64,000 nucleotides of DNA from Bacillota bacterium (GTDB lineage: Bacteria > Bacillota > JAAYKD01), in assembly GCA_963666425.2 (NCBI GenBank), contig OY762825.2:352001-416000 (forward strand), in the 5' to 3' direction. Positions 1-64,000 of this stretch are shown here, piece by piece (position 1 is the stretch's first letter; each line of letters opens with the position of its first letter). Under the pieces are notes generated by a model. It was given only the letters and a program-made list of their open reading frames with translations, was not told the origin of the DNA and did not search any database. Both the position numbers and the translations under genes were made by a program.

Positions 1-40
1 TAAAGATTCGTGTAGCGGCTTAAGCGATTAACCTCAAATT

Positions 41-838
41 TCATCTTTCTCTCATATTTTTAATCGTCAAATAGATTTCAACCAGCACAAATACGGCAAT
101 ACAGCCCAGTGTTACCGAAATAACCATCGGGTAACGGCTTGCAAAGCCGGTTTCACCGGTATGCTTCAGCCAAATGCCAAGATAAGCCCAAATCATCACC
201 AAACCATAAGCAAAATCTTGATGCGACAGCATGGTGAAAACGCCAATCAATGTGCCGACCACGAGCATAATTGCTGTCCAAACCGCATCTGTCAGGCCAA
301 AACCATTCCAGCCCTTGCTGACCAGCAGCGTCGTCGCATTGGCAATGGTTGCCACGGTAATCCAACCAAAATAAACACTGAACGGTAATTGCACGAAAAA
401 TCGCTCTTTCGGGCTCAGCTCTCTTTGCTGAACTATGCGGTTGATGGCAATCAGGCAGACCAAAATAACCACCATCAGGACCATCGCCAGTGTGATTCGA
501 TGATAATGCCAAGTGAAAATCCAAACGGCATTCGCCAGTGATGACAAAGAAAAAATAAAGCCGATTTTACCTAAGAACTTCGCTTGTTCCCCACTTAAAT
601 TATCCTGCAGAAAGCCGAGTTGATAGAGTGTATAGGCTGCCAATAAAAGATAAATCACACCCCAAATAGCAAAGGTAATCGCAGCCGGAGCAAAAAGATT
701 CGGATAAGCATTGGAAACATCACCGGTTGTCTGGCCGTTGAATTTCATGATATTTGCTAACACATTGATCACGATCATCAATAGAAATGTCGTGCTGACC
801 AAGATACGAATGTAGCCTTTCACTTTATGTTCTTTCAT
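41..838 (-). CDS. TspO/MBR-related (tryptophan-rich sensory protein-like) membrane protein
   Basis: 265 aa, about 8 TM helices; motifs YPNLFAPAAITFAIWGVIY, NAVWIFTWHY, FSVYFGWITVATIAN; SD GAGGAG upstream. Confidence 0.7.
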   Translation of the reverse strand: MKEHKVKGYIRILVSTTFLLMIVINVLANIMKFNGQTTGDVSNAYPNLFAPAAITFAIWGVIYLLLAAYTLYQLGFLQDNLSGEQAKFLGKIGFIFSLSSLANAVWIFTWHYHRITLAMVLMVVILVCLIAINRIVQQRELSPKERFFVQLPFSVYFGWITVATIANATTLLVSKGWNGFGLTDAVWTAIMLVVGTLIGVFTMLSHQDFAYGLVMIWAYLGIWLKHTGETGFASRYPMVISVTLGCIAVFVLVEIYLTIKNMRER

Positions 839-1077
839 CTCTCATCGCTCCTCTGCTTTTGTGCCTGTAAGCTTGTCTTCTTCCTGATCCCATTCTTTTT
901 ATTAAAAATGCTTGGGTTACATATCCTATTCTCTTCCAATGCCTGTTTTCCTTCCATATTTTTCAGAAAAACTACAAACCTCTACATTGTCCTGTTAAAG
1001 GTAAGCAGCGAGCATCACTTTCTGCCGCTTTGACCGCCGACCATAAAACCATAGAAAACCAATGATAACGAGCGAAA

Positions 1078-1108
1078 ACAGACCTCCGCACCGAGGTGGG
1101 AGGTCTGT
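1078..1108 (-). terminator. Intrinsic terminator downstream of the DUF4153 gene
   Basis: 10-bp stem ACAGACCTCC/GGAGGTCTGT followed by a short T run on the minus strand. Confidence 0.6.
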
Positions 1109-1143
1109 CGAGAAAATCATCCAATCTGCCGAGAACGACGCTG

Positions 1144-2991
1144 CTAAGGTTTTTCCGATATGTAGATCGTGCCGATTTCCAACCAATAAGTCATTGTATC
1201 CGTAGTGAGATCCAGATTGATATTGATCGAGCGGAAGACCAGCAGGATGTTTAATTCCGGTGTTTCCAAGGCAAAACACATGTCCGCTATGGGAGGAAAC
1301 ACTGTATCAGCTTGACTCGGCGGATAAGCAGCCAGTAAGCGATCCAGGTATGCGTTCAGTTTATCTTCCAGAATTAAATTGTCATTCAACTTAATGTTGA
1401 AAATCGGCATGCCGGTTTTGGGTTCGAGACTCCATTGGATTAGGTAATTACCCCGATTCCCAGTGAAAACAGCTGTCGTACTGTCTTTGCCGCCTGACTG
1501 CATCAAAATCGCCCAACGATAGGTACTGACATCCAAAGCTTCATTTGACATTGCCAGCGACGTACTAAGATAAGAGGTTGGCGGAGAAGCAGGGACCCCG
1601 CTGACAAAGGCAGGTTCAAAGCCAAACTTCTTTTTAAAAACGCTGCTGTCGCTGAGATTCGCTGCAAACCATACCGGCAGTTTATCACTATTGGCATAAA
1701 CAAGGAAATTAACCGCATCAGTAATTGCTTGGCGTACTTTCACTTCCGGTAGACTGACGGCCGCCACTAATTCCCCGTTTTGTAATAAATCCTCCTGTAG
1801 CAAAAGTTTTTCCAAACGGCTGACTTGCATACTAACCGGTAAGTCAAGATAACCTACCATCGGCAGGACGGAAAATACAGCGAGAGCGCAAAGCAGTAGG
1901 GCAATGAAATTGTGCGAAATTTCCTTTTTCCAGAGCAGTAAGACAGCAGCGACAACTGAAAAAATCCAGATGACGGCGAAGCTATATTCTGCTAATTTTA
2001 AACCGCTTTCATTCAAACGCAGGACCAAGGCCCAGAGTTCAAAAATCAAAATGATCAGAGCAGCAAGCGGATAGAATTTACGGTAAAATTTCGCTATGGC
2101 GGACTGCTGTCGAGTCACCATAATATGCAGCCAAATACCGAATACGGCATAACTGGTGGCAATCCCGGAAAGCATAAGAAAAGAAGGCCACTCTCTGGTA
2201 AAAATGATCTGCCCGATCCAGGCAAACAACACCGCAGTCAAAGCCAGTACGATCGGGATCATAATACCCCCGAAGAGCACTTCGATGAAACGAGGTTGTT
2301 TTTCTGCGATAGCCAGATGTTCATCCTGCTGACCTTTGCGGAAGTCCGGGAAATAACCGGTGAAAATGGTAAAGGTCAAAAATCCTGCCAGCGTCAGAAT
2401 ATACTGATAAACTTTACCGCTCATTTCCTGATACAAAAGCGCCTGAAAAGCGCGGACGACACCGGAAGCACCGGCCAGAATCACAAGACCATATAATAAA
2501 GCAATAAAGAAAGCTTTTTCCGCCATGAAAAAAGAGCGGTCAAAACCGGATTTTTCCGACGGCAAGCCAGTTACGATGATAAAACCAACGAGACTGAGCA
2601 AGATTCCTACTGAGACACGGGCGGCAGCCAGTGCTGTGACCGTGCCATAGCGTGTGCCGGCAACTTCCGCGCCAAAAAAATAAAGGATGAGAAAGGTAAA
2701 CAGTGTGACGGCAGCGCCGGCCAAATTTGCAATCAGGAATGCTTTTCCGGTATTGAAACGGCTTTGCGCCGTGGTGATCGCCGCCAAACTGAAAACAGCA
2801 CCGAATGCCAACGCCCAGTGCAGGCAATTAAACAGCAAGTTATACGCTTCCTGCGCAGGCCAGTCCAGTTGAATGCGGATCATGGTAACCAAGGCAAATC
2901 CCAGTGCGGCCGTATTGGCAGCCGGGAACGTTTTGAAAGCTCTCAGGGCGTTGCGGAAGACTTGACTGACTGATTTTATGAAAGTATTCAT
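1144..2991 (-). CDS. DUF4153-type polytopic membrane protein
   Basis: 615 aa, about 11 N-terminal TM helices plus a soluble C-terminal domain; motifs RLNESGL, SMQVSRLEKLL; SD AGGAGG. Confidence 0.65.
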   Translation of the reverse strand: MNTFIKSVSQVFRNALRAFKTFPAANTAALGFALVTMIRIQLDWPAQEAYNLLFNCLHWALAFGAVFSLAAITTAQSRFNTGKAFLIANLAGAAVTLFTFLILYFFGAEVAGTRYGTVTALAAARVSVGILLSLVGFIIVTGLPSEKSGFDRSFFMAEKAFFIALLYGLVILAGASGVVRAFQALLYQEMSGKVYQYILTLAGFLTFTIFTGYFPDFRKGQQDEHLAIAEKQPRFIEVLFGGIMIPIVLALTAVLFAWIGQIIFTREWPSFLMLSGIATSYAVFGIWLHIMVTRQQSAIAKFYRKFYPLAALIILIFELWALVLRLNESGLKLAEYSFAVIWIFSVVAAVLLLWKKEISHNFIALLLCALAVFSVLPMVGYLDLPVSMQVSRLEKLLLQEDLLQNGELVAAVSLPEVKVRQAITDAVNFLVYANSDKLPVWFAANLSDSSVFKKKFGFEPAFVSGVPASPPTSYLSTSLAMSNEALDVSTYRWAILMQSGGKDSTTAVFTGNRGNYLIQWSLEPKTGMPIFNIKLNDNLILEDKLNAYLDRLLAAYPPSQADTVFPPIADMCFALETPELNILLVFRSININLDLTTDTMTYWLEIGTIYISEKP

Positions 2992-3093
2992 CGCTTACCT
3001 CCTTTTAAGATTTGAATTCCTAGAAAATTGATGATTTTAAGACTTCTTGACGTGCTTCTTAATTTGATGATCGGCAGAGAATCAGCAATCGGT

Positions 3094-3459
3094 TTAGCGT
3101 GTTCCTGCTGCCCGCAGCATCAGATTATATTCTACGATGTCACAAATTAAAATTTTGTCCAACTCTTTGCTGTTCGGAATTTGGATGGCACCTTTTGAGG
3201 TTTTATACTCTGCCAGACGGTCGGCAAACTGAATAATCGCTTCCGCTCCGGGATAAAGGCCAATATGTTTTTTTTGTGCGGCGAAATGAATAATATTGCC
3301 GAGATAATAAAATGTTGGCATGCGCCAACTCATTTTTTCAGTTAAAAGTGGGGAGCAGCTGGCAATGATTTGCCGCAAAGCCTGCAGTTTTGGTTGGATG
3401 CCCTCCGGACAGCTGCCGATGTATTCGTCAATCGTGTTTGGTTGTGTTTGTGACGGCAT
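3094..3459 (-). CDS. DUF1801/YdhG-like iron chaperone family protein
   Basis: TIDEYI...LRQII...EKMSWRMPTF...FAAQKKHIGLYP...YKTSKGAIQIP pattern. Confidence 0.8.
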   Translation of the reverse strand: MPSQTQPNTIDEYIGSCPEGIQPKLQALRQIIASCSPLLTEKMSWRMPTFYYLGNIIHFAAQKKHIGLYPGAEAIIQFADRLAEYKTSKGAIQIPNSKELDKILICDIVEYNLMLRAAGTR

Positions 3460-3539
3460 GGTTCGTCTCCTTTTCGTATACCTAACGGGAAAAGCGCTCA
3501 GCTTCTGTATTGGTGAAAGAGTATGCGCTTGCTCTGACG

Positions 3540-3929
3540 CTACCTCTGATTGAATGCATTTTCGATTGCTTTCAAATAAGCTTTTGAAGTGACCGTTGCA
3601 CCTGCAATGGCATCGAATTGGATTTTTTGCTCATCTATCACTTTAGCAAAAACAGCTTCTGTGACAGCGGCACTTGCAAAAGTAACATCTTTCACTACTT
3701 CGATTTTTGTGATTTTATGGTCTTTGACTGTAATATTGAGTTGATTAGAGAATCTGCCGGCATCATATTTGCCGTTATAAACACCATCCTGCACAGCGGA
3801 TAAGTCAATACCATTAATCACCAGATTGCTGCCTTCCTTTAAGCCCTGTGCCATCACCATACTCATCACAATAGAAAAAAGCACAAATACTGCCACGATC
3901 ACAAGTAAAATTTTCAAGAATTTCTTCAT
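3540..3929 (-). CDS. Membrane-anchored FMN-binding domain protein
   Basis: N-terminal TM/signal; DGVYNGKY and DAIAGATVTS flavinylation-type motif. Confidence 0.8.
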   Translation of the reverse strand: MKKFLKILLVIVAVFVLFSIVMSMVMAQGLKEGSNLVINGIDLSAVQDGVYNGKYDAGRFSNQLNITVKDHKITKIEVVKDVTFASAAVTEAVFAKVIDEQKIQFDAIAGATVTSKAYLKAIENAFNQR

Positions 3930-4219
3930 TTTGTTTCTTTTTTCCTCTTTCCTTTCTACCTATTGTTTTTATCGAAATAAGCAATCGGATTCGATTCGGA
4001 AAATATCTCCTTACTAATTAATTCTGCATTTCTTCTGAAAATCCTCCCAAGTGAAGACTTTACTTTACTATTAACAGATGAAATGGAAAGTTCTTTGGCA
4101 GATATCAGAGCAATTCTCTTGACTTCAAGCTAAAAAAAGCTATAATCAACCTAAATCGCAGCGCTTTCTGAGCTGTTTCTGAGTTGGACACAAATCTGAT
4201 TTTTCAAAGGAGATCATTG

Positions 4220-4867
4220 ATGAAAAATTACCCCGTTCGTCTGCTGCGCCTGGCTTTTGGTTTATTTCTTTACGCGCTCGGTATCGTAGTTACTATGAAG
4301 GGCAACATTGGTTATGCGCCTTGGGATGCTTTTCACGCTGGAATCGCCAAAACAACCGGCATCAGCATCGGCACCGCTTCGATTTTAGTAGGTATACTGG
4401 TCGGCGTTCTATCTGCTCTGCTGGGAGAGAAATTAGGACTAGGTACGCTCTGTAATATGGTATTAATCGGTTTTATGATGGATCTCTTGCTGGATTGGAA
4501 CCTGATACCGCTGGCCGCCAGCTTCTTCCCCGGACTTTTAATGATGATCACCGGTTTATTTATCATTGCTTTAGCTACCTATTTTTATATCGGTTCCGGA
4601 TTTGGCGCCGGTCCCAGAGACAGTTTGATGGTTGCGCTGACACGAAAAACCCATCTGCCGGTTGGGATTTGCCGAGCCTGCATCGAATTGCTTGTCATTT
4701 TGATTGGGTGGCAATTGGGCGGCATGATCGGAATCGGCACGGTCATTTCCGCTCTCGCTGCCGGGTTTTGCGTCCAAATCACCTTCCATCTGCTCCGATT
4801 TGATGTCGTATCAGTAAAACATGAAACCCTTACGCATACTTTTGCTGCACTGTTTGGCGGCAAGTAA
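4220..4867 (+). CDS. YczE/YyaS/YitT family membrane protein
   Basis: GYAPWDAFHAG, GAGPRDSLM and IGIGTV motifs; ATG at 4220 after SD AGGAG (ORF track starts at 4184). Confidence 0.85.
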   Translation: MKNYPVRLLRLAFGLFLYALGIVVTMKGNIGYAPWDAFHAGIAKTTGISIGTASILVGILVGVLSALLGEKLGLGTLCNMVLIGFMMDLLLDWNLIPLAASFFPGLLMMITGLFIIALATYFYIGSGFGAGPRDSLMVALTRKTHLPVGICRACIELLVILIGWQLGGMIGIGTVISALAAGFCVQITFHLLRFDVVSVKHETLTHTFAALFGGK

Positions 4868-5002
4868 AAATTAACCGAACAAGCACTCGCTCGAATGAGG
4901 AATTCGAAAAAATAAGACTGGCTGTCTTGCCGATATGAATCCATCGGTCAGACAGCCAGTTGTGTTTTTTGGCGATAATTCCAAGCGTCCACCGGATTTC
5001 TC

Positions 5003-5938
5003 CTACGGCAGCTTCGTTAAAACTCGTTCCAGGAAATCCAATTTCTTTTTGCCGTATTGTTCTCTGGCAATCCAGGAGGCGCTGCCATGCCCGGCAGCAT
5101 CCACTGCCCAGAATTCTTTTGGCGCACTGCAGTTGCCATAAAGCTTCTGCGCCAGGACCATCGGTACGAAATTATCCGCGCTGCCATGGATAAAAAAGGT
5201 GGGTGTCTTCGATTTTGCCACTTGTTCAAACGGAGTATCCTGCGTGAACGAATAATGGCAAAGTAGCTGACACCATTTTTCCAGCAGCCAAAGATGCATT
5301 ACCTTGATGTAACCTTGTTTGAATTTCAGCATTTCCGGTAATAATTCCTGAACCGAAGGATAGGCACTATCACTGATTATGGCTTTCACTTCTGTTGGGA
5401 AATCGGCATCCCCGCTTAAGGCAAGCGCAGTGGCAGCTCCCATGGAAAGTCCGTCCAAGACAAAGACATTTTTACTGGGGTCTTTGCTCAAGAGAAAACG
5501 GATCCAGCTGAGAATGTCTTTTCTATCGACACAGCCCATGCCGATGTATTTACCTTGGCTTTGACCATGAGAACGCAGATCCGGCAGGAAAACCGAATAA
5601 CCGCTGCGATAGTAAGTCAAAGCATCCTTCATCATTGCCTGTGCTTCATCTCGCCAACCGTGCAGCAGGATAATTGTCACCGGTTTGGAGGCAGCGAGGT
5701 AATAGCCATGCAATTGAAAACCATCGTTCCTAATCTCCAATTCTTCCGGTTTCTCCTGCATAAAATCATTGATGCCATCTACATAATATTGCGCTATCGC
5801 TTTCGCTTGTTCCGACGTTTTTTCCAAGCTGATATGTTTATGCGGATTGAGAAAGACGGAAGCAAAAATCCGAGATGAAAAATAGATCATTAAAAAAGTC
5901 GCTGCCACTAAAATAAAGATAAAAAAATACCACAACAT
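5003..5938 (-). CDS. Alpha/beta hydrolase with an N-terminal membrane anchor
   Basis: LLHGW, DLRSHGQS, nucleophile elbow GLSMG, HGSADNFVP, AGHG; ATG at 5938 after GAGGAGG. Confidence 0.85.
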   Translation of the reverse strand: MLWYFFIFILVAATFLMIYFSSRIFASVFLNPHKHISLEKTSEQAKAIAQYYVDGINDFMQEKPEELEIRNDGFQLHGYYLAASKPVTIILLHGWRDEAQAMMKDALTYYRSGYSVFLPDLRSHGQSQGKYIGMGCVDRKDILSWIRFLLSKDPSKNVFVLDGLSMGAATALALSGDADFPTEVKAIISDSAYPSVQELLPEMLKFKQGYIKVMHLWLLEKWCQLLCHYSFTQDTPFEQVAKSKTPTFFIHGSADNFVPMVLAQKLYGNCSAPKEFWAVDAAGHGSASWIAREQYGKKKLDFLERVLTKLP

Positions 5939-6021
5939 AGAATAGTCCTCCTCGATCATATGGCTTTTCTTAAAAAATGAGCTCGCTTGAATTTCAAAAC
6001 TGCGGCCACCCTGTTCACTCT

Positions 6022-6699
6022 TTACTTATCTTTATATTCTGCATTGATATGCGATGCATCGCAGAATGGGCTGATGCTCGATTCACCGCAGCGGCATAAG
6101 GCGACCCGATTGCGCACTTCGTATGGCACTCCATTTGCTGATTCGATTGGGATGCGGCCTACGACCGCAATAGGACCGCTGACTTTCTTCTGCGGATCCT
6201 GCAAAATAAAAATGGCAGGAGCGTACTCTTTTTCGATTTGATTGCCCTCCTTGTCAAATGCTACCAATCTGCCGGATGGGCATTCAGAAGCGGCAATCAT
6301 CGCTTCTTTTTTCAAAGCGGGATCGTCGGAATTAGCGATCAATTCCCAGACACTGCCCGTATTACGGTGACAAAACCGCGCAAAGGCACAGCGTCCGTCG
6401 TCCAACAAGTCCAGTTCCGGACCTTGCTGTACATCTACCAAACGGTCCAGGTAATTTGCTTTGGAAGCTGTTTCTTCGCCATCAAAATGCGTATGCAGAT
6501 GGGATCCGTCACAAAAAGGAGGCGTCTTGGTCTTGCCGCAGCGACACAAGGCATAACTTTCAGCCTGAGGCAGCGGCTGGCCTTCTTTCAGTTCATACTG
6601 CCTGCCATTAGGGGTAATGATCTTTTCCGAGATTGCTACGTTGCCTGTAACCTGATAGGGACCGTTTCTGACAATCACAATTTTCGCTTGGTTCGCCAT
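6022..6699 (-). CDS. CDGSH iron-sulfur protein (CDGSH - divergent ferredoxin-like - CDGSH)
   Basis: LCRCGKTKTPPFCDGSH and LCRCGESSISPFCDASH flank a central CAFARFC...CPSGRL. Confidence 0.9.
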   Translation of the reverse strand: MANQAKIVIVRNGPYQVTGNVAISEKIITPNGRQYELKEGQPLPQAESYALCRCGKTKTPPFCDGSHLHTHFDGEETASKANYLDRLVDVQQGPELDLLDDGRCAFARFCHRNTGSVWELIANSDDPALKKEAMIAASECPSGRLVAFDKEGNQIEKEYAPAIFILQDPQKKVSGPIAVVGRIPIESANGVPYEVRNRVALCRCGESSISPFCDASHINAEYKDK

Positions 6700-6733
6700 A
6701 ATGACCACCTTCTCTATTCTAATTTAAAAATTC

Positions 6734-7675
6734 TCAGCGGAATAAGTACTGTTTATTGATCTCGGCGCTTGCTGAATTTTTCGCAGCTGCAATAAACTGT
6801 TGTTGGGAAGCAGACGCTGCCGCTGCAAAATCTTCGTCATCCGCAAAAAAGAACATGTCATTTTGCAGATAATCGTAAAAGAAAAAATAAAGTTTTGCAT
6901 CGACAGACGGCTGTATCGCCGCTTTCAGCGCTGCATCACCAACGGTGCAAATGGGACCAATCGGCAAGCCACTGATCTGATAGGTATTGTAAGCACTGAT
7001 CACCCCAAGATCATCGTTGGTTAAATAGAAGCGCTGGAAGCCAAGCGCATACTCGACGGTAACACAGCTTTGCAGCTGAGCCGCATCCGCCAGACGATTT
7101 TGCATCACCGCGGCCACTTCTGCTTGATACCGACCTGCCAGACATTCAGCCTCCACAATGGAAGCGAGAATCAGCTGTTCACTAGGAGTAAGGCGATTCA
7201 AAACAGGTTGGTCTACCTGCAATCTTTGCATTCGCGCTTCTGAAGCAGTGATCCATTGCGTGATCAACTGCTGCAATAAGCTGCCGCTCGTCACTTCATA
7301 TTCACCCGGCAGGATCATCCCTTCCATGCGGCGAAAATCGTTCAATTCCGGATTGATCAGATCGGAATCGGCGCCGGTCAGCGTTATTTTGATCTCTTCC
7401 GGTGTTAAGGAGAAAACCTGACTGAGCTGCGGAATGATATCCCTCGTCAGCAGATCTCCGGCTTTGATCCGAATGGTTCCGAGCAGAGCATCCTGCGGTT
7501 GGACAGTGAGAGGTTCACGACTTCGTTGAGGCAGTTGACAGCTGCAAAGCGAAAGCAGCAACCCGCATAACAGCAGCAGCAAGATCAATCTGCCTCCGGG
7601 TCGGAGCTCCAGTTGATGATCCTCTTGCTTGTCTTGCCTTCTGCATGTTTTGCTTTTTTCTCTCAACATTCTCAT
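6734..7675 (-). CDS. mltG: MltG/YceG family endolytic transglycosylase (start uncertain)
   Basis: EGMILPGEY, LASIVEAE (catalytic Glu), NRL...LQSCVTVEY, YNTY...GLPIGPI. Confidence 0.75.
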   Translation of the reverse strand: MRMLREKSKTCRRQDKQEDHQLELRPGGRLILLLLLCGLLLSLCSCQLPQRSREPLTVQPQDALLGTIRIKAGDLLTRDIIPQLSQVFSLTPEEIKITLTGADSDLINPELNDFRRMEGMILPGEYEVTSGSLLQQLITQWITASEARMQRLQVDQPVLNRLTPSEQLILASIVEAECLAGRYQAEVAAVMQNRLADAAQLQSCVTVEYALGFQRFYLTNDDLGVISAYNTYQISGLPIGPICTVGDAALKAAIQPSVDAKLYFFFYDYLQNDMFFFADDEDFAAAASASQQQFIAAAKNSASAEINKQYLFR

Positions 7676-8077
7676 CTCATTCCGGTTGCTTTTGAATAAT
7701 AGATTGTTTGTTTAATTCCATTGAGAGACTTTGCTTCCCTTTATTCTTGCAGATGATTTTTTCTGTCGTCATGCAAAATAAATCATATACGGTTTTGTTT
7801 TGAGCTCGCAATATCAGAAAATGAAGTGGAGCCGGATCTTGGTCTAGATGAAACAAAGCAATCCCAAAAGCGAGAAACTACTATTTCTGCGCTCCACCGT
7901 CCTCTGCAAATTATGCAAATTCCAGACCGGGTCAGTTTTTCTGCGATAAATGAAATATTTCTCGGGAAAAACTCAAAATTGGGAAATTTTGCATTGAATT
8001 TTCCGGAAAATCATCTTATAATAAACAGGTTTAGTTCGGAGTAACTAAAAAAACCAAACACAGATAGGAGTAAGAAA

Positions 8078-9484
8078 ATGAGACAAAAACCAGTAGTCCT
8101 CGGTTACTTACCTGATGAGCGGCCAACCCCACTGAAACTGATGCTGTATGCGTTGCAGCAGGTAATCGTGATGTTTCCGGCTACCATCGCAGTCGCATTG
8201 ATCACAGGCTTCCAAGTTTCCACCACGATCTTTGCCAGCGGCCTGGCCACACTCTGCTTTATTATGATTACCGGCAGAAAAATCCCTCTTTATTACGGCT
8301 CCAGTTTTGCTTATCTTACCGCAATTGCCAGTATGGTCGCTTCCGAGGGCAGTGCAGCGCAGATCGCCTCGTTTCAGGCAACCGGAATTCTTCCGGCAGA
8401 ACTGATTTCCTATGCTCAGTTTGGTATCATCCTTTCCGGTTTGGTTTCTATCGCTGCCGGTTTTTTGGTTCGGTTTTCCGGACGCGATGCTGTTGAAAAA
8501 GTCTTGCCTCCTTGCGTGACCGGATCTGTCGCCATGATCATCGGTTTGACCCTTGCCGGTAACGCGCTGGCCGATGCCGCTCCCAAGGCTGCTGCTGTCG
8601 GTGCTGCCGGAACCAGTTGGGTCTGGGTTGTCTCTCTCGTAACGCTCTTATCTACCATTTTATTCTCCAGATATCTCAAAGGTTTTTTGTCTCAATTGCC
8701 TCTCCTGCTTGGAGCCTTGGTCGGCTGTGCGACCGCTGCTCTCCTTGTAGCTGTCGGCGGTGCCGATCTCAACTTATTCCGTGTCATGCCAGCAGCTGCA
8801 CTCAATAGCTCTCTCTGGTCCTGGGGACCGCTGGCGGTGCCTGCCTTCACTTTACCTAAAGTTTCTCTGGCCGCAGTCATCGCAATCATGCCGATTGCCA
8901 TTGCAACAATTCCGGAATCGACCGCACATATCTATCAGCTCGATATTTATGTCAATAATCTTGCCGCAAAAAAAGGAAAAAGCAGATATAATATTGCCGA
9001 TTTACTCGACCGCAATTTAATTGGCGATGGTCTCTGCGACATGGTTTCCGGTCTCGTCGGCGGTCCGGCTGGTACGAATTATGGTGAAAATATCAGTACG
9101 ATGGCGATCACCAATGTTTTCTCTATTCCCGTACTGATTGCCGCTGCTGTGATCGCTATGGTTATTTCCTTCTTTACCCCCTTGATGCAAGCGATCTACG
9201 GTATTCCGTTGGCAGTCATTGGCGGCTTGGAAATTTACCTTTTTGGCGCCATTGCAGCGCAAGGAATTGCCATCATGATCGACAAAAAAGTCGACATGTT
9301 CGACTCCAAAAACATTGCCGTCATTGCTTCCATCATGGTCATTGGCGTAGGTGGACAGTATGCCTTCGGTGGTAACATTGCTTTCTTCGGTATGAACATC
9401 CCCTGCATTGCCGGAGCAGCAATTTTTGGTATTCTGCTCAACTTATTGCTCAGCTTCGGTAAAAAAGAAGATACCGTGCAGTAG
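8078..9484 (+). CDS. NCS2 family nucleobase (uracil/xanthine) permease
   Basis: ALQQVIVMF, YYGSSFAY, TNYGENI signature; SD AGGAG; TATAAT at 8018-8023. Confidence 0.9.
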   Translation: MRQKPVVLGYLPDERPTPLKLMLYALQQVIVMFPATIAVALITGFQVSTTIFASGLATLCFIMITGRKIPLYYGSSFAYLTAIASMVASEGSAAQIASFQATGILPAELISYAQFGIILSGLVSIAAGFLVRFSGRDAVEKVLPPCVTGSVAMIIGLTLAGNALADAAPKAAAVGAAGTSWVWVVSLVTLLSTILFSRYLKGFLSQLPLLLGALVGCATAALLVAVGGADLNLFRVMPAAALNSSLWSWGPLAVPAFTLPKVSLAAVIAIMPIAIATIPESTAHIYQLDIYVNNLAAKKGKSRYNIADLLDRNLIGDGLCDMVSGLVGGPAGTNYGENISTMAITNVFSIPVLIAAAVIAMVISFFTPLMQAIYGIPLAVIGGLEIYLFGAIAAQGIAIMIDKKVDMFDSKNIAVIASIMVIGVGGQYAFGGNIAFFGMNIPCIAGAAIFGILLNLLLSFGKKEDTVQ

Positions 9485-9689
9485 AAAAAGCTTCTGCAAT
9501 ACAAAATCCGTTCCTTCCTGCCAAAACATCTTTGCATTTCGCAATTGGTGTTTTATAGCCGGAGGGAACGGATTTATTTTTTCTGCAATTCACGATAAAC
9601 AGAGAAGAGCTCCCCTGCTGTCCTTTTAAAAAAAAGCAATTACGCTATAAAAAACACAGCGCTGGAATTCTGCCAACCAGCCGTTTTTT

Positions 9690-10328
9690 CTAGACCGAGA
9701 AAAATTTCTTCACTGCTTGCGGTAATTGCGACAGCTGAGCAATACTTGCTTGTTCACTGTCCAACCGGCCATAACCGTAAGCAGCATGAATAAAGGGAAT
9801 TGCCGCTAAACGAGCCGCTGAAAGATCCCCTTCTGTATCACCGACATAGACAGCACGATCAAGTTGATTTCTGGCCATGATCAGCTTGATATTCTCCCCC
9901 TTGGGCAAGCCGGTTCGTCCGGGACACTCATGATCGGTAAAATACTCCGCCAACTTATGAAATTCCAAAAAAGACTCAATATAACCGTCCTGACAATTAC
10001 TGACAATAAAAAGCAGATAGTCTTTTTTTAAATGGGCGAGCGTCTCTGCCAGCTGAGGATAGAGCACTCCGCCATGTTCACGCAAATAAAGCTGTTCTTC
10101 CACGGCACATTCATTCATGATTGCTACGCTTTGCACGAGCGGTAGTTCCGGCAGCATCCTCTGCGCAATATCCGCAATGGTTTTACCCATATAACTCTGC
10201 ATATCCGCTATGGTAATCTGACGATTCGTCTCAGGATGCCGTTGCAGCACTCGGTTCCAAGCCGGTACTACTTGATGGGAAGCATCCCATAAGGTACCAT
10301 CCAAATCGAAAATAATCGCGTTTTTCAT
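9690..10328 (-). CDS. HAD family hydrolase (phosphoglycolate phosphatase-like)
   Basis: FDLDGTL, VSN, K and YVGDTEGD motifs. Confidence 0.9.
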   Translation of the reverse strand: MKNAIIFDLDGTLWDASHQVVPAWNRVLQRHPETNRQITIADMQSYMGKTIADIAQRMLPELPLVQSVAIMNECAVEEQLYLREHGGVLYPQLAETLAHLKKDYLLFIVSNCQDGYIESFLEFHKLAEYFTDHECPGRTGLPKGENIKLIMARNQLDRAVYVGDTEGDLSAARLAAIPFIHAAYGYGRLDSEQASIAQLSQLPQAVKKFFSV

Positions 10329-10424
10329 TCCTACCTCATCTCATCCCGTTCGTATTCCAGTCAATCAAAAGGTTGATAATCTAATAAATTCCTTCTGGTG
10401 AGTGGCTTTTCCTGCTATCAGCTC

Positions 10425-10460
10425 AAAATCCCTCCACTGATGGCTCAGCAGAGGGATTTT
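10425..10460. terminator. Intrinsic terminator after the serine hydrolase gene
   Basis: AAAATCCCTC/GAGGGATTTT inverted repeat. Confidence 0.6.
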
Positions 10461-10486
10461 TTAAACCGCAGCAACAGAACAAATGT

Positions 10487-12004
10487 TTAGACTTGTTTGA
10501 CAAAAAGAAAACTGGCAGCAGTCGTATCTCTGCTGCTTTGATAGGTGAAAGCAATGATACGCCCCTCCTGATCCCGGTTGAATTTCAAGTAAACATCGGA
10601 ACGGCAGGCATTGGGTAGACATAGAAACAGATCTTGCTCAAGCGATAAATAAGTCAAATCCGAAGCGGTATCGTGCTGATTGAGATTGCTGACAACGAGA
10701 TTATTCTGCATCGGCTCGACCTGATAGGCTGTCTCAAGCGCAGGGCAGCGATAAGTCCCGCGATACTCGAGCCACGGCTGCATGAATCTATCTTCTTTGA
10801 CGTCCGCTAACCAGGCTGCATCTGATGCCTTTTCTGCGCTGTGTTGACTGCTGCTGCCAGGGACGGTAGAGTCAAACCCGACCATGCGCGATTGATTTTC
10901 CGGTTTTTCACTGTTTTGACCGAGCAGCAAGCGCAAAACACGCTCCAAGAGATTATTGTTTTTAAAACCAATATCCATTTCATAAACAAAGTCGCTGTGA
11001 TTGCCCAAGGTGATCACAGATGTTTTCAGCTCCGGTATTTGAATATAATATGCGCTGTAGCCTCCGGCAGACCCACCATGATGGATGATTTTCCGGCCGG
11101 CAAATTCTCCTATGAAGAGTCCGCAGCCATAACCGGTAAGAGCTCCGTTGTTTAGTTTTCCGGATGATGTCAGAAAATCAACCAGGCTCTGTGAACCTTT
11201 TCCTAAAATATTATGGTAAAAATTCTGATCCCAACGCAAGAAATCTTCTACAGTCGTCCAAATCTGACCCGCACCGCCCACTTCAACAACTTCTTCATTT
11301 AAAGAATAAAAATCGTTGCGGCTGCAATACGGCTTGCGGTGGTCATTGGCATGCATCCGACTGTAATTGCTATAACCGGCTGCTTTGTTTTTGATGATTT
11401 TCGTGTGATCATCGCGAATCAAAGTATGGCTCATCCCCAGTGGCTGAAAAATCTGTTCATCAGCAAATTGACTCAAAGACAGATTGGTCAGCTTTTCCAC
11501 CAATTGCCCAAGTAAAAAATAGCCGCTGTTGCCATAACTCCAGCGTTCACCGCTTTTAAACAAGCGCCAATCACAAGCAGTAAGATAACGCCAGAATTCT
11601 GCGCGGCTGATTGCTTCATCTTCATGGATTCCGCAAACCGCACTGGCGGTCTCATAAACATCCGGCAAACCGTTGGTCATCTGCAGCAAGTTTAGAATCG
11701 TAATCGGATCACCTCTGTCATTGACCTGAGGAAAATAGGTTCTGATGTCTTGCTCTGCCGTTAGCTTTCCTTCTTCAATCAATAATGCGATACAAGCAGC
11801 TGTGAATTGCTTGGCAAGGGAACAACCATGGAAAACCGTCTGAGGCCCAATCGGGATCTGATGCTCCAAATTCGCCAAGCCATATCCCTTACAAAAGATC
11901 AAATCCTGGTTCTTCACAATACCAAGCAGAAAGCCGGGGTCATTATTCCTGTTGTATTTCTGACAAATCAACTCGATCTGTGCTAAGTCTTGTTTTACCG
12001 ACAC
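10487..12004 (-). CDS. Serine hydrolase, beta-lactamase/class C-like fold, with C-terminal extension; no obvious signal peptide
   Basis: SxxK (CSLAK), YxN (SYGN), HGG triad; GYGLANLE. Confidence 0.85.
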   Translation of the reverse strand: MSVKQDLAQIELICQKYNRNNDPGFLLGIVKNQDLIFCKGYGLANLEHQIPIGPQTVFHGCSLAKQFTAACIALLIEEGKLTAEQDIRTYFPQVNDRGDPITILNLLQMTNGLPDVYETASAVCGIHEDEAISRAEFWRYLTACDWRLFKSGERWSYGNSGYFLLGQLVEKLTNLSLSQFADEQIFQPLGMSHTLIRDDHTKIIKNKAAGYSNYSRMHANDHRKPYCSRNDFYSLNEEVVEVGGAGQIWTTVEDFLRWDQNFYHNILGKGSQSLVDFLTSSGKLNNGALTGYGCGLFIGEFAGRKIIHHGGSAGGYSAYYIQIPELKTSVITLGNHSDFVYEMDIGFKNNNLLERVLRLLLGQNSEKPENQSRMVGFDSTVPGSSSQHSAEKASDAAWLADVKEDRFMQPWLEYRGTYRCPALETAYQVEPMQNNLVVSNLNQHDTASDLTYLSLEQDLFLCLPNACRSDVYLKFNRDQEGRIIAFTYQSSRDTTAASFLFVKQV

Positions 12005-12133
12005 TCTGTTTCATCCTACTTTCTTGCTAAATTTACGGAAGACAACACACCTATGTTTTCCAAACAAAATCAACTATAAAACAAAATCCACCGCAAAACA
12101 AGGTAGAGTTTGATTATAGAGATAAAATACACA

Positions 12134-12164
12134 AAAGCAGCCGCTCTCATGATTCGGCTGCTTT
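12134..12164 (-). terminator. Intrinsic terminator immediately after the CD3324-family gene
   Basis: AAAGCAGCCG/CGGCTGCTTT stem followed by TTTTGTGTATTTT. Confidence 0.7.
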
Positions 12165-12169
12165 GCGAT

Positions 12170-12436
12170 TTATACTTTACGATAAAGAATGCTCTTGATC
12201 GCATCATAGGATAAATGGTATTCACTAATTAACTCGTCGATACTGGCTCCATTTTGTTTTCTCTCTCTAATTTGACTGTTACGCTCCAGTATGCGATTTT
12301 TACAATTGGTAGAAGCACCCCAATTCTTCCTACGGGCTTGATTTTGTGGGATGTAGATGATGCTGCCGCTGACATATTGTTGAATTTGCTGCAGCAGATT
12401 CTCCGGTAAAATATCGTTTGCATTAATATATTGCAT
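12170..12436 (-). CDS. CD3324 family / Mor-like HTH regulator
   Basis: MQYINANDILPENLLQQIQQYVSGSIIYIP...WG...RNSQI...GASIDELISEYHLSYDAIKSILY pattern. Confidence 0.8.
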   Translation of the reverse strand: MQYINANDILPENLLQQIQQYVSGSIIYIPQNQARRKNWGASTNCKNRILERNSQIRERKQNGASIDELISEYHLSYDAIKSILYRKV

Positions 12437-12442
12437 TTAAAT

Positions 12443-12596
12443 CCTGCCTCTTTTCTTGTCTTGATCAGAAAGCAGGGTTATCAAAATGAAGTCAATCAGC
12501 GATTCTTGATTTTAGCTCTATGCAACCAATCGCTGCATTTATTTGCCTAACCCCGCATAGAGCAGCATGCCGATTTTTAACACGTTGTCACCTCCA
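12443..12596 (-). promoter_or_regulatory. Leader-peptide translational attenuator upstream of the CD3324-family gene
   Basis: Four complementary pairs: 12555-63/12515-23, 12528-35/12497-504, 12548-56/12472-80, and CCTGCTTT against the SD region GAGGCAGG at 12443-50. Confidence 0.6.
12539..12583 (-). CDS. 14-aa leader peptide MLKIGMLLYAGLGK
   Basis: SD GGAGGTG, then GTG start and TAA stop; lies within the attenuator helices. Confidence 0.65.
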   Translation of the reverse strand: MLKIGMLLYAGLGK

Positions 12597-12696
12597 AAAG
12601 CCAATGTGAACTTATTTTCCTACTGAACTCTGCTTCTAATTCGTGAGCTCTGCCGGGAAAGCCTGCTGAATTTTCGATCATCTGACGCAAAATATA

Positions 12697-12737
12697 AAAA
12701 AACCGCTCGCAGCTTTTTAAAAGGCGAGCGGTTTTTT
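12697..12737. terminator. Intrinsic terminator ending the amidohydrolase-DUF3100 operon
   Basis: AAAAAACCGCTCGC/GCGAGCGGTTTTTT. Confidence 0.8.
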
Positions 12738-12753
12738 AACGCGGTAAGAAAAA

Positions 12754-13266
12754 TTAGATTTGTCCGGTCGCCTTCAAAGCGATTTGGGCAATGATGGCGG
12801 AAGCCATATAGGTTCCGATAAAGGTAAATAATGCGGTAACCACAATCGCCACACCTTGTTTTCTGAAGGCGGGCAGATCTTTACCGATGGAAATACCGGC
12901 ATAAGACAGAATCGGTGTGCAAAGCGGCAGCAGACCGATTTTGTTGAATTCAGTGGACATCCAGGTAGCGATCGGAGAAAGGCCAGGAATACCAACTAAA
13001 ATAGCGATCATGGAAATAAACAGAATACTTGGAAGATCGGCCTTCGGCCATTTTTTCTCGACCCAGTCGGTGATGATTAAGCCAACCACACAAATGGCTA
13101 CCATCAATAACAATGCCGGCCAAACATCCCAAGGCATATAAATTTTTACTTTATCAGGGGTAAGTGATCTGGTTTTGGTCACCCAAGTATTGATTGTATT
13201 ACCGATGGAAGCAAACAAAATTGAAAAAAACAAAACTTTTAAGCGTGTTGCCCATTTTTCTGACAT
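12754..13266 (-). CDS. Membrane protein, partner of DUF3100 (putative two-subunit transporter)
   Basis: 5 TM helices; LCTPILSYAGISIGKDL...TFIGTY motif; adjacent to DUF3100. Confidence 0.7.
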   Translation of the reverse strand: MSEKWATRLKVLFFSILFASIGNTINTWVTKTRSLTPDKVKIYMPWDVWPALLLMVAICVVGLIITDWVEKKWPKADLPSILFISMIAILVGIPGLSPIATWMSTEFNKIGLLPLCTPILSYAGISIGKDLPAFRKQGVAIVVTALFTFIGTYMASAIIAQIALKATGQI

Positions 13267-13283
13267 GGTTTTCCCTCCTTACT

Positions 13284-14159
13284 CTATTTTACTTTATGAG
13301 TTGGTGCCAATTCAGCTTCAGTGATACCGGGGTTTCTGATCTTTTTCAATTTCCGATAGAACCAATTCGTGAAGGGGATGGCTACGAATAAGTTAATATA
13401 TAAGCCATCAATACCGGTCAAGATTTGGCTGCCGGCAGCATAAGCCTGCATTTGAGCAACCACTTCCGGAACGGTAAGCATTTTACCGGCCACATTGGTC
13501 ATTAAGCTCGGATCTACCGAGAATTTATCAATCAAAGGAGCCAATGCTGCGGTCATCATGGAAGCGGAACCGGTGCCGCAAGCCATAGCCAAAGCGAAAG
13601 GATGGAAAAGTCCGCTGGCCAGAGCAGCAGAAGACATTAAACTATTGAAAATTGTACCAAGCAGAGTGCCGGTAACATAACCGCCCATAACGCCGCGACC
13701 TTCCGCAGAGTCCAGACCATATAAATCACCGACAACAGCAAGAGAACCTTCACGGGAAATTGAGAAGGTAACACCAACTGCCTCACGGCCCATATTGAAC
13801 AGGAAAATTGCAACCGGCATCGAGAAGAGGATCGGGCCTAAGTTGCCGATTTCCTGCAGCAATAAAGCCGGTCCGGCTTTGATAACTTGCTGTAAGTTCG
13901 GGCCGATAGTAGAACCGACTTTGCAGGTTAACAAAGTAACGCTGATACCAATGTAAGGAGAAGCGGTCTTCATCATATCCATATCAATGACTTTAATGAT
14001 GGATAGAATCGCACCGATCACCAAAGCATAGAGCATCGGGAACAAAGTAAAACTTAAGATACCTTGAACAAATTTAAAGTTTCCGATCAGCTCTGATGCA
14101 ATAACGAGCAGGAGACAAAATAAATGGACTTTCCAGTCTTTTAAATTGAAGCCTTTCAT
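13284..14159 (-). CDS. DUF3100 family membrane protein
   Basis: AGPALLLQEIGNLG, MGREAVG..FSISRE, EGRGVMG, ALAMACGTGSASMM. Confidence 0.85.
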   Translation of the reverse strand: MKGFNLKDWKVHLFCLLLVIASELIGNFKFVQGILSFTLFPMLYALVIGAILSIIKVIDMDMMKTASPYIGISVTLLTCKVGSTIGPNLQQVIKAGPALLLQEIGNLGPILFSMPVAIFLFNMGREAVGVTFSISREGSLAVVGDLYGLDSAEGRGVMGGYVTGTLLGTIFNSLMSSAALASGLFHPFALAMACGTGSASMMTAALAPLIDKFSVDPSLMTNVAGKMLTVPEVVAQMQAYAAGSQILTGIDGLYINLFVAIPFTNWFYRKLKKIRNPGITEAELAPTHKVK

Positions 14160-14244
14160 AAACAGTATTCCCTCCTAATTCCAAATTTGTGTGGGTTTCC
14201 AGGGAGTTACCCCTTTAGGTTGATAAAACGCAATGATTGATGGT

Positions 14245-15555
14245 TTAGAGGTGACCCCAGTCTCTGAGATACTCTGCCTTGGTCATTGGGGCTTTGAAGT
14301 TGTTTTTAATTTCTAAACCAATCTTAGCGCCATCGGCCAGCAGATCAATCGCTGTGCAGACAAGTGCCTTTGCGGAAGTAATATAGGCTGTTTCTTTGTC
14401 GATCAGCATAAATTCTCTGGTATGTGCTCCGCCTTCAGAGCCGCCCATATAGGTATGGATCGTCGGCATCAAATAGGAAACATCGCCGGCATCGGTGGAA
14501 CCGCCGCCATGCGCACCCTGTCTTTGAACTGCTTTTTCACCGACTAATGTTTTAAGGTTTTCATACATCACATCAGTTAATTGCTCGTCAAAATTCATCG
14601 GCAGATAACCGGGAAGTTCTGTAATAATCGTTTTGGCGCCGACTGCGTCACCGCCGGCCTTAAAGGCACGGTTAACTTTCGCACTGGCATCCAGGATTGC
14701 TGTTACATTGCTGCCGCGGACATAAGTTTCCAGTCTGACATCAGCAGGAACCACATTGACCAAATCGCCGCCTTTGGTGATGATTGGGTGAACGCGGATA
14801 TGATCCTCATCTTTGAATGTTTCACGCTGTGCATGGACTGCCATCAAACCGATATTGGCAGCATTTAAAGCGTTGATACCATTATGAGGTGCTCCGCCGG
14901 CATGTGCTTCTTTACCAATGTATTGAATCAATTTGCCGGTAAAACCATTGGCTTCATTTCTAACAACAGCTTTGGTTCCATCCGTGTAGCTGGAGGTATG
15001 CTGCATCACCATGATGTCAATATCGTCCATCACGCCAAGTTTGATAAATTCTTGCTTGCCGCCCAGGAAGCTGATTTTACCTTCATTCCGTAAACCGGCT
15101 CTGTAACCGATTTCAACATATTCTTCTGCCGGAACTGCCATTAAGACGATGTCACCAGACAGTTCTTCCATAATGCCAGTACCTTTCAAAGCATATGCAA
15201 CGCCGGTTAAACCCGCGATCATACAATTATGGCCACAGGCATGAGCTGCTCCTGTTTCAGCGCAGACAAAAGGATGATCCTGTACAATCACAGCATCAAG
15301 TTCACCCATAATAGCAACTTTCATCTTTGATTCTTTGCCTTTACGAGGAGCAATAATGCCGGTAATCCCTACGCCATCCTGATAAGTGTAGCCGAGTTGA
15401 TCGAATACTTTCTTTACTTTCGCGGCAGTTTTGAATTCTTTGTACCCTAGTTCCGGTTCTTTCAGAATGGAATCACCGATCGCCATGATTTTATCGCGGT
15501 TTTTGTCGATTGCATCACAAGCAATTTTCTTGAGTTCCTCTTTGGTGTGTTTCAT
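14245..15555 (-). CDS. M20 family amidohydrolase
   Basis: PELGYKEFKT, GELDA, HACGHN, PAEE, HAGGAP, GSTDAGD. Confidence 0.9.
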   Translation of the reverse strand: MKHTKEELKKIACDAIDKNRDKIMAIGDSILKEPELGYKEFKTAAKVKKVFDQLGYTYQDGVGITGIIAPRKGKESKMKVAIMGELDAVIVQDHPFVCAETGAAHACGHNCMIAGLTGVAYALKGTGIMEELSGDIVLMAVPAEEYVEIGYRAGLRNEGKISFLGGKQEFIKLGVMDDIDIMVMQHTSSYTDGTKAVVRNEANGFTGKLIQYIGKEAHAGGAPHNGINALNAANIGLMAVHAQRETFKDEDHIRVHPIITKGGDLVNVVPADVRLETYVRGSNVTAILDASAKVNRAFKAGGDAVGAKTIITELPGYLPMNFDEQLTDVMYENLKTLVGEKAVQRQGAHGGGSTDAGDVSYLMPTIHTYMGGSEGGAHTREFMLIDKETAYITSAKALVCTAIDLLADGAKIGLEIKNNFKAPMTKAEYLRDWGHL

Positions 15556-15559
15556 CCGT

Positions 15560-16232
15560 AGCCCTCCATTTCAGCGCACGACTTACGTGCTTGCTTTCAC
15601 CTCTGCATCGTGAAGTTCACTAAAACACCGAAAATTCTGCTGCTGTGCCATGCAGATTCCCAGAGCATCATTTCAAAACACTGACGCTGATGTGAATATG
15701 CATTGAACTTAAGTGAACACGCAAATTCTATGGTTGTGTCCGCCGAGAGTATCTTCAGCCGATGCAAATGCAGATGGTTCGTTATACTAGGGACCCGTTT
15801 TTCCGGAAGCCAGTGAGCCAGTACTTTTCATGTGTACGCATGCCCCCTCCTTTCCTGATACACATGGATCTTTTCCCTTCCTTTACTAGACAGGAAGCAG
15901 TCTCTGACGAACTTTAAGTTTGTATGAAAACGATTGGCGGACTGCCGATAAGATAGGCTGCAACAGTTTGCACAAAGTTAACTGTTTAAAACAGGCGGCA
16001 CGGGAAAAGAACGGAAGGCAAATCGTGGACTATTTTGCATAAACATTCATATCAATGTATATTTACGTGTTTATTCCTTGCCCTTTACTCTCGCAATGCA
16101 AACCCAACAGTAACCGCAGCACCTGACTTTGACCGGTATCCTTTTGTGAATAAATAATGAAGATAAAACTGGTTGATTCGTCATGGACAGGAATTACTTC
16201 GCCTTCCGGAATCTCAAATCCTTTTCATACAA
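15560..16232 (-). ncRNA. Candidate long structured leader RNA of unknown class
   Basis: Promoter directly upstream, no ORF of 60 aa or more, many nested complementary segments (see findings). Confidence 0.4.
15782..15841 (-). CDS. Putative 19-aa small ORF MRTHEKYWLTGFRKNGSLV
   Basis: Strong SD AAAGGAGG, 5 nt before ATG; TAA stop. Confidence 0.45.
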   Translation of the reverse strand: MRTHEKYWLTGFRKNGSLV

Positions 16233-16257
16233 TAGACTATTTTATCAAATTTGTCAA
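16229..16257 (-). promoter_or_regulatory. Sigma-A-like promoter of the amidohydrolase leader
   Basis: TTGACA-17 nt-TATTGT; overlapping alternative extended -10 TGaTAAAAT; AT-rich upstream tract. Confidence 0.6.
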
Positions 16258-16609
16258 CAATTAATTACGTCAAAAAATGATTTCCCTATAAAATACCAAA
16301 GTAATAATAATTCATTTCTAACATAACTGTCACTATCTGTCTTTCTCTGTGGAAAATGTTAATGTAAGAACGAAAAACATTATTATAGATTCAACCTGTT
16401 CTTAAAGAAATATTGTATAAAAACTTAACCTGTTGTTCATAAAAAATTCAATTTATCCTGAAAATAAGTTTACTTTTCGCATGTTTCATCATATTCTATC
16501 CTGCTTCAATCTAGAACGAATCCCAGCATATTTACTGTAATCACAGTATAATTATAAGAAATTATTCGAAAGTAATTAGGAGAGTGCCTTATTATGGAAA
16601 CAGGGTAAA

Positions 16610-16816
16610 TCAGGAAAACGAATCTGTCAGGATTTTCGCTACCCTGCCGACAATGCCGCTGACCAATCTGACCTTGATTCCGTGCGGATGCGTAGGTGAA
16701 TTGGTTAGAATATCTTTGACAATACCTTCGGTTAATTTCCCGCTTGCTTGATGCTGCTTTTGTACAACCATAACAGCAAGACCCGGCTTAATATGATTAC
16801 GAATTCTTGCATCCAT
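16610..16816 (-). CDS. YwbE family (DUF2196) protein
   Basis: IKPGLAVMVVQKQHQASGKLTEGIVKDILTNSPTHPHGIKVRLVSGIVGRV; ATG at 16816 after GAGGA. Confidence 0.9.
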   Translation of the reverse strand: MDARIRNHIKPGLAVMVVQKQHQASGKLTEGIVKDILTNSPTHPHGIKVRLVSGIVGRVAKILTDSFS

Positions 16817-16840
16817 CTTACTTCCTCTTTCCAATCCTGA

Positions 16841-17590
16841 TTAAGATTCCTTTGCATAGGAAATTTGCTCCAGATAGAGTCCTTCCGGTGGAGCCATTTC
16901 ACCGGTGAGGATACGCTCATCGGAAAGCAGGATCAGGGGAATCTCTTCCGCTTTTTTTTCACCCAAACCAATTTCAATTAAAGTGCCGACGATTTTGCGA
17001 ACCATGTTATAGAGAAAGCCATCGCCGCAAATGCGAATCTCAACCATTCCCTGTTTTTGTTCGATTTCCAGCGAATGAATGGTGCGAATTTTGTCTTTTT
17101 TATTTGATTTTGCATTGGAATAAACCGTGAAATCATGCTGCCCAAGAAAATACTGGCTTGCATTTTTCATTTGCAGCAGATCTAATTTTTGTTCCACCTG
17201 CATGCTGTAATATCGCATAAAAGGATTACTGTAACTTTCATTCCAGATTTTATAAAGATAGGTCTTGCTTTTGGCATTGTAGCGCGCATGAAAGCGCTCG
17301 GATACTTCTTCTACGGCACAAATGCTGATCGCCTTGGGCAGACAGTGATTCAAAAAGTGCTTGATTTCCTGGCAATTAAGGTTATCCGCTATTTTAAAAT
17401 TCGCCGTCTGGGCAAGCGCATGAACGCCGGCATCGGTTCGGCTGGCGCCAACAATTTCAATGGGGTAACCAAGCATAGCAGACAGTGCCTTCTCAATGAT
17501 ACCTTGAATGGTATTCTCCGTATTACCCAAACGCTGCCATCCTCTAAAATGTTCCCCATCATATGCAATGGTCAATTTATAATTGTGCAT
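16841..17590 (-). CDS. truA: tRNA pseudouridine(38-40) synthase
   Basis: YDG..F.GWQ, GASRTDAGVHA, FHARYNA, FLYNMVR, APPEGL. Confidence 0.92.
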   Translation of the reverse strand: MHNYKLTIAYDGEHFRGWQRLGNTENTIQGIIEKALSAMLGYPIEIVGASRTDAGVHALAQTANFKIADNLNCQEIKHFLNHCLPKAISICAVEEVSERFHARYNAKSKTYLYKIWNESYSNPFMRYYSMQVEQKLDLLQMKNASQYFLGQHDFTVYSNAKSNKKDKIRTIHSLEIEQKQGMVEIRICGDGFLYNMVRKIVGTLIEIGLGEKKAEEIPLILLSDERILTGEMAPPEGLYLEQISYAKES

Positions 17591-17973
17591 CGGATTTCCT
17601 TTCTTATGATCAAAACTGGATTGAAGCGCTTTTAAGAATCAGTCCTCTGCCGGTTGACTTCATACACTGTCTGCTCTGCTTTATCGCGATCCCAGCAAAA
17701 TATTCCTTGTCTGACCACCAGACGCTGCTTTGTTTTTCTCTTCTCTGGTCTCTTTTTTTTCATCTTACCCTGAAAACAGATCACTGTCAAGCAGACTGCC
17801 AGCTGCAGCGCATGCACTCGTTGAAAACACTGCCATCTCAATTCAAAAAAAAAGCCCCTCTCATATATCTGAAAGAAGCTTTTTACTATAAACCACCCTA
17901 TTACCGATCGGGATAGATGCTGTTACCGCCAAGCGCTCCTTACAGCGAAGCGTGAAAAGATATCAAAAGAAAT

Positions 17974-19173
17974 TCACTGTAAGAGCGTGACATAAACCGC
18001 GGTTAAAATCGCTGTGGTAATCACACCGCAAATGTTTGCTCCTAACGCATAATCTAAGACAAATGCCATTTTGTTCTCTTTGCTGACTTCTTTCTGAGCC
18101 ACTTTAGCTGTGGAGGGAACACAAGATACGCCTGCAATGCCGATCACGGGATTGAAGTTTCTATTTTTAATGAAATAGATAAAGTAACCGCCTAAAATAC
18201 CGCCGATACCCGAAAGTGTCAAAGCAATAATACCAAGGACCAGTAATTTAAGCACAACCGGATTGAGCAGCGTGCTGGCATCACAAAGCACTCCCAGCAT
18301 CAAACCCAGGAAGAAGGTAGCAAAATACAAGAAACCGTTTTCGATCAATTCAATATATTTCGTTATGCCGGATTCTTTGATGGCAATTCCCAAGAAGAAA
18401 CTTAAAAACAAAGGCGCCGCTACCGGAAACAGTAAGCAAAGCACGGAGTTGGCAATGACTGCAAAAATCAATTTCTCCGAGGATGTGATATTGCGTTTCA
18501 CTTTCTCTGCTTTGATCGCTTTCCCTCTCAGTTCTTTCGGAACGAGCAGGCGGATCAGATAGGGGTAACCGCCATAGGTCAAGCTCAGGTATAAGTATGC
18601 GACAATTGTAATCGGCACGAAATACTCCGGCGCTAACTTCAGGGAAGCGAACAAGACCATCGGTCCATCGGCACCACCGATGATCGAGACGGCTGCCGCT
18701 GCTCCATTGCTCAGTCCCATCAGTTTCGCAATCGGATAAGTCGCTACCGTGCCGAGTTCAGCAAATAAAGCAATCGTCATACTGGTAAAAGGGTTGGCCA
18801 GAACAAAGCCAATATCACACATAATGCCGATGCCCATAAAGACCAGGCAGGCAATCAGGCCATTGCTGAAAGTAAATGTATAAATCGGCTGCAAAAAATC
18901 AATCTGCAGATATTTCATCAGGTCATTGGTGGAAGTCAGCATGGGATTGATGATCAGGTTGCCGATTTGGTTGTTTTCCATAAATAAGACTCCGGCATTG
19001 ATGGTTGACATACCGAGTCCCATTGGAATCATAATCAGTGGCTCCAATGTTCCTTTTTTACCGAGATAGACTAATAAAAAGCCAATAAAAATCAGAGCGA
19101 TACGGGCAATGACGATTTTAGGTTCCTGCGAGAACATTGTCCCGATGCCCTGAAAAAGGTTGATAAAATTCAT
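17974..19173 (-). CDS. oadB: Sodium ion-translocating decarboxylase subunit beta
   Basis: EPLIMIP, IIGGADGP, AYLYLSL, NPVIGIAGVSCVP, GANICGVI. Confidence 0.88.
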   Translation of the reverse strand: MNFINLFQGIGTMFSQEPKIVIARIALIFIGFLLVYLGKKGTLEPLIMIPMGLGMSTINAGVLFMENNQIGNLIINPMLTSTNDLMKYLQIDFLQPIYTFTFSNGLIACLVFMGIGIMCDIGFVLANPFTSMTIALFAELGTVATYPIAKLMGLSNGAAAAVSIIGGADGPMVLFASLKLAPEYFVPITIVAYLYLSLTYGGYPYLIRLLVPKELRGKAIKAEKVKRNITSSEKLIFAVIANSVLCLLFPVAAPLFLSFFLGIAIKESGITKYIELIENGFLYFATFFLGLMLGVLCDASTLLNPVVLKLLVLGIIALTLSGIGGILGGYFIYFIKNRNFNPVIGIAGVSCVPSTAKVAQKEVSKENKMAFVLDYALGANICGVITTAILTAVYVTLLQ

Positions 19174-19224
19174 GATCGCGCCATGCTTTCCAGCAGGATC
19201 AAAGATGCATAAGCATTCGGCTTG

Positions 19225-19359
19225 TTACATCTTCTTGCTGCTTTTTTGAGTGAATAGTCTGATTACCTCGAGTAACCCTTTTATCAAAAATGCAATCGCA
19301 TAGGAAATACCGATACCGGTTCCCATGACTTGCAAAGGAACAATAAAGTTCGCCGCCAT
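19225..19359 (-). CDS. 44-aa single-TM protein, probable OadG/gamma-like subunit (not in the ORF track)
   Basis: MAANFIVPLQVMGTGIGISYAIAFLIKGLLEVIRLFTQKSSKKM; SD GAGGAGGAG; directly upstream of oadB. Confidence 0.7.
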   Translation of the reverse strand: MAANFIVPLQVMGTGIGISYAIAFLIKGLLEVIRLFTQKSSKKM

Positions 19360-19768
19360 ATTTTTCGCTCCTCCTCTCGTTACAAATTTGTTTTTGTTTC
19401 ATTTCTCGTTTATAGTATCATTTTCTCCCTATAAACGTCAATTGTATGTTCCGAAGGGAAACCTTATATTCAAGTGATGCAAACTTCAGTTTCCTAATCA
19501 GAGAACAGTAATATGTAGCATAGACAAGTTTATTTGTGTGATTACATATATTAGTATAATACACTATAGACAAGGTTTCACTAAAATGTTTACGGCTTTT
19601 TAGATATTTTTATGTTAGTTAATCTTATAACAGGTTCATTAAAACAAATCCCATACGTGCCTCTGTATATGTACAAAAAAAGCATCGATGGGAAATCACT
19701 CCCACCGATGCCGAGTTCGGGCAATTTCAACCAAAAAACGAACCGCCGAATTGTCGGATTCGATTGGT

Positions 19769-20920
19769 TTATGGTTGGCGTCCAGCTGACTCAAACTCAG
19801 TCAACCAGGACAGCAAATCTTTCTTTTGCCAATAATAATCTGCTACTTTTTCATCCGTATAAGTAATTTCATATTCCTGATACTCCGCCGGCGCAGCTAA
19901 ATCCGCCGTAAACCAATTGCCGCTTTGCGGGGAACCAAAACAAACCAACATCTTATGATCCGTCACATCAAAAAGCTGTGAACGCAGTGTGCCAAACCAA
20001 TTGCTATAAGCATGGCAGCACAAACCCTCCGGCAGTTTGGCGGTCAGGAGCGCCTTCAAGTCTGCCTGACTGACTTTTTCATGTTCCTGCAGAAATTGCT
20101 GAACGGCATGCTCGCGCACGGCACTGAAATAGCGCGCCTCTGGATAGAGTTTTCTATGTTGCTCGCTGCGATAGTGATTGAATGCACCAAGGGATGCTTT
20201 TTCTCTGCGGATTGCTTTGGTTGAGCTGCCATTGCTATTGAGGATTTCGACCACAGCGCATTGTCCGCTGGGATCCGCAAAGAGCATCTGCATATTGGAG
20301 GCAATCGGCATCGGTTCAATCCATCGAATTGCTTCTTCGATATCGGCACAGTTGTCCAGAACGGATCGCAGCACAAGCCAAAAAGCCAATCCTGCCGCTT
20401 CTCCCACAGAGGAATGCACCACTTCTAAGGAGTTCATCGCCACGCAGAGTCCCTTTTCATTGATTCCGTCAAATCTGCCAACTTGAAATAAAGAAAATCC
20501 GGCATGTGCATAGTGATTGGGAACGCGGGTCACACTATAGACCAATTCATCCTCTGTATTGTATTCGTAACTACGGGCGAAATAAGTATGGCCATTGTCG
20601 CTCTTGCTCGGCAGTATGGCCAGCATCGAGCAACTGCTAGGTCTTGCCTGATAAGCAAAGCTGAGATGAATCAATTGATCCATTGCCACCCCAAGCCCAT
20701 CCGCCAGACCATGTAATTCTTCAGCGACACCTGGGCACCATTGCTCCATGACGGCAAGTCGCTCAGCCAACTGCTCTGTTGTCAGCTGTTTTGAGTCTTG
20801 CGGCAGGCTGGTGAGGAATTTTACCGTTTCTGGTTTTTGCAGCAGAATTTTTCCCCTTTGCAGGCCAATTTCATAATTTGTCCCTTCCTGAATGAATTTA
20901 GCAAATGTCAGTGTGTTCAT
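19769..20920 (-). CDS. C45 family Ntn-hydrolase/peptidase (acyl-CoA:6-APA acyltransferase-like)
   Basis: GTNYEIGLQRG, autoproteolytic S-CS, ARSYE, DGINEKGL, FGTLRS; ATG at 20920 after GGAG. Confidence 0.85.
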   Translation of the reverse strand: MNTLTFAKFIQEGTNYEIGLQRGKILLQKPETVKFLTSLPQDSKQLTTEQLAERLAVMEQWCPGVAEELHGLADGLGVAMDQLIHLSFAYQARPSSCSMLAILPSKSDNGHTYFARSYEYNTEDELVYSVTRVPNHYAHAGFSLFQVGRFDGINEKGLCVAMNSLEVVHSSVGEAAGLAFWLVLRSVLDNCADIEEAIRWIEPMPIASNMQMLFADPSGQCAVVEILNSNGSSTKAIRREKASLGAFNHYRSEQHRKLYPEARYFSAVREHAVQQFLQEHEKVSQADLKALLTAKLPEGLCCHAYSNWFGTLRSQLFDVTDHKMLVCFGSPQSGNWFTADLAAPAEYQEYEITYTDEKVADYYWQKKDLLSWLTEFESAGRQP

Positions 20921-20955
20921 TTTACTTCTCCCTTCCGATTTTCGTTGCCTGTAGC

Positions 20956-21624
20956 CTACAGGCAAGGAGCAGCTCCATTCGTTTCTTTTCGTTGAATCCA
21001 ATAACGCAGCAGTGTATGCAGCTGCTGCGGATTAGTTTTGCGCGCATCCTGCAGGTAAATTTCTTTATGTCTTAGCTCTCTTTGCTGATAACCGTTGATT
21101 TTTAGAAATTCGCTTAAGACAGCAAAAGAAACCGGTTCCGTATCGAAGGGGCCGATGTGCAGAATTTGAGCAGCCAATCCTTCCTCTCTTTCAACCAGGT
21201 GAATCTCGCTATATAGAGAATTGGGTTCTTTTTTCTGAGCAATTCCCATGGCCGCTTGCGCCACTTCGTCCGTCACAAAATCAGGTTGACCTACCATGAG
21301 CGTATATTCAAATTGAGTTTTGTTTAATTGCTTTTGTTCGGCTTGTTCTTTGATGCCCGCCGCAGTCAGACCCCAGATTCCCTCCAGCGGATAAACACCA
21401 TAATCGAAATATCCTACCGGCATGATTCCTTTTTTCGGCAGAAAACGCACCGCATAGGACAAGCTCATCAAAGCACTGACCTTTTCGGAAAATTCTACAG
21501 TATTGGGATCCCCTCTGCCGCTGATCTCGAGAAATTTTCGGGGCAACAACGTGATGATCTGTGGTTTCACACCGCTGCCGTAGATTGCTTTTTCTTGTAT
21601 TCTCCAATCATATTTTGCTGCCAT
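20956..21624 (-). CDS. GyrI-like small-molecule-binding domain protein
   Basis: GRGDPN, YGVYPLEGIW, QILHIGPFDTE, HKEIYL.DARK. Confidence 0.85.
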   Translation of the reverse strand: MAAKYDWRIQEKAIYGSGVKPQIITLLPRKFLEISGRGDPNTVEFSEKVSALMSLSYAVRFLPKKGIMPVGYFDYGVYPLEGIWGLTAAGIKEQAEQKQLNKTQFEYTLMVGQPDFVTDEVAQAAMGIAQKKEPNSLYSEIHLVEREEGLAAQILHIGPFDTEPVSFAVLSEFLKINGYQQRELRHKEIYLQDARKTNPQQLHTLLRYWIQRKETNGAAPCL

Positions 21625-21665
21625 CTGCTTGCCTCTCTTCCCCCTTTGCTCTCAACAACCTATGC

Positions 21666-22700
21666 TTATTGCTTGGCGTCCTCCCAGAACAAAGCCAGCA
21701 GTGAACCATAGCCTTCTTCTGCCATTTTGTCTTTGGCAATGAAACGCAAGGCTGCACTGTTGATACAGTAACGCAAGCCTCCGGCTGCAGCGGGACCATC
21801 AAAAAACACATGTCCAAGATGAGCGTTGCCGCCTTTGCTGCGGACCTCGACTCGTTGCATGCCAAATTTATGATCGGTTAACTCCTGAATCCGTTCCTTG
21901 CTGATGGGTTTGGAAAAGCTTGGCCAACCACAGCCGGAAGCAAATTTATCGTCAGAAGAAAATAAGGGCTCGCCGGTGGTAATATCAACATAAATACCCT
22001 GGCGGAAATGATTATAGTATTCATTCTGAAAAGCCGGTTCGGTCGCCTGATTTTGGGTTACCTGATACTGCAGTTCTGTCAGCTGATTTTTTAGTTTTTC
22101 TTGCTCCGGTGGCTGGTATGACAGCAGCGGGTCCTCAGCTTTCTCTGCCTGGCTGAATTTCTCCTTGCGGATATGACAGTAACCACCAGGATTTTTGGTC
22201 AAATAGCCCTGATGGTATGTTTCTGCGGGACAATAATTTTGCAGGGGTTGCACTTCGATTGCTAACGGTTCAGTATAGCGTTTCTGCAATTCCTGCAGGG
22301 AGGTCAAAATGATTTCCCGATCCGCCGCATCGGTGTAATAAATGCCGCTGCGATATTGTATGCCAAAATCATTGCCTTGGCGATTTTTCGCCACCGGATC
22401 GATCACTTCATAGAAGAGCTGCAAGAGGAACTGCAAGCGAATTTTCTGCGGATCATAGGACACTTTTACCGTTTCAGCATGCCCGCTGCTCTGACACACT
22501 TCTGCATACGTAATCTGGTCGCCTGTGCCGTTGGCATAACCGGCTTCGGTTGCTAAGACTCCCTTTACCACCGAGAAGTATTTCTCGGTTCCCCAGAAAC
22601 AACCGCCTGCCAAGTAAATTTCTTTGCTCGTTACAACATGCCCCGACTCGCTCTCTTCTGCCTTCTTTGTTGCTTTTTGCTGATGTCTAAAAAAACCCAT
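21666..22700 (-). CDS. msrAB: Bifunctional peptide methionine sulfoxide reductase MsrA-MsrB (start approximate)
   Basis: [17 protein letters not shown] (MsrA); GCGWPSF, HLGHVF, RYCINS (MsrB). Confidence 0.95.
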
Positions 22701-22753
22701 CACATACCTGCCTTTCTGTTTACCCTGACTTTCTTGCACTTTCGAATCTCCGG

Positions 22754-23713
22754 TTAATTTCTCGACTTTCCTTCTTCTGCAGCCAACTCACACGCATAAA
22801 ATAGATTGGCTACCGCATCGTCATAATCACTAAGTCTTTCAGCTTTTTTGATTTTTTTAGCATATTTCTCCGAATCGGCAAACAAGTTGATCATGTAAAA
22901 CCAAATATCTTTCATTTTAAACAATACATTGCGATCAGCGCCAAGCGCGCTTTGGTAATCGATGTAAATGATCTCGTGAAACTCTTGCAGCAAACTCTTT
23001 TCGAGTTTCTTCCCGTCTTGAATCTCAGCCAGCAAACCCGGATTGGCAATCAGACCCCGACCAAGCATCACCTTTTCCACCTGGGGAAACTCCTGCTGAA
23101 ATTGCCTGTAAGCCTGCACTGAGCCAAGATCTCCATTATAACAAACCGGATTTTTGCTGAGCAGAAGCGCTTGCCTGAAGATCGCATAATTGGGTGTGTT
23201 TTGATAAAAATCCTGCCGAACCCTCGGGTGTATGATCAATTCCGTGATGGGGTATTTGTTGAAAATCTCGAGCAGCGCATAAAATTCTTCCGGTTGTGCC
23301 ATTCCCAACCTGGTTTTTACAGAGATGCGCAGTTCGGATTCTGAGAAAATTTCTTCTAAGAAAAGGTCCAATTCTTTTGGTTGAGCAAGAAAACCGGCGC
23401 CTCTCCCCTTCGCTACCACGGTACCGGAGGGACAGCCTAAATTCAGATTGACTTCCCGGTAGCCCAACTGCTGGAGCCGATTGGCCGTATGCAGAAAATC
23501 TTTGGCTCGATTGGTCAGCAATTGGGGAATTAAACGATAACCCTGGTTATGCTCCGGCAGCAGATCGTTGATCTCTCTCGTTCTCAGACTATCACTTTGA
23601 TTTGCAGAGACAAAGGGGGAAAAATAGCGATCGATACGATTAAAACAGTGTTGGTATGCATTGCGATAGATATAGCTCGTAATCCCCTCCATCGGGGCAA
23701 AATAAAACAGCAT
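22754..23713 (-). CDS. tRNA-dihydrouridine synthase family protein
   Basis: [32 protein letters not shown]. Confidence 0.9.
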
Positions 23714-23846
23714 AGCAGAGTATCTCCTTTCGGGGGTTCAGCAGGATCCTGATTGACTCTCTGCTTTCACTGTATAATATTACAGAAAATTTTGCCATCT
23801 GTCAACCAATTCAATGCAAATCTCAACTGTTTGCTTAGATGACAAA

Positions 23847-23883
23847 AAGCTTCTATCCGAATGAATCGTTCGGATAGAAGCTT
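23847..23883. terminator. Intrinsic terminator after the TDT transporter
   Basis: Perfect 15-bp inverted repeat AAGCTTCTATCCGAA/TTCGGATAGAAGCTT. Confidence 0.75.
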
Positions 23884-23904
23884 AGCTTTCTAGAAAATTG
23901 CGTG

Positions 23905-24825
23905 TTATTTGACTTGCGGATGTGCAATTATGGCTAGGTAACGCATCAAGACATAGAAGACAATAGCAAGCGCGATCAGCTCTTCTGCTTTGACCAGTGT
24001 TGGTAAGAAAGCCAGCTTAATTCCTTGTTTGAGCAAAAAGCCATGACTCAATTTTAAGGAGAGAGCGGCAATCACCAAGGGAAAAGTAAAGGCAGAGTAA
24101 CTGGGATAAAACTTGAGGTGCAGCAAGCCAGGCAATTTGCTGAGCACAAAGAAATAGAAAACTTGGGAGAGCACAAGCAGAGCATAAAATAGCAACATGT
24201 TTTTCTGGTTAAAGCAATTAAGATAGCCGGCCAGACATAAAGCGCCCGGTGCAGCAAAAATCGCTAAAGTCGGCAAAGCCGGTTCCGGAATTCCCTTGAC
24301 CCAAAAGACTCTTTTACTCACAATAAAAAGCAAAACCAGGTAGCTTGCCAAAGCAAACCAGAAGGCGGCTATACCAACTGCTTGATTGAAGGCTTTGCCG
24401 GTGACCGCGGCCACAGCAATGCCAACATAAACAATAAACCAGCTGGGAAACACTTGCTTGATCTCTAATTTAACCACAAATTTCAGCGTAAAACGAATCA
24501 ACAGAACAAGGTGCAGACCAAGACCGATCAGCCACAGCAAAGCAGCGCCGCCGGCATGATACGGTTTTAAATAAGTCGCCAGCAGCATCAGACTCATGGA
24601 GTAGGTAGGAAATACAGATGCACCGATCGGTGTATTTAGTTCCTGCATCAATCCAGGAAAATCACTGATGAACTTTGCTGTGCTGAGGAGAAGCAAAATA
24701 CCGGCTAAGCTGCCGAGTAAATTCCGGTAATTGTCGCCATACGATTGTACGAGATTTCCCAAGGCAGCCAAAGACAGCATCACACCGACGATTGGCATCG
24801 GTATTTTTTTGAAAAAATCTTTCAT
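23905..24825 (-). CDS. TDT/SLAC1 family transporter
   Basis: 10 TM helices; FPSWFIVYVG and FYPSYSAFTFP. Confidence 0.85.
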   Translation of the reverse strand: MKDFFKKIPMPIVGVMLSLAALGNLVQSYGDNYRNLLGSLAGILLLLSTAKFISDFPGLMQELNTPIGASVFPTYSMSLMLLATYLKPYHAGGAALLWLIGLGLHLVLLIRFTLKFVVKLEIKQVFPSWFIVYVGIAVAAVTGKAFNQAVGIAAFWFALASYLVLLFIVSKRVFWVKGIPEPALPTLAIFAAPGALCLAGYLNCFNQKNMLLFYALLVLSQVFYFFVLSKLPGLLHLKFYPSYSAFTFPLVIAALSLKLSHGFLLKQGIKLAFLPTLVKAEELIALAIVFYVLMRYLAIIAHPQVK

Positions 24826-24841
24826 TTCAATTCCGCCTTTA

Positions 24842-25312
24842 CTATTCAGCTTTCAAAACGCCATCTTCCAGCAAGGCTTTGGCAACCCATGCCGCCACAA
24901 CACCGGTGATTTTGATACAGTGATTCTTTCTTTCCTCGGATTTAAATTGATCACCGGACCACTCCCGGGTCAGCGCGCGGCAGCAAGTTGCCTGATATTC
25001 CTGAATAATAAAGTCATGCAAGGCTTTGGCTTTTTCAAACATTTTTGGGTTCATGGCTTCTCCGTGCACGCGGCCGTAAACAAGGCCCAGTGCCATTTCC
25101 CCGCCCGAGACTGCCCCGCACAAACACTGCGCTTTGCCTAAGCCGATGGGAAAGCCAGACGCCATTTTGACGATCGTATCGGGATAGGGTTTGCCAAGCG
25201 CATCATTGATGGTCTGCAGTACCGCTTCAGAACAGAAAAATTCACCCCGGCGGAAATAACCCTCCGCAGTCTCACGGATCTGATCCAGATATTTTTGTTC
25301 TTTCTCTGTCAT
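24842..25312 (-). CDS. C-GCAxxG-C-C family redox-active protein
   Basis: FCSEAVL, CLCGAVSGG, TCCR and HC motifs. Confidence 0.9.
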   Translation of the reverse strand: MTEKEQKYLDQIRETAEGYFRRGEFFCSEAVLQTINDALGKPYPDTIVKMASGFPIGLGKAQCLCGAVSGGEMALGLVYGRVHGEAMNPKMFEKAKALHDFIIQEYQATCCRALTREWSGDQFKSEERKNHCIKITGVVAAWVAKALLEDGVLKAE

Positions 25313-25672
25313 GTTGAGTTCCTCTCCTTTTCAAAAACACTTTTAATTTTAGCAAGCCAAAGCAAGATTGTAAAAAAATCGATTCGTATTAGGCTGTCTT
25401 GCTTGTCGCGTGGGTTTTACCTTATGGATTATAAACCAGAACTTGGTTGGTGAATAATCAATTATTACTATTTCAAAGTGGCAATTTCATTAGCCATCTT
25501 TATGTTTGTTGGTTTCCGCTTGTATCAGAGAGAATCTGCTAAAACCATACCAGGTTTGTAAGTTATATTTTTCCTTTCTTTCAAAAAATGGCTGACAGTA
25601 TCCTTGATCAACCAGCGGTTTTTCAGCTGTAACAAACAATATTGGAGTAGAAGCAACCTACTCCTAAGCAGT

Positions 25673-25711
25673 AAAAACGATCCCCCCCTGTTTTTAGGTT
25701 GGATCGTTTTT
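25673..25711. terminator. Intrinsic terminator after trmO
   Basis: AAAAACGATCC/GGATCGTTTTT. Confidence 0.6.
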
Positions 25712-25736
25712 ATGCAGCCAGTATTTCGAATAAAAA

Positions 25737-26474
25737 CTATGTCAAGACAGAAATCCGGTAAACTTCCAGCAATTTTCCCTTCACCGTAAATTCAACATGC
25801 ATCTGCGCAAATTCAAAGGCATAAATCCGCTGGGGATCTGATTGGTAAGAAGGACGCGGGTCGCTGGCCAGAATCGCAATCAGCGCCTGCCGATGTTGTT
25901 CGGGCACCAACTGCAGCAATTCATCGGCAAACTCCACCGTCAGTTGATCAGCTAAAACCAGATCAGAAAATCCGCCAAGTGCTTCGGGATGACTGTCCGT
26001 ATAGGCAAGATAAGGCTTAATGTCATAGATTGGCGTTTGATCGATTAAATCGGCTCCCAAAACATGCAAGATCGGACCAAGCTCACGATGCCATTCCACA
26101 CATTCCAACTTGACCGAGGAAAGGCCAAGCGCATTGGGACGGAAAGGAGAACGGGTAGCAAAAACACCGATGCGCTGGTTGCCGCCCAGACGAGGCGGCC
26201 GCACCGTGGCAGACCACTCCGAGCGCAGGCTTCGCGAAAATTGCCAAATTAACCAGAGATGCGAGAAATCAGCCAAGCCGCGGCAGGCATCCGGGTTACG
26301 GTATTCCGGCTCGAAAATAATCTCTGCTTTCAGCGTATCAATCAGCCCGCTCTGCCGCGGCACGCCAAACTTACCGGAAAAATCGGAACGAATGTGAGCG
26401 ATGATTTTCAAAGGCATTTGCACGATTTCACCTGCCTCCATGTGCATCGTCTCTTCTTTTTTATCTTTCGGCAT
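25737..26474 (-). CDS. trmO: tRNA (N6-threonylcarbamoyladenosine-37) methyltransferase
   Basis: KFGVPRQ, VRPPRLGGN, GVFATRSPFRPN, TPIYDIKPY, DPRPSY. Confidence 0.92.
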   Translation of the reverse strand: MPKDKKEETMHMEAGEIVQMPLKIIAHIRSDFSGKFGVPRQSGLIDTLKAEIIFEPEYRNPDACRGLADFSHLWLIWQFSRSLRSEWSATVRPPRLGGNQRIGVFATRSPFRPNALGLSSVKLECVEWHRELGPILHVLGADLIDQTPIYDIKPYLAYTDSHPEALGGFSDLVLADQLTVEFADELLQLVPEQHRQALIAILASDPRPSYQSDPQRIYAFEFAQMHVEFTVKGKLLEVYRISVLT

Positions 26475-26502
26475 GCTTCTCTCCCTACCTAGATTTACTT
26501 AG

Positions 26503-28269
26503 TTATGATGCTTCTGTTTCGATGATCAAGTTGGTAATGCAGTTATTTTTCACATCAATCAAGCCATAATCAGTCAAACCAAGCTCGGGAACGGTCGGCA
26601 GAGATAAAAAGGATAAAGTCATAAAGGGAGCTTTCATGGTGCAGCCCAAACGGACGACAGCCGCATTGAGCGCATTCATTCGCTGCATCACTTGCTTTGC
26701 CGGTAAAATGCTCATCAACCCTGCTAAAGGCAGAGCAAAGGAATCCAGCACTTTTCCTTCCGCTGCCGCCGCAAACCCGCCATGCAGGCGTACGACTTCC
26801 TGAACCGCGGTATAGATATCCGTTTCATTGCAGCCAACCGCCACAATATTATGATGATCATGTGAGACGGAAGCCGCCAATGCTCCTTGACTGAGCTGAA
26901 AACCCTGCACCAGCGCATTGGCCACCCGACCATTTTTACCATAGCGTTCTACCACAGCCAGTTGCAGCAGATCGCGCTGCAAATCGGCTTTGATCTCCCC
27001 TTCCACAACCTGCAGCCACTCTCTTTTTTCCAGATTAATGATCTGATCCGGAATCAGCGCAATCACACGGCAGAGAGCTCGACGCCCTTCGGTTTTAATT
27101 AGAAAACTCTCGGGTGATAGTTTTTCGGAAACATGAACGGTATCAAACAACGCAGCCGGGTAATTTTTCATGGTGCAAGAAACGGCAATCCCATTCTCCG
27201 CTACGACGCGGCCTGCTTTCAGCACCATAACCGGACGAATCTGCTTCAGATCATCGAGCAGCAGAATATCGGCATAGCGTCCCGGTGCTAAGGATCCGAT
27301 TTGATGATCTAAATGAAAATGCTTTGCCGCATTGATGGTAGCAATTTGAATCGCTTGGATCGGTTCCATACCCAAATCGATGGTCTTCTGTAAGTTATAG
27401 CTGATATGGCCTTCTCTTTCAATATCATTGACATGTTTGTCGTCGGTACAGAACATCAGATTCTCCGTCGGCAAGTGCTGCGCGATGACTCCTTGCATCA
27501 ATGCCTCGACATTTCGTTCGCTGCTGCCTTCCCGTACCAGCGCTGCCATCCCCAGCCGCAGGCGCTGCAGCAATTCTTCAAAGCGAACCGATTCGTGATC
27601 GTCCGCCAAATGGGCGGCGGCGTAAACATTCAGTTCCGCCTCCGTCAGACCGATCGCGTGTCCGTTACAAATTTTGCCTTGCGCCAATGCTGTCAGGATT
27701 TTTTGCAGATATTCTTCTTTACCGCCAAGCACTTTCGAAGGATCGAGTTCACCCAAACTGATGGTTTGTTCCAGTTTTAAGAGCTGTTCCACCTCTGCCA
27801 CACCAAGCACCGCGCCGGTGGTTTCTAATCCGGGCGCTGTCGGCACTCTGGAGGGAATTTCTAAGAAAATACGAAAGGGCAGCGCTTCCGCATCTTTCAC
27901 GAGAGCCAACAAACCTTCAATTCCCGCCACATTGGCAATCTCCATCGCGTCCACACAGAGTGTCGTACTACCCCAGGGAACAATCACCTCGGCGAGCGCT
28001 TCCGGCGTCAGCAGCGTTGTTTCCAAGTGAATATGCGCATCGATCAAACCGGGAATAGCGTATCTCGCTTGGCCATCGATGGTTTTTTTAGCTTTTTGTT
28101 CTATTGAAGGATGAATTGAAACGATTTTTCCCTGAAAAATCCCGATCGAGGCAGGGTAAATCTCCTTACTGAACACATTGACCAATTTAATATTCTTGAG
28201 CAGCAGATCCAGTTCTCTCTTCCCGGCGGCTGCTTCCAGTTCTGCTTTGAAAGCTGTTATTTCCAACAT
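26503..28269 (-). CDS. ade: Adenine deaminase
   Basis: PGLIDAHIHLE, DHES, REGS, CTDD, SHDHHN, PFMTLSFLSL; start moved to ATG 28269 to avoid overlap with the upstream gene. Confidence 0.88.
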   Translation of the reverse strand: MLEITAFKAELEAAAGKRELDLLLKNIKLVNVFSKEIYPASIGIFQGKIVSIHPSIEQKAKKTIDGQARYAIPGLIDAHIHLETTLLTPEALAEVIVPWGSTTLCVDAMEIANVAGIEGLLALVKDAEALPFRIFLEIPSRVPTAPGLETTGAVLGVAEVEQLLKLEQTISLGELDPSKVLGGKEEYLQKILTALAQGKICNGHAIGLTEAELNVYAAAHLADDHESVRFEELLQRLRLGMAALVREGSSERNVEALMQGVIAQHLPTENLMFCTDDKHVNDIEREGHISYNLQKTIDLGMEPIQAIQIATINAAKHFHLDHQIGSLAPGRYADILLLDDLKQIRPVMVLKAGRVVAENGIAVSCTMKNYPAALFDTVHVSEKLSPESFLIKTEGRRALCRVIALIPDQIINLEKREWLQVVEGEIKADLQRDLLQLAVVERYGKNGRVANALVQGFQLSQGALAASVSHDHHNIVAVGCNETDIYTAVQEVVRLHGGFAAAAEGKVLDSFALPLAGLMSILPAKQVMQRMNALNAAVVRLGCTMKAPFMTLSFLSLPTVPELGLTDYGLIDVKNNCITNLIIETEAS

Positions 28270-28294
28270 ATTTTCCTTTCCAATACAAGCAAGT

Positions 28295-29269
28295 TTAGAG
28301 TACTCTGTTCCTGCCGCTGTTTTTGGCTTTGTAGAGTTGTTGATCTGCTTTGTCAATCAATGCGATAATTTCTTCCTGTGTATAAACAGCAATCCCTGCG
28401 CTGACGGTGATCTTGATGCCGTTTTCCATTTCCAGATTCTCAATCGTTCTGCGGATCCTTTCGGTCACTGTAAAGGCATTTTCCTTGCTTGTATTGGGAT
28501 AGATGACAAGGAATTCTTCACCGCCATACCTACCGACAGCATCAAGTCCCCGAAGAGAATCATGAATTGTTTTTGCGGTTTTTTCCAACACTAGATCACC
28601 AAAGGTATGACCCCAGGTATCATTGACGTTTTTAAACAAATCGATGTCGATCATAGCGATGGAAAGCGGATAATGCTGCAGAATCGCTTGATTGAGTCTG
28701 AGCTTCAGCTCATCCAGAATCGCTCTGCGGTTTAATATCCCTGTTAAGGCATCGATGGAAGATTGTTCGGTCAATAGCAAATTTCTTTCGGCTAATTGCA
28801 GTTCCTGCAGTTTTTTTTCGGTGATGTCAAAGACAATGCCGGCCAAAAATTCCGGTTTACCTTGCGCATCCCTTTGGGTAATTTTGCCGCGGTCATAAAA
28901 CCACTTCCAGGTTCCTGCCTTGGCTTGAATGCGATATTCAATCTCATAGACTGGACTCTCACCTTTTAAATGTGCTGACATCGCCTGCATGGTCTTTTGA
29001 TAATCGTCTGGATGCAATTTTTCAGTAAAAAAGCGAAAACTGATTTTCGTTGGCAGCTCAGTCATTTGATATCCCAGCGATTCCACTTTAAGCGGGTTAA
29101 AAACCACACTATCTGTCTTGATATTCCAATACCAGTGTCCTAAATTGCCGGTCCAACTAAATTCCAGTTTGGTTGCCTGGTGTTGTTCAGCCAACAGTTC
29201 TCGATTCAGCATCTTCATTTCATCTATCATCTCAACCAGCTGCTCTCTGCTATACATCGAATAATCCAA
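28295..29269 (-). CDS. PAS-GGDEF diguanylate cyclase (start approximate)
   Basis: LHPDD...YRI...W.W...RG PAS/PAC; DALTG, DID.FK, RGLD I-site, RYGGEEF; TTG at 29269 after GAGGTG. Confidence 0.88.
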   Translation of the reverse strand: MDYSMYSREQLVEMIDEMKMLNRELLAEQHQATKLEFSWTGNLGHWYWNIKTDSVVFNPLKVESLGYQMTELPTKISFRFFTEKLHPDDYQKTMQAMSAHLKGESPVYEIEYRIQAKAGTWKWFYDRGKITQRDAQGKPEFLAGIVFDITEKKLQELQLAERNLLLTEQSSIDALTGILNRRAILDELKLRLNQAILQHYPLSIAMIDIDLFKNVNDTWGHTFGDLVLEKTAKTIHDSLRGLDAVGRYGGEEFLVIYPNTSKENAFTVTERIRRTIENLEMENGIKITVSAGIAVYTQEEIIALIDKADQQLYKAKNSGRNRVL

Positions 29270-29434
29270 TCTTGCCACCTCGCTTTTTGCTTGATGCCAT
29301 CGGGTTGGCGCCATAGCTGCTGATCTTCTTGGCGAACGCCTGCTTTTTGCATGCTGTTTAATTTGACAGACGGAAAGCGATTCCCTGCTTGACAGAGAAA
29401 ATTGCAAACGCTCGGGACTACCCCGTACAAAAAT

Positions 29435-29464
29435 AAGGAGAGTCACTCGTAGAGGACTCCCCTT
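29435..29464 (-). terminator. Intrinsic terminator after nifJ
   Basis: AAGGGGAGTC/GACTCTCCTT stem followed by ATTTTT. Confidence 0.7.
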
Positions 29465-29483
29465 TTTTATACCAGGTTTCCGA

Positions 29484-32400
29484 CTATTTATACAAATCAA
29501 CCAGTTTCAGTAAATGTGCATAGCGGTCAGCTGCTGCTTTTTCGGATTTGGCAAACAGGTCGTCTGCGCGTGCCGGGAAAGCAAGTTTCAGACTGCTATA
29601 ACGGGTTTCGTTATTCAGGAAATTCTGATAAGTACCATCACCCGGCTTGGAAGTCAGAGTGAACGGGTTCTTACCTTCCGCTTTTAAGGCTGGATTGAAG
29701 GAGAATAAGTTCCAGTAACCCGCCTTGACTGCCGCTTTCATTTCATCCTGGCAGTGATTCATACCACCTTTGACTCCATGCAGTTCGCAGGGTGCATAAG
29801 CGATGATCAGCGAAGGTCCGTTATAAGCTTCCGCTTCTGCAATCACTTTTACCGCCTGCGCCGGGTTGGCGCCGATGGCGATTTGCGCCACATAAACATA
29901 ACCATAAGTCATAGCGATTTCAGAAAGACTCTTCTTGCTGATCTCTTTGCCGGCCGCGGCAAACTGACACACTTCACCGATATTGGAGGCCTTGGAAGCT
30001 TGACCACCGGTATTGGAATACATTTCGGTATCGAAAACCATCACATTGACATTTTCTCCGGAAGCCAGAACATGATCCAGGCCGCCGTAACCGATATCAT
30101 ATGCCCAACCATCGCCGCCCAGGATCCAAACGGATTTCTTGGCCAGATATTGTTTTTTATCCAGAATGGCTTTTGTGAAGGGACAACCGTTGGCGTCCGC
30201 TTTTTCCACTTCGACCAACAGTGCATCGGCAGCTGCTTTGTTTTCTTTGGTGCTCTCCTTGGTCTCAACAAATTTCGCATAAGCCGCTTGGAATTCCGGG
30301 CTGGACTTTGGCGAAGCCGCCATTTTTTCCAATTGCGCTATGGCTTGACCGCGCAGAGTTTTTTGGCCGAGATAGATACCCAAACCGTGTTCGGCATTGT
30401 CTTCAAACAAAGAGTTTGCCCAAGCCGGACCCATTTTCGAATCCTTGTTGATGGTATACGGGCTGGTGGCAGCCGGGCCGCCCCAGATGGAAGAACAACC
30501 GGTCGCATTGGAAATATACATATGCTCGCCGAAAAGCTGGGTTAAAATACGGGCATAAGAAGTTTCGGCACAACCGGCACAGCTGCCGGAGAATTCCAAC
30601 AGCGGTTGATTGAACTGAGAACCTTTGACCGTGGTATCGGCTGGCATCCCGGGTTTCTTGCTGACATTGCTGACCAGGTAATCAAAGACCGGCTGCATTT
30701 CGATTTGGCTTTCCTGCGGCACCATTTTGATCGCCTTGGCAGGACATACGGTAATGCATTCGCCGCAGCCCATGCAATCCAGCGGGGAAATACTCATGGT
30801 AAATTGATAGTCGCTGGCTTTCGGTTTGGTATCTGCCAATTTGATCTGAGCAGGTGCTGCTTTCACTTCCGCTGCATTCAGCATAAACGGACGAATGGTA
30901 GCATGTGAACAGACGAAAGCGCAGTTATTGCATTGAATGCAAACCTGTGGATCCCACTCGGGAATTGCCACAGCGATGCCGCGTTTTTCGTAAGCAGAGG
31001 CGCCCAGCTCGAATTGTCCGGTCTGATAATCCATGAAGGCAGAAACGGGCAGACTGTCGCCATCCATTAAACCGATGGGCTGTAAGAGATTCTTGACCAT
31101 CTTGACTGTTTCCGGACGGCCGGTCAATTCAGCTTTGACAGCATCCGCTTCCGGATTAGCCCAGGCAGCCGGTACTTCCACTTTATGCAAAGCGTCGAGA
31201 CCCGCATCGATCGCTTTGTAATTCATCTCAACAATCGCATCGCCTTTGCTGCCATAGGATTTCTTGGCGGCGGCTTTCATATATTCAATGGCCTTTTCAA
31301 TCGGCATGACATTGGCTAATTTGAAGAAAGCAGACTGCAGAATGGTATTGGTGCGTTTGCCCATACCGATTTCAATCGCTTTATCAATGGCATTGATCGT
31401 ATAGACCTGAATCTTGTTGCTCGCAATATATTTTTTGGCTTCGGCATTCAATTTGGTAGCCAGTTCCTCATCAGACCATTGGCAGTTGATCATAAAGACG
31501 CCGCCGGGTTTGACATCCTGAACCAGCTTATATCCCTGGATAACATAGGATGGATTATGGCAGGCGACGAAATCTGCCTGATTGATGTAATAAGGACTCT
31601 TGATCGGTTTATCACCAAAGCGCAGATGAGAAATGGTGATGCCGCCGGTCTTCTTGGAATCGTATTGGAAGTAAGCTTGGATGAATTTTTCGGTATGATC
31701 GCCAATGATCTTAGTGGAATTTTTATTGGCGCCAACCGTTCCATCCCCGCCCAAACCCCAGAATTTGCATTCTACCGTGCCAGGCGCGGAGGTAATCGGT
31801 GCCGGTTTGATTTCCGGTAAGCTTAAGTTGGTCACGTCGTCCACGATACCGATGGTAAACCGGGATTTGGGAGCCGCTTTTTCCAACTCTTTATAGACAG
31901 CGAAAACGGAAGATGGCGGCGTATCTTTGGAGCCGAGGCCATAACGTCCGCCGGTGATGACTATGTCATTTAAGGCAGCTTCACGCAGGGTGACGGCAAC
32001 GTCAAGATAAAGCGGATCGCCTAAGGAACCGGGTTCTTTGGTCCGGTCGAGGATCGCAATTTTCTTCACCGTTTTAGGTAAAACTTTCAGCAGACTGCCG
32101 GAGACCCAAGGACGGTATAAGCGGACTTTGATCAAGCCAACTTTTTCGCCTTTGGCGATCAAATAGTCGATCACTTCTTCAGCCACGTCGCAAATCGAAC
32201 CCATGGCGATGATGATGCGGTCTGCATCGGGAGAACCGTAATAGTTGAATAAATCATAATTCGTACCGAGCTTGGCGTTGACTTTGGCCATATATTTCTC
32301 AACCACCGCCGGCAGGTCATTATAAACTGTATTGCAGGCTTCACGATGCTGGAAGAAAACGTCGCCGTTTTCATGGGAACCGCGCATCGCCGGATGTTCC

Positions 32401-33029
32401 GGATTCAAAGCGCTGGCTCTGAATGCCTTCACAGCATCCATGTTGCACATTTCTTTCAAATCAGCATAATTCCAGCTTTCGATTTTTTGGATTTCGTGCG
32501 AAGTCCGGAAACCGTCGAAGAAATTGATGAAAGGAACTTTGCCTTCGATTGCCGACAAATGTGCAACCGGGCTTAAGTCCATAATTTCCTGTGGGTTGGT
32601 TTCTGCCAACATTGCAAAACCGGTTTGCCGGCAGGCATAAACATCACTGTGGTCACCGAAAATATTCAGTGAATGCGTGGCGACTGTCCGGGCAGAAACA
32701 TCAAAAACACAAGGAAGCTGTTCCGCTGCGATCTTATACATATTTGGGATCATCAGGAGCAAACCTTGAGAAGCGGTAAAGGTTGTGGTAATCGCACCCG
32801 CCGCTAAAGAACCATGCACTGCACCGGCAGCGCCTGCTTCCGACTGCATCTCAACGACTTTAACCTGATTGCCAAAAATATTCTCTTGTCCTGCAGCCGA
32901 CCATTGGTCAACAACATCAGCCATCGGACTCGATGGGGTAATCGGATAGATCGCAGCTACATCTGTATACGCATAAGCTACGTGCGCAGCAGCGGTATTG
33001 CCATCCATCGATTGTTTGGATCTAGCCAT
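29484..33029 (-). CDS. nifJ: Pyruvate:ferredoxin (flavodoxin) oxidoreductase
   Basis: MDGNTAAA, YPITPS, two CxxCxxC ferredoxin motifs, EFSGSCAGC, GGDGWAYDIG. Confidence 0.97.
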   Translation of the reverse strand: MARSKQSMDGNTAAAHVAYAYTDVAAIYPITPSSPMADVVDQWSAAGQENIFGNQVKVVEMQSEAGAAGAVHGSLAAGAITTTFTASQGLLLMIPNMYKIAAEQLPCVFDVSARTVATHSLNIFGDHSDVYACRQTGFAMLAETNPQEIMDLSPVAHLSAIEGKVPFINFFDGFRTSHEIQKIESWNYADLKEMCNMDAVKAFRASALNPEHPAMRGSHENGDVFFQHREACNTVYNDLPAVVEKYMAKVNAKLGTNYDLFNYYGSPDADRIIIAMGSICDVAEEVIDYLIAKGEKVGLIKVRLYRPWVSGSLLKVLPKTVKKIAILDRTKEPGSLGDPLYLDVAVTLREAALNDIVITGGRYGLGSKDTPPSSVFAVYKELEKAAPKSRFTIGIVDDVTNLSLPEIKPAPITSAPGTVECKFWGLGGDGTVGANKNSTKIIGDHTEKFIQAYFQYDSKKTGGITISHLRFGDKPIKSPYYINQADFVACHNPSYVIQGYKLVQDVKPGGVFMINCQWSDEELATKLNAEAKKYIASNKIQVYTINAIDKAIEIGMGKRTNTILQSAFFKLANVMPIEKAIEYMKAAAKKSYGSKGDAIVEMNYKAIDAGLDALHKVEVPAAWANPEADAVKAELTGRPETVKMVKNLLQPIGLMDGDSLPVSAFMDYQTGQFELGASAYEKRGIAVAIPEWDPQVCIQCNNCAFVCSHATIRPFMLNAAEVKAAPAQIKLADTKPKASDYQFTMSISPLDCMGCGECITVCPAKAIKMVPQESQIEMQPVFDYLVSNVSKKPGMPADTTVKGSQFNQPLLEFSGSCAGCAETSYARILTQLFGEHMYISNATGCSSIWGGPAATSPYTINKDSKMGPAWANSLFEDNAEHGLGIYLGQKTLRGQAIAQLEKMAASPKSSPEFQAAYAKFVETKESTKENKAAADALLVEVEKADANGCPFTKAILDKKQYLAKKSVWILGGDGWAYDIGYGGLDHVLASGENVNVMVFDTEMYSNTGGQASKASNIGEVCQFAAAGKEISKKSLSEIAMTYGYVYVAQIAIGANPAQAVKVIAEAEAYNGPSLIIAYAPCELHGVKGGMNHCQDEMKAAVKAGYWNLFSFNPALKAEGKNPFTLTSKPGDGTYQNFLNNETRYSSLKLAFPARADDLFAKSEKAAADRYAHLLKLVDLYK

Positions 33030-33299
33030 TTTATTTTCCTCCTCTATAATGAAAGATTAGTTTAACCCTATTGACTATGGCGAATTGTATCATTATTTTT
33101 AAACTTTGTAAAGGCGCTGCATCGTTTCTATGCCCAATAAATGCCATTGCCCTCTTTTGTGCCTAATCCTGCCATATTCTTAATTTTTACCTGAAAATCC
33201 GAACCTATACTTGAACATATCCGCAGAAACACAAGCTAAAAGAAATTGCTCTGCTGTCAACAATCGCCATTTGCTGCAGTGATTGGTTTCAGCGGCAAG

Positions 33300-34169
33300 T
33301 CAGTGTTGTTTTGGTAAGGAAATTGACTCAGCTAACAACTGTTTGACATAGTTTGGTATGGCAAAAGCACCTTTATGAATCTCGGTATTGTAATATCTGG
33401 TCGTCAGACCCAAGGCATTCCAGGCGTCTGCGTCTAAATCCGCCACGGGATCAAGAGTCTTCGCCGCAAAGCCAAACAGCCAATGACCGGAGGCATAGGT
33501 TGGAATATGAACCTGATACACCTTGGCTATCGCAAAAAGCTCATGAATCCTCTGGTGGGCTCTTTGCATCTGTATGGCATATTCCGGATAAAACGGACTC
33601 TCATGCTGATTGACCAGAATCCCGTTCGGTTTGAGCGCCTGATAACAATCCCGGTAAAAATCCCTGGTGAATAAGCCTTCTCCCGGTCCGATTGGATCGG
33701 TACTATCCACGATGATCAGATCGTAACAATTCGTTTTCCCTGCAACGAATTTCAAACCATCCTCAAAGTACAAATTTACCCGCTTATCCTGCAAACCGCT
33801 GGTTGAGTTGGGGAAGAACTCCCGACACACCTCAACCACCAGCTGGTCAATTTCGACCATATCAATTTTTTTGATGGAAGCATAACGCACCAGTTCTCTG
33901 ACTGTCCCGCCATCGCCGGCGCCGATCACCAGTACGTTTTCAATTTTAGGATTGGTCGCCATCGGAACATGCACGATCATATCGTGATAGATAAACTCAT
34001 CTTTTTCCGTGATCATAATCAAGCCATCCAGGGTGAAAAATTTACCCAACTGTTTTGATTCGAAGACATCGATTCTCTGAAATTTACTTTGCCCCGCGTA
34101 CAACTGCTTTTCCACCTGGATTGAGAGTTTGACTCCCTCAGCGTGCGTTTCCGAAAACCATAAATCCAT
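33300..34169 (-). CDS. speE: Polyamine aminopropyltransferase (spermidine synthase)
   Basis: LDG...DEFIYH, VLVIGAGDGG, VEID, IVDSTDP. Confidence 0.93.
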   Translation of the reverse strand: MDLWFSETHAEGVKLSIQVEKQLYAGQSKFQRIDVFESKQLGKFFTLDGLIMITEKDEFIYHDMIVHVPMATNPKIENVLVIGAGDGGTVRELVRYASIKKIDMVEIDQLVVEVCREFFPNSTSGLQDKRVNLYFEDGLKFVAGKTNCYDLIIVDSTDPIGPGEGLFTRDFYRDCYQALKPNGILVNQHESPFYPEYAIQMQRAHQRIHELFAIAKVYQVHIPTYASGHWLFGFAAKTLDPVADLDADAWNALGLTTRYYNTEIHKGAFAIPNYVKQLLAESISLPKQH

Positions 34170-34190
34170 TTTTCTCCCCTCCATGCTCTG

Positions 34191-35006
34191 TTAGCATTTC
34201 TTGCTGTAAACATTGCTGCCGCTGAAGATTTCAATCATCTCGCGGCGCAGACTGCTTGTAATAGCCAAACGTTCCTTGGGAGTATATTCCCGCACATCTT
34301 TCTCAAAAAAATAATCCTGCAAATTCAGTTCTTTGATCATCATTTTGGTATGGAAAATATTCGCCTGATAAATATTGATATCATAAACATCATATTGTTC
34401 CAGGGTTTTTTGATCGATATAATCTTGTATCGATGTGATGTCATGATCAATGAAAACTTTCCTGCCATCTTCGTCTCTGGTGAATCCGCGCACGCGATAG
34501 TCAATGGAAATAATATCGGAATCAAAGCTGCCGATCAAATAATCCAAAGCATTGAGCGGAGAAACCATGCCACAAGTGGAAACATCAATATCCACCCGAA
34601 AGCTGGAAATAGATTGATCCGGATGATATTCCGGATAAGTATGCACAGTAACATGGCTCTTATCCAGATGTCCCAATACGGTTTTGCCCGCATAAGTTAA
34701 GCCCAGCCCCGCATTGCAGGAAGGATCGATCTGTTCTTTCTCTACCGGAGTTTCCGAAATTAAAACTACCACACTGGCGCCTTGCGGATCATAATCCTGT
34801 TTGGAAATATTCAAAACATTGGCGCCGATGATGCGGGTTACTTCTGTCAGGATCTTGGTTAACCGTTCCGAATTGAACCATTCATCCACATAAGCCAGGT
34901 AATCGTTCTTATCTTTTGCTCCTTTAGCATAACAGATATCATAGATATTAAAGCTTAGTGTTTTGGTCAGATTGTTAAACCCATAAAGTTTCACTTTGTT
35001 TGTCAT
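34191..35006 (-). CDS. speD: S-adenosylmethionine decarboxylase proenzyme (long, E. coli-type)
   Basis: GFNNLTKTLSFN, QDYDPQGAS, HLDKSHVTVHTYPE, STCG, DYRVRGF. Confidence 0.93.
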   Translation of the reverse strand: MTNKVKLYGFNNLTKTLSFNIYDICYAKGAKDKNDYLAYVDEWFNSERLTKILTEVTRIIGANVLNISKQDYDPQGASVVVLISETPVEKEQIDPSCNAGLGLTYAGKTVLGHLDKSHVTVHTYPEYHPDQSISSFRVDIDVSTCGMVSPLNALDYLIGSFDSDIISIDYRVRGFTRDEDGRKVFIDHDITSIQDYIDQKTLEQYDVYDINIYQANIFHTKMMIKELNLQDYFFEKDVREYTPKERLAITSSLRREMIEIFSGSNVYSKKC

Positions 35007-35310
35007 CTTATACCCCTTTCCGCCGCAGCAATCTTGCTGTATCTCGAGCCTGGTGATTCCTTTCATAAAAGGATTTTAGATGCCATTCTCTGCCTTTTTG
35101 ATTCAGCCTGTATGCAGTCTATCTTACCATACTATGCAAACACGAACAAGTCTTCTTTCCCTTTTGATCTGATTTGTCTGAAAATTTCCCGTCTAAACCA
35201 AAACCGTTTCTATAATAAAAAAAACCCACGCTGCCAAAGCAGTGAGATTTTTGAAAATTCACTTTTATTCTTTTCCAATCCTGTTTATCGTTGTGACCTA
35301 TGCTCTTTGG

Positions 35311-35913
35311 CTAGTCAGCGATTTGCAGTTCCGCCAAACGATTTGCCTTCTGGCCAATCATTTTGAAAATTTGCAGCCAATTCTTGACGCGTGTAACATT
35401 TTCCGGCAAGCTGCCCTGATTGTAATTACAATCAAGCATGAGAACCTCGAAGCCTGCTGAAGCTAACTGGATCACATTCTCATAACTATCTTCAATGAAT
35501 ACATCCGATTGCAGCTCTGCCGCTTTGCCCACTTTGTTGGCATGTCCCAATAACGTGAGGGAATCGAGAGGAATGTTGTTTTTGGCTAACCACTCCGAAC
35601 TAATTCTTTCCATTTTTGCTTCCCTAGCACTGACAAAATGGATTTTTTGACCCGCATCGTATAACTTATGCACGATCTCCGATGCCCCCGGCCGCATTTT
35701 TGATTCCTGATGCAATATTTCGCCATAGCGTTGATAAAACTCATTGTAATCCGCTTGCCGCACGCCTAAAATCCGTGCAATATCATAGCTTGTAATGTCG
35801 CTTGGCTTCAGATTTGTTTGGAAATATGCATTCGCTCTTTTCAGCCAGTAGTAGGGTTCCGTGACGGTACCGTCAATGTCAATACATATACTTAATTTAT
35901 TGATTCTATTCAC
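35311..35913 (-). CDS. HAD-type 5'-nucleotidase (NT5C-like)
   Basis: IDIDGT, VSAR, K, FIEDS and YN motifs. Confidence 0.8.
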   Translation of the reverse strand: MNRINKLSICIDIDGTVTEPYYWLKRANAYFQTNLKPSDITSYDIARILGVRQADYNEFYQRYGEILHQESKMRPGASEIVHKLYDAGQKIHFVSAREAKMERISSEWLAKNNIPLDSLTLLGHANKVGKAAELQSDVFIEDSYENVIQLASAGFEVLMLDCNYNQGSLPENVTRVKNWLQIFKMIGQKANRLAELQIAD

Positions 35914-35994
35914 CTCCTTTTTATAAAAATACTATAACACATCATTGTTAAAATCTCAGCACAAAATTGTATCGTTTATGTAAAATTTTGTAGC

Positions 35995-36381
35995 TTATTT
36001 CTCCTGAAAATACGCCCTCAGCGTTTCGATATCCCGCAGGACCTGCTGCTGGGTCTCCTGCAGGGAAGGGAACTTCTTTGTTTCTCTGATGTAGTGGAGC
36101 AGATATAAGTCTGCCTGCTTACCCAGTATCTCCTGATCAAAATCAAGTATATAGGTTTCCAAACTAATTCTCTCCTCATCATCAACGGATGGACGTCTGC
36201 CAAAATTGGTCAAGCCCAAATAACAAACCGAATTGATCACGATCCGGCTGATATAAACACCCAATTTAGGCAAATCGGTATCGGTCTCCCGCCAAGCCAG
36301 ATTGGCTGTCGGCATCCCCACTTTTTTCCCATTGCCTTTCCCCTTGACAATTTGTCCGGAAAAATGAAAGATTGCTTCCAT
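35995..36381 (-). CDS. Stand-alone riboflavin kinase domain protein
   Basis: G..VKGKGNG...GMPTAN, GVY, NFGRRPS, LETYILDF, IRETKKF. Confidence 0.88.
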   Translation of the reverse strand: MEAIFHFSGQIVKGKGNGKKVGMPTANLAWRETDTDLPKLGVYISRIVINSVCYLGLTNFGRRPSVDDEERISLETYILDFDQEILGKQADLYLLHYIRETKKFPSLQETQQQVLRDIETLRAYFQEK

Positions 36382-36420
36382 TCTATTGATCCTCCTCTTC
36401 TATCGAGTGATGCGCTGCTT

Positions 36421-36693
36421 CTAGGCCAGCACATCATGAAATTCCGCATGCTCTTTCAACATTTTCTCGGCATACGGACAACGCGGTATGATTTTCTTGT
36501 GCTCTCTGCGAGCGAGTTCCACCACTTTTGTCAGCAGCTGCAGAGCGATTCCCTGCCCCCGCAATGACTCGTCTACAAACGTACGTTCGATGGTGATCAA
36601 CCCCGGCGCTGTCGTTGGAAAGTTAATTTCCGCCAATGTGCTGTTATTTTCGTCTGTGATGTAGAATCTTGCATCCGCTGCTTGAATCACCAT
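36421..36693 (-). CDS. YjdJ-like small GNAT acetyltransferase
   Basis: TFVDESLRGQGIA...KIIPRCPYA. Confidence 0.88.
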   Translation of the reverse strand: MVIQAADARFYITDENNSTLAEINFPTTAPGLITIERTFVDESLRGQGIALQLLTKVVELARREHKKIIPRCPYAEKMLKEHAEFHDVLA

Positions 36694-36763
36694 TGTTGAT
36701 CCTCCTCTTGCCGGCATTTCAACCGGGAATCCATGTTGAAATACTGTGATCCGATCCTAAAAC

Positions 36764-37495
36764 TCATTTCTTCCGTGCTGCAATTAGGAGCATCATCGGT
36801 CGGCGTAGTTCCTCCTGCATAGCTGGCAGCTGCAGCAGGTTCTCTGCCGGCTGCGGCTCTACCAGCTTGATCAATTCAAAGCCGTTCTGCAGCAAGCCAT
36901 TGCAATAAGTCGTCAGTGTTTTGTGAAATTTAGTGATTTCTGTGCCCAAAAAAGTCGCCGAGCGTACCCCTTCAGCAAAATAGCGGTCCACCGGCCAATG
37001 CAGCGCTTTGCCATCGGCATCATAACACCATCGCTGACTGCCTTCGGCTGTAAAAATCGGATGTTCGACCGAAAAAATGAAAAATCCACCTTGTTTCAGG
37101 CAGCGGCTGCACTTGGCGGCAATCGCAGTAAAAGATTCCAAATAATGCAGAGCCAGCGAACTGATTACTACATCAAAAGAATTTTCCGGAAAATCATATT
37201 GTTCGATGGCAGTTTGGATGTATTCAATCACCGATGATGTTGTTTTTGCTCTGGCTTCCTGCAGCATTTTTGCCGAGAGATCAATGCCGACCACGCTGGC
37301 TGCACCCTGTTCTGCAGCATAGCGGCAGTGCCAACCGAAGCCGCAGCCAAGGTCGAGCAGTCGTTTTCCGCTCAAATCGGGCAGCATTTTCTGAAATTCA
37401 TGCCATTCACCGGCTGCGGCCAAACCGCCAATGGAACGCGCCATTTTCTGATATCGTTCGAAAAACTGATTGTCGTCATATTGATTTGCTGACAT
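36764..37495 (-). CDS. Class I SAM-dependent methyltransferase
   Basis: LLDLGCGFG, GIDLS, FDVVISSLALHY, FSVEHP. Confidence 0.9.
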   Translation of the reverse strand: MSANQYDDNQFFERYQKMARSIGGLAAAGEWHEFQKMLPDLSGKRLLDLGCGFGWHCRYAAEQGAASVVGIDLSAKMLQEARAKTTSSVIEYIQTAIEQYDFPENSFDVVISSLALHYLESFTAIAAKCSRCLKQGGFFIFSVEHPIFTAEGSQRWCYDADGKALHWPVDRYFAEGVRSATFLGTEITKFHKTLTTYCNGLLQNGFELIKLVEPQPAENLLQLPAMQEELRRPMMLLIAARKK

Positions 37496-37732
37496 CGCTT
37501 TCTCCTTCTGCCATTGATCTGCATTATTTGATAAAATAGTTAGCGAAACCGCTGCAATTTCTTTCGACAGTGGGCTTGTTCAATCCTTGTGCAGATTTAC
37601 CTTGTAAAAAAAAGTGCTCCCCTTCCTGCCTGCACGCAAGCTAACCTGCAGCTGTCATGGGGAGCCTCACTATGTTTTCAGCCAATGAGATTATTCAGCG
37701 ATTGGCAGGAATGTGAAAAAAGCTTTTGTGGC

Positions 37733-39709
37733 TTAATTGCTGACGATCCGATAGTAGGTCCGAGAAGTCACCAGATAAACGAAAGCATAAAACACGGCAA
37801 AAACAGCAATCGTTGCCATCAGACAAATGGCAAATAAAGCCCGATCCGTCATCGCAAAAAGCGACAGGAGTTTCGTGATGAATTTGAACGCAAAAGCCAA
37901 ATGCAGACAAGCGACCACGAGCGGCAGCAGAAAAACAGCAAGAACTTGACTTTTTATGGTTTTGCCAACCTCTTCCTTGCTCATGCCGACCTTCTGCATA
38001 ATCTGAAAACGCTCGTTATCATCATAGCCTTCAGAAATCTGTTTATAATAAATAATCAGGACAGTAGCCATCAGGAATAAAGCGCCAAGAAAAATCCCGA
38101 GGAAAAAGAGGCTGCCATAAAGTGAGTAAAATTCACTGCGAGCTTCCGCTCTGGATTCTGAATAGAGAGCAGATGTTCTCATTATATCTTGAATATCATG
38201 ATATAGATCAATACAGACCGCATCCTCAGCATCTATATCGACGCCAATATAGCGATACAAGTTGGCTCGGTTTTCCCCATAAACTGCCATTTGCTTTTGT
38301 TCGATATCCTGCAGTACGCTGAAATCACTGACGATAACGTAATGGGAACTGACCATTTGGGCCGCGTCGAATCCATTGTCTTGCCAATTTTTTAGTTGAT
38401 TTTTCACTTTATATTGAGAATCGAAAACGCTGAGTGTTGCTTCAGTATAAGTACTGCGGTTTGAATAAAGCATTATTTCATCCGCAGCAAGTGAGAAAGA
38501 AGTTGCATAAATCCGATTATAGTCCTGCAGCGGGATAAAATACAATTCGCGCATGTTGCCCATATCAGAAAGATTGCTAGTTTCAGCAGACATCATCGTG
38601 CCTTGCTTCAAAGAAGCAAAAGAAAGGCAGCGATAGGTTGTCAGTTGACTCGCTGGCAGCTGATGCGCCTGCAGGATTTCTTCGATCTCGCTGATGACCG
38701 TTGCAGCAGTCTGATCAGAATAATCGGACAACTCAAACATCATTTCTTTTGGGTATCTTTTTTCCATGATATCTTCCATGCCCACATATAAACAAACCGT
38801 TGTGGAAAGCATGACCAGAACCATGGTAGACAAAATACAAATGTTGGCAAGCCCTGTTGCATTTTGTTTCATACGGTAGAGCATGCCGGAAATTGAAACG
38901 AAATGTCTTGCTTGGTAATAAAACTTTTTATTTTGCCGCAGCAGCTTAAGCAGAGCAATACTGCCTGAAATGAAGAGACAATAGGTTCCGATGATGACCA
39001 AAATCACTGCAATAAAGAAAAGAATAATCGCAGTCAAAGGGTCTTCTACTGTAATGGCTATATAGTAACCCCCGCCCAGAGACAAAATGCCCAGTAAGGT
39101 CAGCAGCCATTTGATTTTGGGTTCTTTCTCTCCGATGGAACTGCCCTTCAGTAATTCAATCGGCTGCGCCGCATAAACCTGCACCAAATTATTTAATAAG
39201 GTGAACAAAAAAACAACTGTAAAAAGGCCAAGTGTATTCTTCATTGCCTGCAGAGAAAAAGCAAACCCTAACTGTACTGGGAAATGAAGCAGCTTGAGTA
39301 AAGCCAGAAAAACCAGTTTACTGCATAGTAAACCCAGGCTGATCCCAGCAACCATGCTGATGACGGCCACAAACAGGGTTTCAAAAAAAATGACTGTTGC
39401 TATGTGGTTTTTTTCCATACCGAGAATACTGTAAAGTCCAAACTCTTTTTTCCGTCGTTTCATTAAGAAACTGTTGGTATAGAGCAGAAAAGTCGCTGAA
39501 AAGAGAGCCACAATGAAAGAGCCAAGGTTCAGCATGAGCGACAGGATGCCGCCGCCGGTGAGTTGCTGCAAACTTTGATTCTTGGCTAGCGAGGCAATGA
39601 TGAAATACATCATCACAGTAGCAATCCCCGTCAAGAGGTAAGGCAGATAAAATTTAGCGTTCTTTTTGATGTTCTGTCCGGCTAATTTAGGAAAGAAAAA
39701 CTTACTCAT
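37733..39709 (-). CDS. BceB-like (FtsX domain) peptide-resistance ABC permease
   Basis: RRKKEFGLYSILGM, 10-TM layout with a large extracellular loop, YYKQISEG. Confidence 0.88.
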   Translation of the reverse strand: MSKFFFPKLAGQNIKKNAKFYLPYLLTGIATVMMYFIIASLAKNQSLQQLTGGGILSLMLNLGSFIVALFSATFLLYTNSFLMKRRKKEFGLYSILGMEKNHIATVIFFETLFVAVISMVAGISLGLLCSKLVFLALLKLLHFPVQLGFAFSLQAMKNTLGLFTVVFLFTLLNNLVQVYAAQPIELLKGSSIGEKEPKIKWLLTLLGILSLGGGYYIAITVEDPLTAIILFFIAVILVIIGTYCLFISGSIALLKLLRQNKKFYYQARHFVSISGMLYRMKQNATGLANICILSTMVLVMLSTTVCLYVGMEDIMEKRYPKEMMFELSDYSDQTAATVISEIEEILQAHQLPASQLTTYRCLSFASLKQGTMMSAETSNLSDMGNMRELYFIPLQDYNRIYATSFSLAADEIMLYSNRSTYTEATLSVFDSQYKVKNQLKNWQDNGFDAAQMVSSHYVIVSDFSVLQDIEQKQMAVYGENRANLYRYIGVDIDAEDAVCIDLYHDIQDIMRTSALYSESRAEARSEFYSLYGSLFFLGIFLGALFLMATVLIIYYKQISEGYDDNERFQIMQKVGMSKEEVGKTIKSQVLAVFLLPLVVACLHLAFAFKFITKLLSLFAMTDRALFAICLMATIAVFAVFYAFVYLVTSRTYYRIVSN

Positions 39710-40469
39710 TTTCTACACCGCCTGTAGCCACTAAAGTGAGTGTGTCGGAAATTTTCGCAAACATTTCCTCATCTGTCCTATTTGCTTTGTAAAGCTGATG
39801 GAACACCTCACCATCCTTGATGAATAGGACACGTTTGGCATGGCTGGCGGCTTTGGTGGAATGAGTGACCATCAAAATCGTCTGTCCCTCCGCATTAATC
39901 TCGTCGAACAAACGCAATAATCCGTCGGTTGCTCTGGAATCCAGAGCACCGGTGGGTTCATCTGCCAGAATGAGCTGAGGATTGGTAATTAACGCACGGG
40001 CGACTGCGGCTCTCTGCTTTTGACCGCCCGATACTTCATAGGGATACATTTTCAAAATGTCCGCTATCCCCAGTTTCACAGCTATTTTCTGCAGCCGTAT
40101 CTCCATTTCTTCGTAGTGCTTTCCGGATAACACAAGCGGCAGAAAGATATTATCCTGAATCGAAAAGGTATCCAGTAAATTAAAATCCTGAAAAACAAAG
40201 CCGAGATTTTCGCGCCGAAAAGCGGAAATGTCTTTTTGACTGATCGCTGTGATATTCTTGCCGTTCAATTTCACTTCTCCACTGGTCGGTTGATCAAGTG
40301 AAGCCAGAATGTTCAGCAAAGTCGTTTTACCGGATCCGGATTCACCCATAATCGCCACATATTCACCTTGCTCCACCGAAAAAGAGACATTGCTTAAAGC
40401 TTGGACATGCGTCCCGCCAAAGCGTGTGCTGTAAATTTTCTTTAAGTTACAAACTTCCAACATTGCCAT
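39702..40469 (-). CDS. BceA-like ABC ATP-binding protein
   Basis: GESGSGKT, SGGQKQR, ADEPTGALD, VTH. Confidence 0.92.
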   Translation of the reverse strand: MAMLEVCNLKKIYSTRFGGTHVQALSNVSFSVEQGEYVAIMGESGSGKTTLLNILASLDQPTSGEVKLNGKNITAISQKDISAFRRENLGFVFQDFNLLDTFSIQDNIFLPLVLSGKHYEEMEIRLQKIAVKLGIADILKMYPYEVSGGQKQRAAVARALITNPQLILADEPTGALDSRATDGLLRLFDEINAEGQTILMVTHSTKAASHAKRVLFIKDGEVFHQLYKANRTDEEMFAKISDTLTLVATGGVENE

Positions 40470-40500
40470 TTGATAACCTCCTGCGTTTTATCTCCTATTC

Positions 40501-40575
40501 ATTATACTAAAACGCAGCAATCGATTTCCATTGATTCATCTTACAATCAATCCGCTAACCTTACAATGTTGAAAG
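40501..40575 (-). promoter_or_regulatory. Response-regulator operator and -10 of the bceAB-like operon
   Basis: CTTACAAT repeated at 40540 and 40560; imperfect dyad CTTACA-N4-TGAAAG resembling BceR/GraR boxes; TATAAT at 40501-06 with no good -35. Confidence 0.65.
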
Positions 40576-40590
40576 CTTACCTGCGTTTTC

Positions 40591-41586
40591 TTATTCCACT
40601 TTCAGATCAACCGAATGCAAACAAATTTTCACTTGCGTACCTTTGCCAGCGGCAGATTCAATCTGAATAGAATGACCCAACTTCGCACAAATTTGTTTAC
40701 AAAGATACAAACCGATTCCAGTGGATTTTCTATCGCTTCTGCCATTATAACCCGTAAAGCCTTTTTCAAAAACACGGGGTAAATCCTCCGCTTGAATCCC
40801 AATGCCGCTGTCAGTAATAACCAGCGTTTCCTCTGCCACCATAAAAATGGAGATTTTACCTGCATTTGTGTATTTCAATGCATTTGACAGTACTTGTTCA
40901 ATGACAAAGCTTAACCATTTCTCATCACTGAGTATCACTGTCTTCACCTCCTGATAATCCAGGAGGATTTTCTTCCGGATAAATTGTTTGGCATATTTTC
41001 GAATGGCTTGCTTCAAAAGTTGGTCAAGATCGTATTTCTGGATCATGAAATCAGTGGAATCGCTGTCAAGACGCAGATATTGCAGGACCATCTCCACATA
41101 TTGTTCAATTCGAAACAACTCCTGCAATAATTCTGCACTTTGCTCGTTTTCTTCTGTCTGAAGCAACAATTGCATGGCCGCGATCGGTGTTTTGATTTGG
41201 TGGACCCAGGTGGTATAATAATCCATTCTAGCGCTGAAGCGAAGATCCATATGAGAAACTAACTTTATTTTTTCCTCATGAACAGCCCTGATTAAATTCT
41301 GATAATCCTGTTCAATCAGGTTGCTTGCCTGCACTAAGCCATCCACGGATAGTATGATGCTCTTACTCAATTCACAAATCTGTTTATGCTTTTTGGCGAA
41401 ATTGTGGTAATCAAGCACAGCAATCAGAAGGCCAAGACACAGGCACAATAAACCGGCATACAAAACTGCTTCCGTGGGTAAATCATAGAGTGAAAATACA
41501 GCTGAAAAAATCAGTAAAAAAGCCAACAGCAAGCCAATATAACCCCTACGGTATCGGTAATAAGCGTAGACGAGATTATTCCACAA
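40591..41586 (-). CDS. Intramembrane-sensing histidine kinase (BceS-like)
   Basis: Two TM helices with a tiny loop; WVHQIKTP, NALKYT, DSGIGI, GFTG, GIGLYL. Confidence 0.92.
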   Translation of the reverse strand: MWNNLVYAYYRYRRGYIGLLLAFLLIFSAVFSLYDLPTEAVLYAGLLCLCLGLLIAVLDYHNFAKKHKQICELSKSIILSVDGLVQASNLIEQDYQNLIRAVHEEKIKLVSHMDLRFSARMDYYTTWVHQIKTPIAAMQLLLQTEENEQSAELLQELFRIEQYVEMVLQYLRLDSDSTDFMIQKYDLDQLLKQAIRKYAKQFIRKKILLDYQEVKTVILSDEKWLSFVIEQVLSNALKYTNAGKISIFMVAEETLVITDSGIGIQAEDLPRVFEKGFTGYNGRSDRKSTGIGLYLCKQICAKLGHSIQIESAAGKGTQVKICLHSVDLKVE

Positions 41587-42247
41587 GGTAACCGATTCCT
41601 TTCTTTGTCATAATGGTATCATGCAGTCCGGCAGCTTCCAGTTTTTTACGCAGTCGGGTCACATTGACTGTCAGTGTATTTTCATCGACGAAACTATCGG
41701 TTTCCCACAAGCGCTGCATTAAGCTGTCACGCGTTACCACTCTGCCGTTGTTTTCCAGCAGCACTTGCATGATGCGGTATTCGTTCTTCGTCAAATCGAT
41801 ATTCTCATGCTGATATGAGATGGAATGATCGCTCAGATTGAGTAGGATTCCCTTGTGCTCCAATAAGTTGGTTTGTCCGGCGAAATCATAGCTGCGCCGC
41901 AGCATCGCCTGAATCTTTGCGGTTAAGACATGCAAGTCAAAGGGTTTTGCAATGAAATCATCTGCCCCCATATTTACGGCCATGACGATATTCATATTAT
42001 CCGCTGCAGACGAAAGAAAGATAATCGGCACTTTAGAAATTCTGCGTATTTCACTGCACCAATGATACCCGTTAAAAAAAGGCAGTATAATATCCAGCAA
42101 AACCAGTTGCGGGGCATATTCAGCAAACTGAGCCAGAATATTTCTAAAATCACCGGCACATTCGCATTGAAAATTCCAGGTTTCTAAATGATTTTTAATT
42201 GCATTCGCTATGATTTCATTGTCCTCAACAATGTAAATTTTGTTCAT
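41576..42247 (-). CDS. OmpR family response regulator (BceR-like)
   Basis: VEDN, LLDIILP, GADDFIAKPF, TLTVNVTRLR, GIGY. Confidence 0.93.
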   Translation of the reverse strand: MNKIYIVEDNEIIANAIKNHLETWNFQCECAGDFRNILAQFAEYAPQLVLLDIILPFFNGYHWCSEIRRISKVPIIFLSSAADNMNIVMAVNMGADDFIAKPFDLHVLTAKIQAMLRRSYDFAGQTNLLEHKGILLNLSDHSISYQHENIDLTKNEYRIMQVLLENNGRVVTRDSLMQRLWETDSFVDENTLTVNVTRLRKKLEAAGLHDTIMTKKGIGYLVE

Positions 42248-42433
42248 CGCTTCACATTCTCCCGATTTTGTAATTTCATTACTGTTATACCTTTCCTGTC
42301 ATGATCATAGAATTGATCGCAGCCAGAATGCACCATTAAGATAATCTTAGGTTCGACTGCGTTTGCCGTCAATCCTTGGTTTGTTTGACTTTTCATCAAA
42401 TTGTGCTTTCGCGCAAAGGTTTCGGAATAAAAA

Positions 42434-42490
42434 AAGACTGCTCCGGAAGCTGTCAGCAGTTTTTCAACCGATGGCTTCCAGAGCAGTCTG
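42434..42490 (-). terminator. Long hairpin terminator after the amino-acid ABC operon
   Basis: AGACTGCTC.GGAAGC / GCTTCC.GAGCAGTCT followed by a T run on the minus strand. Confidence 0.65.
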
Positions 42491-42517
42491 ATCCCAGGTT
42501 CGGTAGTAAGATTACTC

Positions 42518-43261
42518 TTATCTTTGCATGAAACGGGCTAGAAAATCCTTGGTTTCCTGTTTTTCCGGATGCACAAAAATCTGCTCCGGGCTGCCTTCCT
42601 CGCAAATCACGCCTTCGTTCATATAGACGACATGGCTGGCAACATCTTTGGCGAAGGCCATCTCATGTGTAACAATCAGCATGGTTAAGCCTTCCTCTGC
42701 CAGTGTCCGCATCACGCTGAGCACTTCTCCGACCATCTGCGGATCCAGGGCGGAAGTCGGTTCGTCAAACAGCAGAATTTCGGGCTGCATGGCCAGGGCA
42801 CGCGCAATCGCCACCCTTTGTTTCTGGCCGCCGGACAGCTGCTTGGGTTTGGCATTGATATAAGGAGACATGCCGACCTTATCGAGATAAACGCGCGCCC
42901 GCTGGTCGGCCGTCTTCTCATCCAATTTCAGCACTTGCCGCAAACCAACAGTGCAGTTTTTTAAAGCGGTCAGATTGTTAAACAAATTAAAACTTTGAAA
43001 CACCATGCCGACTTTCGCTCGATAGGCCGAAACGCCGGTCTGCCGCGCCATTACATCCTGATCATGGAATAAAATCTGTCCGCTGGAGGGAGTCTCCAGC
43101 AAGTTGATACAACGCAGCAAAGTGGATTTACCGGAACCGGAAGAACCGATGATGCAAATGACATCTCCCGTTGCTACGCTAAAATCGATATCGCGCAGCA
43201 CAATGTTGTCTCCGAATTTCTTGCTCAGATGTCGGACTTCAAGAATTTTCTCCTGGTTCAA
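42518..43261 (-). CDS. Polar amino acid ABC transporter ATP-binding protein
   Basis: [31 protein letters not shown]. Confidence 0.93.
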
Positions 43262-44052
43262 TTGTAATGCGCCTCCTTTTTCTTGGCTTGGAAGCTGTAA
43301 AGTCCACTGGTATGCGCCAAGGTATCCGTTGTGGCTAAGTCGTAGCTGTCGTCGCAGTCCAGGCGGCTTTCCAGGAGCCGAAGCAAGCGCGAAGCGACCA
43401 GTGTCATCATTAAGTAGATCACCATAATGATGGTTGCAGACTCAAAATACAAATACAAGGCACCAACCACACTCTTATGCACAAAGAAAAGGTCGGTGAT
43501 ACTGATCACGGATAGCACGGAGGTATCTTTGATATTAATAATAAAGTTATTGCCGATCTGGGGTACGATATTGCGAAAGGCTTGCGGCAATATCACCTGC
43601 AGCATTGTCTGGAAGTGGGTCATCCCGATGGCTTTGGCACCTTCGGTCTGACCGGAATCCACCGACAGGATACCGCCGCGCACCGTTTCTGCCATATAGG
43701 CACCGGTATTGATCGAGACAATGAAAAACGCCGCCGTCCACATATCCATCGCCAGGGAAAACACAATGCGGGCTCCGTAGTAAATGAAAACCGACTGGAC
43801 AATCATCGGCGTGCCCCGAAACAGTTCGACGTAAGCATGCAGGATGAGATTGACGATTTTCAGCAAAATGCGTTTGGGCAAGCGATCATTTTGGTTGACT
43901 GGGATAGTCTGGACGATCCCCACCGCAAAACCGATGATGCAGCCAATCAGTGTGCCAACCAGCGAGATAATCAGCGTATTGCGGGCACCGGTCAGATACG
44001 AGGTGTGATATTTGCTCCAGCATTTCACAATACCAAGCCAAAATTCGGACAT
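43258..44052 (-). CDS. Polar amino acid ABC transporter permease
   Basis: [34 protein letters not shown]. Confidence 0.93.
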
Positions 44053-44088
44053 ACAAAAGACTCCTTATCAGCTTCTTACTCTACGCAA

Positions 44089-44913
44089 TTATTCGGAGAG
44101 CGGTTGAATGGAAATGGCTTCATTCATCAGCTTTTCAAAATCACTGACGGTCATTTTTGCTAAAACACTGTTGATGACAGACAGCAGTTCCTTGTTCCCC
44201 TTTTTAACGGAAATACCCAGATTGACTTCTTCGTCGGATACCTGGAAATTGCCCGCAGCACCGGTAAAATCCAAAATGACCAGATCATCATAAACTTTTA
44301 CCGCAGCCATCGCGGTGGGTAAATCACAGACCACATAATCCACTGCTTTGGATTCCAGAGCGACCAACATCGAAGAAGCAGTCTCTTGAGCGGCTAGAAC
44401 ATTGGCATTGGCAATCTGTGGCAGGCAAACATCATACCAAACGGTGCCCAACTGAGACGTCGCAGTGCCGCCCGCTAAATCAGCAATGCCTTTGGCAGCG
44501 GCAAAAGCGCTGCTTTTGCTTGTCAAGGTAACAATGGAAGCATAATAGTAAGGTGTGGAAAAATCAACTTGCTCCAGACGCTCCGCCGTAATGGATTGAC
44601 CGGCAATTACAGCATCCACATCACCGGATTTGAGAGCGGGAATCAGAGAATCCCAATCCAACTTGACGATTTCCAGTTGATAACCTAGTTTTTCCGCGAT
44701 TTTCTTCGCCATCATCACATCGTAGCCGTTGGCATATTGAGAGCTGTCGGCAATTTTCACTGCATCATGGGTCTTTTCGTCCTGAGCCCAGTTGTAAGGA
44801 GCGTAGCTGCACTCCATGGCGACACGAAGGGTCTTTGGCTGTTTGTTGGTGTTGCAGGCGGCTAAAGAAAATACCAGAACCAGGAGTAAGAGAATAGAGC
44901 TAATCTTTTTCAT
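44089..44913 (-). CDS. Amino acid ABC substrate-binding lipoprotein (probably lysine)
   Basis: Lipobox LAAC; YAPYNW, GYDV, WDSLIPAL, T.ER...DFS; lysine riboswitch upstream. Confidence 0.9.
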   Translation of the reverse strand: MKKISSILLLLVLVFSLAACNTNKQPKTLRVAMECSYAPYNWAQDEKTHDAVKIADSSQYANGYDVMMAKKIAEKLGYQLEIVKLDWDSLIPALKSGDVDAVIAGQSITAERLEQVDFSTPYYYASIVTLTSKSSAFAAAKGIADLAGGTATSQLGTVWYDVCLPQIANANVLAAQETASSMLVALESKAVDYVVCDLPTAMAAVKVYDDLVILDFTGAAGNFQVSDEEVNLGISVKKGNKELLSVINSVLAKMTVSDFEKLMNEAISIQPLSE

Positions 44914-44935
44914 TTTAATCATCCTTTCCTACTAT

Positions 44936-44975
44936 AAAAAAAACATGAGTATTTTCACTTAAGAAAACACTCATG
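44936..44975 (-). terminator. Riboswitch expression-platform terminator
   Basis: CATGAGTGTTTTC/GAAAATACTCATG followed by T8, between the aptamer and the start codon. Confidence 0.8.
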
Positions 44976-45009
44976 ATCCCGTGCCTGTATCAATACAATA
45001 ACACGATCG

Positions 45010-45172
45010 ATGATAGCGCTCCACCTAAGTGACAGTCTGCAGCATATTTTACTGCAGCCCAGCATCTCCTGTTCAGACAAATCAGGAAACACTTCGGCGA
45101 AGCTCCCCGTTCAGCATCGGCCGATGTTCTGTCGTCGCCGCTGCTTACTGATGGTCTTCGCTCCTCTATCTT
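45010..45172 (-). ncRNA. Lysine riboswitch (L-box)
   Basis: GATAGAGGAGCG...AGTA...GGGGAG...CGCCGAA...CTGGG...ACTGTC...GGAGCGCTATC with closing P1; promoter TTGACA-17-TAAAAT at about 45197-45225. Confidence 0.92.
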
Positions 45173-45249
45173 TTCATATTTTTTTGTTATAACATCTATT
45201 TTAACACATTACAAAACGCTTGTCAAGCAAATTTCAGAATTTTGGAAAT

Positions 45250-46569
45250 TTATACGCGCTGTGCCTCATACTGCCGCAGCAATTTGACAAAGAGTTCCGG
45301 CACCTTTCGCATATTCTCCGGTGTTTCTACGAAGGAGATGCGGAATTGTGTGCTGCCGGGGTTCTTCTCGCCTTTGGGGATATCATAAAATCCTTTTAAT
45401 GGCGCTAACAACAAGGTTGTCTCTACGCCGCCGCAGTTTACCGAACCTTTTTGAGCGCAGTATAAGACAAAATCAACGCTGTCAAATCCCGCTTTGACGA
45501 TCTTTCTGACATCAATCACCGTATAAATCGAGGCATCCGGACTGGAGACGATCAGATCAGGTTCCTCCGCCAATAAGGCATCATGTACTTCAAAGATCAT
45601 TTTCTGATAATAATCGCGATTGCTTTTACACCAACTGGCGATCTCTTCTTTGCTTTCATGGGCGAGAGCGCCAAAAATATATTGACCAATGACATTAGAG
45701 CAGAGATTTGTCGTGTATTCTGCCACAGAACGATCGTTGAATTCCGGACTGTCTGTAATCAAAGCGCCTACCCGTAAACCGCAGGCATTCCATACTTTAG
45801 AAGCAGTCTCAATACTGATTCTTCTGCCTTCGATGCCGGCTACTTCAGCATCCGTGATTCCCCAAATACTGACCAGGTCCTTGCCGCCGGTATAATATAA
45901 TTCGCGGTAGGCCTCGTCACTGATCATCCACATATTATATTTGACACAAAGCGCTGCCAAAGCTTTGAGTTGTTCATAATCATAAAGCTGGCCGGTTGGA
46001 TTGTCATAAGGAATCACCAACATGGCGCCGGGCTTGCTTGCCTGAATTGTTTTTTCAATTTCCGCAAGAGAAGGCAGACTGAATTTACCATCATTGGATA
46101 AACCGCGTTTGACGGTGACTGTCTTGCGCCCAACTCGCTGTGCAAATGAGATATAATTGGTATAAGCCGGGTCGATCATCAGCAACGGTTTTTCTTCCGA
46201 ACCGGCAGGGCCACAGACGCCCAAAATAACCAATTCCATCCCGGAAGAACCGCCGTCGGTCACCTGAACGGCTAATTTGCTGGTATCGAAACCCTCGCAG
46301 GCCAGGATATTTTTAAACGCATTCTGGCATTCTTCGAAGCCCGCAGTGGTGGAGTACCTGACAACACCTTTGGCAAAGGGGCTGTCGGGTGCATCCAAAT
46401 GAAACATTCTTTTTTGCATGGCTGGATTGGTTGGTAATGAAACATTGCCAATACCAACATTGATCACCGCCGCCGGTTTGTTTTGACGTTCTTCATATTT
46501 CATCTGAGCCAATCGCACGGCTGATGGTTTTCTTGATTCAAAATGAGTTGACAATTCCGGTTTACTCAT
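45250..46569 (-). CDS. PLP-dependent class I/II aminotransferase
   Basis: DPAY, DNPTG, SDEAY, TASKVWNACGLRVG (PLP lysine), FRISF. Confidence 0.88.
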   Translation of the reverse strand: MSKPELSTHFESRKPSAVRLAQMKYEERQNKPAAVINVGIGNVSLPTNPAMQKRMFHLDAPDSPFAKGVVRYSTTAGFEECQNAFKNILACEGFDTSKLAVQVTDGGSSGMELVILGVCGPAGSEEKPLLMIDPAYTNYISFAQRVGRKTVTVKRGLSNDGKFSLPSLAEIEKTIQASKPGAMLVIPYDNPTGQLYDYEQLKALAALCVKYNMWMISDEAYRELYYTGGKDLVSIWGITDAEVAGIEGRRISIETASKVWNACGLRVGALITDSPEFNDRSVAEYTTNLCSNVIGQYIFGALAHESKEEIASWCKSNRDYYQKMIFEVHDALLAEEPDLIVSSPDASIYTVIDVRKIVKAGFDSVDFVLYCAQKGSVNCGGVETTLLLAPLKGFYDIPKGEKNPGSTQFRISFVETPENMRKVPELFVKLLRQYEAQRV

Positions 46570-46723
46570 GAGTTTGTGTCCTCCTAAACATCTCAATCTA
46601 AAATCATTGTCATCATATTAGCACTTTATTTCGCTAATTGCAAGATTTGAGTTGAAACTATTTTACTTTAAACCAGCTCAAATTCTCTGCTCTAAAAAAA
46701 TAACTCAGCTTGTTATATAAGTT

Positions 46724-46990
46724 TCAATCGGTGACCATACCGACAGAAATCCAACCGCGAAAGACATGCTTCGCTTTTTGCAGCACGACGGTGCGGCGAT
46801 AAACCTGCCCCGATACACTCTCCACACCGGGATTCATGCGTGCGGCCAGAAAAGACAGCAATTCTTCCCAGGCATAGGGTGGCTGATAAGCCAGTAACAA
46901 GGTCAGTTTACAGTGCTTCTTAAGACGATTCTTGTCCTTCCTATGAAGCCGGCACGATGTTAATCTTGGCCTATATTCCTTACGATTCAT
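46724..46990 (-). pseudogene. Truncated AlkA N-terminal domain (DNA-3-methyladenine glycosylase II fragment)
   Basis: LAYQPPYAWEELLSFLAAR..PGVESV....YRRTV; stops mid-domain with no HhH-GPD continuation visible. Confidence 0.7.
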
Positions 46991-47146
46991 TCTCCCTCAC
47001 CTCGTTCCAACGATAGTCTGAAAATTCGTCTGCATCTTCAGTCTCTACTATATTATGCTGTTTGCTCTTACCGATAGGACCTGGGTTAGAATCCTGAAAC
47101 TCGCTCGGTTGCCGCTGAAAGAGTTTAGCTTTTGCACAACTCATTA

Positions 47147-47204
47147 TTTTGAAGCCAAGGTGACCGTTTGGCACACCGCCGAAACCGCCGCCTTGGCTTC
47201 AAAA
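47147..47204. terminator. 14-bp inverted repeat after the pilin gene
   Basis: TTTTGAAGCCAAGG/CCTTGGCTTCAAAA, 30-nt loop. Confidence 0.6.
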
Positions 47205-47215
47205 ACTAAAATGCT

Positions 47216-48235
47216 CTATTGAACAGTCAAATCAGCAATTTTCACAGGTGCGCCATTCCAAGCTCTGAAGCCTGTATTGTTATTGGCGGGATCAATGGCG
47301 CTATCGATCTCAAAATTAGTCAGCAGGACTTCTCCGTCCAAGGTTAGCGTCAGCAATTTTTTTCCAGCACTGTCACTGTTTTCTACCGATAAGGATAGTT
47401 CTTTTTCAGCGGTCCACCAAGCGCTGTCTGTATGATAAGGGATACTTGTGTTTTTGATGGTGGATGTACTTCTATTCCCAATCCGCGCTAGAATTTCTGC
47501 TCCCAGGCTCTCGCTTTCACTTCCGCTCACTCTTTTTCGAATTACAATCTCACTATACCCCTTATCAAACTGCAGAACATAACCCGTGTCCCGGTTATTG
47601 TTAGCAGTATCAAGCGATGTTTCAAAAAAAAGCCCCACGCCGCCTGATTCAGTCGAATTTTCTCCCAACTGAAAGTTGGCTTTTAACGTATACTCCTCTT
47701 TATTATTGGCAATAAATAGTAAATCGCTGCCATTGGTTCCGGTTGAATTCAAACCATCTGCATTGATCGACCAGGTTGAACCTCCGCCACCACCCCATTT
47801 ACTGAATAAAAACTGATCTTTGGACAGATCGGCAAAATCATAGTAAACGATTGGATTTTCCGCAGTACCGGCAACTATTCTGTAAAGCCATTTTTGGCTT
47901 TCTATATGCCAGACAAATTCCGCATTTTTGTGCTGTGGAGTTAACATTGCATCCAAAAACTTATAATCCACGAGTACAGCCATCCGAAGCGGATTTGTGG
48001 CAATCCCTGTAAAAATATCACCGCCAGATTTATTCTCCAGTAAACCATATGAAGTAGTTGCCGTATTGAGCATATGCAGCGCAGTCTGGTCGGCTGCTAT
48101 TTGCGCTCGTTCAATATAACCAATTAGGCTTGGAATAGCAATCGCCGCAAGAATACCGAGAATTGTCAGTACGATAACCAACTCGATCAGGGTGAATCCA
48201 TCTTTGCTGCGATAGGCATTCGGTTGTTTCGGCAT
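47216..48235 (-). CDS. Type IV prepilin-like protein with a large C-terminal beta-rich domain
   Basis: G|FTLIELVIVLTILGILAAIAIP class III signal; ATG at 48235 after AAGGAG. Confidence 0.85.
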   Translation of the reverse strand: MPKQPNAYRSKDGFTLIELVIVLTILGILAAIAIPSLIGYIERAQIAADQTALHMLNTATTSYGLLENKSGGDIFTGIATNPLRMAVLVDYKFLDAMLTPQHKNAEFVWHIESQKWLYRIVAGTAENPIVYYDFADLSKDQFLFSKWGGGGGSTWSINADGLNSTGTNGSDLLFIANNKEEYTLKANFQLGENSTESGGVGLFFETSLDTANNNRDTGYVLQFDKGYSEIVIRKRVSGSESESLGAEILARIGNRSTSTIKNTSIPYHTDSAWWTAEKELSLSVENSDSAGKKLLTLTLDGEVLLTNFEIDSAIDPANNNTGFRAWNGAPVKIADLTVQ

Positions 48236-48391
48236 TTGCTTCTCCTTTATCTGTGAATGCATACTTTGATAATACCAATATATGGGATTTTTTTCTGCTC
48301 CCTCTTTGGCTAACGATTGATTAATTCATTTGGGCTATATTAGACTATCTCAAGAAATTCACTATTCAATCCCCTTTGGAAATCAGGTTTT

Positions 48392-50674
48392 TTATAAGGA
48401 GGCCACTATTACTCTGTCTCTGCCATTTTGCTTTGCTTGATAAAGGGCGGTATCCACACATTTTATGAGTTCTTGACTGGTCAAACCATGTTCAGGGAAA
48501 GCAGCAACACCAAGCGAAAGTGTACATTTCCCAAGTGGCTTACCGAGATGATAAACCAGAAGCTGTTTTACTCCTGTTCGAAGTTCCTCAGCACGAAGGG
48601 TGGTTTCATCCAAAGTAGCACCGGGTAAAACCGCTATGAATTCTTCTCCGCCAAAGCGGCAAACGATGTCCCCGCCACGGGTATTTTTTCTTAAAAACAC
48701 GCCCAATTCCCGGAGCAAAGCATCCCCCGCATCATGCCCGGAAAGATCATTGAATTCTTTAAAATGATCAATGTCAAACATGATCAATCCCACCGTAGAC
48801 TTCTCACGAGCAGCACGGCGCAGCTCTCTTTCCAGTGATTCTTCCATATAGCGACGATTGAAAAGACCGGTTAGAATATCCCGTATTGATTGCAGCCGTA
48901 ATGTTTCGCGAAGATTCAAATTTGATAAAGCAAGCGCAATATGTTCAGCTATTGTAACAATAAATTGTATTTTATGTTCATTATAAAATCCATTTGCAGA
49001 TTTCTGAAGATCCTGATCTTCTGAACCCGGATTCAGGTGTATCATACCGATGATTTCACCATTCGCTAACATAGGCACGCACAGATATTGACTATTATGT
49101 GGGTCCGAAATATGTCCACAGAGTAACCCTGGATGATTGTGATCAATGATATGAGGACGACCACGCCGAATTGCCCAGCAATTGATCGGTAAAAATGTCT
49201 TGTCTGTTGTCAGATTGCTACCCCACATTTCTATCGCCTCAGCTAAATCCTTTGATGGACTAATCAGATATAAAGCACCTTGACTTGTTGGGAACAACCT
49301 TTGTATATATTGAGCACTGAGAGAACAAGCCTCGCCAATATTCTGACAATTCTGGAGCTGCTCTCCCATTTCACTCAATTGGTTTAATTCACCTGTCCTT
49401 TCTTCAAGTTCCTTCACCCAAATGACCAATTTCCGGCTCGCTTCACTCAGCTCAGTTTCAGCTCGTCTCTGTTCCGTAATATCGATTCCTGTTGCAACAA
49501 TATACTCAACCTTACCCGAATGATCCAATAGGACTGTATTGATCCATGAAATGAGCCGAGATACGCCATCCTTTCTGAGCCAATAGTTTTCATGAATACT
49601 GGGGTAATTTCCAATCAACAATTTCTGAAACATTTTTTGAGTCAATGCCGTGTTGCCAGAAAGCGCATCCCAGATGTGTTGACCTTCCATCTCCTTAAAC
49701 GAATAACCTGTCGTCTTTTCACAAGCCGAGTTGAATCTGGTGATTACTCCTTCCTGGTTTAAAACCAGAATTAGTGACGCCGCAGTATCTAAAATAGCGT
49801 TTGTAAAATCGCGTTCTTTGGTTAATTCTTCTTCCACACGCTTCAGGTTGGTAATGTCTCTTATGGAAGTCAGCAATACCTGACTCTGTTCTTTGAAATC
49901 GATCAGGTCTGTGTTAATAAGGACAGAAATAACCTTCCCATCTTTCTGCCTAAATTTCGTTTCAAAATCACGCACAACACCTAATTTTTGCGTCAGATCG
50001 AGCAAATGTTGCCTTTCAGTAGTATTAAAATAAAAATCGCGGACGTTTTTCTCTATTAACTCATTTGCATTATAATCCAATAGTTCTTGCAACGCTTGAT
50101 TATTAGCGATCAAATTACCATTAAAATCTGTAACAGTAATTCCAATCGGAGCATTATTAAAAAGAAGATGATACCCGTCCTCGGTTTCTTTCAAATTTTT
50201 CTGAATTTTTTTGAATTGAGTCACGTCATGGATGGAGGTTAACAGAAGTTTTGTATTTTCGATATCAAGATAGTCTGAATTCAGTAAAACTGTCAAATAG
50301 GTTCCGTTTTTGTGTTTTATTTTTGTCTCAAAATTACTGACACGCCCAAACTGATTCAATAGATCCAGAAGATGATCGCGATCCTTTGAATCCGCATAAA
50401 AGTCAGTGATATTCATTGTAGTAATTTCTTCCGGAGTATAACCTACTAATTCTTGTAAAGCTTGATTGACATTTAGAATATCCCCATGTGCATTCGATAT
50501 TATGAGACTAAGCGGTGCAGTATTAAAGAAAAAATGGAATTTTTCCTCTTGTGTTCGTAAGGTCTCCTTTGTTTTCTGATACTGAACCTTTATCGCTTCC
50601 AGTTCAATCTTCTGGCTTTCCAGAATCTCGATCCGCTTGATTAACTGTTCTCGACTCCATTCTTGTTTATCCAT
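48392..50674 (-). CDS. PAS-PAS-PAS-GAF-GGDEF diguanylate cyclase
   Basis: Three PAS/PAC units; CWAIRRG...CVPM GAF; DILTG, RGGD I-site, RFGGEEF. Confidence 0.9.
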   Translation of the reverse strand: MDKQEWSREQLIKRIEILESQKIELEAIKVQYQKTKETLRTQEEKFHFFFNTAPLSLIISNAHGDILNVNQALQELVGYTPEEITTMNITDFYADSKDRDHLLDLLNQFGRVSNFETKIKHKNGTYLTVLLNSDYLDIENTKLLLTSIHDVTQFKKIQKNLKETEDGYHLLFNNAPIGITVTDFNGNLIANNQALQELLDYNANELIEKNVRDFYFNTTERQHLLDLTQKLGVVRDFETKFRQKDGKVISVLINTDLIDFKEQSQVLLTSIRDITNLKRVEEELTKERDFTNAILDTAASLILVLNQEGVITRFNSACEKTTGYSFKEMEGQHIWDALSGNTALTQKMFQKLLIGNYPSIHENYWLRKDGVSRLISWINTVLLDHSGKVEYIVATGIDITEQRRAETELSEASRKLVIWVKELEERTGELNQLSEMGEQLQNCQNIGEACSLSAQYIQRLFPTSQGALYLISPSKDLAEAIEMWGSNLTTDKTFLPINCWAIRRGRPHIIDHNHPGLLCGHISDPHNSQYLCVPMLANGEIIGMIHLNPGSEDQDLQKSANGFYNEHKIQFIVTIAEHIALALSNLNLRETLRLQSIRDILTGLFNRRYMEESLERELRRAAREKSTVGLIMFDIDHFKEFNDLSGHDAGDALLRELGVFLRKNTRGGDIVCRFGGEEFIAVLPGATLDETTLRAEELRTGVKQLLVYHLGKPLGKCTLSLGVAAFPEHGLTSQELIKCVDTALYQAKQNGRDRVIVASL

Positions 50675-50692
50675 CCTATTCTCCTTTTCAAC

Positions 50693-52003
50693 CTATAAAA
50701 TAAAGATCTCTTCAATCGCTTTGCCTGTCGTATTGGGTAAAGCAATCCCTAAAATTCTCGCCATTGTCGGAGCGATGTCTTTCATTTCAGCCGCCGCGAA
50801 ACGATAATTTTTCTTGAGAATATCTCCTGAAATCAGCAAATTACAGCGATAGTTTGGCTTATCCGGGGAGTAACCATGCGTGGCATAGGGGATATTTTGC
50901 GCTGACAGATCCAGAATAACCGGCAAGTCAAGGCTGTCGTCAAAACTATAACCAAGCTTTGCTTCCAGCATCGCAGGGACGGATGGATCCACATGCAGCT
51001 GATCCAATTCCTTACGAGTGATTATTTTTTCGATCCCATAGCAGCCTGCTGCGTAAGCATTCTGCAAAACCGTGAGAGCCATTCTTTCGGCTTCTGCATC
51101 ACCCGAACGAAGATGCAGATAAGCAGAGCCGCCTGCGCTTTGACAATAGGCTCTCCAGCTTCTTTTGCCATTCTCTTCGCTGATTAATCCTGCTGCTGCC
51201 AACAGCTGATTCAGATGAACTTGGTAGCTGACGTTGAATTGACCATGATCCCCTAAGACAAGAAAGACAGTTTCTTCGCGGATCCCGGCTTCCTCCACCG
51301 CTTGCATGATTTTACCCAATCTTGCGTCCATCCGCGCCAGCACCGGCTCGATTTCCGGACCGTTTGTGCCTCGTTTATGCTTTGTATCATCCAGGTCAAC
51401 CAGATGCAGAAGTAAAAGATTGGGTTTCTTGCTGCGAATCGTATCAACTGCGCAAAGGGTTGAAAAATCATCCAGCTGCGGCTGGGCAATTCCTTTTCGA
51501 TAACGCCCATATTTCCATTCCATTTCAAGACAGTAGAGGGGACTGCCGTTTCTCAGGATCTTCAGGGTTTGATTCTCCTGCTTGATCGCCACAATCTCCG
51601 GTAAATTGTAGCGGATGCGCGCCTTACCGCTGACCGGCCAGAGGATGGCTGCCGCTGTCAGGCCAACTGCATCTGCCGCGTCATATATGGTTGCTGTTTT
51701 AATTTCACGCCGATACCAATACCAACTCTGGTCCTTTTCACTCACAAACGGTTCAAAATGATTATTATGAATGATACCATGCCGATCCGGATCAACCCCG
51801 GTCACCATGGTGGTGTGTACAACATAGGTCAGCGTAGGATAAACGCTTCTCAATTGTGTCGTATAGGCACCGTTTCCGATTAATTGTTTCAGGTTCGGAT
51901 AACGGCTGGCCTGCTGCCAATGATCTTCTGAAAATGCATCATAAGAGATAACAATCAGGTGTTTCGCTGTCTGCGGTCTCATCTGTTCCTCTGCCGAAAA
52001 CAC
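50693..52003 (-). CDS. Nucleotide pyrophosphatase/phosphodiesterase (alkaline phosphatase superfamily)
   Basis: ISYDA, SVYPTLT...H..MVTG, HGI..N, D...H, GDHG, THGY, DIAPT. Confidence 0.88.
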   Translation of the reverse strand: MFSAEEQMRPQTAKHLIVISYDAFSEDHWQQASRYPNLKQLIGNGAYTTQLRSVYPTLTYVVHTTMVTGVDPDRHGIIHNNHFEPFVSEKDQSWYWYRREIKTATIYDAADAVGLTAAAILWPVSGKARIRYNLPEIVAIKQENQTLKILRNGSPLYCLEMEWKYGRYRKGIAQPQLDDFSTLCAVDTIRSKKPNLLLLHLVDLDDTKHKRGTNGPEIEPVLARMDARLGKIMQAVEEAGIREETVFLVLGDHGQFNVSYQVHLNQLLAAAGLISEENGKRSWRAYCQSAGGSAYLHLRSGDAEAERMALTVLQNAYAAGCYGIEKIITRKELDQLHVDPSVPAMLEAKLGYSFDDSLDLPVILDLSAQNIPYATHGYSPDKPNYRCNLLISGDILKKNYRFAAAEMKDIAPTMARILGIALPNTTGKAIEEIFIL

Positions 52004-52004
52004 G

Positions 52005-53261
52005 CTAGACCACTTCCACTTCTGCGCTTTTCACAGCATCTTTGGGTAACGTGATGAAGACGAAAAAGCCTGCAATGAACAGCGGAATAATTGCCAGAAT
52101 ACTCAATTTGGCATTACCGGTCAGGGTGGTTGTCAATGCCATTATCGCTGGTCCTACAATCGCTGCAAATTTACCAAAAATATTGTAGAAACCAAAGAAT
52201 TCATTGGATTGTTCCTTAGGGATAATCTTGGCATAATACGACCGGCTCAAAGCTTGAATGCCGCCTTGCGCAGAGCCGATCAAAGCGCCTAAAATGAAAA
52301 TATGCCAGACTGAACTGATAAAGAAAGCGGCGATACAGGAAATGATGTAGGTAAAAATGCCAACGATAATCATGCTCCTGGCAGAATACTTCTGCGCCAG
52401 ATTACCATACAGAATCGCGCAGGGAAAAGCAATGATCTGAATCACCAATAAAATTCCCAGTAGGGTGAAGGTATCCAAGGCGTTTGTGCCCAAGACCGTG
52501 GTGGCGTAAGGCACCACCATCTTAATAATCGTATCCACACCGTCAATATAGAGGAAATAGGCAATCAAAAAAACAAAAACGGTCTTGTGCTGTTTGATGT
52601 TGCGGAAAGTTTTTGCCAGCCGCTTAAAGCTGTTGCCAATTGGGTTGGGTTCCGATTCAATGTAATGCTTCTGCCGTACATCTCTGATCATTGGCACGGT
52701 TAAAAGCCCCCACCAGAGCGCGGTGACGATAAAGCCAATCTGATAACCGATTGCTTTGTCCATACCCAAAAGAAAAACTAAAACCAGACTAAGTCCAAAA
52801 GGAATCACGCTGGAGATATAGCCGAAGGCAAAACCGCTGGTAGAGACCTTATCCATTCTGTCATCCGGCGTGATATCGACTAAGAAGGAATCATAGAAAA
52901 TATTCGAACCGGCAAAACCGATGGCAGACAGAATAAAGAAGAGGATCAACAATTGCCATTGCCCGCTGGCCGGAGAAACAAAAGCCAACGCTGCCGTCGA
53001 AAGGATGCCGAGAAAGGCAAAGAAAATGAAAAAGCGCTTTTTCTTATCCTTATAGTCGGCAATCGTGCCTAAAATCGGGCTGAGGATGGCGATAAAAATA
53101 CTGGCAATGGAATTAAAATAACCCAAATCCATACTGCTCTGCACATTACGGAACATACCGAAAACAATTGGCAGCAAGGCTGTTGTCACTGCCATGGAAT
53201 AAGCCGAATTACCACAGTCATACAAAACCCAGGATCTTTCCTCTTTCGTCAGCTTCATCAT
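52005..53261 (-). CDS. MFS transporter (UMF1/YxiO/Atg22-like)
   Basis: SWVLYDCGNSAY, SPILGTIAD, FYDSFL, YIDGV.T, QGGIQALSRSYY. Confidence 0.88.
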   Translation of the reverse strand: MMKLTKEERSWVLYDCGNSAYSMAVTTALLPIVFGMFRNVQSSMDLGYFNSIASIFIAILSPILGTIADYKDKKKRFFIFFAFLGILSTAALAFVSPASGQWQLLILFFILSAIGFAGSNIFYDSFLVDITPDDRMDKVSTSGFAFGYISSVIPFGLSLVLVFLLGMDKAIGYQIGFIVTALWWGLLTVPMIRDVRQKHYIESEPNPIGNSFKRLAKTFRNIKQHKTVFVFLIAYFLYIDGVDTIIKMVVPYATTVLGTNALDTFTLLGILLVIQIIAFPCAILYGNLAQKYSARSMIIVGIFTYIISCIAAFFISSVWHIFILGALIGSAQGGIQALSRSYYAKIIPKEQSNEFFGFYNIFGKFAAIVGPAIMALTTTLTGNAKLSILAIIPLFIAGFFVFITLPKDAVKSAEVEVV

Positions 53262-53332
53262 GGAACCTCCCTAAAATTAGCTGCTGATGCGTTGCTGTGC
53301 TCAGGCAGCCGAATCACGTCTTCCTGCGGCTT

Positions 53333-55771
53333 TCACTCCACCGCATCATGTAACAGGATTTCAATAAATAACCCAGCCACTTTGGGATCAAATTGCGTCC
53401 CCGCGTTGGCTGCAATTTCCTGAATAGCAGCTTCTTTTGGCATTGCTTTGCGGTAAGCACGGTCTTGGGTCATGGCATCATAAGAATCCACCACCGCCAA
53501 GATGCGTGACAGCAGCGGAATTTCTTCGCCGCGCAGTCCCTGCGGATAACCAAAACCATCCCAGCGTTCGTGATGACAGAGAATATACTCGGCGATTTGA
53601 CTCAATTCCGGCACGGTTTGGGCGATACGATAACCGACTGCCGGATGTTTTTTTATCTCGTCCATCTCTTCCGTCGTGAGACGCCCTGGCTTGGTTAAAA
53701 TATTGCGGTCAATACTGATTTTACCGATGTCATGCAGCGTCGAGGCTAATTCTAAGGAAACCAAATCTTCCTCATTCAAGCCAAGTACCCTGCCCAGTTG
53801 TTTGGATAAATCCGCCAGCCGTTCGGCATGCTCTTCTGTTTCATTGCTTTTTTCAAACATGGTGGTTTTGATTGAGGAGATGATCGCGCTGTGCAGGCTT
53901 TTATGCGCCAGCAGCTTTCTCCTGGACATAAACTCTTCAGCGGTGTTATAAACTTTTTCAAAAGCTTCGTTCTCGCTTGTTTTGGTGGCATAACCAAGAG
54001 ATATACTTGTATAGTAGATTGTTTTATCTGTCCTGGCTGCGTATTCTTCACAAGTTCTTTTGATTTGATCATAAATCATTTTCGCTTGATCATAGTCAAG
54101 TTTCGGCAGCAGAATGCTGAATTCATCGCCACCGGTCCGGGCGATAATATCTTGCGGTCGACAGCAAGTGCGCAAGATATTTGCTATTTCTATTAAAAGC
54201 TGGTCGCCTTCCATATGTCCAAAGGCATCATTGATCAGCTTTAAGCCATCAATATCGGCGATGATGACCGACAGCGGCAGCTGCGCTGCTGTATCAAGGC
54301 GCTTCAATTCCTGATCGAAAAACGTTCTATTATATAACCCGGTTAAAACATCGTGATAGTTGAGGAAAAGAATTTCTTCTTCTTTTTGCTTACGCTCTGT
54401 GATATCGCGGCTGACGCCGATCATACCCATTAAACTGCCGTCAGGAGCAAACAACAGTGTTTTCAGCGTATCCAGGTAAACCTGCCTGCCGTCCGGATAA
54501 GTGACGAATTCCTCATTTTTTCTTTGACCCTTCTGCATCATCATCGCCTGATCCATGGTGCGAAACAGCTCCGCTGTTTTTTGATCAAAGAGATCATAAT
54601 CGGTTAGGCCAATGATGTTACTCTCTTCTTTCCCTGTGAATTTAGCAAAGGCTTGATTGCAGCCTAAATATCTGCCCTCGATGTCCTTGTAAAAAATCAA
54701 ATCCGGGATGGAATCAAAAAGAGAGAGCAAGACGGTCTGTTTTTTTTCATATTCCAGGTATAGGCTTTTATAATTCTCTCTGCTCTCCTTCAGACTCACT
54801 TCTGCCTTCATCATTTCAGTGATATCCTGAATCATACATAAATAATTCTTCTCCTGCAGAGGATCGGCAATCAGGGAAACCACCGTCATGTGAACCCAGA
54901 CGTTCGAACCATCTGGTTTGAGAAATCGTTTATTCATGGTATAGTCATGAATTTGACCGGCAATCAGCTGATGAAATTGGTCGAGATCGCTTTGCAGATC
55001 GTCCGGATGCGTATAACTTTGCCAGCGCAGGGCAGTGATCTCCGCTTCGGTACGTCCCAGAATCATTTCAAAGACGCGATTCACAAATAAAAGCCCGTTC
55101 ACGTTGGCAAAAGCGATCCCGATGGGAGCCTGTTCGAACATGGTGCGAAAACGCAGATCACTTTCTTTTAAATCAATTTCTGTTTGCTTCGTGTTCAAGC
55201 CTCTGATGGTGGACAAGCAAATCAGGACCGTGACAATGGGATAGACCAGCAAAATAGGAAGACTGATCGCTTGCAGGACAGAAAAGATCATTTGCCGTGG
55301 CAAAGTAACCATGCAAGCCAGCATGGCCAGATGAGTAACCCAACCAAAAAGGTAAAATTCCAACCAGGTCAGTTGGTTTTTTTGCAAAATACGCTGCAGC
55401 CGCAATTGCCGCCAGACTAAACCAATGCCAGCCGTGACAGCGGTAACCAAGACACCGGTAAAGGCACCGGCTCCTCCGATCATCATGCGATAAAGACTGA
55501 TGATCAGCACCGCAATCAAGGTTGGGATTGCCCCCATCAGCAAGCCGGTCGTACTGACGAGAATGGATCGCGTATCGAAAATCACTTCCGGGGTCAGATT
55601 CACGGTATTCAGCATTAAAAAGATACCGACAATCCCGATGATGATACCCACTTCCACATCATAGGATTTCTTCTTTTCCTTGGGATGTAAAGAGAGCAAA
55701 TTCAGCAGTATGCTCATGGCGAGTAATAAAGCTGCATTCAGGATGAGATTTTGCATTAATTCCATTGACAT
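53333..55771 (-). CDS. 5TM-LytS/YhcK sensor - PAS - PAS - GGDEF - HD-GYP c-di-GMP enzyme
   Basis: IFDTR TM sensor; THPDD PAS; RPQD and GGDEF; LHDIGK, HHERWDGFGYP. Confidence 0.9.
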   Translation of the reverse strand: MSMELMQNLILNAALLLAMSILLNLLSLHPKEKKKSYDVEVGIIIGIVGIFLMLNTVNLTPEVIFDTRSILVSTTGLLMGAIPTLIAVLIISLYRMMIGGAGAFTGVLVTAVTAGIGLVWRQLRLQRILQKNQLTWLEFYLFGWVTHLAMLACMVTLPRQMIFSVLQAISLPILLVYPIVTVLICLSTIRGLNTKQTEIDLKESDLRFRTMFEQAPIGIAFANVNGLLFVNRVFEMILGRTEAEITALRWQSYTHPDDLQSDLDQFHQLIAGQIHDYTMNKRFLKPDGSNVWVHMTVVSLIADPLQEKNYLCMIQDITEMMKAEVSLKESRENYKSLYLEYEKKQTVLLSLFDSIPDLIFYKDIEGRYLGCNQAFAKFTGKEESNIIGLTDYDLFDQKTAELFRTMDQAMMMQKGQRKNEEFVTYPDGRQVYLDTLKTLLFAPDGSLMGMIGVSRDITERKQKEEEILFLNYHDVLTGLYNRTFFDQELKRLDTAAQLPLSVIIADIDGLKLINDAFGHMEGDQLLIEIANILRTCCRPQDIIARTGGDEFSILLPKLDYDQAKMIYDQIKRTCEEYAARTDKTIYYTSISLGYATKTSENEAFEKVYNTAEEFMSRRKLLAHKSLHSAIISSIKTTMFEKSNETEEHAERLADLSKQLGRVLGLNEEDLVSLELASTLHDIGKISIDRNILTKPGRLTTEEMDEIKKHPAVGYRIAQTVPELSQIAEYILCHHERWDGFGYPQGLRGEEIPLLSRILAVVDSYDAMTQDRAYRKAMPKEAAIQEIAANAGTQFDPKVAGLFIEILLHDAVE

Positions 55772-56064
55772 TTTCTGCCCCCTTAATCAATCCGGCAGCT
55801 GATTTTAAGGCATACCGGGTTTTCATTCTTTCTGCATTGAACTCGAGCCATCGATTTTTCGGCTCTGAATGGCGGCTGTCTCTAGCAATTAATCTGCTTG
55901 TGCATCATTTCGACATGATATCTCTGATTCCTTTTTAAACCGCAATGATATTTCGTAAACAAAGAGAGTCATCCGTTTTAATTCTCTTCCTTCGCTTGAC
56001 TATTCTTGATGATTCCATATAATATAAAGAGAATCAGATCCTATAATGAGAAGAGGTTACCGCC

Positions 56065-56841
56065 GTGGACTCGAGCCAAACTGTGCAAAATCGACTTTCT
56101 TCTGTCATCCTCAAGCTGGGGGTTGCCGCCTCCTGTCTTTTTGGTATTTTCAGTCATCATCTGAGTTGGAGCGGCGGTTTTATGAATTCTATTTTTAAAG
56201 CCTTTACCATTCAAAGCAACCTCTGGATCTCCGTAATTTGCCTGACTTTTTTCGGTTTTGAGCTTCGGGGTCAGGGTCAACGCAAGATTCCCCAGGGACT
56301 CCAGCTGCTGAAATTCATGTTTACTTCTTCAATTCTGCTCACCTGGAGCGTATTTGCGGTCTTGTTGTCTCCAACCATGACGACGGCTTACCTGCTTTCC
56401 CAGTCGAATTTATTCCTGCATAATCTCACGCCGGTTTTAGCGCTGCTGGATTATCTGAATTTCGATTCCGATAGCCAAGTCGGAGCGAAGCAGCTTCCCT
56501 TCAGTCTGGTCATGCCTTTGTTTTATACCATCTTCTTTTGTGTAGCTTATGCCTGCACCGGTAAGCTGCCGGTACAGTACTTTTTCCTTGATTACAAGAA
56601 ATATGGCTGGTTCCGGATCACAAAAAAAGGAATCGGGGTAATCTATTGGATCGGCTTCCTTTCACTTGGCTTGCTGGGCATTAGCGCAGCGATGCTCAAA
56701 CTAAAAACCCTTCATCCCAAAAAGCCACTCATTATTTCCCTACTCAGTGCTGCGCTGATGTTGGGTATCAGCGGTTGCTTGGCTTGGATCAGTGCCATTC
56801 TGCAAAAAAAAGCGAAACAAAAACCAGCTGCCTCCGTGTGA
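56065..56841 (+). CDS. Pr6Pr/FAR-17a-like membrane protein
   Basis: FTIQSN, VFAVLLSP, LH.LTP, YFFLDY; about 7 TM helices. Confidence 0.65.
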   Translation: MDSSQTVQNRLSSVILKLGVAASCLFGIFSHHLSWSGGFMNSIFKAFTIQSNLWISVICLTFFGFELRGQGQRKIPQGLQLLKFMFTSSILLTWSVFAVLLSPTMTTAYLLSQSNLFLHNLTPVLALLDYLNFDSDSQVGAKQLPFSLVMPLFYTIFFCVAYACTGKLPVQYFFLDYKKYGWFRITKKGIGVIYWIGFLSLGLLGISAAMLKLKTLHPKKPLIISLLSAALMLGISGCLAWISAILQKKAKQKPAASV

Positions 56842-56937
56842 GACGGCTGGTTTTTATCAATATACTTAAAATAACAGCGCCCGAAAAGAATGCGCAAATG
56901 TTCAAGACTCTTCCCAACCCGAGAATTCCTAAGCAAT

Positions 56938-57354
56938 TTATACAGTAACGTATTTCTTAACAAAAGCAACCGCGGCCGCAAGTTCGGCGCTGTTGGGATG
57001 GCCTATTCCGAAAAACAGAAAATTCCCCTGACAGACAAATTCATCTGCTGCAACTTCAATGCCATTACGGACCAAAATTTGCCGAATCGTATCCTGTTTT
57101 TGCCGATTACTCATGCAAGATGTGATCAAGAGAACTTTTTTAACCTGTTGTTTGCCGAGACTCTCCGCATAAGCAATCATTTCAGGCGAACTGGCACCGG
57201 CATAAATCCCACCAACCAAAACGAGCAGATCTACCGCTTCCAAGAGCGGTTTTGCTTTGACATCAACGGCTTGCAGCTGCAAAGAATTGGCAATGGCATC
57301 GGCAATTTTCTTTGAATGTCCTGTTCTGGAAAAATAAACGACTGCTGTTTTCAT
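56938..57354 (-). CDS. Flavodoxin-like protein
   Basis: VVYFSRTGHSKKIADAIA, GGIYAG, GHPN..EL; ATG at 57354 after GAGGAGG. Confidence 0.8.
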   Translation of the reverse strand: MKTAVVYFSRTGHSKKIADAIANSLQLQAVDVKAKPLLEAVDLLVLVGGIYAGASSPEMIAYAESLGKQQVKKVLLITSCMSNRQKQDTIRQILVRNGIEVAADEFVCQGNFLFFGIGHPNSAELAAAVAFVKKYVTV

Positions 57355-57373
57355 TTTTATCCTCCTCTCTTTT

Positions 57374-57679
57374 TCATTTTTTAAGCTTCTCATCCTCATC
57401 CCGCGCTCGCACATAAAAACGATACTCCAGCGGGGTAGCTTCTTTGGCAACGGCAGTCATCTCAACCACCTCAACCAGTTTTTTCAGTTTATCTTTGAGC
57501 AGAGGTTGTAAACAGCTGGGCAGATGCTCGCCATGGTAGCGATGCAGCGCAACGCATTCTCTGCATTTTCCGTGCCATTCACACAGGGTGTTGACACAAG
57601 TACATTGCACAACTTCCGGCTGCTCTGCCAAAGCGCGGTTTTGCAGCACCAAATCGTAATATTCTTCTTTTGTCCGCAT
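57374..57679 (-). CDS. Small Cys/His-rich conserved hypothetical protein (putative metal binding)
   Basis: CxC...CEWHGKCxECVxxH...HxPxC; SD GGAGG. Confidence 0.65.
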   Translation of the reverse strand: MRTKEEYYDLVLQNRALAEQPEVVQCTCVNTLCEWHGKCRECVALHRYHGEHLPSCLQPLLKDKLKKLVEVVEMTAVAKEATPLEYRFYVRARDEDEKLKK

Positions 57680-57695
57680 GGTGACCTCCAAAAAT

Positions 57696-58583
57696 CTAAT
57701 CTATACTCGTATCCGGGAGTTCGATCTTCTGCCGTGATGTTACCGTTAGGTCGACCCCCGTCATGGGATGCGCAAAACTCAAACTCACTGCGCAGAGCTG
57801 CTGACTCTGATAACCATACCTTCTGGAAAATTGCTGCGAAGCAGCGGTGCCGTACTGCGAGTCACCTAGAAGGGGGAATCCTGCATAGGCGCAATGCACG
57901 CGCAGTTGGTGGGTGCGTCCGGTTTCCGGCTGCAACCGCAGCAGGCTGCACGCCGCAGTTTTCTGCAGTACCTGGTAAAAGGTCTTGGCATACTGTCCAT
58001 CCTCGCGCACACAGCGCAGCAGACTGGTCTCTGAGAGGCGGGCGATCGGCTGACAGATGACAGCCTGATCCTGTGCAGGATGACCAAAGACTGCTGCGTG
58101 ATAAGTTTTCACGATGCAGCCGCTGTTGAGCTGCTCACTCATTTTAGCATGGATATGCGCATTTTTGGCAATCAGCACCACACCAAAGGTATCGCGGTCG
58201 AGCCGATTGACCAGATGAATCGCACATTTCTGATTGGTCTGTTGATAATAATATAAGATGCGGTTAGCTAACATGCCGGACTCCCGATTGGCAGTCGGGT
58301 GCATGATGATGCCGCTGGGCTTATCCAGGGCAAGCAGGGCTTCATCTTCATAAAGAATGGTCAAATCACCTGCTTCGGCGGCATAGTTGGGCGCCTGCTC
58401 TTCGATCTCAATGCTGATCAAGTCGCCGACGGCAACACGATGATAGAGCCTGACCTGTTCCCCATTGACACGGCAAACATTGCGCAGTTTCAGCCGTTTT
58501 GTCAAAGTTGCCGAAAGTCCCATTTCACTGCGCATGAAAGTAATCAGCTTTCCCTCCCGCACTGCGGTATGTTCAAGCAGCAA
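57696..58583 (-). CDS. RluA family pseudouridine synthase
   Basis: DKPSG..HP, NRLDRDT.G, TGRTHQLRVH, GD..YG. Confidence 0.92.
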   Translation of the reverse strand: MLLEHTAVREGKLITFMRSEMGLSATLTKRLKLRNVCRVNGEQVRLYHRVAVGDLISIEIEEQAPNYAAEAGDLTILYEDEALLALDKPSGIIMHPTANRESGMLANRILYYYQQTNQKCAIHLVNRLDRDTFGVVLIAKNAHIHAKMSEQLNSGCIVKTYHAAVFGHPAQDQAVICQPIARLSETSLLRCVREDGQYAKTFYQVLQKTAACSLLRLQPETGRTHQLRVHCAYAGFPLLGDSQYGTAASQQFSRRYGYQSQQLCAVSLSFAHPMTGVDLTVTSRQKIELPDTSID

Positions 58584-58605
58584 AGGAACACCTCCCCGAT
58601 CTCAA

Positions 58606-59241
58606 TTATTCCAAGCTCAATTTCCTGCCCAACAGATAGGCTCGCTGCAGATCCTGCGGAAAACCGTTCTCACGTTGCTCACTTTTCAGTTTTGCATCAA
58701 ACATAGGCGCATGATATTGACTGTAATCAGCAAACTGATACGTATCGCGCGCAGCGAGAGTCTCCACCTGTCCAAACAGCCGCTTTAAGGTTCGCTCCAG
58801 GCTCATTTGCTGAAAGGGCCGATACACACTGTCATCCGCTACATTCATCGTATAGATGACTGCTGTTTTCTTGCTTCCGGTAAATAAACTGGGAATTTCC
58901 CGATCATATGACGTCAAGGGAAAGACCAGACGTTCAAAGAAAGACCTTATTTCTCCGCTGACATCTCCGAAATAAATCGGTGAACCCAAAATCAGGATCT
59001 CTGCCCGCAGCGCTTTGGCTAAAACCTCAGTCAAGGCGTCCTGCATGGCACACTTGCCATAACTTTTGCCGCCCTTTCGTTTACACTCAAAACAGCTAGT
59101 GCAGCCTTTGTAAGTATAATCATATAAATGAACCATTTCCGTCTGGGCGCCGGCGTCTGCCGCTCCTTTTAAGGCACTCTCCAACATCTGGGCTGTGTTC
59201 CATTTTTTTCTCGGACTGCCATTGATTGCCAATGCCTCCAT
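58606..59241 (-). CDS. Flavodoxin family / iron-sulfur flavoprotein (NADPH-dependent FMN reductase-like)
   Basis: NGSPRKKWNT, CxxCxxC...C, GSPIYFG. Confidence 0.88.
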   Translation of the reverse strand: MEALAINGSPRKKWNTAQMLESALKGAADAGAQTEMVHLYDYTYKGCTSCFECKRKGGKSYGKCAMQDALTEVLAKALRAEILILGSPIYFGDVSGEIRSFFERLVFPLTSYDREIPSLFTGSKKTAVIYTMNVADDSVYRPFQQMSLERTLKRLFGQVETLAARDTYQFADYSQYHAPMFDAKLKSEQRENGFPQDLQRAYLLGRKLSLE

Positions 59242-59296
59242 GCTGATGATTCCCCTTTCCCGCTTGCTTCCTTTTTATTTTCAGCCGGACCTTAGC

Positions 59297-62200
59297 TTAT
59301 ACTCCCGACTGCTGATTCAAAACTTGTTCAAGAAAAATCTTGACAATGTCCGGGTCAAACTGCGTCCCAGCGGCACGCAGGAGTTCCGTTTTTGCTTCTT
59401 CCAGCGTCATCGATTTCTTGTAAGGCCGCTCCGCCGTCATTGCTTCAAAGGCATCAGCGACACTGATGATGCGGGAAATCAACAAAATCTGATTCCCTTT
59501 TAAACCGGTCGGATAACCTTTGCCATCCCAATGTTCGTGGTGCTGCAAAGCATGGATCGCTAAATCGGAATACTCATCGGCCGCCCGCAGGATATGATAA
59601 CCAACTTGAGTGTGGTTTTTGATCAGGTCATATTCTTCCGCGCTCAATTTCCCCGGTTTTTGCAGAATAGCATCCGGGATTGACATCTTGCCGATATCAT
59701 GATACATTCCCGCCATTTCCAGTTCCTTCAGTTGATCTGCAGATAAATACATCGCCTCGCCAATACGGCGGGCATAAGAACTGACCCGTTCGGAATGTAT
59801 CTTTTCCAATTGGTACTTATCGGTCAGAGTTTGCAGAATCGCTTGGATCGCACGGTTGCGCATACTGATACCTTCGGTGAATTTTTGACGGTACATATGA
59901 TTCTCCGCGGTTTTCAGCATTTCATCCAGGCTTTTAAAGTGGCCTTCATTGCTTTCGTAACCGATGGCAATCGATAAAGGAACATTCATAATCAGATTCT
60001 CCGACATACTTTGCCTGATCGCATCCTTACAAGCATCCATTGCCTGCAGGGATGTGTTCGGTAATAAAATGGCGAATTCATCCCCGCCGATGCGCGCAAT
60101 CACATCACAAGGCTGAAACGCCTTGCTCAAAATTCCCGTTACAGCAGTCAGCGCCAGATCGCCTGCTGTATGGCCATAGGCATCATTGATGATTTTCAAA
60201 CCATTGACATCCAACATCATGACACCCAATGGATATTGCTCTGTGCGTACAAAAGTATCGAAAGCCTCAACAAAATATCTGCGGTTAAACAATCCAGTCA
60301 AATAATCATGGTTGCCCAGATATTCAATCTCACGCTGCTTCTGCTTCTTTTCCGTGACATCCCGGAACACCAGGACAGCACCGATGATTTCACCATTGAC
60401 ATGATGAATGGGTGAAGCACAGTCTTCAATGAAATAACGGCTGCCGTCTTTGGCAACTAAAATCGTATGATTCGCTAATTCCACAACATCACCGGACAGG
60501 AAGACTTTGTCGACTGGATTTTCACAGGGCAAATTGTTCAGATCAGAAATAATCTGAAACACCTCCGCAAAAGGTTTGCCTTGCGCTTCCTTTTCTTGCC
60601 AGCCCGTCAACCGCTCTGCCACTTCATTTATTGACGTAACACGCCCCTGCGCATCGGTAGCGATCACACCGTCTCCGATCGAATGCAGGGTAGCACTTAA
60701 GGTTTCCGTTTCCTGCAGCAGTTGTAATTCCAATTGTTTCCGTAGATTGATCACTTCGGTATAGACAATAATGCCGCCGATTTGTTGATTATCTTCATAC
60801 CAAGGCCGACATTCCCAGCGCGTCCAGTCTACACTGCCGTCCTGATGCAGGTAAGGATCGTCCTCCGCTTTCGAAACGATACCTTTCAATGCCATTTGAT
60901 GCACATCCCGCCATTTTTGCGGTAAATCCGGAAATACATCATAATGATTTTTACCAATAATATCTTGACCTATAATTCCATATTCCTCCAGGTATCTCTC
61001 ACTGACAAATAGATAATTCAGCTCTCTGTCGAAAACAGACACCCCGCCATTGCTGTGATTGATGATATAGTCCAGTAAATCATGCGACTGCTGCAAGGCT
61101 TTCTCCGCTTTCTTCCGATCGGTAATATCAGAAACCAAAACCGCAAACTGCCCTGGCTTTGTGGCATAGGTATAAGTTGCATAATAGCGCTTGGTCGTCT
61201 CCAGGTAATTTTCATAATAGATGGCTTCGCCGCTCAGGGCTACTTTACCAAACACCTCAATCCAATAGGGCTCCACCTGCGGCATCACCTCGGTAATGCG
61301 TTTCCCTATTGCATTTTCCCGCGTGACACCCAATAATCTTGTGTAACTATCATTCAGATCTAAAAAAACATAGTCCACGGGTTTCCCGTTGGTATCGGTG
61401 ATAATTTCATGCAAAGCGAGTCCCTGGCTCATGGAGGAATAGAGCAGCCGATATTTTTGTTCTGACTCCTGTAATTGCTGCTGCAATTTGATTCGCTCCG
61501 TGATATCCTGTTGATTGCCGAAATGACCGATGACTTTTCCGGTCTCGTCATACATGACAATGTAATCGCCTTCAATGATCATCACACTGCCGTCGGCACG
61601 TCTTTCCTCTGTTGTAATATGCAGATAGCCTGCATCCAACATCTGCCGCCAGAGAGCAAGCCCTTGCTCCAGTTGACCGGCAAACAGATCACGTGGCGTC
61701 TTTGACATCATTTCTGCTTCACTTAGGCCATACTGCTGTAACAGTGCCGGATTGACTTTTGTATCGCGTTGGTGATCAAAAATATACGCCAGCGCTTTTT
61801 CTTTATCGATGGTATCGTTCCATTCAACCGGCTGATCGAGCATCATAAAAAAGAAACCGGTCAGCGATTGTGTAAAAAATAGGTTGAGCAACCGTTCACT
61901 TTTTTCTTTGATCTCCGTTTCAGCCGTGAGCTTTTGGTTTAATTCTGCTAAGGTTCGACGGGCATTTTCCAATTTACTGGTTCTTTCTTCCACCAAATAT
62001 TCCAAGTGATTCATGATCGATTCTGTTTTTTCAGCCATGGTATTGAAGGCCTGGGTGAGATTGCCAATCTCATCGGCTCGCCTTATCGCCACACGTGGGG
62101 AGAAATTGCCTTCTCCATATTCTTTTGTTGCTTTGACTAAAGCAGCTAACGGTTGAAATGCTTTTTGCAAGTAGAACAAATAGAACAAGATCACCGCGAG

Positions 62201-63256
62201 GACTGCCAGAAAGAACGCACCCAAAGCTAAACGAACATTGTCTCTCCAGCCGGTTTCCAGATAGGACTGCGGAATTGCGGAAAGAACAATCCAATCGATA
62301 CCCTTATTTTGCACTTCTACGGCACGGAAAAAATAATCAAGACCCTTGTCGATGTAGCGATAATTTTCTGTTCCTGTCGAAAGATACTGCTGATAAGCGC
62401 TGGACAAGGCGGAATTCCCCAACTGATCAATCTTTACTCTTTTTAATGTCCCATCTTCAGCAAAAGAAAAATCGGCGAGATTGAGGGAATTGGAAACCAG
62501 ATATTCAGAATCCTTTTCGATGATTGCGGCAAAACCTTGGCTTTGACTGACTGTCTCCTGCATAAATGTCTCAATACCGGAAAGGATAACATGTGCTCCT
62601 AAAACGCCTGCCAATTCACCGTTTGGCTGATAAATGGGATACGCTGCGGATACCGTCAGATCATTCATCACAAAGTGTTTATAGATGGGAGAAAACGTAC
62701 CGCTTGCTGCTGTTTTGGCTGTTGTATACCAATCCCGTGTTCTCGCATCAAAAACGGTGGCAGTCTGCGAGACAATGGCACCTGTACTCATATCCTCGTT
62801 TAGGCTGTAATACCAGGTATGGCCTCCGGTAGCGGCATTATTTCTCATGATTTCGATTTCACCGGCAGCATTTCTTCTGGCGCCATAATATTCGCCGGAT
62901 TCCGTCCCATAGCTGAAGCTGTAGACTGCCTTCTCGTAAGCAAGTAAAATACCTGCGAAATACTTTTCACGTTCAACCGTGTTATTCAGATCGACAATTC
63001 CATTCTCAAGAAGATGATGCTGTACTTCGTTGATTTGCAGCGGAACCTGCATAAATTCTTCAATTTGACTTTCGATTTTCGAATTCAAATTCGCTGCCAT
63101 TTGGTTCATCATCTCATCGGAGGAGGAACGCCAGTTGGAAAAAACAAAATAGCCAATTCCTATCGTTGAAATCCCCATGATTGTGATAAAAATAACAATA
63201 ATCGTTTGTTTGATGGTCAACTTATGCTTGAAAATGTTCGCGTTCATAGGGTTCAA
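59297..63256 (-). CDS. Cache-HAMP-4xPAS-GGDEF-HD-GYP c-di-GMP enzyme
   Basis: Two TM helices around a Cache domain (FDARTRDWY), HAMP (DEIGNL..AFN.M), four PAS, RIGGDEF, HDIGK, HHEHWDGKGYP. Confidence 0.92.
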   Translation of the reverse strand: MNPMNANIFKHKLTIKQTIIVIFITIMGISTIGIGYFVFSNWRSSSDEMMNQMAANLNSKIESQIEEFMQVPLQINEVQHHLLENGIVDLNNTVEREKYFAGILLAYEKAVYSFSYGTESGEYYGARRNAAGEIEIMRNNAATGGHTWYYSLNEDMSTGAIVSQTATVFDARTRDWYTTAKTAASGTFSPIYKHFVMNDLTVSAAYPIYQPNGELAGVLGAHVILSGIETFMQETVSQSQGFAAIIEKDSEYLVSNSLNLADFSFAEDGTLKRVKIDQLGNSALSSAYQQYLSTGTENYRYIDKGLDYFFRAVEVQNKGIDWIVLSAIPQSYLETGWRDNVRLALGAFFLAVLAVILFYLFYLQKAFQPLAALVKATKEYGEGNFSPRVAIRRADEIGNLTQAFNTMAEKTESIMNHLEYLVEERTSKLENARRTLAELNQKLTAETEIKEKSERLLNLFFTQSLTGFFFMMLDQPVEWNDTIDKEKALAYIFDHQRDTKVNPALLQQYGLSEAEMMSKTPRDLFAGQLEQGLALWRQMLDAGYLHITTEERRADGSVMIIEGDYIVMYDETGKVIGHFGNQQDITERIKLQQQLQESEQKYRLLYSSMSQGLALHEIITDTNGKPVDYVFLDLNDSYTRLLGVTRENAIGKRITEVMPQVEPYWIEVFGKVALSGEAIYYENYLETTKRYYATYTYATKPGQFAVLVSDITDRKKAEKALQQSHDLLDYIINHSNGGVSVFDRELNYLFVSERYLEEYGIIGQDIIGKNHYDVFPDLPQKWRDVHQMALKGIVSKAEDDPYLHQDGSVDWTRWECRPWYEDNQQIGGIIVYTEVINLRKQLELQLLQETETLSATLHSIGDGVIATDAQGRVTSINEVAERLTGWQEKEAQGKPFAEVFQIISDLNNLPCENPVDKVFLSGDVVELANHTILVAKDGSRYFIEDCASPIHHVNGEIIGAVLVFRDVTEKKQKQREIEYLGNHDYLTGLFNRRYFVEAFDTFVRTEQYPLGVMMLDVNGLKIINDAYGHTAGDLALTAVTGILSKAFQPCDVIARIGGDEFAILLPNTSLQAMDACKDAIRQSMSENLIMNVPLSIAIGYESNEGHFKSLDEMLKTAENHMYRQKFTEGISMRNRAIQAILQTLTDKYQLEKIHSERVSSYARRIGEAMYLSADQLKELEMAGMYHDIGKMSIPDAILQKPGKLSAEEYDLIKNHTQVGYHILRAADEYSDLAIHALQHHEHWDGKGYPTGLKGNQILLISRIISVADAFEAMTAERPYKKSMTLEEAKTELLRAAGTQFDPDIVKIFLEQVLNQQSGV

Positions 63257-63491
63257 CCTTTCTGGCTAGCGATAGAAATCGCTCGGGAATTTGGGCAAAC
63301 GGCAAATCAAGCACGGGAGTGTTAGGCACTCCGCTACGACAAGCATTGCTGGAATATAAAAAAGTAGACATCTGCTTTTTGGTTTTTACCTTGTTAATAG
63401 AATCAAAGAAATGCTTCCGGGTGGATTCGTAGTAGGCAAGTCCTGGGGCTTGCTTATTGTTTGCCTCTGGTACAGGTCAAAACGACTATTT

Positions 63492-63980
63492 TCAATTTTC
63501 TGTATGATAAACATATCTGCAAAGCGCTTGATCTTTGCCCTGATATTTCCCGATCCCATCAAAAATCAGCTGAAAACCGCAGTGTTGCAAGACTTTGCTC
63601 GAAGCAATATTCGCTTTCAAACAAACACCGTAGAGTTGACTGATCTGCAGTTGATCCATGATCACCGGCAAAAAAGCGGTCACCGCCTCTTTAGCGTAAC
63701 CTCTCCCGGTATGCGCTTTTGCGATATGATAACCAATCTCCCAACCTTCAGGAATTGTGACTGCCTGCACATAACCGATATTCTCTCCCTCCTGCAGGAG
63801 AATGGCATATACCAAAGGGCTCTTCTTGGTTTCGTAGGAGGTTAAGAGCAAAGCGATGGTGCTCTCGGCTTCTTCAACCGTTTCAAATACTTCATCCGGC
63901 ACGAATTGGCGATTATCGTCATCGAGAGAATTTTGATGTAGTGCCTTAGCCATATCCATACATAACTCTGTGATCATCAA
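63492..63980 (-). CDS. GNAT (RimJ/RimL-like) acetyltransferase; 5' end may extend past the window
   Basis: EIGYHI...GRGYAKEA, NIASSKVL..CGF. Confidence 0.85.
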   Translation of the reverse strand: MMITELCMDMAKALHQNSLDDDNRQFVPDEVFETVEEAESTIALLLTSYETKKSPLVYAILLQEGENIGYVQAVTIPEGWEIGYHIAKAHTGRGYAKEAVTAFLPVIMDQLQISQLYGVCLKANIASSKVLQHCGFQLIFDGIGKYQGKDQALCRYVYHTEN

Positions 63981-64000
63981 TCTTTCACTTTTAACTAAGA

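Follow-up and report, generated by a model that had tools for sequence, protein, structure and literature searches.

In the ermC leader, a ribosome held on the leader exposes the ribosome-binding site (RBS) of the resistance gene by alternative base pairing, as described in PMC5418344. The chloramphenicol-inducible cat, cmlA and fexA leaders appear in Table 1 of the same source as translational attenuators (PMC5418344). In Bacillota, the sensing of ribosome inhibitors has further been ascribed to the leaders of vmlR, bmrCD, lmo0919, ermK and msrD (PMC5418344; PMC9226507; PMC10314930). Here, a leader with comparable features is described in a 64,000-nucleotide stretch of DNA from a Bacillota bacterium (contig OY762825.2, positions 352,001 to 416,000 of the forward strand; hereafter, the window), in front of a gene of the CD3324 family. 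With a probability that we put at roughly 70%, positions 12437–12600 of the window, the 5′ leader of the CD3324 gene, act as an ermC-type, ribosome-dependent translational attenuator.

All features of the leader lie on the minus strand. Upstream of it stands a gene for a membrane protein of 170 aa (13266–12754), followed by a predicted intrinsic terminator that was read from the sequence (12731–12694; CCGCTCGC, a loop, GCGAGCGG and a T run) and that probably bounds the leader's transcription unit on its 5′ side. This terminator is absent from the list produced by a pattern scan because its loop exceeds the length allowed by the scan. The sole promoter match in the intergenic region is weak and sigma-70-like (TTAAAA, 18 nt, TATATT; 12691..12720); as one site was found where shuffles predict 2.0, the match is by itself no evidence. 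About 100 nt past the hairpin of the upstream gene lies GGAGGTG (12595–12589), the Shine–Dalgarno (SD) sequence of a leader ORF, and 5 nt further on, a GTG at 12583 opens 14 codons (MLKIGMLLYAGLGK; 12539..12583) that end with TAA at 12541–12539. The leader stops at the CD3324-family gene itself, which encodes 88 aa (12170..12436, main ATG at 12436) and is followed by a terminator-like hairpin from the pattern scan (12130..12151). A sequencing run guessed to be of RNA gave one 191-nt contig (12265–12453), which is uninformative on the leader.

Three helices can be drawn in the leader. Helix A (9 bp) would join GCTCTATGC (12563–12555, leader codons 7–10) to GCATAGAGC (12523–12515); helix B (8 bp) would join CAGCGATT (12535–12528) to AATCGCTG (12504–12497); and helix C (9 bp including one G·U) would join GCGGGGTTA (12556–12548, leader codons 10–12) to TAACCCTGC (12480–12472). 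The 3′ arm of C overlaps an anti-SD, CCTGCTTT (12476–12469), that pairs with GAGGCAGG (12450–12443); the latter and its spacer make up the RBS of the CD3324 gene (12437..12450). Helices A and B interlock, each having one arm in the loop of the other (the 3′ arm of A in that of B, the 5′ arm of B in that of A), while C encloses B and overlaps the 5′ arm of A by two bases. An initial annotation of the locus had proposed the GTG-initiated ORF, the helices, the anti-SD:SD pairing and a competition of A with B plus C; each element was found where it had been placed, and the topology is interleaved as claimed.

As in ermC, and also in ermA and ermB, the leader carries a short ORF with an SD of its own. 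Two further likenesses are that the downstream RBS is held in a hairpin (in the local folds of all 63 loci compared below) and that a segment of the leader ORF joins an alternative pairing that would expose this RBS. The ermC-type logic invoked in the initial annotation agrees with the ermC mechanism as given in PMC5418344. The two leaders nevertheless differ in several ways. They have no sequence or Rfam relation; ermC follows a four-segment scheme (1:2 / 3:4), whereas three helices and an SD hairpin are found here; and, unlike in ermC, the RBS would be freed from the anti-SD by a part of the leader ORF resembling the RBS spacer. Furthermore, ermC regulates a resistance enzyme, whereas the gene behind this leader encodes a small helix-turn-helix (HTH) protein at 61 of 63 loci, and neither leader peptide nor frame is conserved. 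Nor is the regulated gene here a resistance determinant for an inducing drug, as it would be in attenuators of the ermC/cat type.

With the cat, cmlA and fexA leaders, the element shares a short leader ORF and an SD-sequestering hairpin. In those systems, a single hairpin is melted directly by the stalled ribosome; in contrast, the SD hairpin in the window is separated from the upstream leader ORF by ~100 nt and would be opened by strand exchange through helix C. The leaders of vmlR, bmrCD, lmo0919, ermK and msrD likewise have a leader or upstream ORF arrangement in Bacillota, but they use terminator/antiterminator hairpins, whereas the switch described here ends at the SD. A U-rich tail follows helix B at only four of the 63 loci, so control is likely to be translational and not exerted by termination. 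Attenuation of transcription by an intrinsic terminator was rejected on this count and because the pattern scan found no terminator-like site within 12437–12600.

Folded alone, the 191-nt leader region reaches a minimum free energy (MFE) of −42.7 kcal/mol (z −0.26), which 77 of 200 shuffles equal or surpass. A 271-nt fold gave z −0.69 against dinucleotide shuffles. Single-sequence fold stability thus shows no excess over dinucleotide shuffles at either length, and relatives were therefore needed to decide. In the window, the MFE structure and the centroid both pair CCUGCUUU with GAGGCAGG. Under constraint, A plus anti-SD:SD folds at −37.5 kcal/mol and B plus C at −37.3 kcal/mol; the two folds are mutually exclusive and, in the window, nearly isoenergetic. 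An H-type pseudoknot containing A and B together could in principle form as well.

The CD3324 gene is present in a single copy in the source genome and was not found in nine genomes of the same genus, family or order. A word-indexed protein search for close CD3324 relatives returned three proteins. Scanning genome contigs with a single protein query gave no match, and with a three-sequence alignment as query it gave one, in Clostridium oryzae. The CD3324 proteins of the window and of C. oryzae are 64% identical. At the DNA level, the two share 64.6% identity from the leader SD to the main start and 63.6% in the coding sequence, compared with 36.4% at third codon positions and 38.6% in the DNA upstream of the leader SD. 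A covariance model built from four sequences (R1) matched two further C. oryzae copies and one element before a 40%-identical homologue in another genome. With a second model (R2), used for the wider search, 34 matches were obtained in 22 of 148 scored genomes of Clostridiaceae and 75 matches in 52 of 151 genomes of a second family (f25).

In an even sample of the window's phylum, the element occurred in only two of 150 other genomes, both from f25. Within f25, the CD3324/NF040785 family was found in 118 of the 151 genomes, and the 75 leader matches stand against ~223 CD3324 gene matches, or about one third. CD3324 genes also occur on plasmids of Clostridium butyricum, Bacillus mycoides and Paenibacillus polymyxa. 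The leader itself was matched on plasmids of P. polymyxa (34.3 bits) and B. mycoides (25.2 bits), in regions without a listed feature where the gene table is incomplete; both copies bear SD-type leader ORFs that cross helix A. A search of the plasmid collection for similar DNA found none. Likewise, R1 and R2 detected no leader at 38 remoter metagenome loci with longer CD3324-like proteins (L007–L044) or at L002, L003 and L005.

The comparisons that follow cover 63 loci (the window, L004, L008, L045, L048, L049 and L056–L112), the remaining matches being left out; these loci share kinship and do not amount to 63 independent trials. At 61 of them, the leader ends at the start codon of a CD3324-family gene of 87–97 aa. 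The other two leaders precede genes for Mef-like MFS pumps, with no adjacent CD3324 gene within the locus, and the leader may therefore be regarded as a portable module.

As helix A formed no part of the search model, the alignment was made without regard to this helix. Over the 63 sequences, the positions of A are 97.6% paired, compared with 21–56% when the partner is slid, and 34 cells have changed on both sides. For pairing, double changes and covariation score alike, none of 500 shuffles reaches the observed value. Exchanges of U-A to C-G and of A-U to G-C are seen at three pairs, in 11 sequences each. Taken together over 34 sequences, helices A and B are 94% paired, with 11 pairs changed on both sides (0/500 shuffles); for helix B, seven of the eight pairs show such changes in these 34 sequences, in an alignment that was fitted to the model. 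Neither MAFFT nor the alignments fitted to the model place the 3′ arm of C correctly, and in f25 the same is true of the 3′ arm of B; therefore, C was tested, and B retested, without alignment. The retest of B was weak, with at most 10 of 200 shuffles matching it in only 33 of the 63 loci. Helix C fared better: at all 63 loci, the 15 nt after A pair best 33–41 nt upstream of the main start. No more than 10 of 200 shuffles equal this pairing at 61 loci, and at 45 none does; the two misses are artefacts of the test-window setting, and one of them, L069, has a good helix C. The pairing is maintained by 50 distinct arm pairs among the 63 loci.

The initial annotation had named a conserved ORF and helix covariation in homologs as its own check. 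An ORF was found at 63 of 63 loci, as detailed below, and the predicted helices A, B and C each covary across the homologs. Judged by this comparison of sequences, the leader switch is a real element, whose predicted design recurs in many genomes of Clostridium, Paenibacillus and Bacillus.

The comparative data also tie the helices to the RBS. The 3′ arm of C, which had been claimed to double as the partner of the RBS, is base-paired to the RBS window in every one of the 63 local MFE folds, with at least three of the four SD-core bases paired in each, and its 3′ end always lies 33–41 nt upstream of the main start. In one clade after another, the 5′ arm of C looks like the stretch separating SD and start codon, and this arm, the anti-SD and the RBS change together. 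In the window, the trio of C 5′ arm, C 3′ arm and RBS reads GCGGGG / CCCUGC / GCAGGA; in another clade it reads GCAGAAUCAG / CUGAUUUUGC / GCAAAUUAG, and in a third, GCAAAGUCUGU / ACAGGCUUUGC / GCUGAGCUU. By its sequence, the 5′ arm of C is thus a mimic of the RBS spacer that would act as an anti-anti-SD. A separate, competing pairing appears in the MFE structure of C. oryzae, where GCUCU of the leader ORF meets (G)GAGC of the RBS.

Taken over all 63 loci, the two forced states differ by a median of −1.0 kcal/mol. Compared with the A-forced state, forcing C leaves the RBS less paired at 43 loci, equally paired at seven and more paired at 13; the median paired fraction is 0.72 with C forced vs. 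0.83 with A forced. B plus C alone thus give no clean open state. The initial assignment of A to OFF and of B plus C to ON therefore holds in part: the folds are exclusive and the RBS is paired with the C arm at 63/63 loci, but forcing C opens the RBS in only 43/63.

At 34 of 34 and 29 of 29 loci in the two sets, an SD-led ORF runs without a stop across the 5′ arm of helix A, compared with 6.9 and 8.3 predicted by dinucleotide shuffles; counted were start codons with an SD-like motif ahead and a frame open across that arm. Relative to the conserved motif CTCYRTGC, the ORF lies in frame 0 at 39 loci, in frame 2 at 22 and in frame 1 at two. Its length ranges from 13 to 45 codons across the 63 loci, and its stop falls either just beyond the 5′ arm of C or past the 3′ arm of A. 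As frame, length and stop all vary, the conserved feature would be translation across helix A and not the peptide. In a clade whose ORF starts 54–60 nt upstream, 101 single-base codon differences are synonymous vs. 59.8 expected, a count restricted to this clade and to the part of the ORF outside the helices. Third codon positions are the least conserved in the same clade. The excess of synonymous change supports real translation of the leader ORF.

No conserved arrest peptide or motif was found among the 63 leader ORFs, and the predicted stall site is the most variable part of the leader peptide. A functional micropeptide was rejected, the peptide being unconserved. The +X+ pattern, a macrolide-arrest motif, was likewise rejected: inspected by eye in the leader N-termini, it is inconsistent among loci.

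The following mechanism is proposed. In the closed fold, helix A would join leader codons 7–10 to a segment ~32 nt downstream. With A formed, a stretch containing CCUGC would be free to pair with the main SD region and thereby close the RBS, presumably the default state. In the open fold, the leader segment 3′ of A would instead take up the CCUGC stretch as helix C, with B nested inside, and the RBS would lose its partner. The flip would be driven by a ribosome held early in the leader, with its P site ~6–18 nt upstream of A (codons 3–4 in the window). Such a ribosome would melt A and spare the 5′ arm of C, allowing B and C to form and the regulator to be translated. A ribosome-targeting drug is one candidate trigger. 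That the signal might be an antibiotic or translation stress, as the initial annotation suggested, is hinted at only by genomic context, namely the two leaders before Mef-like pumps and the genes for small-molecule-modifying enzymes beside the regulator.

This proposal was compared with a crude equilibrium model of the ribosome, in which a footprint from −12 to +15 around the P site was made unpairable. The RBS was most open with the P site 6–18 nt upstream of helix A, where the leading edge of the ribosome covers the 5′ arm of A but has yet to reach that of C, at 23 of 34 loci; at the remaining 11, no peak appeared at the predicted place. The claim that a ribosome early in the leader opens the RBS was thus borne out at the former loci but not at the latter. 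In the window, the probability that the RBS is unpaired rises from 0.22 to 0.47, a modest effect. The opening peak follows the start of the ORF, falling at codons 3–4 in short ORFs and at codon 17 in ORFs of 27 codons.

The same RNA switch could also be thrown by a ribosome held for physiological reasons, such as a shortage of charged tRNA, a low supply of ribosomes or initiation factors, temperature, a nascent-chain monitor of the SecM/MifM/CliM type, or the coupling of leader translation to cotranscriptional folding. The evidence from the architecture is equal for this reading and for the best explanation, and an unconserved peptide and frame fit a general sensing of ribosome movement better than they fit a drug-specific arrest peptide. 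Furthermore, in one clade a hydrophobic N-terminal peptide (MIRLNLGFF.G) is kept and appears to be constrained as coding sequence, and an arrest peptide of Clostridia upstream of yidC, CliM, has already been published (PMC13183943). Nonetheless, we consider a physiological hold unlikely. Inspected by eye and without a count, the leader ORFs show no bias toward the codons of one amino acid; in most clades, the leader peptides have nothing like the length or constancy that a membrane-insertion monitor would need; and the neighbouring genes encode modifying enzymes and pumps, not biosynthetic or secretion functions.

A riboswitch-like element, in which the binding of a ligand, a protein or a tRNA selects between A and B plus C and the ORF is incidental, is less probable by a wide step. 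Two covarying alternative folds and an SD-sequestering platform are also the anatomy of a translational riboswitch, and the downstream genes form a coherent family. However, an incidental ORF would hardly be SD-led at 63 of 63 loci, where ~15 are expected, or show the excess of synonymous change given above. The conserved bases lie almost wholly inside the helices, with no conserved pocket evident by eye. Rfam offers no family for the element either: Rfam 15 gave no gathering-score match in window positions 11900–13000, and a search of seven homologous loci gave nothing with an E value up to 0.1.

It is highly improbable that the inverted repeats are DNA operators for autoregulation by the HTH protein and not RNA helices, even if they stand upstream of a gene for a putative DNA-binding protein. 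The arms of the three helices are ~32, 23 and 68 nt apart and interleaved, unlike operator palindromes. G·U pairs are common in helix A, and at one of its pairs, 35 G-C and 28 G·U are found; such intermediates are specific to the RNA of this strand, so their frequency fits RNA of the minus strand and not a DNA palindrome. Moreover, the element also occurs before the MFS pump genes, without an adjacent CD3324 gene. Finally, chance complementarity with a chance short ORF in intergenic DNA, with which the window's fold energy, no better than that of shuffles, would agree, is refuted by the comparative data on identity, covariance matches, ORF, helices A, B and C, and RBS pairing, and scarcely deserves further weight.

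Under the preferred reading of an ermC-type attenuator, the regulated product is of particular interest. The 88-aa protein matches NF040785, the model of the CD3324 family, over model positions 1–82 of 82 with 101.9 bits (cut-off 65), in agreement with its initial assignment to this family; all 53 scanned homologues downstream of leaders match the model as well. The further label "Mor-like" proved weak. Like phage Mu Mor (middle operon regulator, PF08765, PDB 1rr7), the CD3324 protein is small and, to judge from its predicted structure, has a C-terminal HTH. However, the 88-aa product scores below the PF08765 cut-off (23.9 bits vs. 24.9, E 4.3e-5), although this is its only Pfam match.

An AlphaFold model of the protein (mean pLDDT 82.8) shows a short beta element and, at the C-terminus, a bundle of three helices. 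The best Foldseek matches are partial ones to HTH domains, with Mor (1rr7) first at E 0.52 and TM 0.35; no match of the model to the PDB was significant. A sequence profile search of the PDB returned a designed repeat protein only and not Mor. The predicted structure suggests a C-terminal helix-turn-helix and hence a putative transcription factor; since the HTH fold matches are non-significant, we infer this role and do not take it as given. The phage collection held no match to the protein of the L084 homologue, and a literature search on CD3324 found no relevant paper.

In the window, the CD3324 gene is accompanied by a gene for a serine hydrolase of the beta-lactamase fold (505 aa; 10487..12004, minus strand; PF00144, 161.9 bits). 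Against each of the named beta-lactamase models, its score falls far short of the cut-off. This gene is a candidate target of the regulator; the pairing of CD3324 with a beta-lactamase-fold hydrolase recurs in both close C. oryzae copies and at L008. More generally, the gene after the regulator typically encodes a GNAT acetyltransferase, a class I SAM methyltransferase, a beta-lactamase-fold hydrolase, an esterase, an alpha/beta hydrolase or a nucleotidyltransferase-like protein, and on the named plasmids an alpha/beta hydrolase or an MBL-fold hydrolase. No neighbouring gene scores high enough to pass the threshold of a named resistance model, and families of this kind are common anyway. The two Mef-like MFS pumps score 122.7 and 114.6 bits vs. 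a Mef(A) cut-off of 675.

The presumed target of the small HTH regulator is the enzyme gene beside it, which in the window encodes the beta-lactamase-fold hydrolase. As the switch precedes a putative transcription factor, a translational signal would then pass to the transcription of a neighbouring enzyme gene. A broader idea is that the leader serves as a general sensor of inhibitor-arrested ribosomes, with a relay running from the attenuator through a CD3324 HTH activator to an adjacent drug- or xenobiotic-modifying enzyme, and sometimes directly to a Mef-like efflux pump. We offer this idea tentatively, as a possibility with the odds against it.

Searches of the literature, and a term search within PMC6429828, did not find a description of the element; subscription journals and supplements were outside the search, and a prior description is possible. 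Hence, the leader switch would join the leader-ORF translational attenuators as an apparently undescribed member whose target, a regulator family, is unusual. Ribosome-sensing attenuators, a short list so far, thereby gain a well-supported leader-ORF switch. The covarying trio of RBS-spacer mimic, anti-SD and RBS makes the mechanism directly testable by compensatory mutants, and the variable gene beside the regulator provides a route to the signal. The 63 aligned examples are ready for curation as an RNA family.

For the common and uncharacterised CD3324/NF040785 family, the leader provides the first regulatory handle. If the sensor relay were true, this protein family would gain a function, and hundreds of CD3324 cassettes on the chromosomes and megaplasmids of Clostridium, Paenibacillus and Bacillus would constitute a hidden inducible regulon for detoxification or resistance.

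The cassette, consisting of the leader and its CD3324-family gene, is most similar to copies found in Clostridium, and in each member of the closest subgroup (the window, two Clostridium oryzae copies and one metagenome contig) it is followed by a gene for a PF00144 beta-lactamase-fold hydrolase. In the window, this gene lies after the CD3324 gene at 10487-12004 on the minus strand; its counterparts are located at L048:2011-3180 and L045:1916-2323 in Clostridium oryzae and at L008:769-1053 on the metagenome contig. One of the Clostridium oryzae hydrolases is represented by a 135-aa N-terminal fragment only. Upstream of the cassette, 12754-14159 on the minus strand encodes two membrane proteins, one of 170 aa that matches nothing in Pfam and the other a DUF3100 protein (255.9 bits). 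The gene for the 170-aa protein ends in a strong hairpin that runs into a stretch of T (12694-12731, minus strand); this hairpin was missed by a simple terminator scan because its loop is long.

At L056, the CD3324 gene (1668-1865, plus strand) stops short at 65 codons and may be a pseudogene; the leader ahead of it is otherwise intact (169 bits). Two weaker leader copies, L069 (45.5 bits) and L083 (36.1 bits), directly precede MFS_3/MFS_1 transporter genes rather than CD3324 (L069:205-1512, minus strand; L083:1645-2928, plus strand). Against the Mef(A) model, with its cut-off of 675, these transporters score 122.7 and 114.6 bits, respectively; they are distant relatives of the Mef(A) macrolide pumps.

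In a second family searched with a covariance model, f25, the leader carries additional pairing. At loci L084-L112, a further helix formed by CUAUAAACAAC with GUUGUUUAUAG lengthens helices B plus C, the fold predicted to free the ribosome-binding site, into one long hairpin, and this extended helix faces competition from a small local hairpin, AAACAAC-GGCG-GUUGUUU. On account of both elements, the switch in f25 may possess more than two layers.

On contig 4 of Clostridium oryzae (about 1-49 kb; L050-L052), some 45 kb holds three leader-plus-CD3324 cassettes, whose neighbors include genes encoding a DDE transposase, a TetR protein, a LuxR/MalT-like protein and several GNATs; this region looks like an accessory-gene island. 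The cut-off of the CD3324 family model is also exceeded in the Bacillus subtilis control genome. The cassette was not found in the nine genomes searched that share a genus, family or order with the window, and this absence, together with the closest likeness to the Clostridium copies, suggests that the window cassette was gained by horizontal transfer.
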